Shown here: positions 1 to 64,000 of the stretch, piece after piece
Layout of the letters: every line of letters begins with the position of its first letter
Numbering within the stretch: position 1 is the stretch's first letter
NCBI GenBank assembly: GCA_964016885.1
Contig: OZ024743.1
Location: 166,904,001 to 166,968,000, forward strand
Source: Eledone cirrhosa
Lineage: Eukaryota
Reading direction: 5' to 3'
DNA: 64,000 bases
Position numbers and translations under genes: made by a program
The notes under the pieces: generated by a model
Database searches by the model: none
Told to the model about the DNA's origin: nothing
The model's input: the letters and a program-made list of their open reading frames with translations, nothing else

Positions 1-430
1 GTTTGTAAAAGTTACTCGTAAAAGCAGTCTTTCTCTTCTTTTTCTAGGCCTGCCTGGGGAGCATAGCCAGAGATGATTGTCAGTAGTCTCTTGCCTACAA
101 CTAATCTAAGCTTAATTATTCTATCACTAACTCTAACTACCTCTATTCTCTTATTGATCCACCTCTCAGCCAGTAATATGCCCACCCCACCTAACCCATC
201 ATCATTACCCACCCAGAAAAGCTTATAACTACGATGTTTGCCTGCGATTAGTCTTGCAGGGGCACCTCTCCATCTCACCTCTTGCACACAGCACACATCC
301 ACATACCTTCTCTCCAGCATCTCCGCTATTTCACCAGATCTACCTGTTACAGTGCCAACATTAAGTGTGGCAACTCTGAGATGCGACGTCTCGTTCTTTT
401 TCCTGTTGTGTGATTGCTTGATGATGGTTG
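1..430 (-). mobile_element. RTE-clade LINE 5' part (APE endonuclease N-terminus), runs off the window edge
   Basis: ORF 12..584 contains LRVATLNVGT..EMLERR.VDVCCVQEVRW (APE motifs) and closely matches the copy at 10250-10629. Confidence 0.9.
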
Positions 431-1001
431 TGGGGTTCTCACACATGGCCGCACCACCCACCCCACTACCATGCACAGCCCTAACATGGTTAGTGTTATC
501 GCTGTTTACACTGTTGTTGCAAATTTCAATTGTTGTGTTCATAGTGTTTGGCAGTAGTATATTTACTGGTTGGATGCCCTTCATAACACCAACACCACTT
601 TACAGCATGGACTGGGTGCTTTTATTCGTTCCACCAGCACTAGAGAGATCGTCTTATTGGACTCAGGGACCTTAGCCACCCCTCCATTTTACAGCATGGA
701 CTGGGTGCTTTTATTTGTGCCACAGCATTAGGGAAGTTGTCTTACTGGACTTAGGGGACTTCTCTACCCTGCACCAATTTATTCGGAGTGGTAGCTCTCC
801 TAGACGGGTTGCCTACACTACGGCTTACGGAGCCTCCATCCACCCCTTGTCTGTTTGATAATATATTCACAAGGGTGCAGTTATCGTACAGCGTCAGGCA
901 TGTATACCAAATGTGGTAGAGGTGGGGTGGGTGGGAAGTGAGAAGGAAATATGGCTATACGCACAAATTTAAATATTAACATTCACATCACATATATATA
1001 C

Positions 1002-1048
<47 letters not shown>

Positions 1049-1543
1049 TATACATACATATATACATGTCACATACCTTCATATATATATAAATATGTAC
1101 AAATGTCATGTGAACCGAAAATTCTTGGAGATAGGAATAATAACAATAAACTTATTTCAACGGATTCTCCAAATCTATATATACACATGTACATGTACAC
1201 ACATACACACTCCCAGATATATATATTGAATGAGTGTGAAAGACCAAAGATCATTATTGAAGGTCTCTGGATGTGTATACTTTTTATTGGAGAAGATAAG
1301 AACAGTTACTTGCATACTCTACTCTAAATAACAGTATACTATACATTCACGATTATTTAAAAATTTAATCATAACATTCTGTATTAACATTTAGTATTAC
1401 TGTATACTGCCAGTAATATGTACAGTATATATATACACTATAATTAGTAAAAAAAATACACATATCTTTCTGCAAAAATTTGATTACACCGTTTTGTTTT
1501 CAATTATGTATTTTTTGAAAATGTTATTTATCATTTATCATTA

Positions 1544-3105
1544 TCTATAAAAGGCAGATTGTTGTTGTTGTGTGTGTGTGTGCATGTTCCATGTTTATAC
1601 ATTTGCACAATTTCAAACCGATTCGACTCAAAGTCTGTAAGAATGTTGTAAATGGTCTAACTTAGGTCAACAACTATTTATTTCATTCACATTCACCCAT
1701 AATTATGGAAATAATCGATAAAACTAAATACAATCAGATACCCCTCTAATACAATCAGATACCCCCTCTCTACTCCCCTTAAACTTTAAGAGAGAGAGAG
1801 AGTGAGAGAGAACGTTTGTTTTTGAGTGTGGAACGGTCAAACATTTATTTACTTCATTGACAAAGAGAACTTATTACATTTCATACAAAACAACAATTAT
1901 TCAAAAGGAACAGATAAATTTATTCAACAACAAAAAAAAATAGCGATAAATCTTTTTTTAAACATCTATCAACGAACGTGGAAGAAAGAAGTATCAGTTC
2001 ATTTACTATACACAATAATATCCTCTATGTGGTCACTAAACCTGCTAGAAACAGCAGCTAACTCTCCCCCATATCACACCACTCCCTACTGTCTTAAATT
2101 TAGAAAACATATCCTCTATGAGGTCACTAAACCTGCTAGAAACAGCAGCTAACTCTCCTCCATATCACACCACTCCCTACTGTCTTAAATTTAGAAAACA
2201 TATCCTCTATGAGGTCAATAAACCTGCTAGAAACAGCAGCTAACTCTCCCCCATATCACACCACTCCCTACTGTCTTAAATTTAGAAAACATATCCTCTA
2301 TGAGGTCACTAAACCTGCTAGAAACAGCAGCTAACTCTCTCCCATATCACACCACTCCCTACTGTCCTAAATTTAGAAAACATATCCTCTATGAGGTCAC
2401 TAAACCTGCTAGAAACAGCAGCTAACTCTCCGCCATATCACACCACTCCCTACTGTCTTAAATTTAGAAAACATATCCTCTATGAGGTCACTAAACCTGC
2501 TAGAAACAGCAGCTAACTCTCCCCCATATCACACCACTCCCTACTGTCCTAAATTTAGAAAACATATCCTCTATGAGGTCAATAAACCTGCTAGAAACAG
2601 CAGCTAACTCTCCCCCATATCACACCACTCCCTACTGTCTTAAATTTAGAAAACATATCCTCTATGAGGTCAATAAACCTGCTAGAAACAGCAGCTAACT
2701 CTCCCCCATATCACACCACTCCCTACTGTCTTAAATTTAGAAAACATATCTTCTATGAGGTCACTAAACCTGCTAGAAACAGCAGCTAACTCTCCCCCAT
2801 ATCACACCACTCCCTACTGTCTTAAATTTAGAAAACATACATTAGACAACCATGCAGAACAACTCCATCGCAGCTCTGTTGTTTGGCTGGCATCGTCTAC
2901 ACGCGTGTTGCGCAAGTAGTGTGAAACAATAAATTTCAACACTTCTTTGCACAGATAGGCGAAACTACAATTGTCACTGCTGGCGCAGCTCCTGTTTCGG
3001 CAGTCCAGGTCTGCAATTCATTCACCCAGTGCTGCCATAAAATGGGTGGTGCAACCTAACTTTGGTAACTTACTGACCCCGAGCAACGCCGGGCTTTAAT
3101 GCTAG
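1544..3105 (+). mobile_element. Non-autonomous Helitron
   Basis: Starts A|TCTATAAAAGG; ends with hairpin cccgagcaacgccggg then CTAG|T; inserted between A and T; no TSD. Confidence 0.8.
2021..2839. repeat. Tandem repeat, 91-bp unit x9, inside the Helitron
   Basis: Unit tcctctatgaggtcactaaacctgctagaaacagc... recurs at 2021, 2112, 2203, 2294, 2385, 2476, 2567, 2658, 2749. Confidence 0.97.
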
Positions 3106-3194
3106 TTCATTATAAAAATTAAATGATAGTATTCTATATATGGGTCGGCCTCCTTTATCTCCTGACAACCAATAATTTTGGACCCAGTCCGCCT

Positions 3195-3365
3195 CTGATG
3201 ACAGCTGTGTAAAAAGGTGCAGAGTGCTCAAAGTTGATGGAAGCTATAGAGTAGGAAGATATAGGAAGACTTGGGATGAAGTGATAAAAGCTGACCTCAC
3301 ACAATTGCACCTCCCAAACACGATGACACAGGACCAAGATCTCTGGTGTTATGCAGTAATACGAG
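3195..3365 (+). mobile_element. RTE LINE 3' coding fragment
   Basis: Matches the DDSCIKRC..KVDG..VGRP..TWDEVIKADL end of the RTE ORFs elsewhere in the window. Confidence 0.75.
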
Positions 3366-3611
3366 TTGAAGCATACATCTAGTACACACCACTTCCCCTC
3401 CATCCCTGCCCACGTCCCTAGATCTACCTCCTCAATCTCCATGCACCTCCCACATATAACGGAAGGAGTGAGGAATGCATATTTATACTTTTCAGTTATT
3501 TTGGATAAGTTGGAAGAGTTGAGACATTTAACGATACTTGTTATATCACATATAAGAGTACAATCTAATCATTGTAAAATGAGACTTCGAAGAAAGACCT
3601 TTATCCAGAGT

Positions 3612-3730
3612 TCATCATCATCATCACCGTTTTACGTCCGTTCTTCCATGCTAACATGGGTTAGACGGGTTGTCCTGTTGTGGGCAGTGTCTGGTCGGCT
3701 GACCATGCCTTGCTCATACAGGAACTGATT
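3612..3730 (-). mobile_element. RTE 3' tail fragment ending in (GAT)n
   Basis: Near-identical to the 3' end of the RTE at 46789-46915. Confidence 0.85.
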
Positions 3731-3769
3731 ATATATTATCACTGGTGTCTAATTGTTGCCTCGTGGAAA

Positions 3770-3900
3770 GGTTACAACATAATGTCATGATGATTCTTCC
3801 TTAATACATGTAACAAACGGCCTTCTGATACCAATATACAAATAATTATGCCTTCGACACTCAGTAACGTTATATAAGCATTTTATTGTCTGGAAGGCTA
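3770..3900 (-). mobile_element. Possible Penelope GIY-YIG endonuclease remnant
   Basis: Minus-strand translation YLYIGIRRPFVTCIKE resembles the YIG.T.R.L..RIKEH motif. Confidence 0.4.
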
Positions 3901-4214
3901 AATATATAAGTACACATGAGGATATTAAATTAAAGGCAGTAACTAGCCGTCCATTTGATAAGTTAGCCAGGGTTAGAAAGAAACTTCCTGGAACAATGCA
4001 GGAAATATTCAATACATCTTCGTCGGAAATATTCAGAACATGGTAGGAAATATTCAGTTCGTCTTCTGTTGGCAGTCAGGAAATCTCTGTCTCAACCCCG
4101 TTTTCTAGAACAGGAGTAACGGAATATTCATGCGCGAGTTACACGATTGGTCAACCAGTAACCAAATTGCGCATGAAAGATTGTTGTTGCGAGATACAAA
4201 ATAATGCTGCTATA

Positions 4215-4437
4215 CACACATAAGTCCCCAATCCACACTGTAGAGTAGTCATGTAGGTGTAATGACAAAAAAGCACCCAGTACACTGTAATTGTGGTTGG
4301 TGTAGAAACCAAGCCAAAATAAGTTCTGTATGAGCATGACATGGTCATCTGACCCGGTTTGTCTCACAATGAGACAACTCGTCTAAACCATGCTAGTGTA
4401 GAAAAATGGACGTTAAACAGTGATGATAATGATGATA
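4215..4437 (+). mobile_element. RTE-type 3' tail / SINE tail fragment
   Basis: aaaagcacccagtacactgt ... aaccatgctagtgtagaaaaatggacgttaaa ... gatgat, shared with the RTE tails. Confidence 0.7.
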
Positions 4438-4603
4438 CACATACATCAGTAAATACTATGTTATCATTGCAGAAGGATGCTTTGATAGAAAGACAAAAAA
4501 GGAAACAAAAGTAAAGAAAAGAGTACATAGAAACTTCTGTTTGTTTCTATTAGCTAACATGGTCTTGAACAAGGGAGGAGGAGATGATGAAAGAAAGACA
4601 AGC

Positions 4604-4707
<104 letters not shown>

Positions 4708-4915
4708 ACAGGCAATAGGCGTGTAGAAGAGTGTGAGTAAGCACGTAGGTGAGAGTGAAGGGAGAAAGAAACAGAAAGAACAGGAAAAAAAAAGATACAC
4801 ACACACACACTGATTGATACCTACATTCATATACATGTTTCTATGTATATTTACCCACCCATATATATAGACATACATACATATTCTACACATACATAAA
4901 CACAAAGAGAACTTA

Positions 4916-5047
<132 letters not shown>

Positions 5048-5467
5048 TTAGTTATATAGATAGATACACAGTGGACATATGTAAATTTTGTGGAGAGACA
5101 TACATAATACATACATATATATATATATATACATGATCTGGAGCTACAACAAAAAGCACCCAGTCCATCCTGTATGGTGGTCAGGTTAGTGACACAAGAA
5201 AAAAAACACTCAGTCCATCCAATAAGGTGGTCTTTTTGATGCCTTGATAAAAAAAACACCTAGTTCATACTTTAAGGTGGTTGTGCAAGTGACACAACAA
5301 AAAAGCACCCAGTCCACATTGTAACATGGTTGACATTAGGAAGGGCATAAAGCAGTAGAAAGCAAGCCAAAATACAGATCTGCATGAGCAACCTCCACTA
5401 TCAACTGCCCCTGCTGCCACCACTAACACCACTGTTACTGCCTCCAATACCACCACTATTACCTCCA

Positions 5468-5650
5468 CCGGCAGTATCGGTAGAGGGTTGGACACCACGC
5501 TTTGACGCATAGAGTTACAGCCCTTGCCATTCTGAGTTCAAATCCTGCTGAGGTTAACTTTGCCTTCCATCCTTACAGGGTCGATAAAATAAAGTACCAG
5601 TAATGCACTGGGTAATTGCTGGCCTTGTGCCAAAAGTAGAAACAATTATT
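5468..5650 (+). mobile_element. tRNA-derived SINE
   Basis: B-box gagttcaaatcc, body ...gtcgataaaataaagtaccag..., (ATT)n tail; further copies at 7189, 18290 and 19518. Confidence 0.85.
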
Positions 5651-6145
5651 ATCATTATTGTTTATAGTTTTAGGACATGAAACTTAAGATCTAATATGAA
5701 ATTAATATCAAGATACTGAATATAAAGAAATAAAAATACATTAGTAATATCAATACTCTGATTGCACAGTGTTCAGTAAAAGAACAGGATGTTGGAAAGC
5801 CTTTGATCATATGTCTGTCAATCATAGCTGACCTATGACTGAACAGCAACAGCACCTTACACATCAGTATCCAATTGTACACACATAGATACACACAACC
5901 AAGAGCACTTACATGCACATACACCACAGAAAAACATCATATAACACACACACACAACCAACCAACAGCACCACCACACAAAACACCACATATACATACA
6001 CCATACAACTAAATCACAAATACCACCAACAGCAACAACAATAAAAAGAGAAAAAAAGTCTGGTGTAATGAGGCAAAGTGGAATATTAATTGGTTATGAA
6101 TAAATGAATAATTAATATACAGTGTCATATATATATATATATGTG

Positions 6146-6569
6146 GTAAATTTCTTTAAGTCGTTTGGAAGCCTCGACAATGCAGATGGGTAAATCTCCG
6201 GGTAACAAGATCCGGTGGTGGAGAGAGAGATGTAAGTGGGTGGACGTTGAGATGTGTGGCGTGTATAAGACTGTAACGTGTAGAGGAATGAAGCAAAGAG
6301 CGTAAAGGATAAAAATAAAAATAACAACACGAGAAAGAGTTACCTTGGGAGACAATTAAATCTCTCCCAACGTAACTCTTTCTCGTGTTGTTATTTTTAT
6401 TTTTATCCTTTACGCTCTTTGCTTCATTCCTCTACACGTTACAGTCTTATACACACCACGCATCTCAACGTACACCCACTTACATCTCTCTCTCCACCAC
6501 CGGATCTTGTTACCCGGAGATTTACCCATCTGCATTGTCGAGGCTTCCAAACGACTTAAAGATATTTAC
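6146..6569. repeat. Long fold-back inverted repeat (~207-bp arms, ~10-nt loop)
   Basis: 6146-6352 is the near-perfect reverse complement of 6363-6569; TA microsatellite on both sides. Confidence 0.95.
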
Positions 6570-6609
6570 TTATTATTCCACAATGCTTCAAGCTAACTTC
6601 AATACTCTC

Positions 6610-6643
<34 letters not shown>

Positions 6644-6700
6644 ACTATATATATATATACACTATATACATAATATTCATACATGTAATAATTAATCATA

Positions 6701-7042
6701 CAGTGGAACCTCGGTTCACGAACACCTCTCATCATAAACAAATCAGTTCATGAACAATGTTTTTGCACACGAAACGTTTCAGGTGACGAACGGTGTCTTG
6801 AGTAATGAACACGCAAGCTGCCAACCATGAGTGGCAACAAGGTGGGAGAATCGGTGGGAAATCACCACTTGCTGTATAATTAGTTACCATGGTGATATCT
6901 ATCTGTCTTTCACACACAGTCTCCGGTATTTCTCTCTCAAATTTTGTATGGAAAAATATGTTACGAACAATAGGTTTACAAACATTTTGGGTGACGAACA
7001 GTCTTCAGGAATGAATTTATTTTATGAACCAAGGTTCCACTG
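6701..7042. mobile_element. pogo/Tigger-like MITE
   Basis: TIRs cagtggaacctcggttca ... tgaaccaaggttccactg, flanked by TA. Confidence 0.88.
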
Positions 7043-7188
7043 TATATGATAATGTAGAAGACTGAAGTTAGTGTTTGTATGCATAAGACGGATGATAAAT
7101 GATAATCAAAATGTCTGTTCAAAATACCATATTATTTAATGATATTAAATATTATTTAATTATATTAAATATTATTTAATGATATTTA

Positions 7189-7369
7189 ATTGTTTCTACT
7201 TTAGGCACAAGGCCAGCAATTACCCAGTGCATTACTGGTACTTTATTTTATCGACCCCGTAAGGATGAAAGGCAAAGTCAACCTCGGCGGGATTTGAACT
7301 CAGATCGTAAAGGGATGTAACTATGCTGGAAAGCATGGCGTCCGACCCTCTACCAATACTGCCAATCCA
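7189..7369 (-). mobile_element. tRNA-derived SINE
   Basis: Reverse complement of the SINE family at 5468. Confidence 0.85.
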
Positions 7370-7431
7370 AATGACTAAGAAACTTTTTCTAGGTAGAAAA
7401 GTAGTAGTGACTTTGAAGTTTCATATACATA

Positions 7432-10400
7432 CATCATCATCATCATTTTATGTTCGCTCTTCCTTGCTGTGGTGGGATGGGTCTTATTCAGCATAGCATC
7501 TCTCAACTCGTCACGGTCCTTCGTCATCTCCACCGTGAGCTTCAACGATCTGAGGTCTGTTCTCACCACCTCCGCCCATGTTTGTCGTGGTCTACCTTTA
7601 CCCCGTCTTCCTTCAACTGGCATGTCCTGGCACTTCTTCACCCATCGGTCATCCTCCATGCGCATTATATGTCCATACCACCTCAGGTTCCTGTCCCGTA
7701 CACTACATTCTATCCCCCTCAGACACAGGTTCTCTTTCAACACATTCATGCTGGGTTGTTCACGCACATTTACACTGCACATCCAACAGAGCATGCTTTC
7801 CTCCTTTCTATACCACCGAAGTCTCCTCTGTCGCACACTACAATATCCCTCTCAGACACAGTTTCTCTCTCAACACATCCATCGGTCGTTCACGCACATT
7901 GACATTGCACATCCAACGGAGAATGCTTGCCTCATTTCTCTCCAGCCGTCACATATCCTCTGCAGTTGCTGCCCATGTCTCACTACCAATCAGCATCGTG
8001 CTCCTCACACAGGCATCATATAACCGGCCTTTCGTACGCAGAGAGAAACCCTTCTTCGTCAGCAGAAGAAGCAGCTCCCTAAACTTCTTCCAACCCATCC
8101 TTATTCTAGATACTATGGCCTCGGAACACCCCCCCCCCTGCTAATCTGATCTCCTAGGTACCGGAAGCTATCCACCACTTCTATAGCGCCCTCCTGCATT
8201 TGAAAAATGTGTCTATCAATGCGACTTCTACTGTCTAATTTCCCTGTACGTCTACTGCATACATATTTCTCCCTACCTGTTAGTTTACCTGCTATCCCGC
8301 TACATCTCTTGTGTACCCAGGAACTGCGTTGTGTGCATTTTATAGAATTTATGCCAGTTCCTTTTCTGCATATTGAACATGGCCATTTCCCTGATGGAAT
8401 CAGAGTTTTGTCCTCTTTTCTAGTCATCAACACTTTTGTCTTAGCTAGGTTCACTCTCAGTCCTCTTGCTTCCAACTGCTGTTTCCATAGCCAGAATTTA
8501 TTCTCTACTGATTCTGCTATGAGAACCAGATCGTCAGCATACAGAGGTTCCCATGGACAGCCAGACTTAAACTCCTCTGTTATGGCTTGGAAGACTATAA
8601 TGAACAAGAGCGTGCTGAGGACTGAACCTTGATGTACTCCTACTTGTATCTGGAATTCCTCACTAAACTCCATTCCTACCCTGACTTTACTGACAGTACC
8701 TCTGTACAAAGTTTGCACTGTCCTCACAAGCCATTCCTCAACACCTAGTTTCCTTAGGGACCACCAGATGACAGATCGGGGTACCCTATCAAAGGCCTTC
8801 TCTAGGCCAACAAAGGCTAAGTATAGTGGCTTATTTTTCTCTAAGAACCTCTCTTGCAATTGTCTCACCAAGAAGCGGGCATCTGTTGTACTCTTCCCAG
8901 GCACAAAACCAAACTGCATCTCATCTAGTTTGACCCTTTCTCTAATTAGTTGTGTTAATATCCTTTCTGCCACTTTCATAACCTGATCCATCAGTTTTAT
9001 ACCCCTATAATTGCTCCTCTCCAGAGCATCCCCTTTACCTTTGTAGCAATTTATGAGAATACTGCTGCACCTGTCTTTCGGTATGACACCACCATATATA
9101 GCCTGATTGATGATGCGTGCAACCAGTTTAGTGCCTACATCCCCTGATGCCTTCAGCATCTCAACAACTATTCCCGATGGTCCAGCAGCCTTACCATTTT
9201 TCATTTCTTTAATCGCCTCTTGGACCCTATATTCGTCAATCTCAATAGCTGGTCCCTCAGTCGGATCTACTGAGGGTAATTTCTCTCTCTCCCATTCATT
9301 CTCCACATTCATCAGTCTCTCATAATGACATTTCCAGGCCTCCTTTTTCTAATCATTCGTTACACTAAGTACACCGGCATCATTCCGGACACATTTATCT
9401 CCAAGAACATCCTGATTTGCATTGACACACTGCCTTGCAATGTGGAACACCGAATGCCTCTGATCTTCCCGTCACAGAACATTGGCAAACCTCCTACTCT
9501 CAGCCTCCTTGCGTGCTAAGTACACCTGACGTCAAGCTTTTCTCTTAGCGGCTGTATATTCTTCCCTACTCTCACCCTTTTTCCAAGCCTTCCATGCTAG
9601 TCTTTTGTCTCTAATGGCCTTATCTACTGCACTGTTCCACCACCAGATCACTCTCTGTCTGGTTGGAGCTCTGCTCCAGCCACAAGTTTCATCAGTAGCC
9701 TGCAGTAAGTTGTCACGTAAGAAATTCCAGTTATTATCTATGTCATACGTATCTAAATCGTCTTCTTTTTCGTCATATACATCTTGAAGGGCTTTCCTAA
9801 ATTTGTATTTTAGTGAAAGGTCTTTTAGCTTCCAGACCTTTCTTCTCCACACCTTCCTGTATGTCTCATTCCATCTCTTGCTTACTGAGATATCACTAAC
9901 GACTAACCTATGCTGTGAGGTACATTCTTCCCCAGGGTATGCCTTGTTATTAGACACTACCTGTCTGTCCCGCTGCCTAACTAGTAAGAAGTCAATCTGG
10001 CTTATGTGCTCGCCAGATTTGTAGGTTATTAGGTGATTGGCAGGTTCCTGGAAGTTTGTGTTGCAAATAGTCAGTGTACTTGCATCACAAAATTCAAGAA
10101 GCCTCACTCCTTCATTTCTTGAGCTGTAACCGTGCCCACCATGTACCCCAGTGTAACCATCCTGGAGCTGTCCAACATGACCATTGAAGTCCCCTGCTAG
10201 CATAACGATGTCTCTGTCCTCTGTCATTGTGGTTGTTTGTAAAAGTTGCTCGTAAAAGCAGGCTTTCTCATCTTTGCCTAGACCTGCTTGGGGAGCATAG
10301 GCAGAGATGATTGTCAGTAGTCTCCTGCCTACAACTAATCTAAGCTTAATTATTCGATTACTAACTCGAACTACCTCTATTGTCTTATTGATCCATCTCT

Positions 10401-10640
10401 CAGCCAGGAAAATGCCTACTCCCCCTAACCCATCAGCCTTACCTACCCAGAAAAGCTTATAGCTAAGATGTTTGCCTACGACTAGTCTCGCAGAAGCACC
10501 TCTCCATCTCACCTCTTGCACGCAGCACACATCCACATGCCTTCTCTCCAGCATCTCCGCTATTTCAGCAGATCTACTTCTGAAAGTGCCAACATTAAGT
10601 GTTGCAACTCTGAGATGCGACATCTTCATATTTTGTTGTT
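7432..10640 (-). mobile_element. RTE LINE, near-complete APE+RT with frameshifts
   Basis: ORF 9532..10629 (APE), ORF 8113..9312 (RT: QGSVLS, YADD), C-terminal fragments and (GAT)n tail at 7432; small internal duplication near 7700-7940. Confidence 0.93.
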
Positions 10641-11023
10641 GTTCCTATGTACTTGTTGCTGTGCTGCTAAGCGTTTTGGCATTGACACACTGGTTGGATG
10701 CCCTTCCTAACACCAGCGCCACTTTACAGCATATACTGGGTACTTTTATTTGTGCCACCAGCACTAGAGAGGATGTCTTACTACACTCAAGGGCCCTCTC
10801 TATCCCTCCATTTTACAGTATGGTCATAAAAAAAAAACACTTATTGACATGACACGCACACACACACTCAAACACCAACACTCATGTATACAAACACACA
10901 CACCACTCACATACACACATATATATATTACCGGCAGTACTGATACAAAATCAAAATCATGTCAACTGTTGACTTTTCCCAGTCCATTTCAGTTTTTATA
11001 TAATAATAATTGTTTGCTTTATG

Positions 11024-11710
11024 CTGGTGGTGGTGGTGGTGGATGGTGTCAGTGATGGTGATGGTGGATAGTGACTGATGGTGGCGATGGTGGTGGATGG
11101 TGGCGGTGGTAGTGGTGTGTGTGGTAGTAGTGTTGGTGGTGAAGGTGGTGGATGGTGCCAGTGATGGTGGTGGTGGTGGTTGTGGTGGTGGATGGCGATG
11201 GTGGTGGATGGTGACAGTGATGGTGTCAGTATGGTGATGGTGGTGGTAGTGGATGCTCAGTGATGGTGGTGGCAGTTGTTGTTGCTGTCGTTGTTATTGT
11301 TGTTGCTGTTGCTGCTGTTGTTGTTCTTCATTTCACTGATGCTGCTGCTGCAGACAATAGTGCTGTTGCTGTTATTGTAGCCACATATATATAAATACAT
11401 ACATACACACACATTCAACGCAGACAATGGTGTTGTAGTTGCTGGTGTTGTTGTTGTTGTTGTTGTTGCTGCTGCTGCTGCCGTTGTTGCTGTTCTTCAT
11501 TTCACCGATGGTGCTGTTGCTGTTATTGTAGTCGCATATATATAAATACATACACACACCTTCAACATATACAATGGTGTTGTTGCTGTTGCTGTTGTAG
11601 TTGTTGCTGCTGTCGTTTTTGTTGTTCTTCCTTTCACTGCTGCTGCTGCTGCAGACAATGGTGTTGTTGCTGCTGTTGTTGTAGTTGCTGTTGTTGTTGT
11701 AGTTGTTGCT
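11024..11710. repeat. Degenerate (GGT)n/(GTT)n/(GCT)n simple repeats
   Basis: Low-complexity trinucleotide runs. Confidence 0.9.
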
Positions 11711-11760
11711 ATGTTAAAATCTGGTCGCATCCACTGAGATATATATATATACACATATAT

Positions 11761-11815
<55 letters not shown>

Positions 11816-12254
11816 TACATCAAAGGAGTTAGCAGTTTGTCAACAGTCAACAGGTCAGCCAGCTTAGATAGGGTAATGAGTTATGTGGTGAGGGTGGGGA
11901 ACGAGTGTAGACGTTATTGTTATTGTGGTGGTGGTGGGGGGGGGGGGGGCAGTGAGATGTACAAGTTCATAGTTTACTTGTCTCTTTTTTTCCTCTCTTT
12001 TCAAAATTTGAATTTTTGGCCTTTTGCAATGCCGGACAAGTAAGCGTAAAATGTAAAATTTTTTTCTTCTAAATTGAGATTGCTCTGGAAGAATCTATGG
12101 AATATTTCTGTAGCTTCCACAGCTTTTCTCAGAACGTTTTCCGGCTTCCAATGAGTAAAAATTATTGTTGTATTTTGGTCTTCCAGAATACGAAAATTAA
12201 TAAAAATTTACTCCCACGAAAAACTGTGTGTTGTCCTATCTATAAGCTCCCTAC

Positions 12255-12290
12255 ATATGTATATATATAAAAATATACACATATATATAT

Positions 12291-12379
<89 letters not shown>

Positions 12380-12398
12380 CATATATATATATATATAT

Positions 12399-12463
<65 letters not shown>

Positions 12464-12476
12464 CATATATATATAT

Positions 12477-12558
<82 letters not shown>

Positions 12559-12591
12559 ATACAAAGGAACCAAATAAATATATATTTAAAA

Positions 12592-12639
<48 letters not shown>

Positions 12640-12662
12640 TACATATACATATATATACATAC

Positions 12663-12693
<31 letters not shown>

Positions 12694-12760
12694 CATATAT
12701 ATACATATATATACATACATATATATATATACATATATATACATACATATATATATATAT

Positions 12761-12844
<84 letters not shown>

Positions 12845-12907
12845 TCTCATATATATATACATACATATATATACAAATACATATATATATACATATGCAT
12901 ATGTACA

Positions 12908-12939
<32 letters not shown>

Positions 12940-13084
12940 CATATATATATACACATATATATATACATATATATATACATATATATATATACAAATACAT
13001 ATGCATATGTACATATATATATATATACATATATATATACATATATATATACACATATATACATATATATATACACATATATAT

Positions 13085-13131
<47 letters not shown>

Positions 13132-13220
13132 TATATATACACATATATATATATATACATATATATATACACATATATACATATATACATACACATATAT
13201 ATATATATATATATATACAT

Positions 13221-13281
<61 letters not shown>

Positions 13282-13311
13282 CATATATACATACATATAT
13301 ATATATATACA
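12255..13311. repeat. Large (TA)n/(TACA)n compound microsatellite
   Basis: About 1 kb of TA/CA repeats; source of the spurious YI-rich ORFs. Confidence 0.97.
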
Positions 13312-13873
13312 TGATACATTGATACATTATTGAGTATGGCCATTGCACGATTAATATTATTAATAATTATTAATTAATTCTATTGTGCAATGCCTGTGCG
13401 TAAAGATTTTTTTTAAATGAGGAAAGTCTGTGCACTATGCCAATCCCACTCTCTGAGCGAAAAGAAGAAAGGATCAACATCATCGGTAACTACTGAGCTG
13501 CATATTTTATATCGGAGTTATCCCAGTTTCCTGCGTTCCCTTCTCCTAGAAGAATGCTGTGACAAAGGCTAGGGGTCCTTCACTCCCAGTGGTTTAACCG
13601 CGTGATTGGGTGTCCAGCCCGACTATTTCTATGTCCCTGTGCAGATACATACACATATACATACATATGTACATGTGTATATACATATTTACACACTTTT
13701 GGATGGCCGTTGACTTTGATGAGTTCTTTGTCAGGCTTTGTTTTTGTCCTGCAGAGTGTCCAAAATCACCCTCCTCACCAAGTAAACTTGGTGGGGTTGC
13801 CGGTTTAGTCGCCGACAACCTGACCATGTGACAGGTTGTACATACACATATATATACATACATATATACACAC

Positions 13874-13904
<31 letters not shown>

Positions 13905-13989
13905 CATACACACATATATATACATATATATATATACATATATATATATATACATACACATATCTATATAATGTATATATATATACGTG

Positions 13990-14235
13990 TAGGTGTCACG
14001 ACAAAAAAACACACAGTCCACGCTGTAATGTGGCCGTGTAGGCAACACGGTAAAAACCTCCCAGACCCACACTGTAAATGTGGTTGGTGTTAGGAAGGGC
14101 ATCCAACTGTAGAAAACCTGCCAGACAGTCCTATGCGAGCAAGACAATCACTCTTGCCTCAAGTGGGACTACCCCCGTCCAAACCCATGCAAGCGTGGAA
14201 CACGGACGTTAAACGTTGATGATGATGATGATGAT
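13990..14235 (+). mobile_element. RTE 3' UTR fragment with (GAT)n tail
   Basis: Matches 60130-60380. Confidence 0.8.
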
Positions 14236-14250
14236 ATATATATATATATA

Positions 14251-14922
14251 TCATCATCATCATCATCCTCATCACCGTTTTACGTCCGTTCTTCCACGCT
14301 AGCATGGGTTAGACGGGTTGTCCTGTTGTGGGCAGTGTCTGGTCGGCTGACCATGCCTTGCTCATACAGGAACTATTTGGCTTGATTTCTACAGCTGGAT
14401 GCCCTTCCTAACACCAACCTCATTTACAGTGAGTGCTGGGTGCTTTTTCGTGGCACCTACACGTCCACTTTACAGTGTGGGCTGGGTGCTTTTTTGCCGT
14501 GGCACCTCCACAACCACCTTGCAGTAGGGGGTGTGGGGGCATATTGTCTATATGCTTCAGCTTGTACCCATGGGAGGTCGGGTACTCTGTATTACTGTGT
14601 GACGCCAGAGGTCACGGTCGTGTGTCATCGCCTTTGAGAGGTGTAATTGGGTAAGGTCGGCTTTTATCACCTCATCCCAGGTCATCTTGGGTCTCCCCAC
14701 TCCACGGTTTCCATCAACTTCTAGTGCTCTGCACCTTTTTATGCAGCTGTCATCCTTCATACGTATCACATGTCAATAGCAACGCAACCGCCTCTCCTGC
14801 ACACAGCATTTGATTCCTCTTATGCTCAGTCTCTCTCTCAATTCATTTATGGTTTGTCGGTCGCGTATATTACTATTACACATACATCGGAGCATGCAGG
14901 CTTCGTTTCTCTCCAATCTACG

Positions 14923-14925
<3 letters not shown>
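14251..14925 (-). mobile_element. 5'-truncated RTE LINE inserted in (TA)n
   Basis: Closely matches 46789-47460; TA repeats on both sides. Confidence 0.9.
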
Positions 14926-14969
<44 letters not shown>

Positions 14970-14998
14970 AAAGAATAGAGGTGTAACACACAAGTTAT

Positions 14999-15407
14999 TA
15001 TATATTGGTAAACGGAATAGAAAACGCTGACAAATTGTTCACAGTTGAAAAATGGTTTAATTAGGAATAAAAGAGTATTAGTGATTGTATGGGTTAGTAT
15101 TCAGTTGTGGTTTTAAGTTTTTAAGTTTTTACCGGTTGCGCATTTCTAAATGCTTTTCAAAAATAATTTTGAGATAGAGTGTCCGTGCTGTTTGCTCTGA
15201 TCTGATCAGAGCAAACAGCACGGACACTCTATCTCAAAATTATTTTTGAAAAGCATTTAGAAATGCGCAACCGGTAAAAACTTAAAAACTTAAAACCACA
15301 ACTGAATACTAACCCATACAATCACTAATACTCTTTTATTCCTAATTAAACCATTTTTCAACTGTGAACAATTTGTCAGCATTTTCTATTCCGTTTACCA
15401 ATATATA
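14999..15407. repeat. Fold-back inverted repeat (~204-bp arms, 1-nt loop at 15203), Penelope-terminus-like
   Basis: gctctgatc-t-gatcagagc centre; arms near-perfect; TA microsatellite on both sides. Confidence 0.95.
15243..15279 (+). ncRNA. Hammerhead-like motif with variant core UUGAAAA
   Basis: ttt-TTGAAAA-gcatt(taga)aatgc-GCAA-ccgg-TA-aaa; the GAAA is altered to GCAA. Confidence 0.5.
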
Positions 15408-15477
15408 TATATATATATATATATATAGTATAAAAGAGAAAACACAGGTAAGCATTAAGAGAAGGATTTTATCCGGG

Positions 15478-15578
15478 TATTTACGACCGTTTCATTGGTA
15501 AGTGCAACCTTATATTGCTATACTGCAAATAGCAGCCACTCAATTATAATTGTTGTTCACGTCCAAATTTTCAAAATA
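15478..15578 (-). ncRNA. Hammerhead-like motif with variant core UUGAAAA and long imperfect stem II
   Basis: Minus strand: tatt-TTGAAAA-tttgg...ccaat-GAAA-cggtcg-TA-aata. Confidence 0.45.
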
Positions 15579-15904
15579 GTGAGTAAGTTACTCTTGAAAT
15601 AGTTCTTAATATATAGAGAAAAACATTTATTTGGAATTGTATTTACTAGTATAGAGAGAGAGGAATCAGGTGAGAGGACAGACGGCATAGTATAGAGAGG
15701 GAGGAAGGGGGAAGAGGTAGGAAGTAGAATGACAAACTGAGGTGGAGGTAGGGGTAGAGGTGGAAGGATTCTTTGGTCAGTTTTGATAGCAGACATCATG
15801 TCGTGGAGTGTAGTGAGTTAAAGAGAATTAAATAGATAATAGTGGGAGGGATGGATAGAGAGGGAGAGAGAGAGAGGAGGGGGGGGGGAGATATAAAGAG
15901 ATAA

Positions 15905-15936
<32 letters not shown>

Positions 15937-15962
15937 ATACATACACATACACACATATACAA

Positions 15963-16025
<63 letters not shown>

Positions 16026-16235
16026 TATATATACATACACACACACACCAGGGCTCCGTCCTTAGCCCCTTCCTGTTTATTATTGTCCTACAGGCTATAA
16101 CAAAAGGGTTTGAAACTGGCTTTCTTAACCAATAACTGGATTACAATAAGCAATTTTTTGCTTCTCTAACTATATACATATATATACATACACATATATA
16201 TATACATAAATATATACATAAATATATACATATAC

Positions 16236-16269
<34 letters not shown>

Positions 16270-16279
16270 ATATTACTTA

Positions 16280-17962
16280 ACTGATTAGAGACTGAATTGA
16301 TCTAGATGAAATACAGTTTGGGTTTGTGCCAGGTAAAAGCACCACAGATGCTCTTTTCCTTGTACGGAAACTACAGGAGAAGAACCTAGCTAAAAATGAA
16401 CCTCTCTACTTAGCTTTTGTGGACTTGGAGAAAGCCTTTGACAGAGTCCCACACACCTTAACCTGGTGGGCTCTTAGAAAACTGGGAGTAGATGAATGGC
16501 TTGTGAGAGCTATACAAGCCATGTGTAGAGGAACAGTCAGCAAGGTTAGAATTAACAATGACTATAGTGAAGAATTTAGCGTAATAGTAAGGGTTTACCA
16601 GGGCTCCGTCCTTAGCCCCTTCCTGTCCTACAGGCTATAACAGAAGGGTTTGAGACTGGTTGCCTATGGGAACTTCTATATGCAGATAATCTAACTCTCA
16701 TAGTTGAATCTATGGCTGAACTGGAGAAGTTCCAAACATGGAAGCATGGCCTAGAATCAAAAGGTCTTAGAGTTGACTTGTCTAAGACTAAAGTTCTAGT
16801 ATGTAGAAAGGAAAATTTGGGCACAGGTGCCCTCTGGGAAATGGCCATGCTCAGTGTGTAAGAAAGGAGTAGGTAGAAATTCCATTCTATGCCCCAAATA
16901 CAAACTATGGGTACATAAATGATGTAGTGGGATCAGAGGTAAGCTATCTAAGAATGTAGATTTTATATGTGGCTGATGCGCAGTGCAGTAAGTAGCAAGG
17001 ACCCACTGGATGTTATCTCTTTCAACTGCCCAGATGGTTCTATAGAAATAGTAGACACTTTCCGTTACCTGGGTGACAAAATCAGCAGTGGAGGAGGGTG
17101 CTCTGAAAGTGTAGTAGCCAGAGTTAGAACAGGATGGAAAAAGTTCAGAGAGCTAATACCGCTGTTGGCCACAAGGGGTTTTTCTCTCAAAGTGAAAGGC
17201 AGATTGTATGATGCTTGTATACGAACGGCAATATTACATGGTGGTAAGACCTGGGCGTTGTGTGCTGATGACTTGCGTAGATTAGAAAGAAATGAAGCTC
17301 TCATGCTCCGATGCATGTGTAATAGTAATGTGCGCGAACGGCAAAGCATAAATGAATTGAGAGAGAGACTAAGCATAAGAGGTATCAAATGTTGTATTCT
17401 GGAGAGGAGATTGCATTGGTATATCATGTGATGTGTATGAAGGATGACAGCTGTATAAAAACGTGCAGGGTAATGAAAATTGATGGCAGCTACGGAGTGG
17501 GTAGACCAAGAAAAACCTGGGACGAGGTCATAAAAACTGACCTTGCTCACTTACACCTCTCTAAGACAATGTCACTGGATCGAGATCTTTGGCACTATGC
17601 AGTTGTACAGAAGACCCGCCTTCCCTTGTATACAAACCTACAGTCAGTAGGCACCTCTTAACCCAATGTACACCCCACCCTACACACCCTACCCTATCGC
17701 CCCATTTCCATCCACTGTGTTTGAGACACAACAAAAAGCACCCAGTCAAAACGGCAAAGTGTAGGAGACATAGTAAAAAGGTTCCCAGTCCACACTGTAA
17801 AAGTGGTTGGTGTTAGGAAGGGCATCCAGCCATAGAAAAACTGCCAGAGACACTTCCGTACAAGCGAGATACAGTCTCCCAACTAATTCCGCATCAAATG
17901 GAACAAACCGTCTAACCCATGCTAGCGTGGAAGATGGACATTAAACGATGATGATGATGATG
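16280..17962 (+). mobile_element. RTE LINE 3' portion (RT, C-terminus, 3' UTR), degraded
   Basis: ORF 16326..16640 (FVDLEKAFDRVP, QGSVLSP), ORF 16967..17431, (GAT)n tail. Confidence 0.9.
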
Positions 17963-18150
17963 ATATACATACATCTCTGAGAAAGAGAGTGAGAGTCTTG
18001 AGTCGGAGACCTCTAAACATGGGAGTATCCAATGCATGGGGAGTTTGCAGAGTGGGTATAGAGATATGTAAAATTCTGACTGTGGTACCAAGCGATTTCA
18101 GCTTGTATGACACACAAGCCGAAAACCAGCACCACGGTCGGGATTTTGCA

Positions 18151-18188
<38 letters not shown>

Positions 18189-18289
18189 CATACATATAAT
18201 TTGCGTACACCTTATTCTATTGTCTACTGGTTATATTATATTTCACATGCCAATAGCTAATGACTATTTATTACTTTTTATCAATCATT

Positions 18290-18380
18290 AATTGCTTTTT
18301 AATCCTTACGGGGTCGATAAAATAAAGTACCAGTAATGTATTGGGTAATTGCTGGCCTTGTGCAAAAAGTAGAAAGAATT
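18290..18380 (+). mobile_element. SINE 3' fragment
   Basis: gtcgataaaataaagtaccagtaatg...gctggccttgtg. Confidence 0.75.
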
Positions 18381-18594
18381 CATTGCTTTTTACTTCTTTT
18401 ACGTCTTTATTTACCCCCCTCCCCTGTAATTTATTTACTTCTTAACCTTTGTTATAGTTCATTTATATTATAATAACTAACACTGGGGATCATACATACT
18501 ATCTATTGTAAAATTTACCATTAATTTACACATTTTTCTATATTTTTATAATTTTCATATTTTATCTTATAGTATACAATTATAGGATAGTATT

Positions 18595-19440
18595 GTTTGA
18601 ATCTTTAATGCCCCAGCTAAGATTTCTTGGTTTAGTCTTTAGTTTTTCAGAATAGCATGATATAACTTGTTGGGTGGTAGGTTATTCAGCTCCTCAATGT
18701 TGTACATTTGCTTAAGTTTGTCTGATTTAACAAGTTTTTTGGATTCAGCCTTTGCCATTCTATATTGGGCTGTTGTGTGGCCACATTCTCTTCTGATTCT
18801 ATGTTTTTCAAAAACAATGCCAATCTCCAACCAGTAATCTACAACCAGTAAATTGCTTAAGTTATGGAGTTTGTATATCTCGGTCACAAACTATCATCAA
18901 ACAACAATGGAATGGTTGCTGCGCAGTATTGGTTGGGCAGCTTTCAACAAGAACAAGGAAGTACTAACATCAAAACAAGTTTCATATCAGTTGAAGGCTA
19001 AGATCTTTGATACTTACATCCTACCAGTTGTGTTATATGGTCTTGACTGTGTTAATTGGATGACAAGGTCACTTCAGAAGCGCTCTACATTCCAGAACCA
19101 CATCATGAGACTTATGACTGGCAAGCGACTCAGCGACCGTATCTGTATCAGTGAGCTGCTCAACATTACCAGACTTAGACCAATTACATCAATTGTCAAG
19201 TCAAGAGTACTCAAACTATATGGTCATATAAAAAGATCAACTCGTGGTGTGAGTAGGTTATACCTGGAAGGAAGGTTGGCCGGTAAGAGAAGCCAATACG
19301 ATGGCTTGACAATGTCAACTTATGGCCTGAACTTGATCTTTGCTCTTTGAACTCTGCTGCTGGTGATCAAACTTGTGGAGAGAGATATTTCATGTTGATG
19401 CGCAGTCTGCAACTGGCGGAGTTTAGTGTTACAAGAAGAA
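18595..19440 (+). mobile_element. RTE-like LINE fragment of a different family with an inverted 5' piece
   Basis: ORF 18853..19350 (IGWAAF..LKAKIFDTYILPVVLYG..LKLYGHIKR) on +; adjacent minus-strand piece resembling an APE-RT linker. Confidence 0.65.
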
Positions 19441-19517
19441 TATAATTATATTATACTCCACATTATATTCCATGTGCAATCTGATATTAAGCGACTCAAT
19501 ATCAGCTATTGATAGTA

Positions 19518-19707
19518 ATAATTGTTTCTATATTAGGCACAAGGCCAGCAATTACCCAGTACATTACTGGTACTTTATTTTATCGACCCCGTAAAGATGA
19601 AAGGCAAAGTTAACCTCAGCGGGATTTGAACTCAGATCATAAAGGGACGTAACTCTATGCTTCAAAGCATGGTGTCCGACTCTCTAACGATACTGTCAAT
19701 CCACCGC
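19518..19707 (-). mobile_element. tRNA-derived SINE
   Basis: Same family as 5468 and 7189. Confidence 0.85.
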
Positions 19708-19829
19708 TATTGATAGTAATAATAGCAATTGATAGCAGGTGTGGAGGAAGGATTCTTATTACGAAGTCGGCGGATGATTTGTAAGAACACTTTATTTGCT
19801 GAAGTTGGATTCTAGCTTCACCCCAAAGT

Positions 19830-20470
19830 CCTCCCAGCTTTGGACACTTTTACTGTCTCTGCTGCAATTTTTCATGCCTGCTTGTACCCCAAGTGCAAGA
19901 TGGATGATTTATTTCCAAGCCAAGCTTTGTAAGGATCATTCTTTGCTCGGATGGCATCTTTGAATTTTAGATTGAACCAAGGAGTCTTCCTGCCATCCGG
20001 CACCACACCAAGCTTCTTTCGCCCACAACATTTAACAGCTGAAGCAGAAATTGCTGCGCTGAACAATCTCCACTGTCACAATGTCCTCAGTTTGTTCAGG
20101 GAGTTCTCTGAATTTAGATGCAATAGTATCTGCATACCTGGTCCTGACTTCTTATCCACTAACGCTTCCCACTTTATCCTGTAGGTCACCCTGGATCTGC
20201 CAGGTTCATGGATTCTTTGGTTTTCGCTAGTCTCAAGTTGCAGATAACTAGATGATCAGTTGACAGCTGAGCCCCTCTCTTAACACTAACATCTAGCACA
20301 GAATCAGAGATCAGAGAAAATAACAAAATCAATTATTGATCTCTGTCCCTGATTCGCATGTATATTTATGGGTGTCTCTGTGGTGTTCATAATAAAGAGT
20401 CTATTGCTGGAACAGAAGTCTAGTCAGGCCTCTCCATTCATATTTAGATCAGGGTCACCATGGGGCGAAA
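19830..20470 (-). mobile_element. Expander/Rex3-like RTE fragment (end of APE and linker)
   Basis: AAISASAVKCCGRKKLGVVPDGRKTPWFN..KDAIRAK..AW motif. Confidence 0.6.
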
Positions 20471-20859
20471 CTGCCCAAGTCCATCTCAATGGCTGATGAC
20501 CATGGAGTTCTGTGTCCTTCGTTTGTATATTTAAAAAAAAAATTAATGATTTCCCCTTAAAAAATTGTTTTTCGTTTTGTTTTGTTTCTGTTGTCTTGTC
20601 CTTTCTTTGTTAATTTTCTTAAGTTTAAATATATATATATATATATATATTCACATATATTGTCATAATGTATGTACACCTATCTCTCACGCTCCAACTC
20701 TATTGACCACATCTCTTACACCACTACACCCCCTCTCCTCATAGATTAATCAGCCACCCCTACCCTTTACTCATTGCCCTGCCAAATCCCCACAAACACC
20801 TATAACTTCATACCTATCTCCCTCCCCTATTGCCCCCTCCCCAGTGCCAAGAGGGCTCT

Positions 20860-21440
20860 ACAGTTAGTTCTCAGACCATCTCTAGTGATGGTTGTCACAA
20901 AAATGCACTCTGTACACTGGCGACAGGAAGGGCACCCCACTGTAGAAACCATGCCTAAAGTGTTGAGAGGCCCCTTTAATTGTGTCAAAGACACAACAAT
21001 CTCTCTAGTGTTGGTGGTCTACACAATAAACACACCCTGCACATGCTGTAAAGTGGTTCGTGATAGAAAGGGAATCCATCTGTAGAAAACTTGCCAAAAA
21101 AGGGTTGTGAGGACCCCTTAGTTGTATCAAGGACATGACAGCCTCCCTAGTGCTGGTGATCCACACAATAAAAGCACCCAGTAAATACTGTAAATTGATT
21201 GGTGATAGTAAGGGCATCCAGCCATAGAAAGCTTGTCAAATAAGGAGTTAGAAGAACCCTTCAATTTGTATCAAAAGATATGACAAATCTCTGCCCTCGA
21301 TATTACCATATGTAAGCAGGATGCAGACCCCTCAGTCTGTCTGGGAAGTCAGTAGCCCTGCTTCAATATTGACTTGGTCTATGTAACCCGGCTCAACTCT
21401 TGCTAACAGGGAAAGCGGACATTAAATGATGATGATGAAG
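20860..21440 (+). mobile_element. RTE-tail-derived element with internal subrepeats
   Basis: Repeated ggaagggcatccagccatagaa-like units; ends ggaaagcggacattaaatgatgatgatg. Confidence 0.6.
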
Positions 21441-21660
21441 TAGAGGATCGACCGCGAGCTCAGCTAGTTGGCGCTTCTCGATGTAATGCTAAAACTCCCT
21501 CCGCACGTGGCTGATCCTCTACTTCACTAATATACCCACTCTGCATCTTCCTAGTCCCCATACCGCAAACTATCAATATATATCCTGAAATGGGGGGGGG
21601 GGGGGGGGGCATAAAACAGGACAGAATTGGAAAGGATTGATAGATAGATTGATAGAGGGA

Positions 21661-21950
21661 CATCATCATCATTATCATAACTGTTTAATGCCCATTTTTC
21701 CATGCTAACATTGGTTAGATGAGTTGTCCCATTGTGAGACAAGCCATGTCTTGCTTATATGGAACTGGTTTGGGGTTGGTTTCTACAGCTGGATACCCTT
21801 CCTAACACCAACCACATTTACAGTGTATGCTAGGTGTTTTTGTTGTGACACCTACATGATCACTTCACAGTGTGAACTGGCCGCTTTTTCTCGTAACACC
21901 TACACAACCACTTTACAGAGTGGACTGGGTGCTTTTTGTCATGACACCAA
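21661..21950 (-). mobile_element. RTE 3' tail fragment
   Basis: catcatcat...ccatgctaacattggttaga...cccttcctaacaccaacc. Confidence 0.7.
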
Positions 21951-22154
21951 AAATGACCTCTTACATATTGATAGCTACATAGATAGAAAAAACGTCATCG
22001 TAATTTAGTGGATATGTGTTTATAGAAAATTATTATACTTGATTTAAATGATTGCAAAATGAAACACAATGGTGGCTGGAGTGACAACAGGCTGAAAGTC
22101 AAGGAAAATTGATGATTCAAGTAGCTTTACATAGAATATTGTAATCATGGAACT

Positions 22155-22545
22155 CTTCTTTTTCTTCTCCCACTTATTCCTGAGAGGGTCGTGGAGGCAG
22201 AGTCCTCAAACACTCTTTCCAGAGAGACCTGTCAGAAGCAACTGTCACCAACTAATCCGATTAGATCCCCAAGTGAGTCCAGCCGAGCTCATGGATGTTA
22301 ACCAACCGTCTTGCTTGGGGTCTACTCCTGGGTCTCCTGCTGGTTGGTTTTGCTCATAAGATCTGTCTAGCAATTCTTTCCTGAGATATTCTAACCACAT
22401 GCTTGTAATATTGGAGCTGTGATCTCTCAATTCAGAGAAGTAGCAGTTCTACCTGGAGTGACTCTCTGCTATGCTTTCTATGAAGTAAAGTTACTCCAAA
22501 GACCCTTCAGATGAATCCCATTTTGGCCGCTTGTATTCATGATTG
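22155..22545 (-). mobile_element. Expander/Rex3-like RTE 3' end
   Basis: Degenerate RT C-terminal coding (RP.GRPRTRW-like) followed by a GAA-type tail. Confidence 0.5.
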
Positions 22546-23286
22546 AATTATTTTATTTAATAATTCATTTAATGGAATTATTTAATTTAAAAATTGATTT
22601 AAGGGAGTTATTAAATTAAATAATGTTTACTATGCACCCTGTTATTTTTATGGGTACTATGTTAGTATATATAAATGCATACCATGCAGCTCTGTTACCA
22701 CTACACCAAAATGACACTGACCATTTTTTTCTTTAATTTAAACTATATCAATCAGCTAGGATAAACAATTTCTTTTTTGAACCATTAAGTGAGTTGCAAA
22801 TTTTGAATTTAAAGAATATGATGGGTGTCTAAGTCCTATGGGTGATGTCTTCTTTTTGGTATGCAAGGGGCTTATATGTCTAACTTATTGGGCTATTTTT
22901 CATAGTAAAAAAACGTGCATTGAAGCTGTTAACTTTTAACATCCTGTAATGATTAAGTATAAAATATCTTTAAAAAACAGGTTTGTTAATTCAAATATTT
23001 ACAGTATCTTTACTGGTAGCACAGATTATTGTGAAAATTTGCAATACTAGACTAAAGATTTTAATTTTTAATGTGATACAGTCTAGTGTTCTTTTCTACT
23101 TTTCAAGAATATCTGGTACAGGATGTTAAGAGCTAAACTAAAGATTGAGAAATCTATAATAAATAATCATGAAACTCTAAGCAGAATAACTGACAGAGTG
23201 GTTAGAGTGTGGGATAGAATGACTCATATTATCCCCACTAAAGAGTTAAGAGACGTTTACATATAAATTTCCATCTATGTACTTAC

Positions 23287-23380
23287 AACTTGTGATGCAT
23301 TGTTAATGAATACCAAATAGGGCCAAGCAGAATCAACATTAAAATCACCTTCATCATATTTTCCACTCAGTGCAGTAATT
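23287..23380 (-). CDS. TMEM184C: Coding exon of TMEM184C-like protein ([31 protein letters not shown])
   Basis: 94 nt flanked by tttcag and gtaagt; Y.EG.F....AW.YL..INN.SQ motif; phases match both neighbouring exons. Confidence 0.9.
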
Positions 23381-23855
23381 CTGAAAGGAAAATAACAAAA
23401 AAAAAAACCACAAACAAAATAATGCAGAAAAATTAATTAACAGCTATTTTCACACACATACACAAAAACAGCAAACAAAATAATACACACACATACAAAC
23501 AGACATAAACTAAATAGAGAAAATTAAATTAATAGCTATTTGCATACACATTCACATAAACACACATGTATACAAACACAAATAAAATAATAGAGAAAAT
23601 TAAATTACTAGTTATTTTTACACACACACAAATATATACACAAATATATATACACAAACAGACAAAAACTAGAAAAAGAGCTTCTATGCAGTCTTGTTTG
23701 AACAAGAGATCCTGTACATGATTGCTAAAATTAACAGCCAAATTGCTATCAAATCATATCTTATCATTATAAAATATGTAGGACACATAAGATAATGTGA
23801 TCCTAGATAGACCAGAACTGAAAAAAAAAGACACAATTGTCATAGCAGGACCATC

Positions 23856-24802
23856 ATGATCATAGGTCTGAATGATCAAGGTCTGAATGATCATAGGTCT
23901 GAATGATCAAGGTCTGAATGATCAAGGTATGAATGATCAAGGTATGAATGATCAAGGTCTGAATGATCAAGGTCTGAATGATCAAGGTCTGAATGATCAA
24001 GGTCTGAATGATCAAGGTATGAATGATCAAGGTATGAATGATCAAGGTTTGAATGATCAAGGTCTGAATGATCAAGGTATGAATGATCAAGGTTTGAATG
24101 ATCAAGGTCTGAATGATCAAGGTCTGAATGATCAAGGTTTGAATGATCAAGGTCTGAATGATCAAGGTCTGAATGATCAAGGTATGAATGATCAAGGTAT
24201 GAATGATCAAGGTTTGAATGATCAAGGTCTGAATGATCAAGGTCTGAATGATCAAGGTCTGAATGATCAAGGTATGAATGATCAAGGTCTGAATGATCAA
24301 GGTCTGAATGATCATAGGTCTGAATGATCATAGGTCTGAATGATCATAGGTCTGAATGATCATAGGTCTGAATGATCATAGGTCTGAATGATCATAGGTC
24401 TGAATGATCATAGGTCTGAATGATCAAGGTCTGAATGATCAAGGTTTGAATGATCAAGGTCTGAATGATCATAGGTCTGAATGATCATAGGTCTGAATGA
24501 TCATAGGTCTGAATGATCATAGGTCTGAATGATCATAGGTCTGAATGATCATAGGTCTGAATGATCAAGGTCTGAATGATCAAGGTTTGAATGATCAAGG
24601 TCTGAATGATCATAGGTCTGAATGATCATAGGTCTGAATGATCAAGGTCTGAATGATCATAGGTCTGAATGATCATAGGTCTGAATGATCATAGGTCTGA
24701 ATGATCATAGGTCTGAATGATCATAGGTCTGAATGATCATAGGTCTGAATGATCAAGGTCTGAATGATCAAGGTCTGAATGATCATAGGTATGAATGATC
24801 AA
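23856..24802. repeat. Minisatellite of 15-bp (ggtctgaatgatcaa) and 16-bp (ggtctgaatgatcata) units, about 60 copies
   Basis: Directly visible tandem array. Confidence 0.98.
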
Positions 24803-25035
24803 CACTAAAATCCTACCAACTTTTCAACAGCAAATCCTTACTACTGTAATCCTTTTGTTCCCATATTTCTAATGAAAGATATTGCCTATGATTGTCAAAT
24901 AGTTTTGAAAACAATAAAGAATTTGAAAAAATGTATATATTTAATAAAATTAATGATAGGATGATGAGAGAAATATCAACAAACTCTAGTAATAGACATA
25001 AATCAAACAAGGAATGATACTTTAATCAGACTTAC

Positions 25036-25110
25036 AAAGCTAACACTGTTGTGGTTGGTCGAATAATTGTATACTGCAAGACTCCATGTTTGCAATTTCT
25101 GACGAATTTA
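25036..25110 (-). CDS. TMEM184C: Coding exon of TMEM184C-like protein (KFVRNCKHGVLQYTIIRPTTTVLAL)
   Basis: 75 nt flanked by tttcttgcag and gtaagt; CK.GVLQY..VRP.TT motif of TMEM184. Confidence 0.9.
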
Positions 25111-25159
25111 CTGCAAGAAAAATTTTAAATAAAGTAAATGTATTCACCAAGTTAACACA

Positions 25160-25480
25160 ACTGGTTTCAGTCATTAGACTGTTATATTATGTTGAAGCAC
25201 CATCTTCATTTAGTTGATCAAATCGATGACCGTACTTATTTTTTCAAGTCTGTTTCTTGTCTTATTAATGTCAACTCACTGTTTTGGAACATAAATACAA
25301 ACATAGTTACAAACACAAACATTGACACACACATACATATACAACTTTCTTCTGCAGTTTCCATCTACTAAATTTCACTCACAAGGCATTGGTCAACCCA
25401 TGGTGCTATACAGTGGCAATAAATCTAGAATGATGTGGTTCTGAAGTGATCTCCTTAACCACACAGCCATGCGTGCACCT
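25160..25480 (-). mobile_element. Degraded tRNA-derived SINE
   Basis: Minus-strand head aggtgcacgcatggctgtgtggttaag; internal aataagtac..tcgatttgatc. Confidence 0.6.
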
Positions 25481-25830
25481 ATGCATATTGATTTTATTAT
25501 GTTCAATAATTGCTATTCTTTGAAACTTTTACTAGTTTCTGTCACTGGGCTGCAGAAAAACGCTACTTATTTCTTTGACCTCATAAAGAGAAAAGGTAAA
25601 GTTGAGCTAGATATGGGAAGCAATGAGTGGTTTGATAGGTTGCAGCTTGTCTCAATGAAGAGGGCAGTAAGATATGAAATGTTGAGTACAAAATGGTGTA
25701 TATGTATTAAATGGTAGGAAGGGAATGAGGGAAAGTGAGAGAGAATCAAGTATGGAAAGCAGTGTATTAAATTTGTAGATGTATATGTGCATTGTGAAGT
25801 AGTGCTTATGTGAAGGTGCATGGCTTAGAG

Positions 25831-26454
25831 CAGGGGCTGGCAACCTTTTGGGGTGTGCGGTCATCGGCGGGCCACATGAGAACATATATAAAAACGAATT
25901 CAGTAATATGATAAAATACTGACATTTTTAATAAACTGTGACAAAACCACGATACCTGACAGTGTATTTAGATCAGGGTTGCTATTTGTTTGATGAAAAA
26001 ATTTTCTTCTAATAATACTGAACACTTTTAACATAGAAAAATAAACATTGATTATTATCGAGTACAGTCATTTACAGTTGTTTTAAATTTTGCGGATGAA
26101 ATGAAATAACTGTATGCCAGACATACTGACTTGTTTTAGGTAAGTCTGGGTCATTCTACATCCCTGCCATACACATACTATGTATGCACGTACATACATG
26201 AATACATGCACGCACAATTTCCTTGACCTCGATGTCTGACTATTCTATCTGTCAGACTTTGACTGTCATGCCAAAAATTACGTTCAGCTGAGTCTTGTGG
26301 CAAGATATGTTATCTAGTCGGTATTCTAATCCCAAATAATTCAGAGCTTTTTTCATGGATTTTACTTAGCCTAAGATTGAAACCTGTTGGCGAGCTAGAC
26401 AAAAATCCTTTGCGGGCCGGATGTGGCCCGCGGGCCAGGGGTTGCCGACCACTG
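25831..26454. mobile_element. hAT (Charlie-type) non-autonomous element
   Basis: TIRs caggggctggcaacc / ggttgccgaccactg, subterminal gcgggcc motifs, imperfect 8-bp TSD gcttagag / gcctaggg. Confidence 0.85.
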
Positions 26455-26979
26455 GCCTAGGGTGTTAGACTCAATTTTTAGATTGGGCCGTGTTCTTGAG
26501 CAAGATGCTTCATTTCTTGTTGATTTCCATGATAGAACTGGAGTCCTTATCGCTAATACACCCTGAAACCGTCTATGTAATGCAATTAAGTATGAGGCCA
26601 GCTAAACTTGCATGGGTGTGAGAAGTAAATTCCATTTCTCATTTATTTTATTTCAAATAGTGGTTGTAGTAAGGGAGATAACTCCCAATTTTCTTGAATG
26701 AGTAAAATTTATTTACTTCTGGCTCTAGATAATTCCTAATTTGAACAGAGGCAGTTATCAACTTCCATTTGGCATAAAGATTAACACATTTAGCTGGAAT
26801 TCTAGAAATATAGAGGTCGATTCTCTACAGTGACTGCTGGTCACATATTTTCTGCCCCTAAGACTATTTTATCATATTTTCTAACCCTACTATCATTGTA
26901 GTGAATCAGAGTTTGGATTTTAACATTTCTAGTTTCAAATCATTCAAACACTCGATAAATTGTAAGGTTTATATATGTA

Positions 26980-28239
26980 CAGAGTGTAACAGGTAAATTG
27001 GGACCAGTTTCAAATGGGTATATTTCTAATTCTATATATTTTGTTGGAGCCTAAATTTTAAATATTACCAGCTTGAATAATCACTTATTCATAATTTGTT
27101 CAATCTGAAATTTAAAAAAATCAGTATGTTAATAAAGAATGAAAATGTAGAAGTGTAATTGCTGAATTATTCTGCACAGGCTATGGGGATTGTTAGAGCC
27201 ACAAAGTATGTCAAATCTACTGTTTTTAGAATTTGAAGAAAAGTCAGGATGTTCAGAGAAAGCCTCACAGTCCCCGCAGTGATAAAAAACGCACACATCG
27301 TTTCTTAGCAGGACTTAAAGATTGATTGATTCAAACCCATCAAAATCGATGACTAAGTTGGTTCATGCTCGAGGAATCAGTAATGGCTGTGAGACAAGAC
27401 TTCCAGATGAAATCCTATGTGAGGAGACACCATAACATACTAACTACCTGTTCCAAAGCCATTTGAACTGAAAAGTCCCAAACTTCTTAGTCATTTGAAA
27501 TATCATTGCAAGATGTTTGCATCTTCTTAGATGAAAACAAGTTTGTGGTAGACGAAGTTGCAAACCGTCAAAACTCACAAGTGATAGCATATGACCCTTC
27601 CCAAGTTCCTTCAGCTATGCAAAGCAAGAATCCAGCTTCCATTATGGTCTTTGGAGCTATTGCAAGTGATGAGAAATTGATGCCTCCTCATTTTATTGAA
27701 GTGGGTCTTAAAATCAACACAGCAGAGTATCTCATTCTTACAAGTTTTGTTGCCTTGGATTAGGAAGTATTATGATGCAAGTCGAGTCATATTGAACAGG
27801 ACTCCGCATCTACCCATTCTTCAAAAAGAGTGCAAGAACTTTTGAAGAAGGAATTGGCCATGTTTGTCCCTAAAGATATCTGGTTCTCTAGCTCGCTAGA
27901 TTTGAATCCATGCGCTATGGGGTGCAGTTGAAGCAATATCGAATGCAACTTCTAACAACTGTGTGTCTTCACTGAAGGCTTCCATGAAGCAAGCATTTGG
28001 TAAGACAAAATAGTTAAGGTATGTGCATCATTTCGTAAATGGATTGAACTGGTAAAGAAAGCAAATGGCGGTCAGATTGAACTGGTAAAGAAAGCAAATG
28101 GTCACATTGAACTGAAATAAATGCTAAACACTTCACAATAAATTGGCATAAACATAAAATTTGCAGTGTTCGATTTTTCTGAGTTATACCAATTATAATA
28201 AAGATATTTAAATGGTCCCAATTTACCTATTACACCATG
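26980..28239 (+). mobile_element. Tc1/mariner superfamily element (maT, DD37D-like) with pseudogenised transposase
   Basis: TIRs cagagtgtaacaggtaaattgggacca / tggtcccaatttacctattacaccatg with TA flanks; remnants FLDENKF, IMVFGAI, QDSASTH, W.SSSLDLNP; spacing from the second D fits DD37D. Confidence 0.88.
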
Positions 28240-28299
28240 TATATATACATACATATATCACATATATATACATATATATATATATATATACACCCATAC

Positions 28300-28745
28300 G
28301 GATGTATACAAGGTGGTCATGCTGGTGACATGACACATAAGCACCCTGTAAACCCCATGAGGTAGTCATGTTGGGGACATGACATGAAGAACCCATCTCA
28401 CCCTGTAAAGTAGTCGTGTTGGTGGCATGACAGAATTCACCCAATGTTCCTGTGGAGTGGCCAGGCTGGTGACATGACAAGAGCACTCAGTCTGTCCTGT
28501 AAGGTGGTCAAGGCTGCGATGGTGACACATAAAAAAGCACCCAGCCCTATAGGGTGGTTGTGCCAATGACATGACACTAAATGCACAGACTACCCTGTAA
28601 AATGGAAATGATGGCAACAGGACAAAAGAATGCAGCCCAACTAAAGTGGTTGTTTTGGTGATGCAACAAAAGCGCCCAGTCAACACTGTAAAGTGGTCGT
28701 GTTGGTGACACAACAAAAAGTGCCCAGTTCACACTGTAAAGAGAA
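28300..28745 (+). repeat. Degenerate tandem array of RTE/SINE 3'-UTR subrepeats
   Basis: Repeated aaagcacccagtc...ctgtaaagtggtcgtgttggtgaca-like units. Confidence 0.6.
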
Positions 28746-29039
28746 TTTGAGAGAAAGTCAGCACACGTGAATAGAGCACTGAAAGCGAGGTGATAAAGAA
28801 AGTGAAGAAAATTAGCACCATGTGTTGAACATAGTAGCTGATACTAAAGCAACGAACATACACTTGCTTTAGTATTGAATGTCCCCCCCTCTCTCCTGTA
28901 TGACTAATCAACATGCCTGCTTTAATATTTAAATTTGCTCTCTCCTCTATTGGCTGCAGTAGATTTTGACATACAGTCTTTATATCTCTTCCATATGCGT
29001 ATATATGTCATAACCAGAACCCTTGAGGGGACTGCTGAT

Positions 29040-29345
29040 TAGTACAACTAATGAATCAAGACACTTTCCTCAAAATATCCAGAAGTACAATAATGCATTC
29101 CAAATGACATCATGATGGTGGCTTTATGTCCCTTTTCAAGATCCAAGGGGAAGTGTAACACAGAATTGCACCACTTCCTCCAGTTTCATAAGAACCAAAA
29201 TATTTACAACTGTATCTCATCAATGATATGAAAACCCAAACACAGACAAGGTATGAATGGAATAAAGAGACTAATTATGAAATCATATTGCAACTGAAAG
29301 ATATGTTACATAAAAGAAACAGCTATATTACTAAAGTTTTTAAAT
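29040..29345 (+). pseudogene. Helitron RepHel N-terminal fragment
   Basis: Degenerate translation resembling HFL..IRKYNNAFQMTS..FKIQG.V.HRI..L....PKYLQLY. Confidence 0.65.
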
Positions 29346-29607
29346 AAAAAAATTTTTTTTAACCCAAACAAGCTGGGTACTTCTGCTAATATATATATAC
29401 CGTCTAACCCATGCTAGCATGGAAAGTGGATGTTAAACGAGAATGATGATGATGATGATGATGATATATATATAAATTCGAGTGTGTTGGTTAATTTCCG
29501 ACACTTTAGTATGCAGGTAGAACACTCAAAGATGTGTGCAGGTGGGTCTGTTAAAAACAAGAAGTATAAGTCAACAAGTTAAAATTAACCTTGTTTATTC
29601 ATATTCA

Positions 29608-29664
29608 CTGGTATATATATTTCGGTGATAGGCATTATGCAACAGCTATGACCTCATCAGACAG
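29608..29664 (-). ncRNA. Minimal type I hammerhead ribozyme in a Penelope-like terminus
   Basis: Minus strand: ctgt-CTGATGA-ggtcatag...ctatcacc-GAAA-tatata-TA-ccag, followed by AATAAA. Confidence 0.7.
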
Positions 29665-30185
29665 CTAGAATTTCAACAGAAAAACAGAATGAAGGAATAA
29701 AGTTTACTTCTGTTATTTTGATTTTTTTTATATGCTCAGTGCTGAAATTTGGTGTTGTTTTCTCAGAGCACTGGTTGCATATCTCTTTATATATTTGAAA
29801 TTTTCAGTAACAACTCCAAAACATTCGCTTACAACCTTGGGAGTAGGAAGTTGTGGTAGTAGCATATTAACACTAATGCCACTAATACAGCTACATAGGT
29901 CTGTCATCTCAGAGACGATGAGGCAGTATAGCGGCATGCTGCTTCATTTGTCTCTGGGTCAAAATCTTAAACACAATTTATTTCTTCTCTGTTTTTTTCT
30001 TTGCTTGTTTCCATAAAGTTTACCATCATTCTGTTGGTAGTATACAATTTACAGCTGAAGATAACACTGGGTTATTATGCAATCAGCCCACTGCAATGTG
30101 CATAGTGTTTGCAAAAATAAATAATTAAGTAAATTCAACATATTTTGCCTCCTGTCATTTCACTATATAATATATATATATATAC

Positions 30186-30229
<44 letters not shown>

Positions 30230-30410
30230 ACATTAAGATGTAAATTATCCGCGTATTGTTCGTACTATCCGTTAGGGTATAATATGGGACTGTAATACAG
30301 GAAAGTTTTATGCAATTTGTGTTTACAAGCTGAAATTGCCTCAGATTTTTTGTTTAAGATGTGATCATTGGCGTAGAGTATTTCCATTATACGAGTAGGG
30401 TGGGAGTAGG

Positions 30411-32370
30411 GAAGAATATACAGCCGCTAAGAGAGAAGCTAGACGTCAGGTGTACTTAGCACGCAGGGAGGCTGAGAGTAGGAGGTTTGCCAATGTTCTG
30501 CGATGGGAAGATCAGAGGCGTGCGGTGTTCCACATTGCAAGGCAGGATGTTGTTGGAGAAAAATGTGTCCGGAATGATGCCGGTGTACTTAGTGTCACGA
30601 ATGATTAGAAAAAGGAGGCCTGGAAATGTCATTATGAGAGACTGATGAATGTGGAGAACGAATGGGAGAGAGAGAAATTACCCTCAGTAGATCCGACTGA
30701 GGGACCAGCTATTGAGATTGACGAATATAGGGTCCAAGAGGTGATTAAGGAAATGAAAAATGGTAAGGCTGCTGGACCATCGGGAATAGTTGCTGAGATG
30801 CTGAAGGCATCATTGGACGTAGGTACTAAACTGGTTGCATGCATCATCAATCAGGCTATATATGGTGGTGTCATACCCAAAGACTGGTGCAGCAGTATTC
30901 TCATAAATTGCTACAAAGGTAAAGGGGATGCTCTGGAGAGGAGCAATTATAGGGGTATAAAACTGTTGGATCAGGTTATGAAAATGGCAGAAAGGATATT
31001 AACACAACTAATTAGAGAAAGGGTCAAACTAGATGAGATTCAGTTTGGTTTTGTGCCTGGGAAGAGTACAACAGATGCCCTCTTCTTGGTGAGACAATTG
31101 CAAGAGAGGTTCTTAGAGAAAAATAAGCCACTATACTTAGCCTTTGTTGGCCTAGAGAAGGCCTTTGATAGGGTACCCCGATCTGTCATCTGGTGGTCCC
31201 TAAGGAAACTAGGTGTTGAGGAATGGCTTGTGAGGACAGTGCAAACTTTGTACAGAGGTACAGTCAGTAAAGTCAGGGTAGGAATGGAGTTTAGTGAGGA
31301 ATTCCAGATACAAGTAGGAGTACATCAAGGTTCGGTTCGGTCCTCAGCCCGCTCTTATTCATTATAGTCCTCCAAGCCATAACAGAGGAGTTTAAGACTG
31401 GCTGTCCATGGGAATTTCTCTATGCTGATGATCTGGTTCTTATAGCAGAATCAGTAGAGGGGCTAGAGAATAAATTCTGGCTATGGAAACAGCAGTTGGA
31501 AGCAAGAGGACTGAGAGTGAACCTAGCTAAGACAAAAGTGTTAATGAGTAGAAAAGAGGACAAAACTCTGATTCCGTCAGAAAAGGAACTGGCATAAATT
31601 CTATAAAATGCACACAATGCAGATCCTGGGTACACAAGAGATGTAGCGGGAGAGCAGGCAAACTAATAGGTAGGGAGAAATATGTATGCAGTAGATGTAC
31701 AGGGAAATTAGACAGTAGAAGTCACATTGATAGACACATTTTTCAAATGCAGGAGGGTGCTATAGAAGTGGTGGATAGCTTCCGGTACCTAGGAGATCAG
31801 ATTAGCATGGGAAGGGGGGGGGGGTCCGAGGCCATAGTATCTAGAATAAGGACGGGTTGGAAGAAGTTTAGGGAGCTGCTTCCTCCGCTGATGAAGAAGG
31901 CTTTTCCCTGCGTACGAAAGGCCGGTTATATGATGCCTGTGCGAGGAGTGTGATGCTGCATGGTAGTGAGACATGGGCAGCAACTGCAGAGGATATGTGA
32001 CGGCTGGAGAGAAATGAGGCAAGCATGCTCCGTTGGATGTGCAGTGTAAATGTGCGTGAACGACCCAGCATGAATGTATTGAGAGAGAAACTGTGTCTGA
32101 GAGGGATAGAATGTAGTGTACGGGAGAGGAGACTGAGGTGGTATGGACATGTGATGTGCATGGAGGATGACCAATGGGTGAAGAAGTGGCAGGAAATGCC
32201 AGTTGAAGGAAGACGTGATAGAGTAAACCATGAAAAACATAGGCAGAGGTGGTGAGAACAGACCTCAGATCGCTGAAGCTTACGGTGGAGATGACGAAGG
32301 ACCATGACAAGTGGAGAGATGCTGTGCTGAATAAGACCCGTCCCACGCAGGGAAGAGCGGACGTAAAATT
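30411..32370 (+). mobile_element. 5'-truncated RTE LINE (RT to 3' end)
   Basis: ORF 30645..31367 is near-identical to 8113..9312, including the AFVGLEKAF variant. Confidence 0.92.
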
Positions 32371-32422
32371 TTTTCCTGCTGATTCAATAATCTATATCGT
32401 CTTACGTCTAGAGGGGGAGTAT

Positions 32423-32799
32423 TGTAGAGACCTACATTCCGCGGGCTCACATACATTCTCTGTGCGTCATTAGGCTCAGCTCAGCCAATCAGAGCCAGTA
32501 GAAGAGAATGTATCTCTATGCGCCCTGAGGGAAAAGTTCCCGCCTTGATTTGAAGAATCAGCCTCTCGCTTCCTGTCTGTGAAAAGGTAAACACCTAACT
32601 TTCTTTCGTCGTGAAATCACTAGCCAACATGTAACACAACAACTTAACCACAGTCTGGCAACACTTCAGCCAGTGGACCATGTCTTCTGAAATCCTTAAT
32701 TCATTGTTTCATCTCTCTTGGCATGTCAGCTATTCAGCTCTACTCAGCTCAATCTTCGTAAATAAATATTGTACTTACAACCCAGTGTCCTGTTATACA
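32423..32799 (+). mobile_element. LTR-retrotransposon 3' LTR preceded by a polypurine tract
   Basis: gagggggag PPT just upstream; termini TGTA...TACA; CCAAT inside; AATAAA at 32761. Confidence 0.6.
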
Positions 32800-35700
32800 T
32801 GCAATCTCTCCATTACGCGAGCGCTGCATAAGCTTATGCAAGTCATTTGCAGATTTTTCTCCCAGTTGCTGGGCCTCCATTCTATTTTGCTTCTTGCTAT
32901 ACTGTTCTATAATATTTCTAAGTTTACAGTCGACACTGATGAATTATCGATATTACAGCTACCACCTAAATATGCCACATATAATAAGGTAAATATGATA
33001 AAATGCTTGTCAGAAATAGAAAAATCATTTACAAAATTACGTTGGAGCCTCATAAACAAAAACAAAAACAAAAGTAACAACATACACACACACACACATA
33101 CAACAGACATCCCAACAACAACAGACACACAGACACAAACAACGATAATAACAACAACACACACATCAACAATAACATACTCAGAGACAACAACAGACAC
33201 ACTGACACAAACAACAATAACAACAACACACAACAATAATAACATACACAGAGACAACAACAACATACATCAACAACAGCACACATCAACAACAACAACA
33301 ACACACACACATTCTATGTCTCTCACCACCACCACAATCTTAACAAACACACAGACAGAGAAAATAGGTAATGATAGTAACACAGAAGTAAGGGAAGGTA
33401 ATGGGATTGAAAGGAGAAGGGAGACTATCGATACTGACAGAGAAAATAACCAGGAGGAACACACAGACACACAAAATAGAGTAGATAATAACAATGAGCC
33501 AGAGGAAAGAGACAAGAGTAACAATGAGAGACATAGAAACAACCATGAGGCTGTTGGTGGAAATAGAAATAGAGACAACACAACTAACAATAACAATAGC
33601 ATTAGTACACATAAAGCAGCAGCCTGGAATTCTACTTTTTATAATCCTTCCGATATGTCCTTCGACCTACGACGAGTCCACGCCACAACGTTAGCTTTTA
33701 ACAAACGCATACAATTGCCGTCGCAGGCCGATGAACAAACAGAAGCACAATTTAGTATAGCTAGATCTAAACTTAGAAATATTATAGAACAGTATAGCAA
33801 GAAGCAAAATAGAATGGAGGCCCAGCAACTGGGAGAAAAATCTGCAAATGGCTTGCGTAAGCTCATGCAGCGCTCGCGTAATGGAGAGATTGTATGCTTT
33901 CCAACAGACAAGTCTGGCAGAATGTCGGTTGACAGTCTGTCAAACAACACCCAGGCAATGCAAGCCCACATCACTAACACTACAAGAGCATGAGGATAGG
34001 GAGAAAACCCTCAATGTCCATATGATGATGTGGACAAACATAATGCAGCCCAATAAAAGGACTGCCAACAACTTCCAGGCCTAACAATGACATGCCAGTG
34101 TTGTATGGGCTTCGAAAAGATCATAAGATGAGCAGTGACCCTGTCACAGGACCACCAACACGGCCAGTCTGTGGAGTTAACATTGCTAGTAAATACAGAC
34201 TTTCCTACATTCTCTCCCTGATCATACGCCCCATCATTGAAATGTCCCCAGATAAATGTGACAGCACGGAGGACCTCCTCAGCAGAATCAGCGAAAATAA
34301 CTGATCTAGGGACCTAACAGACTGTATAATAGGTAGTATGGATGTTGTGTCCCTATATTCATCTATTGATGTGGATTTTGCTGTGGAGAAATACGTAGAA
34401 ATGATCAGTGAGAGCAATGTTGAATTCCGTGGAATTGATGCCAGTGAGCTGGGACTCCTACTTAAACTTACCTATAGTAATTATTATCTAGATACATATG
34501 ACCTTAGCAACCTGTGCCCTACAAGACCAGCAAGAGGCAGACCACCTACCATTACCTCAATGGCCAAGAAAACCCACACAGAAAGATGGAACGAGTGGAC
34601 CAGAGCCATACGGACCCCCGAAAATCACGATGAACTAAAGAAAATGATTGCACATGTGGTGGGGCCAGTATAAAACTAACCCTTAAGGAACATATGTTCA
34701 AATTTAATGGAAAAACATATGCCCAAGAGGAGGGAGCAGCTATTGGTGTTAGCATTGCTCGTGACATAGCTAACCTATTCATGGTATGGTGCGACAATAA
34801 ACTTAAACTTAAAGAACAATCAGAAGACAGCAACTTCTTAACCCTGATAATGTACTCCCGCTACGTTGATGATATAAACATCGTAGTAAAAACACCCCCA
34901 CTAGAAAACAGTCAGGAACTAGAGAAATACACCATGGAAAGCATCCAGCAAATAGCTAACTCCATCCACCAGAGTATTAGAGTTACTATAGACTACCCCA
35001 GCAAACACCCCAACCATCGATTACCTGTACTAGACACAGAGCTCTGGTTAGAAACCATTAATAACAAAAAACAAATCCTCCATTCCCATTATGCCAAACC
35101 TATGACTTCCAAATATCTGATCCACCGAAACTCAGCTGTTTCGGATCACACCAAAATCAACATACTGATTGCGGATTTGGTACGGTTGATGAGAAACGTG
35201 TCCCGCATGTGCAACCCCAAAGAACTAAAGAGACACATACAACACTTCATCCACCGTATGCAGTTCTCTGGTTACAATCAGAGAGATAAAATCAGAGTAT
35301 ATAGAGGACCCAGAACCAAATGGGAAAAAATGGTAAATAATGATACAAATGGAACCTGCCCCTTGTATAGGAGCAAATTTTGGAATAGAATAGAAAGAAC
35401 TAGGAATAAGGTTAATAGAATAAACTCATGGTATGATAGCAATAAATACCAGAGTGTAATGTTCATCAATACAACCCCTAGAGGTGAATTAGCTTACAAA
35501 TTTAGAAGGGCCCTAGATAAACTTAAACTTAATATTAAGATAGTAGAAAGACCAGGTACCTCCATAAAAACACTTATTAGCAATACATACCCTTTTCAAA
35601 GACCTCCTTGTATAGATCAGAAATGCATAATCTGTAAACTAAGCCCCCATATTAACTGTAAAACTAGAAATGTAGTATATAGCATAACATGTACTGAAGG

Positions 35701-36365
35701 ACAATGTAAAGATAAGAATATAGTGTACATAGGTGAGACAGCTCGTAGTATAGGAGAACGGTTAAATGAATACTGGTGAGAACTTCAAGATAAAAAAGAA
35801 TCATCAATACTCCACCAACATGCTAAAATAGAACATAGAAATAAAATAGAATGTACACACAGAAAAGACGCAATGCTTAGACAAATCACAGAAGCAATAA
35901 ACATAAAAGAATTACAACCAAAATTAAATAGAAAACATGAGTGGAACAGCAACATCACAACTTACAATTAAGGGCAAAATGAAAACACACACACATAGAA
36001 CAAACAACCAACCAGTAACATGTAAATAAAAAAAAAAATAAACAAATAAAAACACACACAGACACCCGGATGTAACACATGCGCAAACTAAGCACACAAC
36101 ACACACAAAAACAAGATGGTGTAGGACAGAACAAAGGAGAAGCACAAAACAAAGAAAATAATCCCCAGTCACTGAAGAGGTCACAGAATGTGTGACGAAA
36201 GAACTTTGACAATCTATGAACAACCGTCCGGTTATGGAACCAACCAACCAACCAACCGGAAATTTATAAATTCTTAAATTTATAAATTTAATTTATAATA
36301 AATTGGAGTGAAAGCAACTAATGCGTGTGTTTCTTATTGGCAACATGACCCTCCCAAAGCATAAC
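32800..36365 (+). mobile_element. Penelope-like element (RT + GIY-YIG), frameshifted, with inverted 5' segment
   Basis: PTDKSG, LYGLRKDHK..TRPV, MDVVSLY, GAAIG, YSRYVDD, LPVLD, VVYSITC..YIGETARSIGERL; 32800-32926 is an inverted copy of about 33768-33895. Confidence 0.92.
36168..36210 (+). ncRNA. Minimal type I hammerhead ribozyme in the Penelope 3' terminus
   Basis: gtca-CTGAAGA-g-gtcaca(gaatg)tgtgac-GAAA-gaac-TT-tgac. Confidence 0.75.
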
Positions 36366-36624
36366 TATATATATATATATATATATATGGGATAACAAGT
36401 TATCGTTATAGGTAATCCAGTTAGAGGTTATGAGTACTTTGTATTGTGGATAGTTTTAACGTACAGCATTCTTTGACTCAATAATAGGTTTCTTTCGTTA
36501 GGTAGTGAGTTGGCGAGAACTCCTATGCAGGTTATTCTTGGAGTAATAATAGTGAAAGCTTGAAAAATAACATGGCCGGCTGTACAAAAAGGTTTTATTT
36601 CTAGTATTAACAATAGTGTCCACT

Positions 36625-38250
36625 ATTTCTATAGAACCATCTAGACAATAGGAGTTAGTATCCTGTGGGCACTTGCTACTTATTGCACCTGAGCATCAGC
36701 CACATATAAAATCTACGTTCTTACCTGTGATCCCACTACATCTTTTATGCACCCATAGTTTGCATTTGGGACATAAAATGGAATTTCTGCCTACTTCTTT
36801 CCTACACACTGAGCATGGCCATTTCCCAGAGGCTACCTGAGCCCTATTTTCCTTTCTACATACTAGAACTTTAGTCTTAGACAAGTTAACTTTAAGGCCT
36901 TTTGATCCTAGGCCATGCTTCCATGTTTGGAATTTCTTCTCTAGTTCAGCCATCGATTCAGCTATGAGAGTTTGATCATCTGCATATAGAATTTCCCATG
37001 GGCAGCCGGTCTTGAACTCCTCTATTATAGCCTGAAAGGCAATAATAAATAGGAGGGGGCTAAGGACAGAGCCTTGATGGACACCAACTTTTACACTAAA
37101 TTCTTCACTATATTCGTTGTTAACTCTAACCTTGCTTGTATAGCTCTCACAAGCCATTCATCTACACCTAGTTTTCTAAGAGCCCACCGGATAATGGAGT
37201 AGGGGACTCTGTCAAAGGGTTTCTCCAAGTCTACAAAAGCTAAGTATAGGGGTTTCCTTTTAGCTAGGTACTTCTCCTGTAGTTGTCGTACAAGGAAAAG
37301 AGCGTCTGTGATAATTTTACCTGACACAAACCCAAACTGCATTTCATCTAGATCAATTCGCTCTCTGATTAGTTGCGCTATAAGTCTTTCTGTGAACTTC
37401 ATGACCTGGTCAACTAATTTAATGCCTCTATAGTTTCCCCTATCTAGGGCATCTCCTTTACCCTTGTAGCAGTTCATGATGATGCTGCTACGCCAGTCAT
37501 TTGGTATGACCCCATTCTGTATGACTTGGTTTACTATCCGGGTGACCATAGTGTCTCCCACCATTCCAGATGCTTTCAGAATTTCAGCAACTATCTCTGA
37601 AGGCCCAACTGCCTTGCCTGTCTTCATATCTTTGATTGCCTTACTTATTATACTACCTTTAACTTGCATTGCTGGTCCCTCTTTTGGATCAATTTGGGGC
37701 AGACTATCTTTTTCTCATTTATTCTCCTCATTTAGTAGTCTCTCGTAGTAACACTTCCAAGCTACTTTCTTATCAGCATCAGTGATAAGTACACCATCAT
37801 CATTACGGACACACTTCTCCCCAACAATATCACGGTTTTCCTTGACACATTGTCTTGCAATCCTGAACACCTCACGTTTTTGGTCCTCGCGTTGTAAAAC
37901 ATGCTTGAACTTTCTTTCCTCTGCTTCCCTTCTTGCAAAGTACACTTATCTCCTAGCTTCTCTCCTGGCCACTTGATAGTGTTCTCTACTTCTCCCATCC
38001 CACCATACTTTCCAAGCCTGCTTTTTGGCCTTGATTGACTCCTCCACCTTACTGTTCCACCAGCAAGTTACTCTCCTCCTGCTTATAGGTCTGCTCCAGC
38101 CACAGATTTTATCTGTTGCCTTCAGCAGGTTAACTTTCAGGAATTCCCACTCTTCCTCTATATTGTACGTCTCTAATTGCTCTTCCTTACTGTCAAAAGC
38201 ATCAAGTAATAAGCTTTTAAATTTGTTACTGGCTGTGGGGTCCTTTAACT
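36625..38250 (-). mobile_element. RTE LINE internal fragment (linker and RT)
   Basis: ORFs 37091..37669 and 36696..37157 (QGSVLSP, YADD). Confidence 0.9.
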
Positions 38251-38865
38251 TTTATTTATGCCTATTTAGAGTCTAATCTCTCTTTTTTCTCTCGGATTTT
38301 CAATTAATATTTCACATGTTTTTAATAATATGCCTCATTCTGTTTGGACCCTTCCTAAAAACTAACCTTCTCCTAAAGTTACCCCATAGTTATTATTATT
38401 ATTATTCTAGAATTTTCCTTTCCTCACTCCCTCTCTATACGCTTGCACCTTCTCAGCCCCCCCCCCCCCTCTTCTCTCCGCAAGTATATAATAAACCCTG
38501 TAGGGTTCTAAGGCCAGAATTTATATCTATCTAATCTCTCTTTACGGTCGATTTGTCGATTTAAGAAATGTAAGCAGAAGACTTGTCTTTCCATTTTTCA
38601 TAGTCCATTTGACCAGTGTCATTTAAACTTTTATTTATGCCCATTTAGAATCTAATCTTTCTTTTTTTCTCTCGAATTTTCAATTAATATTTTACATGTT
38701 TTTAATAATATGCCTCATTCCGTTTGGACCCTTCCTAAAAACTAACCTTCTCCTAAAGTTACCCATTTCCCGCACACCACCATTGCTATTTGGTCCAATC
38801 ATATCTCAGCGGTTTATAGTAAGCTCTCTTACAAATCTGTATAGCAAAGCTACCGCTGATTAAGT
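38245..38865 (+). mobile_element. Two partial copies of an RTE 5' UTR
   Basis: acttttatttatgcc..ctaaaaactaaccttctcctaaagttacc repeated; also precedes the APE at 43110-43560. Confidence 0.65.
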
Positions 38866-38919
38866 TGTCTAAAAATTGGTGAACACTTGAAGCTGTGCCA
38901 CTAAATTTTAAATACGTTG

Positions 38920-39520
38920 TTAGCTTAACCAGATCATCAGAGAAACAGTTTCTCTGATGATCTGGTTAAGCTAATCGAACTTCTCATCATTGGTAGATGC
39001 TACATCAGGGTGGTCAAAGAAGAAGGCTCTCCATCTAATTCGCTCAATGAACTCGTCTGTATGTCTGATGAGTGATTTTTAAGTATTGTTTCCTTGAAGG
39101 GATCGGGATGTTTTTCATGGAGACATCGCGGTCGAGTTTGGTAAGCATGGTTTCTTGCAGAGGGTTAAGAGGGGCACAAAGAGTGCTAAAAGATAAGTTT
39201 ATCCCGGGTTCAATCGGGGGTAACTGCAGTAAGTAAGGTACTCAATACAAAGCAGAGTATAAATATTTAATATAGAAAAGCTTCTGCAGGACTAGAAGTG
39301 TTTCATTCGTGAGAAATCGTCAGGTAGCTGACTGTCCAAGTAATATGGTGGTATTCATATCTTTTCTGGTGGTAGGAGAGGGTGGTGATTGGGATGGGTG
39401 GAGGGCATTGGCTGATGGGTTTAAAGAAAAGGGAATTCTTTAAAAGATATATTTAGAGTAACAAAGGCAGAAAGACTTCTATAAACAAGTTCAAACTGGG
39501 AGTGCCACTCCTTATTTTTG
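38920..39520 (-). mobile_element. Penelope-like element 5' remnant with terminal repeat and a 55-bp palindrome at the break
   Basis: Minus-strand SMKNIPIPSRKQY..EFIERIRWRAFFF (PLE N-terminal motif); palindrome 38920-38974; degenerate hammerhead-like motif at 39292-39327. Confidence 0.7.
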
Positions 39521-39628
39521 AGGTTCTCTTAAGCTAACAATGCCAATAGTCAGGTGTCTACAAGCACATTTGCACACATATATAAAGTCCTTACTCCCAC
39601 ACACTCGCAAAAACACACTCTTATACCC

Positions 39629-39683
<55 letters not shown>

Positions 39684-40105
39684 GCCGTCGAAACGGCTTG
39701 AGCACTGCCGTCAGGGTCATACTTTTCCCTATATATATATACATGCTTGCTACACGTGTAACTATTGCACACACTAACTGCTTCTGACTATCCTATCGCA
39801 TTAATTTCATGTTGTATTTTAACTTTAATTTTAATTTTATCCTCTTTTGATATGACTGTAATCTTTAAATGTATACTGCCACGCTAAATGTTATAATGGA
39901 TGTCAACCCACCAAGCAACAATATTTGCATATGTTTCTGTATATCTCTTGGGTTGAAAAGGAGGTCATGTATGTGATCATTCATTAATAAATTGCTCCGA
40001 AGAATCCAAACCTCGGTTTGGAGGAAACAACTGTAAGCATATAAATGATTTGAACAGAACTTTGATTCTTATAACTTATACATATATATATATATACATA
40101 TACAT

Positions 40106-40139
<34 letters not shown>

Positions 40140-40934
40140 ATATATATGTATATACATATATATACATATATATATATATAAACAATGAGTTATTTAATTT
40201 GTTGATTATTCAACAAAGTTAATTTATAACAGGTTAGAAGCACTCAACAATATTTTTTTCTGGAGTATAATATCAATAATATTAATAAATGGAAACTATT
40301 TTTATAAAACCATATTTATTTTATTATATATATTTCAAGGGTACCAGTATTTTGGTACGCTATCATCAGATAAAATACAATAATTGGTTTACAGATAATG
40401 ACATATCTACATATGAACTTAATGTTATGATTTCTATGTAAATAGTGAATAAAACTTTGAAACTCAAGATGAATATACTAATGAGGATAACGTTAAAACT
40501 GAAAAAGGCCGTTATGTTTAGGCGCTATGTATATTTAAATAATTATCAGAATTATTTTTTAAAAAGAAAAGAAATGAGAGGTTTGCTATTAAAGTTGAAA
40601 AAAAAAATTGAAGAAAAGATTTTAAGAAAAAATATTTAAAGCTACTTACAGAATATTTATAGGAATATGCATATGTGTGTCCAAAACATGGGTATAGAAA
40701 GAATGAAATAATTATATTTATTTTTATTTATTTAATTATATAATTTGGAAGTATTTATAATATATTGTGTGAATTATAAATTAATGTATTAAAGTGAGAA
40801 CTATTAATTTAATATGTGAAAGATACCTTATATTTATATATACTATTGGAAGTATTTTACAGGTGTGTTTTAATATTATGAAGATTGCAGTTATAAGTAT
40901 ATTTTATTATATTATAAGAGATTAATTGAAAGTT

Positions 40935-42468
40935 TGGCGCCCCTGATGTCTTAGCGGCAATAAACTAAATTAAACACAATTCAACAGTAGGCCCTGACAG
41001 GTTCCCTGCTTGTGTCCTGAAGGTGTGTCGACACCAACATGCATCTCCTCTTGCTAATCTGTGGAGGAACTCACTGGATACTGGCTATATTCCTGAAAAC
41101 CTCTGTCCCAGTCCGTTGTCCCAGTTTTCAAAAAGGGAAATAAGTCCCTTGCAGTGAAGTACCATCCAATCTCACTCACCTCTCACATCATCAAGGTATT
41201 TGAGAGGGTGGTGAGATCACGAATAACCCACTTTCTCGAAAGCAACGGCCTGCTGAACTCCAACCAACATGGGTTCCATAATGGAAGGGACTGCCTAACG
41301 CAGCTCCTGAATCACTTTGACGATGTTTTGAGAGCCTTGAGAGAGGGCTCCAACACTGATGTCATCTACCTTGATTTCAGCAAGGCCTTTGACAGGGTTG
41401 ATCAACCCTGTCAAAGGCCTTGCTGAAATCAAGGTAGATGACAACTGTGTTAGGCCCACTTCTTTTCATCATCTACATTAATGACATTACTGACATCATC
41501 AAGCACAGCAACATCAGAATCTTCGCAGATGATTCCAAGCTCCAAAGGGTCATCAATGAGGTGGGTGACCGGACTTGCCTTCAGTCAGACCTACTGGCTG
41601 TTATCCAATGGGCAGAAATGAATAATATGCTGTTGAATGAGGATAAGTTTGAATTAATCCACTTTGGAAAAAAGGATGCCCTGAAAATACCATACTCTCT
41701 TTTTTCAGGTAAAACCCTCGTGGCATCCAACAACATCAGAGACCTGGGAATAATTGTGGACAACAACATAGGCTGGGTCACTCATATAAACAGTAAATTT
41801 GACATGGCCCGCATAATGTGTTCCTGGATTCTCAGAACCTTCCAGTTGAGAGATATCCACACTGTTATCCTTCTCTTCTCCACTTTTGCCTGACCCCACC
41901 TTGAATACCATTGTCCACTGTGGTCTCCCCACACGAAACAAAGTATCATGAAAGTTGAAGCACCCCAAAGATCAATTACATAAAAGATAGATGGCATGAC
42001 AGGCCTTGACTATTGGAGTTGATTAGAAAAGCTCCACCTTTAATCTCTCCAATGTCTCCGTGAGCGCTACATTATCTGCATGATGTGGAAAATATTCCAT
42101 CAGATTTGCCCAAATGATGTTGGCATCACCTTTAGTGTACACCCAAGGCTTGGGCCCCGTGTTATCCGCCCATGAGAAAGTTTCACTCGCATCTCATAAC
42201 AACAATACGGAACAATAATTATTTCAGCTCAATTGGCCCCGCTCTCTTGAATATTACACCAAAACATATTAAAACAGAGACAGAAGTCTTTGGACAAATT
42301 CCTTCAAGAAATCCCGGATAAACCTCCTACACCCGGATATGCCTCCGTAAACAATAACTCTCTACTTGAGTGGGCCATGGTGCCCAAATCCTGATTTGAA
42401 AGACTTTGCCTGGTGGTGTTAGACATGGCCTGGACCAATACTGGCCGAAACCTATCAAAGTTAAGTTA
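40935..42468 (+). mobile_element. CR1-group LINE 3' fragment (RT), degraded
   Basis: PISLTSHIIKVFE, QHGF, YLDFSKAFDRVD, VLGPLLFIIYIND, FADD, DLGIIVD; (aagtt)n tail. Confidence 0.88.
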
Positions 42469-42700
42469 TATATATATATAATTATATATATATATAAATA
42501 TATATTTATTTAGGTTTGTTGGTTCACCACTGGATAGAACTGGTCATTCCGGATAGTCAAGCTTGATGTAATATTAGGGAGAGCACTCGACATAATGCAA
42601 CTCACCCATCTTCGTTTGTGTTGTTGGTGGTGCGAGTACGGAGTTAATTATTATAAAATAATAGGAGGCTGGACTGGTGTAATTCCTTCAAAGGTTTATT

Positions 42701-42758
42701 ATACTATGATCATTTCAGTGAACAGGTTCAGTATGAATCCGGTGACATGATCAGGTAT
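42701..42758 (-). ncRNA. Degenerate hammerhead motif (core CUGAUCA)
   Basis: Minus strand: atac-CTGATCA-...-GAAA-tgatca-TA-gtat, immediately followed by AATAAA. Confidence 0.5.
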
Positions 42759-43109
42759 TCAAAATTTAACAAAGGAATATAATAGACAAAATCCCTGGGG
42801 CTGAAAAGCAGAGACAGCAGGGCGGCCAAACATTTAGCAGCTTCTAGCCCGGTCAGCCGCCCTTGAGGCCATTTATCGCTCGTATACAGGAAACTGACAT
42901 GCAAATATGCAAATCTGGCTGATCAGTGGATCTGCTAATATGCAGATCTGACTGATCAGCTAGTCTGCTAATATGCAAATCAGGCCGATCAATCACTGTG
43001 TATTTTTGAAAATAGCATATATTTTCACTAGCTCTGACAGTTTGGCAGGTGAACAGTGAACTGTACTGATGAAGGGTGATACCCAGAAACATTAGTGTAG
43101 TCCATGTGA

Positions 43110-44105
43110 TGACCAGTGTTTTAAACTTCTATTTATGCCAGTCTAGAATTCTAATCCCCCTTTTTCTCTCGGATTTTCTATTAATATTTTACATATTTTT
43201 AATAATATGCCTCATTCTAAAAACTAACCTTCTCCTAAAGTTACCTATTTCCTGCCCTCCCACCCCCACACACCACCATTGCTAAGTTTGTAAGTTCTCT
43301 TACAAATCTATAGCAAAGCTACCACCTCGGTTATTACTCCTTAAGTTTAGACCTGGTTGATTTCCGGTTTGCGAGGTGGACTGCGGAATTTGGAAATCTG
43401 AACACTCAATGACAATGTCACAGATAAAGATAAATTCACCTCCCGCTGCTGGACGAGAATGCAAAGACCCCCTCTTTATTTCAGACATGGATGACCAACA
43501 TAATTCTGTCTCCCACACCATCCCTGCCCCTCCAAACCATCCATTCCACTCTCCCAACTTCACAGTTGGTACCATGAACGTAGCCACATTGAAAGGTCAC
43601 TCAAATGAGGTTGTAGAGATGCTTGAACATAACGACGTTGATGTTTGTTGTGTTCAAGAGACCAGGTGGAGGTGGGTCTGCTAGATTCATTGTGGGTAAA
43701 AAATGATGCTATAAACATTTCTGGGTGGGAAATGACAACGGACTGGGTGGTGTAGGAAATATGTTAGCTGAAAATTGGGTACATAAGGTAATTGACGTAA
43801 ATAGAGTGAATGACAGAATAATTAAAATAAGACTAGTTCTATATAGAACTACTGTGACAATAATATCCGCTTATGCACCCTAATCTGGTCTACCTGACGT
43901 TATAAAGGACAGGGGTTCTATGAGTCGCTAATGCACACTACTTCCCAAATAACCGATAGCGACTACTGAATTATTGATGGCGACCTAAACAGTCACGTTA
44001 GACAACATAGTGATGGCTATGATGGAATCCATGGAGGCTATGGGTTTGGAAATAGAAATGAGGAAGGCTTCAGATTCCTGGAATTTTGTGACGCTAATAA
44101 CCTAA
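43110..44105 (+). mobile_element. RTE LINE 5' part (UTR + APE), ending at the Tx1 junction
   Basis: VGTMNVATLKG..VCCVQETRW..EFCDANNL. Confidence 0.88.
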
Positions 44106-45297
44106 TGTTAATCTGTCCACAAATGTTCATGGTTGCCTATTCAGATAACAAACTAGTGACCTGCTTAGTCAACCTTGATAGAACCCATAGATAGGGACCC
44201 AGCTACAGGAAGCTGAACATGTTGTTACCGACATGCAAAGCCTACAGTAGACGGATTAGCACTTTGGTTAAGCAGCACTTGACGGAGGTCATTGTCAACA
44301 ACAGATGGTGGTACTCTCTCAAGAGGGCAGTTACATTAGACTCGATAGGTTTTAGTAAAGAATTAGTGTTAGATAGAGATAAGACCGAAAAGGAACTGGT
44401 AAATAAAGTAGAAGAGGCACTTAGGAGTGGCAACATAGCCAGCGTGCTAGCGACGAGAACGGCCTTGGACAAGTTCTTCGACGCAAAGCACGAAGGCTGT
44501 GTTGTCAGGAGCAAAATACGTGCTCTGGGAAACGAGGGAGCCAAAGCTGTTAGCTGGGCCCGAGTGACAGAGGCAAAAAGTGGCAACAAGTCCACAATTC
44601 GTTCTTTGACGGACCAAGACGGACGCGTGATACGTGAGCCGAAGCAGATGTGCGCGGCCTTTCAGCGGCACTTTGCTAAACTATTCGGGCAGGGCGGCAC
44701 GACGGGAGGACCTATGGATTTCAGTCCATACCTCGACGGCCTGCCGTGACTCTCGGACAGCGAGGCGAAGTTCTGCGAAAGGCCGATTTCGGTCGCTGAG
44801 ATAGGGGACACGTTGATCCAAAGCGGCAAATGCAAATCTCCAGGTCTCGACGGTCTACCCTACGAATTTTACGTAGCAATGCCGGACTTCATCTCCAGTC
44901 TTCTGGAAGCGGTCTACTGCAACTGGCAGCAGAACGGGAGAATTCCCAGTTCTGTGACCAAGGGTGTAGTCACGTTAGTCAGGAAGGACGAGAATAAGGG
45001 GGGTGACATAGGGAACTTCTGGCCCATAACTCTGCTAAACACAGAGTTACAGATTTTGGCCAAGGTGTTGGCAAAGAGGCTGGCGCTTGTCGTTGAAAAC
45101 CTGGTGGGAGAAGCGTAAACATGCACAATTCCGACCAGGTCCATACACGACAACCTCCACCTCATGCTATACATCATAGAGAGGTAGAGTGTAAACCCGG
45201 CTACAGTGGGGCTCTGATCAACTTGGATCAGTCTAGGGCTTTTGATAGGGTTGACCATCGTTACCTGGAAGCGGTGCTCGAGGCGGCAGGCTTCGAC
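44106..45297 (+). mobile_element. Tx1-clade LINE internal fragment (ORF2)
   Basis: ORFs 44219..44749 and 44813..45118 are homologous to ORF2 at 54500-55690 (KSPGLDGLPYEFY, PITLLNTE, LDQSRAFDRVDH). Confidence 0.9.
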
Positions 45298-45422
45298 AGA
45301 AGAATACTGCTCGACTATGGCAGACAATGGATATACCCAGGACACCATAGTGAAATACCAATATATGGAACATTACATTTATGTAACATTCTTTCCTTAT
45401 TTTAATTTATATTCCTTTTGAA

Positions 45423-45541
45423 GTTCCGATGAGCTGCTCTATTTTTACCTATGTTAATTATTTACAACTGAACCAGATCAATAATGATCTATAATCATTT
45501 GATCCAGAAATATTATATGAAGTAGCGAAACAATTGTAAAC
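45423..45541 (+). ncRNA. Hammerhead-like motif with CCGAUGA core
   Basis: gtt-CCGATGA-gctgct...agtagc-GAAA-caattg-TA-aac. Confidence 0.55.
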
Positions 45542-45591
45542 GGACATTATTATTATTAATATTATTATTATTATTCTCTACATTGACTACA

Positions 45592-45924
45592 GGAGGCACA
45601 TGGCTTAGTTGTTAGAGCATTGGCATTGCAATCGAAAGGTTGTGAGTTCAATTCTCAGATGGGGTGATGTGTTGTTTCCTTGAGCAAGACACTTTATTTC
45701 ACATTGCTCCAGTTTACTCAGCTGTAGAAATGAGATGATAGGGACTGGGGTCCCTATCATTCCACTGCAAAGTGGTTGTGTAGGTGCCACAGCAAAAAAT
45801 CATCCAGCACTCACTGTAAATGAGGTTGGTGTTATGAAGGGCATCCAGCTGTAGAAATCAAACCAGAATCAGTTTCCGTCCCACCCTTGCAAGCAGGGAA
45901 AAGCGGACGTAAAATGATGATGAT
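45592..45924 (+). mobile_element. tRNA-headed SINE with RTE-derived 3' tail
   Basis: A-box tggcttagttg, B-box gagttcaattc, ccttgagcaagacac body; tail gggcatccagctgtagaa..gcggacgtaaaatgatgatg. Confidence 0.85.
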
Positions 45925-46194
45925 TCCTTACATGAAACTAAAATATGTTGACAATCTTTTAATAATGTCTTCCTTGTGAAATTTTGAGGTCTTGTTTTGC
46001 TTAACTAATGAATATTTCCAGCTTTGTGCAACTAATCTCTGCGTGAACCCAGCCACCTAGCTGCCTTCCACTGCATATTGCCCATTGAGCACATGCCTTT
46101 ACGCTTTGACTTCTAACTAATTCACCAATCTCTCCTCTCCTATATCCTCTCCTATCTCCATCTCTCTCTTGAAGATTGGTTACTCTTGAACTGT

Positions 46195-46255
46195 GCATAT
46201 ATATATATTTATATATGTATATTTATATATATATTTATATATGTATATTTATATA

Positions 46256-46349
<94 letters not shown>

Positions 46350-46788
46350 AGGAAAAAAGATGAAATCGAAAATGCAACTGGAGTCTTATTTAAAAAAAAA
46401 TATATATATTTATTTGGTTCCTTTACCGGTTCACAGTTCTTCTGCTTTTCAAAAGTAAAGTTGAGATGGAGGGTCTGTGGTTTTTCTCACATATATATAT
46501 ATTTATATATGTATATGAATATATATGTATATATATATATTTATATATATGTATATATATATATATGAATATTTATATATATGTATATATATATATTTAT
46601 ATATATGTATATATATATATATGAATATTTATATATATGTATATTTATATATATGTATATATATATGTATATTTATATATATGTATATTTATATATATGT
46701 ATATATATATATATGTATATATATATATAAATATATATATATATGTGTATATATATATATATGTATATATATGTATGTATATATATAT
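46195..46788. repeat. (TA)n compound microsatellite with an embedded Penelope-terminus fragment
   Basis: TA runs flanking a unique segment at 46350-46490. Confidence 0.9.
46421..46455 (-). ncRNA. Hammerhead-like motif with variant core UUGAAAA
   Basis: Minus strand: ctt-TTGAAAA-gcag(aagaa)ctgt-GAA-ccgg-TA-aag, then AATAAA; one A of GAAA is missing. Confidence 0.5.
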
Positions 46789-49700
46789 ATCATCATCATC
46801 ATCATCATCACCGTTTTACGTCCGTTCTTCCACGCTAGCATGGGTTAGACGGGTTGTCCTGTTGTGGGCAGTGTCTGGTCGGCTGACCATGCCTTGCTCA
46901 TACAGGAACTGATCTGGCTTGATTTCTACAGCTGGATGCCCTTCCTAACACCAACCTCATTTACAGTGAGTGCTGGGTGCTTTTTCGTGGCGCCTACACG
47001 TCCACTTTACAGTGTGGGCTGGGTGCTTTTTTGCCGTGGCACCTCCACGACCACCTTGCGGTGGGGGGTGTGGGGGCATATTGTTTATATGCTTCAGCAT
47101 GTACCCATGGGAGGTCGGGTACCCTGTATTACTGCGTGACGCCAGAAGTCACGGTCGTGTGTCATTGACTTTGAGAGGTGTAGTTGGGTAAGGTCGGCTT
47201 TTATCACCTCATCCCAAGTCATCTTGGGTCTCCCCACTCCGTGGTTTCCATCAACTTCTAGTGCTCTGCACCTTTTTATGCAGCTGTCATCCTTCATACG
47301 CATCACATGTCCATACCAGCGTAACCGCCTCTCCTGCACGCAGCATTTGATTCCTCTTATGCTCAGTCTCTCTCTCAATTCCTTTATGCTTTGTCGTTCA
47401 CGTATATTACTGTTACACATCCATCGGAGCATGCAGGCTTCGTTTCTCTCTAATCTACGTAAGTCTTCCACCTTCAGCGCCCAGGTCTCACTACCATGCA
47501 ACATCGCTGTTCGGATACACGCATCATACAGTCTGCCTTTCATTCTGAGGGAGAAGCCTTTTGCAGCTAGCAGTGGTAGTAGTTCCCTAAACTTCTTCCA
47601 TTCCGTTCTTACCCTAGTTATTGTACTTTCTGAGCACCCACCTCTGTTGCTAATTCGGTCACCTAGGTAGCAGAAGCTGTCTACTGTTTCTACAGGGCCC
47701 TCCCAGAGATTGGTGGTACTTGTTTCCTGTGGCTGTTTGCTTGCTGTTTCAGCACAGCTGCTGCATGTGAATCCTACATTCTTAATTAAGCTTCCTGAGA
47801 TCCCGCTACATCTCTTGTGTACCCATTGTTTGCATTTGGGGCAGAGAATGGAGTTCCTACCTACACCTTTCCTACATACTGAGCAAGGCCATTTCCCTGA
47901 GGGGATCTGGGTTCTGTTTTCTCGTCTACTTATAAGGACCTTAGTCTTTGTCATGTTGACTTTGAGGCCCTTTCTCTCTAGTCCCTGCTTCCAGGTTTGG
48001 AATTTATTCTCTAGTTCTACCATAGATTCAGCTATGAGTGCGAGGTCATCAGCATACAGGAGTTCCCATGGGCATCCGGTCTTAAACTCCTCCGTTATTG
48101 CCTGCAGGACTATGATGAACAGGAGAGGGCTAAGAACAGAGCCCTGGTGGACCCCAACCTGTACGCTAAATTCCTCGCTATACTCATTGCCAATCCTAAC
48201 TTTGCTGACTGCTCCCCTATACATGGCTTGTACCGCTTTCACAAGCCATTCATCTACTCCTAGTTTTCTAAGAGCCCACCAGATTACTGCACGTGGAACT
48301 CTGTCAAAGGCTTTTTCAAGGTCGACAAATGCCAAGTAGAGTGGCTTACTTTTAGCTAGGTACTTTTCCTGTAATTGCCTCACAAGGAAGAGGGCATCAG
48401 TGGTGCCTTTCCCTGGTACAAACCCAAATTGCATCTCGTCTATATTCACCCGGTCCCTAATCAGCTGTGCTATAACTCTTTCTGTTACTTTCATGACCTG
48501 GTCCATCAACTTTATACCTCTATAGTTTCCTCTATCTAGTGCATCGCCTTTACTTTTGTAGCAGTTGACAATGATGCTACTGCACCAATCTTTTGGTATG
48601 GCCCCCTCTAGTATTACCTGGTTAACGATACGTGTGGTTATAGTGTGACCTACAGACCCAGATGCCTTCAGCATCTCGGCAGCTATACCCGATGGACCGG
48701 TTGCCTTCCCTATCTTCATATCTCTGATTGCCTTACTTACTACGCTGCCGCTGACTTGTACTGCTGGTCCCTCTATAGGGTCTACGTGGGGTAGGGTCTC
48801 TTCTTCCCATGCATTCTCCTCATTTAGTAATCTATCATAATGACTCTTCCATGCATCTTTCTTCTCAGCACTTGTGAGGGCAAGCTCACCTTTATCATTC
48901 CGGATACACTTCTCTCCAATGACATCACAACTATCTCTGACACACTGCCTCGCAATCTTGAATACCTCCTGTTTCTGGTCCTCACGTTGTAAAACATGCT
49001 TGAATTTTCTATCCTCTGCTTCCCTCCTAGCTAAGTATACTTGTTGCCTAGCTTCCCTCTTGGTCTCTATGTAATGTACCCTGCTCCCCCCGTTCTTCCA
49101 TTCTTTCCATGCCTGTCTCTTGGCCTTGACTGCTTCATCTACCTTATTGTTCCACCACCAAGTCACTCTCCTCCTGCTTGAGGTCTTACTCCAGCCACAA
49201 ACCTCATCCGTCGCCTCTAGTAAGTTATTTTTTAGGAACTCCCAGTTCTCTTCTACGTTAAATGTCTCTATCTGTTCTTCTTTACTGTCGTAGGCGTTGA
49301 GTAAAATATCTTTAAATCTGTTACTGGTTGAGGGGACTTTCAGCTTCCAGATCTTTCTTCTCCAGGTTGGCCTCTGTTTCGGGGCTCGTCTAGTTCTGAC
49401 CGTGAGGTTGCTGACAACTAAGCTATGTTGGGATGTACATTCCTCACTAGGGAAGGCTTTTGTGTTTACGACCGTCCATCTGTCACGTCTTCTGATGAGG
49501 ATAAAATCTAACTGACTAGAGTGCTCCCCTGATCTATAGGTGATCAGGTGGTTGTCGGGTTTTTTAAAGTTTGTGTTACATATCGACATGTCATTGGCGT
49601 CGCAGAATTCTAGAAGTCTGAATCCTTCCTCATTCCTTGTGCCAACTCCATGGCCTCCATGTACTCTATTGAAGCCGTCGCAGTGTTTACCTACGTGTCC

Positions 49701-50610
49701 GTTAAAATCTCCTGCAATGATTAGGAAGTCCTTGTCGTCTGTTAGAGCAGTAGTGTGTATTAGGGACTCGTAAAACCTATCCTTAAGTTCGTCTGGCAGC
49801 CCCGATTGGGGTGCGTAAGCTGATATTATTGTGGTAATTGTCTTATTCAGGACTAGTCTGAGTTTAATGATTCTTGCATTTACCCTGTACACTGAGATTA
49901 CTTTATCTACCCACTTGTCAGCTAATAGTATACCTACACCACCCATCGTCATTTCCCACCCAGAAAAATTTGTAGCACTGGCTTTTTCCTACAAGGACTC
50001 TAGCAGACCCTCCTCTCCATCTAGTCTCTTGCACACAGCATACATCAACTTCCTTTCGCTCTAGCATTTCTACGATTTCTCCTGCTCTTCCTTTCATTGA
50101 GCCTACATTGATGGTACCAACTCGGAGTTTTGGGCATTTGTCGACACTCGTAGGGGAGGGTCTCTGGGTTGGCGCTTCACGTGGGTGCTTGGTAGCTCGC
50201 AGATTCATATTTCATCTATTGATTCAGAGTTGCTCGTGTATTCCCAGCTCATCCATCCATAACGGTGGGAAAATTGAGGGCTAGAAGAACAGTGGTGGTG
50301 GGGTAATGGCAGTGTGTGTTGGGATGCGCCAGAGGAGGAGAGAGTTAGTTAGGCAGGTAGTAGCAGCAGCAGTGGAAATGGCATGCTAGGTTTGATTGGT
50401 CGAATAGACTATGGTGGTGTGTGGGGGTGGGGGGGGGAGGGAAATTGTGAGGTAGGAACTGAGGGTCGCATGGTAAATATCCAAGTTAATACTACATCAG
50501 TAAAATTAACAATAATAACGTCATGAAAAACTACTAAGAGAAACCCTCGAAAATTTATCGCTAATACAGCAGGGAAAATTTAACGCTAATACAGCAGGGA
50601 ACATCATAAT
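46789..50610 (-). mobile_element. Near full-length RTE LINE (5' UTR, APE-RT ORF with one frameshift, 3' UTR, (GAT)n tail)
   Basis: ORFs 49918..50208 and 47094..49952 (952 aa; GDFNGHVG, FVDLEKAFDRVP, QGSVLSP, YADD) are separated by a single frameshift near 49945. Confidence 0.95.
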
Positions 50611-50699
50611 AAATATATATATGTATATATTTAGACGTTTCGCGAAACTTCTTTCTACTCCCTTCTCTGTCCCCCTCATATATTGTATATATACCTGCA

Positions 50700-51781
50700 G
50701 ATTCCTAGTCTATGTCGGTTTAACTTAAAATTCAATCTTTTCAATGTTATTCGATAATTCTGTCAGACCCTCGAAAACAATCTTCTACTTGTATTTAAAC
50801 TCTGATTACTGTTATATGCTCGTTTAATTATGGCTGAATTTCTAGGATTATATTATAAAATAACCTTCTCGTTAACTCCTGCAGATCCCCGCCCGCACTC
50901 GCCGCCATTATTATTTGGTCCAATCATAATTCAGCGGCTTATAATATGTTTCTCTTACCAATCTCTTTCACAAAACCACCGCCTCGGCTATCACTTCTTA
51001 AGTTTAGACCTAGTTGCTTTTCGATATGCTCGATGGACTATGGAATTCTGGAGAGTGAAAAATCAGGACATTCAATGACAAAGATAAAGATAAATTTAGC
51101 TCATGTTGCCGGACGAGAATGCGAGGACTCCTCTTTATTTCGGTCGCGGATGGCTAACATAACCCCATCTTCCTCACCCCTCCCTGCACCTCATCCTTCC
51201 CACTCACCAAATGCAATCCAAAACTTCAGAGTTGGTACCATGAATGTAGACACCTTAAAAGGTTGCTCTAACGAGGTTAGCAGAAAAATAGGTAGATAAG
51301 GTAATAGACGTAAATAGAGTGAATGACAGAATAATTAAAATAAGACTAATCCTAAATAGAACTACTGTGACAATAATATCCGCTTATGCACCCCAATCTG
51401 GTCTACTTGACGTTATAAAGGACAGGTTCTATGAGTCGCTAATGCACACTACCTCCCAAATAACCGACAGCGACTACTGAATTATTGCCGGCGACCTAAA
51501 CAGTCATGTGAGACAACATAGTGATGGCTATGATGGAATCCATGGAGGCTATGGGTTTGGAAATAGAAATGAGGAAGGCTTCATAATCCTGGAATTTTGT
51601 GATGCTAATAACCGACAGTGACTACATAATTATTGCTGGCGACCTAAATGATCACGTTGGACAACATTGTGACGGCTATGACAGAATCCATGGAGGCTAT
51701 GGGTTTGGTACTAGAAATAAGAAAGGTTCCAGAATCCTGGAATTCTGTGATGCTAATAACCTAACTATCTGTAACACAAAC
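50700..51781 (+). mobile_element. RTE LINE 5' part (host of the Tx1 insertion)
   Basis: 5' UTR, FRVGTMNVDTLKG, GDLN.HVG..EFCDANNLTICNTN. Confidence 0.88.
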
Positions 51782-52212
51782 AGATCTAGCTGTCGTCTGT
51801 TCTACAGTGTGGATGTCATTCACTTCGCGCAGAAGTTTTGTTCAAATTTATTGCGGAAATTTTGTGAGTTCAAATTTAATTTTGATACTATTGTGTAGCT
51901 TGACCCCCCGTCTGAACTGTCAGGCGGTGGGTCAGCTCATCTTTACCCCTCCTAGAGGTGAAAAACCTATTTTAAAAAATTTTGTGGCAAAAAAAGTTCA
52001 ATCGTCTGACAGAAATGTTAAACGAAGCGAACGAAAATAGTGGTGGGGGGGACAGCGGTAAGAGTTGTAAGCTCGCACGCTTTAGTCCCCCCTTCCTTCC
52101 CAACTAACGTCATAGAGAAGGAAGGAAAAATTAAAATAAAAACAGACGAATCTGTGGAGAAAAAAAATGATGAAAACACAAATCTGGACATGGATTCCAA
52201 CAAGGAATAAAA

Positions 52213-53828
52213 TTGCATGACAATACTAACACCACAAACAAAGACACAACAAACACAAAAATAACATTTGAAAATAACACCATAACAGAAAGCAAAGCAG
52301 ACGACAGAGTCAAGATTTCATTTGCACAAACAACAAAGAAATCTTTGACATATGTAGCCGAAAATATTTCAGATGTGGCACGAAGAATCACAGACGCCAA
52401 ACAATACATAAGTGAAGGAGAGAATGGTATTTTATTGGTAAAAATGCCTCAAGAACTCACCAAAGACATTGAAAGTCGAACGGTCGTGTTCCGCACCATT
52501 AACAACACTTCAAAAAAACCTGAACAGCCTTCTCAAGCAGATATCAAAACAGTACTCACAGAAGTACTTAATGAAACCACTTTCATAAGAAAAGACAGAC
52601 TGTATGGAAGCCTAGCAATTATCATGAAGAACGAATCGGCGGCAAGAAAATGTGCTTTGTCACCGATTCGTTCGAAAAATTTTACCTTTTATCCATCTTA
52701 TATGGGTAAAAGAACTCAACGCATATGGCTGAATGCAATGATGCCAGATGTGGACTACTGCTGGCTCATAGCTGGCTTCATCGATCCAGTGAATGACAAC
52801 GTGATTTCCATTGGGAAAACCACAGGCAATGCGTTCAGTGGAACAGGAATAGAGCTGGTAGTGCAAATGAAGCCTGAACGCATCGCCCAAATACCCGACA
52901 GAATCCTATTAGAGGGCCACGGGTATATAAACATTAGCGTGGAGGGGAGAAGGCCGTCCTGTCATATCTGTGCAGGCAGAGGACACCTGAAGGCCGCTTG
53001 TCCCCAACTCAACAAAAAGAAAACCCTGCTACCAACACCAGCTCCACCACCACAACAGATAAACAAATAACAAAACTCAGTCCCACCCAACCCGTCCCTC
53101 AGTAAAACTACACCACCACCACAACACAAACAGTCACAACACATTACCCCAAAACAAAATACAGGCCCACCCAACCCCTCACTCAATAAAACAACACAAC
53201 CACCGCAGACACAACACACAACACAGTCTAACATAGTGACATCCATCTCCCCCACAAAGAAAACCAACACGGAAACATTACCAGCAAACATACCTCTTCC
53301 CTCCAACACTGAAGATAACCCAACGAATTCGGAGGAAGAAACGGAGTCCTTCAGACAGATTAAAAGGAAAAAAAGAAAACATGTGCAAAACACACAAGGC
53401 CAAACAACCCCCACCCAAATCTCAACACAATCCAACAAAACAGAAAACACCCCTCCAGCAACAAACAAAACCAAACCTGCCCCTCCCCTCTTCGAAACAC
53501 TCACACCATCCGAGAAAAAGACATTACACTATACTTACATCAACAGAAACAATAATAAATTAAATGAACTCATATAAAGATCCCAATGAACCTCTACCAA
53601 AAACTAAAAAAGGATTTTAAGGAGGACGTAGGACCACCCTCTGTCAAACCCATAAACCGCGTCCTACTAAAAAGCTTTCCCCCTCCCCTTCCCCTCCCCA
53701 ACACAACTCCAAACACCCCAACCCCACCACACACTGACGACCCCACACCACCACAAGACACCCCTTCACCCAACACCCCCGACCCCATGGAAGTCGTGCG
53801 ACCCGAACCCCGGGAAGCGGAAAGGTAG
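52213..53828 (+). pseudogene. Tx1 ORF1 (gag-like, CCHC zinc knuckle, P/T-rich tail), interrupted by stops
   Basis: CHICAGRGHLKAAC fits CX2CX4HX4C; continues in ORFs 53236..53577 and 53586..53828. Confidence 0.8.
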
Positions 53829-53861
53829 GTCTCTACACTCTCCTTTGGCTCTGCTGCCCAC

Positions 53862-56800
53862 ATGGATGTGTTAAGAGTAGGATGTTTAAATGCACGTGGC
53901 CTGGGCTCAACTTGGAAGCAAGCAAAGCTTCTAAATGACCTCAGGTCATGTGGTATAAATGTAATGATTATCTGTGAGATTCGGATCAGCGTCGTGCGGC
54001 AGCTGGCCCCTACCTTCGATGACTTTGAGGTGCATGCATCTCTCTGTCAACCTGGAGGTGGGGGTGGGGTTGTCGTACTGCTGCAAAAACACCTGGGTCT
54101 TGCCGTACAGGTTGTGCACTCGGACCCGGAGGGTCGTTTGTTGGTGCTAGACGTTGGTAGTAGTGAAGGTGCGGCCTTAAGACTGGTCGCCGTCTACTCC
54201 CCTTTCGGAGCTGAACGGCCCAACTTCTTCCAGCGTTTAGAGACTTTTCTGGGAACGTCGCGTTCCCTGCTTCTAGCGGGGGATTGGAATGACATCCTAG
54301 ATGCACGTTGGGACTATGCAGGAGCATGTCCTAATAGAGGGGGGTGTAACAGCCTCAAGGGGTTACTCGACCGTTTTAACTTGGTCGATAGATATCGACT
54401 AGATTTTCCAACTGTGCCCACCTGGACTTGGAGAAACCACAGTGGTCAATCTAGATCGTACTTAGATAGATTCTTAGTTAGAAGTAAGGATAGGGACATA
54501 TTAAGCTGTCCAGAAATGCGCACGGTTGGCTACATGGATCACAAATTAGTGACCTGCGTAGTCAATCTCGAGAAAACACATAAACAGGGTCCCGGTTACT
54601 GGAAACTTAATTTGTCTTTACCGGCAAAAGAGACTTACAGAAACCGGATTAGCAGATTAGTTAAGGAGAGGTTGACGGGTGCAATCGTCAACAACCGATG
54701 GTGGGCATCTCTCAAAAGAGAGATTAAAACAGAATCAATAAGTTATAGCAAGATGTTAGCTGCCGATAGAAATAGAAACGAGAAAGAATTAACAGGTAAA
54801 TTAGAAGAGGCAATCAAGAGCGAAGATGTGGCCAGAGTGCTGGCATCGAGGACGGCCTTGAACCAGTTTTTCGATGCAAAGCACGAAGGCTGCGTCATTC
54901 GAAGTAAAATACGTGCTCTAGGTAATGAGGGGGCCAAAGCCGTTGGCTGGGCCCGCGTGACAGAAGCTAAGAGTGGAAATCGATCCACCATCCGGTCGTT
55001 GCAAGACGAAGATGGACGGGTGATCCGGGAGCCTAAGCAGATGTGCGAGGCCTTTCAAAGGCACTTTGCCCGATTGTTCGGGGGAGGCGAGGGTCCGGGC
55101 GGGGGCGTGGATTTCGGTCCATACCTCGACGGCCTGCCGCGTCTCTCGAGCAAAGAGGCAGAGTCCTGCGAGGGACCAATCTCGGCTGATGAGATCGGAG
55201 ATGCGCTGAGCCAATGCAGCAGACGCAAATCTCCAGGTCTCGATGGTATACCTTATGAACTTTATTTAGCAATGCCGGTCTTCTTCTCCGAACTCCTCGA
55301 AGCGGTCTACTGCAATTGGCAGCAGAACGGGAGAATTCCTTGTTCTGTAGCCAAAGGCGTAGTCACGCTGGTGAGGAAGGACGAGAACAAGGGAGATAGT
55401 ATAAATAATTTTCGGCCCATAACCCTGCTAAACACAGAGTTAAAGATTTTGGCCAAGGTGTTAGCAAAGAGGTTGGCGCTTGTCGTGGGTGGCCTGGTGG
55501 GAGATGCGCAGACATGTGCTATCCCATCCAGGTCCATTCACGATAACCTCCACCTCATGCGATACATCATAGAGAGGGTTGGCAACAAACCCGGCTTCGA
55601 TGGGGCCCTGATCAACTTGGATCAGTCTAAGGCCTTCGATAGGTTCGACCATGGTTACCTGGATGCGGTGCTAGCGGCGGCTGGGTTTGGTCCTGTTCTA
55701 GGATCAAGGTGAACGGCTACCTTTCGAAGCCGTTCGAAATCACACGATCCATTCGACAGGGGTGCCCTCTCTCCTCCCTTCTGTACGTATTGACTCTCGA
55801 GCCTTTACTGAGGAAGTAGGAGTTGTTGCAGGGCATCCCCCTGGAACCAGGATTGAGCAAAGCGGTGTCGGCCTACGCCGATGACGTAACAGTAATGGTA
55901 TCGACCGACTCGGAGATCGAGGCGATCGGTACCTTACTGGAGGATTACGAAAGGTTGTCAGGAGCGAAACTGAACCGGGAAAAATCCATCGGGCTGCAAC
56001 TCGGAACGTGGAGAGGCAGACCGATGCCTCCCGACGGTGTCGTCGGACACTGGACGGAGGGCCCGGTAAAGTTGCTTGGGGTCTGGTTTGGACCGGACCT
56101 CCAGGTGGAAAAGAACTGGAACGAGGTTACGAACAAGGTGTTTGCACTAACCCAGAAATGGGCCAAGTGTAAGCTGTCCCTAAAAGGCCGGGCGGAGGTG
56201 GCGAACATTTACATAGCGTCCGTCACTTACTACCGCCTGACTGTCGTGCCTTGCCCTAAGGAAACACTCACCACCATGGAACGCATGCTCTTCCAATTTC
56301 TTTGGAAGAAGCGCCCTCCTATGGTGAGAAGATCCATCTGCTGCCAACAACGTTCGAAAGGAGGGCTGGGGATGCCGTGGTTGATGATGCGTAGGCACGC
56401 ATTAAGGCTACGGCACCTACAGGTATTCCTCACTGGTCAACCGGTGTGGGCTCTGTTCGTGAAACGAGCCTTTCCGAGACTCGTCTCGCTCACCGAGCTA
56501 CAGTCCTGGGTCAAGCAAAGATCCAGAAAACTGGGAGACTGGCACACTGAGTGTGCTCAGGCGCTCAGGGCTCTCTGGCAAGCGGGCCAGGCCATCGGTG
56601 GAGAATCCACCTCATCATTCTATAGAGGGCTGGTGGCTAGCAGGGGCGATGACACCCTTGGAGAGTCGCTAGACATGGAGGAAGACGAACTGGCCAGCCT
56701 GTTCGGTAGGATTTTCGGCCCAGGACCAATGGACAACTTCCAGAAGTCACTGGCCTGGCAGTGCTACCGAGGGGCTCTACCCGTTCGAGAGAGGCTCTAC

Positions 56801-57256
56801 AGACACGGGCGCCTGGGCAGGGATCCCTCAAAAAAGATTTGCCCTCGATGCGTGCGTCACGAAGAAACCGTTGCGCACGCATTGGTGCAATGTCCGGGCA
56901 TGGCTGATCTGTGGGGCTACGCCGAACGACTGGTGTCGCGGGTGGCGCCGATTCAATTGACCGCCGAGTCCGTGATGACAATCAAGCCGCCTCCCCTCTT
57001 CACAAAGGAAGCAAAGGCGGTTTTTCTGTGCGTAATAGCCATGTTGAAAGAGGTTGTTTGGTGGACACGATTGAAAGGTCTGAGGTCAGGCAACTTCCTC
57101 TCTGGCCAGAGTCTGGTCTACTTCTTCCGATATCACTTCGGAAGAAGGATAAGAATGGAGAGAGAGGTGTTTGGCCACAGGCAGTTTTATGAAAGGTGGG
57201 TGATAGTGGCTAGAATGGCTCATGTAAATGGGCCTCCTCTGTATACCATCCTGTAG
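53862..57256 (+). pseudogene. Tx1 ORF2 (APE + RT + C-terminal Cys/His motif), disrupted near 55700-55820
   Basis: CLNARGL, GDWN, SYLDR, DHK..V, GPGYWKLN, KSPGLDG, SAYADD, LSLKGR, GGLG, CPRC...ETVAHALVQC. Confidence 0.92.
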
Positions 57257-57474
57257 GTAAAGAAGTAAAGGAGAGGGGAGCACCTTCTCCATGTGCTCCC
57301 CGGGCAAAGGATTGCACACTTTTTCGGGGGTGTGTGCAACCCCCATCACGTCCCTTCCCTTTTGAGGTTATTTTCGATTATTTTCATGTTATACCCTTTT
57401 TACTCGATTGTATGTAAACTACCCCCTTTGTATTTGTCCCTTCTTTTTATGCCTTTATGGTAAATAAAGAAATA

Positions 57475-60383
57475 TATCTGTAACACAAACTTCAAAAAAC
57501 GAGACAATCACTTGATCACCTATAGATCAGGGGAACACGTCAGTCAGATAGATTATATTCCTTACCAAAAGACGTGACAGAGTGTCTGTTGTAAACACTA
57601 AATCCCTCCCCCATGAAGGTTGCACCTCCCAACATAGCCTCATAGTTAGCGACCTCATAGTCAGGATGAGACGTACTCGACAACAGAGGAGGACTACCCT
57701 AAGGAGAAGAATATGGAAGTTAAAGGACCTCACAACCAGTAACAAATTTAAAAGCATATTACTTGATGCTTTTGACAGTAAGGAAGAGCAATTAGAGACG
57801 TACAATATAGAGGAAGAGTGGGAATTCCTGAAAGTTAACCTGCTGACGGCAACAGATGAAATCTGTGGCTGGAGCATACCTATAGGGAGGAGGAGAGTAA
57901 TGTGGTGGTGGAACAGTAAGGTGGAGGAGTCAATCAAGGCCAAAAAGCAGGCTTGGAAAGTATGCCGTGATGGGGGAAGTAGAGAACACTATCAAGTGCT
58001 CAGGATGGAAGCTAGGAGACAAGTGTACTTTGCAAGAAGGGAAGCAGAGGAAAGAAAGTTCAAGCATGTTCTACAATGCGAGGACCAAAAACGTGAGGTG
58101 TTCAGGATTGCTAGGCAATGTGTAAAAGAAAACCGTGATATTGTCGAGAAGTGTGTCCATAATGATGATGGTGTACTTGCCATCACTGATGCTAATAAGA
58201 AGGTAGCATGGAAGTATCACTACGAGAGACTACTAAATGAGGAAAACAAATGGGAAAAAGATAGTCTGCCCCAAATTGATCCAATAGAGGGACCAACAGT
58301 GCAAGTTAAAGGTACTATAATAAGTAAGGCAATCAAAGATATGAAGACAGGCAAGGCAGCTAGGCCTTCAGAGATAGTTGCTGAAATGCTGAAAGCATCT
58401 GGAAATATTGAAGGCATCTGGTATGGTGGGACACACTATGGTCACCCGTATAGTTAACCAAATAATGGAGAATGGGGTCATACCGAAAGACTGGCATAGC
58501 AGCATCATCATTAACTGCTACAAGGGTAAAGGAGATGCTCTAGATAAGGGAAACTAGAGAGGCATTAAGTTAGTTGACCAGGTCATGACGGTCACAGAAA
58601 GAGTTATAGTGCAACTAATCAGAGAGCGAATTGATCTAGATGAAATGCAGTTTGGGTTTGTGTCAGGTAAAAGTAACACAGACGCTCTTTTCCTTGAATG
58701 ACAACTACAGGAGAAGTACCTAGCTAAAAGGAAACCCCTATACTTAGCTTTTGTAGACCTGAAGAAAGCATTTGACAGAGTCCTCCGCTCCATTATCAGG
58801 TGGGCTCTTAGAAAGCTAGGTGTAGATGAATGACTTGTGAGAGCTATACAAGCTATGTATAAAGAAACAGTCACAATGAATATTGTGAAGAATTTTGTGT
58901 GAAAGTTCGCGTTCATCAAGGCTCTGTCCTTAGCCCCCTCCTATTTATTATTGCCTTTCAGGCTATAACAGAGGAGTTCAAGACCGGCTGCCCATGGGAA
59001 CTCCTATACACAGATGATCTAATGCTCATAGCTGAATCAATGGCTGAACTAGAGAAGAAATTCCAAACATGGAAGGATGGCCTAGAATCAAAAGGCCTTA
59101 AAGTTAACTTGTCTAAGACTAAAGTTCTAGTTTGTAGAAAGGAAAATAGGGCACAGGTGCCCTCAGGGAAATGGCCATGCTCAGTGTGTAGGAAAGGAGA
59201 AGGCAGAAATTCCATTTTATTTACCAAATGCAAAGTATGGGTACATAAAAGATGTAAGTGGGATCACAGGAAAACTATCTAAGAACGTAGACTTTATATG
59301 TGTCCAATGCTCAGGTGCAATAAGTAGCAAGTGCCCACAGGATACTAGCTCCTTCTATTGCCCAGATGGTTCTATAGAAATAGTAGACACTTTCCGTTAC
59401 CTGGGTGACGAAATCAGCAGTGGTGGAGGGTGTTCTGAAAGTACAGTAGCCAGGGTCAGAACGGGATGGAAAAAGTTCAGAGAGCTTATACCGTTGTTGG
59501 CCACAAAAGATTTCTCTCTAAAAATTGTATGATGCCTGATTGTATGATGCCTGTATACGAACATCAATGCTACATGGCAGTGGGACATGGGCATTATGTG
59601 CAGAGGACCTGTGCAGACTGGAAAGGAATGAAGCATGCATGCTCCGTTGGATGTGAAATAGTAATATACGTGAACGGCAAAGCATAAATGAACTAAGTGA
59701 GAAATTAGGAATAAGAGGGATCAGATGCTGTTTACTTGAGAGAAGACTACGTTGGTATGTCATGTGATGCGCATGAAAGACGACAGCTGCATAAAAAAGT
59801 GCAGGGCGATCAAAAGTGATGGTAGTTACAGAGTAGGTAGACCCAGAAAAACCTGGGACAATCTGATAAATTCCGACCTTACACACTTGCACCTCTCTAA
59901 GACAATGTCACTCGACCGAGATCTTTGGCGCTACGCAGTAATACAGAAGACCCGCACTGCCTATGTACAAAGCGAAACCTACAGTCAGTAGGCACCTCTC
60001 AACCAAATATACACCCCAACCCACTACCCCTACCCTATCCTCCCACTCCCACCAACACCACCCTGTCTCTGTAAAGTTGGTACCACAACATCCAGTCCAA
60101 ATAAATGAGATAATGAGATTGAGATTGATAGGTGTCACGACAAAAAAACACACAGCCCACACTGTAATGTGGCCATGTAGGTAACACGGTAAAAATTTCC
60201 CAGTTCCACACTGTAAATGTGGTTGGTGTTAGGAAGGGCATCCAGCCATAGAAAACCTGCCAGATAGTCCTATATGAGCGAGACACAGTCACCCGACCAA
60301 CCTTGCCTCAAGTGGGACAACTCCCGTCTAACCCATGCTAGCATGGAAGATGGACGTTAGACGATGATGATGAAGATGATGAT
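57475..60383 (+). mobile_element. Remainder of the host RTE LINE (end of APE, RT, 3' UTR)
   Basis: Resumes ICNTNFKK exactly after the TSD; ORFs 57582..58457 and 58899..59282; (GAT)n tail. Confidence 0.92.
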
Positions 60384-61215
60384 CTGGAACAATGGGACAC
60401 ACTATGGTCACCCGGATAGTAAACCAACTCATACAGATCGGGGTCATGCCAAATGACTGGCGTAGCAGCAGCATCATTAACTGCTAAAAGGGTAAAGGAG
60501 ATGCCCTAGATAGGGGAAACTATAGAGGCATTAAATTAATTGACCAGGTCATGAAGGTCAAAGAAAAAGTTATAGCACAACTAATCAGAGAGCAAATTGA
60601 TCTAGACGAAATGCAGTTTGGGTTTGTGTCATGTAAAAGTACCACAGACGCTCTTTTCCTTGTACGACAACTACAGGAGAAGTACCTAGCTAAAAGTAAA
60701 CCCCTATTCTTAGCTTTTGTTGACTTGGAGAAAGCATTTGACAGAGTCCCCCACGCCATTATCTGGTGGACCCTTAGAAAACCAGGGCTTGATGAATGGC
60801 TTGTGAGAGCTATACAAGCCATGTATAAAGAAACAGCCAGCAAGGTTAGAATTAACAATGAATATAGTGAAGAATTTAGCGTAAAAATTGGTGTTCATCA
60901 GGGCTCTGTCCTTAGCCCCCTCCTATATATTAATTGCCCTTCAGGCTATAACAGAGAAGTTCAAGACCGGCTGCCCATGGAAACTCCTATACACAGATGA
61001 TCTAACGCTCATAGCTGAATCAATGGCTGAACTAGAGAAGAAATTCCAAACATGGAAGGATGGCCTAGAATCAAAAGGCCTTAAAGTTAACTTGTCTAAG
61101 ACTAAAGTTCTAGTTTGTAGAAAGGAAAATAGGGCACAGGTGCCCTCAGGGAAATGGCCATGCTCAGTGTGTAGGAAAGGAGTAGGCAGAAATTCCATTT
61201 TATTTACCAAATGCA
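60384..61215 (+). mobile_element. Additional RTE RT fragment
   Basis: ORFs 60551..61000 and 60888..61220; similar to 58420-59230. Confidence 0.88.
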
Positions 61216-62150
61216 GTTAAAACTAATGTAGGCAAAAAATTCCTAGAGCTCTTAGATAAAAATTTCCCTAGAACACATAGATACTATAAGATCTTTAATA
61301 GAAACTGTGTCAAAATTAGCTACTCTTGCGGTCCCCCTATTAAATCTTATATTATCAACAAAAAAATCACCTAGAGAACATCAAAATTGCTCCTGTAGAG
61401 TCAAAAGTGAATGCCCATTACAAGGTAAATGCAACACCAAAGCCATTGTATATGCGGCTAAAGTGACAACCATCGGCAACAACCAACCAGCCACCAGTGA
61501 ACGATATGTGGGTATGACACAAGACAAGTTCAAAATGCGTTATTACTCACATGTCGCATCCTTTCGACATCCAGAAAAAAGATTCACAACAGCTCTGGCT
61601 AGCAGAATATGGGATTTGAAAGACCAAGGTATCCAATATAAATTGGATTGGTCAATTTTGAACCAATCTAAAGAATATGCAAGAGGAACAAGAAAATGCA
61701 CACACTGCATAAATGAAAAATATTGGATTTTACAAAAAGTTAAATCACCAAAAACCTGCCTAAATACAAAGACAGAAATCTTTACCAGTTGCCCACCCAT
61801 GAAATCACACTTGCTTTCCAGCTCATATAAACTTAACACACTTTCAGATACTTATCCTCCATAAGCTCTTATTCTTCACTTAATTTATTCTCTTTTTACT
61901 TTCATTTTTAACCTTATTATTAATTTTAATTTTATTTTTACTTCACATCCACCAGTAACCCCCCCCCCTCCCCTTTATCCTTCGATTCACTTACCTAATA
62001 TCTTCACTTTCCACTTTTTACTTCCCTATTATCTTTACTACCTGATTTACAAAAGTCACTTGCGTTTTCCACTCCAGATAATTTCTGTTATTTCGCAGCC
62101 ATTTTTTATATTTTTATATTTGTACTCAATTATTCATAAGGTTACACCCT
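61215..62150 (+). mobile_element. Penelope-like element 3' fragment (GIY-YIG endonuclease)
   Basis: [22 protein letters not shown]; CSCRVKSECPLQGKC..IVYAAKV..YVGMT..FKMRY..H; CTHCINEK. Confidence 0.88.
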
Positions 62151-62520
62151 GAATCTATGTGTCTGAACGTCTTTATGTGTGTATACGTCCTGTATATGTA
62201 CACGAACGCCTCCGTATGCGCATGTGAGTGCGTGTATATATATGTGTATGTATGTGTGTTTTTATATCTGTGTTTTTATATCTATGTTTCTTACATTCTT
62301 ATTTTTATGTGTGTGCGTGTAAGCGGGTCAATGTACGTGAATATGTTTGTGTGTATGTGTGTATATATATATATTTATTGTATTGTATGTATGGATGTGG
62401 ATATGTGCGTGTGTGTATATATATGTATATATATGTAGGAGGTGAGTTTTATTGTAGTACAATAAAGCAATGAAGATATCGGATAAGAAGCACTCTACAG
62501 TTTGTAGGACTGGAGTATAC

Positions 62521-62864
62521 ATAATATATAAGAACAACAGATGGTTAAAAGAGTTCCATGTATTTTATTATGCGCATTTCAAAAACAAATATCATCATGC
62601 AATAATATTTGTGTTTTCATCAGATAAAACAGGAAGACATGATATGAAGGTTAAAAAACACTTGTGGATAGTGCAGTTTTAAATCAACATTGATATGTTG
62701 ATTTAAAACTGCACTATCCACAAGTGTTTTTTAACCTTCATATCATGTCTTCCTGTTTTATCTGATGAAAACACAAATATTATTGCATGATGATATTTGT
62801 TTTTGAAATGCGCATAATAAAATACATGGAACTCTTTTAACCATCTTTTGTTCTTATATATTAT
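62521..62864. repeat. Fold-back inverted repeat (170-bp arms, 4-nt loop) containing two opposite-strand hammerheads
   Basis: aaatcaacat-tgat-atgttgattt centre; near-perfect arms. Confidence 0.95.
62756..62822 (+). ncRNA. Type I hammerhead ribozyme with canonical core (mirror copy on - at about 62563-62629)
   Basis: ttttat-CTGATGA-aaacacaaatat...atatttgttttt-GAAA-tgcgca-TA-ataaaa. Confidence 0.82.
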
Positions 62865-63463
62865 ATGTATATATATATATATGTGTATACAGTCGCGTAC
62901 GTACGTGTGATTAATATATACATGGGATGATATGTATGTATATGTATACGTGCATCCTGTGTAAGTATGTACGCATGCATACGCTTTTGTCTGTACGTAT
63001 TGCGTGTATATATATATATATTTTCTTATAGATATATGTTTTTATAGATATATGTGTATGTACGTGTGTACCTTCTTTTCTTCTCTTTTCTTTTCTCTAG
63101 CGTTAATCGACTACTTTCTCTTTCTTTTTTTCTTTCTCACATATTATTTAATTTTTATACATATATCGAGAATGACATCTGGATTTCGTGTCAACTAGAT
63201 TATATCCGTATTTGTGGTTACATATACACAAATATACTTGCCCTCATATATGTACTTACGCACACATTTTCACCATACACACGCATTTGTACATACATAC
63301 ATATGTACATTTGTAAGTGTATATACATACATATACACACACCTAACTATATTTCCTTATATTTTTTTTATATATTTTATATGTCTATTGCATTACCCTT
63401 ATTTATATATATATATTTTTATATTTCTTGAGGAGACTTTCCAAATATTTCACTATGTTTTAT

Positions 63464-63541
63464 ATTACCTTGTCCGACGAACGAATGAGGACGTTTCTTT
63501 CGTATTCATCTTATTCGGGAAACCCCTGGTAATGAGGTAAT
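63464..63541 (+). ncRNA. Hammerhead-like motif with CCGACGA core
   Basis: attaccttgt-CCGACGA-a-cgaatgag...cttattcg-g-GAAA-cc(cct)gg-TA-atgaggtaat; 10-bp stem I counting G-U pairs. Confidence 0.62.
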
Positions 63542-64000
63542 TATATTGTATTGTTTATTATACATTAAATTTTGCTCTGGTACTTACATAGAGCACACTT
63601 CACTCCTATGACCTTTTCAATTCCAACGGAAACTTCATTACTTATATATATATATATACATTTATATATATATATATATATAAATGTATATATAGTGTAT
63701 TTGGTAATACACTGTATGCTTAATTAAAAACATTTTGAAGACCTTACACTATTGTTTTAAAGTAGTGACTATGTCACTTCTTTTTTCAACAAAGGGAGAT
63801 AAGCTGACAGATTTCTCTTTCATACTGTTAGTATTCCTCAGAGCTTAGCACTCCCTTTGCCTGTTGAAAATTATGAATGTTGGATTCTTATAGAATTCCA
63901 GTAATAATCAGGAACTGATTATACAGAGCGGTTGCCGGTCCAGCAAAAATTGAAAATTAGAATTGGTGCTCTGAAATAGCGATGTATATATGAATGTATA

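Follow-up and report, generated by a model that had tools for sequence, protein, structure and literature searches.

A Tx1-like retrotransposon lineage of Eledone cirrhosa resides mainly in (TATC)n repeats and recurrently inserts at a similar motif in an RTE LINE

The Tx1 targets given in the portion of PMC4494074 drawn on here are Tx1D, U2, the microsatellites (TC)n, (TTC)n, (TTCC)n and (TTTC)n, Mariner, Harbinger and LTR retrotransposons, and a family is counted there as target-specific above 20% of flanks. Transposons and microsatellites are among the known targets in the part of PMC4640811 used as well. The lineage described below resembles Kibi, Koshi and the crocodilian microsatellite-targeting Tx1 families, which insert in (TC)n, (TTC)n, (TTCC)n or (TTTC)n, in belonging to the L1 group, in having an apurinic-type endonuclease and in using one short-unit microsatellite (same portion of PMC4494074). 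The unit here is TATC (GATA), unlike in Kibi and Koshi, and the likeness meant here is one of target habit. Repeated insertion at a fixed position of a mobile element, a second trait of our lineage, is described in that portion for Xenopus Tx1L in Tx1D, Tx1-Mar in Mariner-N4_AMi and Tx1-9_AMi in Harbinger, and a retrotransposon serves as host for Tx1-8_Crp and Tx1-4_AMi, which insert in LTR retrotransposons. Unlike these transposon-targeting families as described there, our lineage has only 0.15-0.36% of its ends in the host element, against the 20% bar, and the host is a non-LTR element. For octopods, the parts of PMC13282606 and PMC8967140 used here describe both clades, L1-Tx1 and RTE (RTE-BovB), as expanded or recently active. 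Target sites do not come up in these parts, and the main text of PMC13282606 contains neither 'target' nor 'nested'.

The window (the whole 64,000-nucleotide stretch of DNA analysed) contains an L1/Tx1-type element inserted in an RTE LINE, with the following features.

50905..51781, + strand: left half of the host RTE (5' region and start of the endonuclease), a mosaic of two RTE subfamilies
51766..51781, + strand: left copy of the 16-bp target-site duplication, with the identical 16-mer at the other end
51782..57474, + strand: L1/Tx1-type non-LTR retrotransposon of family A, near full length, inactivated
52015..53828, + strand: ORF1, broken by stops and deletions, with a C-X2-C-X4-H-X4-C knuckle at 52960-53001
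53862..57256, + strand: ORF2, with apurinic-type endonuclease, reverse transcriptase and zf-RVT
57257..57474, + strand: 3' UTR, with AATAAA and a few bases at its end
57475..57490, + strand: right copy of the duplication, continuing into the RTE in register
57475..60130, + strand: right half of the host RTE (rest of the endonuclease, reverse transcriptase), with several frameshifting indels independent of the insert

The longest string common to both ends of the insert is the 16-mer at 51766-51781 and 57475-57490. Its start would place the cut at C/TATCT (51765/51766; a slash marks the cut), the same start as in all 31 duplications traced at this RTE site. The host reads ...EFCDANNLTICNT / ICNTNFKK... 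across the site, and removing the insert in silico restores an RTE endonuclease reading ...EFCDANNLTICNTNFKK.... In most other copies of family A the 5' end starts at the position equivalent to 51784. The insert is 97-98% identical to its closest kin, and neither poly(A) nor a repeat tail lies between the end of the 3' UTR and the duplication. Of the 17 regions examined for full-length copies, several hold an intact ORF2 of 1145-1146 aa (L187, L189, L193 and one copy in an array), and ORF1 measures 580-625 aa in open copies. Compared with the open copy L189, the window copy has a 43-nt deletion near 55693, which shifts the frame within the reverse transcriptase, and a stop at 55817; two further deletions have removed 13 nt near 52213 and some 70 nt near 53576. 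The first-pass annotation had described a complete Tx1 element with a clean 16-bp duplication in an RTE endonuclease; insert, duplication and location are confirmed, and "complete" has to give way to near full length but dead, with deletions, a frameshift and a stop.

A zinc knuckle in ORF1 is a Tx1 trait. The element has two ORFs, the first with a CCHC knuckle, as in the Tx1 clade, and a Pfam search with ORF1 gave no match. ORF2 matches the profiles PF03372 and PF00078 above the cut-off and PF13966 just below it (E 1.2e-5), and so has the endonuclease, reverse transcriptase and C-terminal zinc-binding domain of that clade. Its best match among solved structures is human L1 ORF2p (E 1.5e-49; R2, 8e-21), and its bit score is 70 with the RTE of the window but 270 with a coral protein that bears the name 'Transposon TX1 uncharacterized 149 kDa protein', although identity to the coral protein is only 30% over 650 aa and its name was assigned automatically. 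These comparisons place the element in the L1 group rather than with R2 or RTE. Among named proteins, one of Argonauta hians comes closest (66%), and cluster look-ups added no other names; matches in the ESM Atlas were to generic endonuclease-reverse transcriptase clusters only, and a metagenome scan found no relative. We call the element Tx1-like, a label drawn from architecture and similarity.

The 3.0-Gb assembly was searched with the 3' end, which gave 941 candidates, of which 40 were scored and 30 fetched. In the best 30 of the 941, the window copy apart, 25 of 29 other close copies have at least two TATC units in the 30 nt after the 3' end. RTE sequence was found on the 3' side of 0/29 of these copies, and a same-strand relative lies within 1.5 kb downstream in 12 of them. 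Of 29 other 5' ends, 28 lie within TATC repeats, and 0/29 adjoin the RTE site. Counted by pattern, the genome holds 1,327 3' ends of family A and 7,794 of sister families. By eye, no RTE site was seen among the first 100 matches listed in either the family A or the sister-family search, both drawn from the start of contigs C1-C2 only. When the tail pattern is broadened, TATCT is followed by C, G or T at 852 ends; thus at most about 11% leave the repeat phase, and about nine in ten or more remain in it.

The repeat could in principle be a tail made by the element itself, a candidate that the unique sites and the presence of the repeat on both flanks rule out. Where the site is unique, the gap between the end of the element and the duplication is only 1-2 nt, and duplications begin at TATCT. 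Because, in addition, the repeat stands on both sides of the copies, (TATC)n is the target and not a tail. With 25 of 29 3' flanks and 28 of 29 5' flanks in one microsatellite, well above 20%, the lineage is microsatellite-targeting in the published sense. The 9,121 counted ends compare with 27,717 starts of (TATC)4 tracts, or 0.33 ends per tract start. Head-to-tail arrays with (TATC)n spacers were found at C1:168.10-168.12 Mb and C4:310.71-310.72 Mb.

The first-pass annotation had proposed a family that site-specifically targets an RTE LINE, and a tabulation of 3' flanks as a check. That tabulation shows no RTE enrichment, with 0/29 among the close copies and 0.15-0.36% at the RTE site family-wide. 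Nor are the flanks random: they consist of (TATC)n, which upholds sequence selectivity and counts against the RTE as the target. The proposal of an RTE-targeting family is not borne out, since only 2/1,327 and 28/7,794 ends lie at the RTE site and the main flank is (TATC)n.

Several observations concern the copies themselves. The arrays at C1:168095000-168124999 and C4:310710500-310730499 consist of 5.8-kb family A copies and end against older copies of sister families; one family A copy in an array has an open ORF2. A second recurrent non-microsatellite target was also seen: the same repeat lies downstream of L212, L240 and L242 (site at 6516), with flanks 94-96% alike over 320 nt, and makes up 3 of the first 100 ends listed. 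L207 and L245 have 48 nt of another flank in common.

At the RTE, a pattern joining the element end to the RTE site gave 57 matches genome-wide, 28 of them exact, and the reversed control gave 0. All 57 loci were fetched, and in 55 the RTE continues in register downstream. A script traced duplications of 6-19 bp at 31 of the junctions, all starting at the same nucleotide; the inserts at these loci range from 13 to 4,906 nt, and three belong to family A. Another 25 junction loci divide into 10 in which the left half of the RTE is present together with a duplication or a minor deletion of the target, and 15 in which no left half was found within 2 kb. The inserts span at least five sequence clusters. 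These are independent insertions, with duplications, at one fixed position of the host. The RTE site is a true secondary hotspot, hit repeatedly, and the first-pass suggestion of a sequence-selective element is supported to that extent. Inserts of only about 7-26 nt occur at the hotspot in L069, L100, L124, L128 and L078, and in some very short ones (L069, L100) the join runs through an AATAA microhomology and target bases are missing.

The hotspot takes a small share of insertions. At the RTE site lie 2/1,327 ends of family A (0.15%) and 28/7,794 of the sister families (0.36%), both lower bounds with numerators restricted to junctions that fit the denominator patterns; this share in the host transposon stays far below 20%. 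The site receives 39/852 (4.6%, a lower bound) of the ends outside the repeat phase. A total of 5,452 empty RTE sites were found within two mismatches, so that, with 57 junctions, the filled fraction of RTE sites is about 1%. In a tree built from 153 ends, 30 rows come from the RTE site and require 25 label changes, compared with a mean of 27.5 after shuffling (35 of 500 shuffles were as low), and no RTE-specialist branch or subfamily was seen on it. Rows without full-length matches (31/198) had been left out earlier, and 14/167 in which the 300 nt held host or repeat sequence were left out after that.

The bases preceding TATCT at 11 traced sites outside RTE and arrays are most commonly (C)TATC, with C at -1 in 9, T at -2 in 8, A at -3 in 6 and T at -4 in 8; tracing succeeded at 11 of 40 unique sites, and at 3 of 30 at shorter range. 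The RTE site, CTAAC/TATCTG, is one mismatch from CTATC/TATCT. The class YTAWC/TATCTG has 25,476 sites genome-wide, at least 5,452 of which (21%; 66 of the first 100 listed) are RTE, and the class was defined after the RTE site had been seen: W at -2 admits the RTE, and A stands there in only 1 of the 11 other sites. RTE accounts for 8/29 TATCTG-class insertions in the first 100 listed and for at least 39 of an estimated 247 genome-wide, and TATCTG insertions do not all fall within the YTAWC class. Estimated occupancy is about 1% for the motif class, an upper bound, and for the RTE site alike. Compared with a generic TATCT site the RTE site is about 47-fold higher, on a genome estimate scaled up from the 64-kb window alone. 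Two other sites of the same RTE served as controls, both antisense to it: TAATC/TATCTG, kept in 29 of 51 RTE copies, had 0 junctions, and a C/TATCT site that reads TCCCC before the cut, kept in 35 of 42 copies, had 1, a true RTE hit. As a target, the RTE site may surpass the average motif site a few-fold.

Any insert at the hotspot splits the endonuclease region of its host. Of 55 hosts, 49 are interrupted by a stop within the 300 codons downstream and 6 stay open throughout; three hosts share the same sequence over 300 bp and carry different inserts. With the six open hosts and the three identical ones, young RTE copies were among those hit. The earlier view that insertion disables the host LINE is right in that the endonuclease is split, but this has little weight, given that about 1% of sites are filled, 49/55 hosts have a stop and the window host is frameshifted independently; at 1% occupancy the RTE family is probably hardly burdened.

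The host in the window has a composite left half. Over 51161-51781 it follows one subfamily to 51286, then a 338-nt patch of another (51276-51613), then the first again; about 146 nt are passed over and 154 nt occur twice, and there is a 7-nt microhomology whose end lies 4 nt short of the hotspot. The mosaic may reflect a double template switch or out-of-register conversion. The neighbouring stretch 43763-44102 was considered as the source of the patch and rejected, being no closer (94.4%) than other loci (94.1%). A different RTE copy, at 47094-49988 on the minus strand, has a 964-codon open frame with endonuclease, reverse transcriptase and PHD finger; at the corresponding position it has neither TATCT nor an insert.

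A second junction lies in the window, 7.7 kb from that of the full-length element.

43320..44105, + strand: second RTE copy, of another subfamily, ending 1 nt before the hotspot (start approximate)
44105..45295, + strand: internal fragment of an older sister family, with no duplication and no 3' end

The fragment is 76.8% identical to the full-length element and 89-95% to its own sister-family kin. The junction has 1 nt of microhomology, the left half of a duplication is absent and the 3' end is lost; in its place, 45296-45600 is a repeat with one further match among the fetched loci (L051, 95% over 106 nt). Intact 3' ends of this sister family mostly run into TATC repeats, and among those shown none is followed by RTE. 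The RTE side of the junction is absent from the other 39 of the 40 scored hits. Because about seven true insertions have a duplication of 3 bp or less or a small deletion, 44105 is possibly a real insertion; it may be a real insertion junction or a later deletion breakpoint. The first-pass annotation had a second, diverged Tx1 copy joining a different RTE copy within 1-2 nt of the same point. The position, 1 nt before the cut, and the divergence hold; the copy is an internal fragment with the duplication absent, and its junction is only a possible insertion junction. The two copies do not stem from one event or one ancient insertion, since they belong to different element families and different RTE subfamilies.

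Together, our results suggest, with a probability of roughly 85%, a microsatellite-targeting Tx1-like lineage that inserts mostly in (TATC)n and cuts a (C)TATC/TATCT motif mimicked by CTAAC/TATCTG of the RTE. Recognition of the motif by the endonuclease and the nick positions are predicted as follows. The endonuclease would nick the bottom strand at C/TATCT, and the nick would prime reverse transcription, the usual priming mechanism; a second nick 6-19 bp downstream would give rise to the duplication. Each insertion leaves TATC repeats at both ends, so later copies insert beside earlier ones and head-to-tail arrays result. Tandem insertions sandwiching a duplication are described for SINEU-3 in the portion of PMC4494074 drawn on here. 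The RTE is the commonest single non-microsatellite target seen because its more than 5,000 copies each present an almost perfect motif. Its share of insertions is well under 1%, and it is a side target rather than an object of dedicated parasitism.

One could speculate, although we think it unlikely, that this Tx1 lineage stands at the start of a target switch, in which a motif within the coding sequence of the RTE endonuclease resembles (TATC)n as well as the 3' junction of the element itself and has become a stable second target of at least five subfamilies, favoured beyond the motif, with each hit splitting the host endonuclease. Quite improbable, too, is the related reading that (TATC)n is the main target and the RTE is favoured beyond the short motif, through resemblance to the element's own 3' junction or because transcribed RTE is accessible, as an incipient shift. 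Before the cut the RTE has GCTAATAA, six bases and TATCT, and the element's 3' junction has GCTAATAA, seven bases and TATCT; the octamer before the RTE cut is common to the 3' end of the sister families, and the very short inserts L069 and L100 use microhomology. Sister families with GCTAATAA have 0.36% of ends at the RTE site against 0.15% in family A, which lacks it, with overlapping intervals, and the junction at -1 lies near the first. However, per-site occupancy at the RTE is no higher than in the motif class, and, on known priming geometry, homology upstream of the nick should be unable to prime reverse transcription. A modest extra preference for the RTE site beyond the motif may exist.

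It is very improbable that the lineage is RTE-specific, parasitising that LINE and finding its main safe harbour in the endonuclease region. In favour of this, a single nucleotide received 57 junctions where the reversed control gave 0, the events are independent, two other RTE sites yielded 0 and 1, and young RTE copies were hit. But the family-wide counts (2/1,327 and 28/7,794) refute it for the families counted, although a rare family with a different 3' end would escape such counts, the tree has no specialist branch and about 1% of RTE sites are filled. The 3' and 5' flanks together with these counts rule out the RTE as the main target. Finally, that one or a few old insertions were spread by RTE amplification or segmental duplication has next to no probability: some inserts are identical over the last 300 nt and three hosts over 300 bp, but the 31 traced inserts differ in length and duplication and span at least five clusters, the three identical hosts bear different inserts, the 44105 junction is unique among 40 scored hits, and differing 5' truncation points exclude a single amplified ancestral chimera.

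Thus, the (TATC)n lineage works like Kibi and Koshi, with a repeat unit that is new as far as searched, and is not of the transposon-targeting kind. No Tx1 family targeting TATC/GATA or a LINE was found in the literature searched, a set that leaves aside Repbase and the supplementary target lists of PMC4494074. As a parasitic strategy, too, it is not new: Tx1 families with transposons as targets, LTR retrotransposons among them, have already been published. What is gained is a named target, (TATC)n, for an abundant and recently active lineage with more than 9,000 3' ends and copies with an open ORF2. Its elements are located at a large share of the GATA repeats of the genome, which they also duplicate (9,121 ends against 27,717 tract starts). 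The RTE hotspot provides a natural experiment on endonuclease specificity, with the same cut nucleotide, duplications of 6-19 bp and thousands of empty sites as the denominator. If the speculated target switch were true, it would illustrate the origin of transposon-targeting families, Tx1-Mar for example, from families that target repeats.
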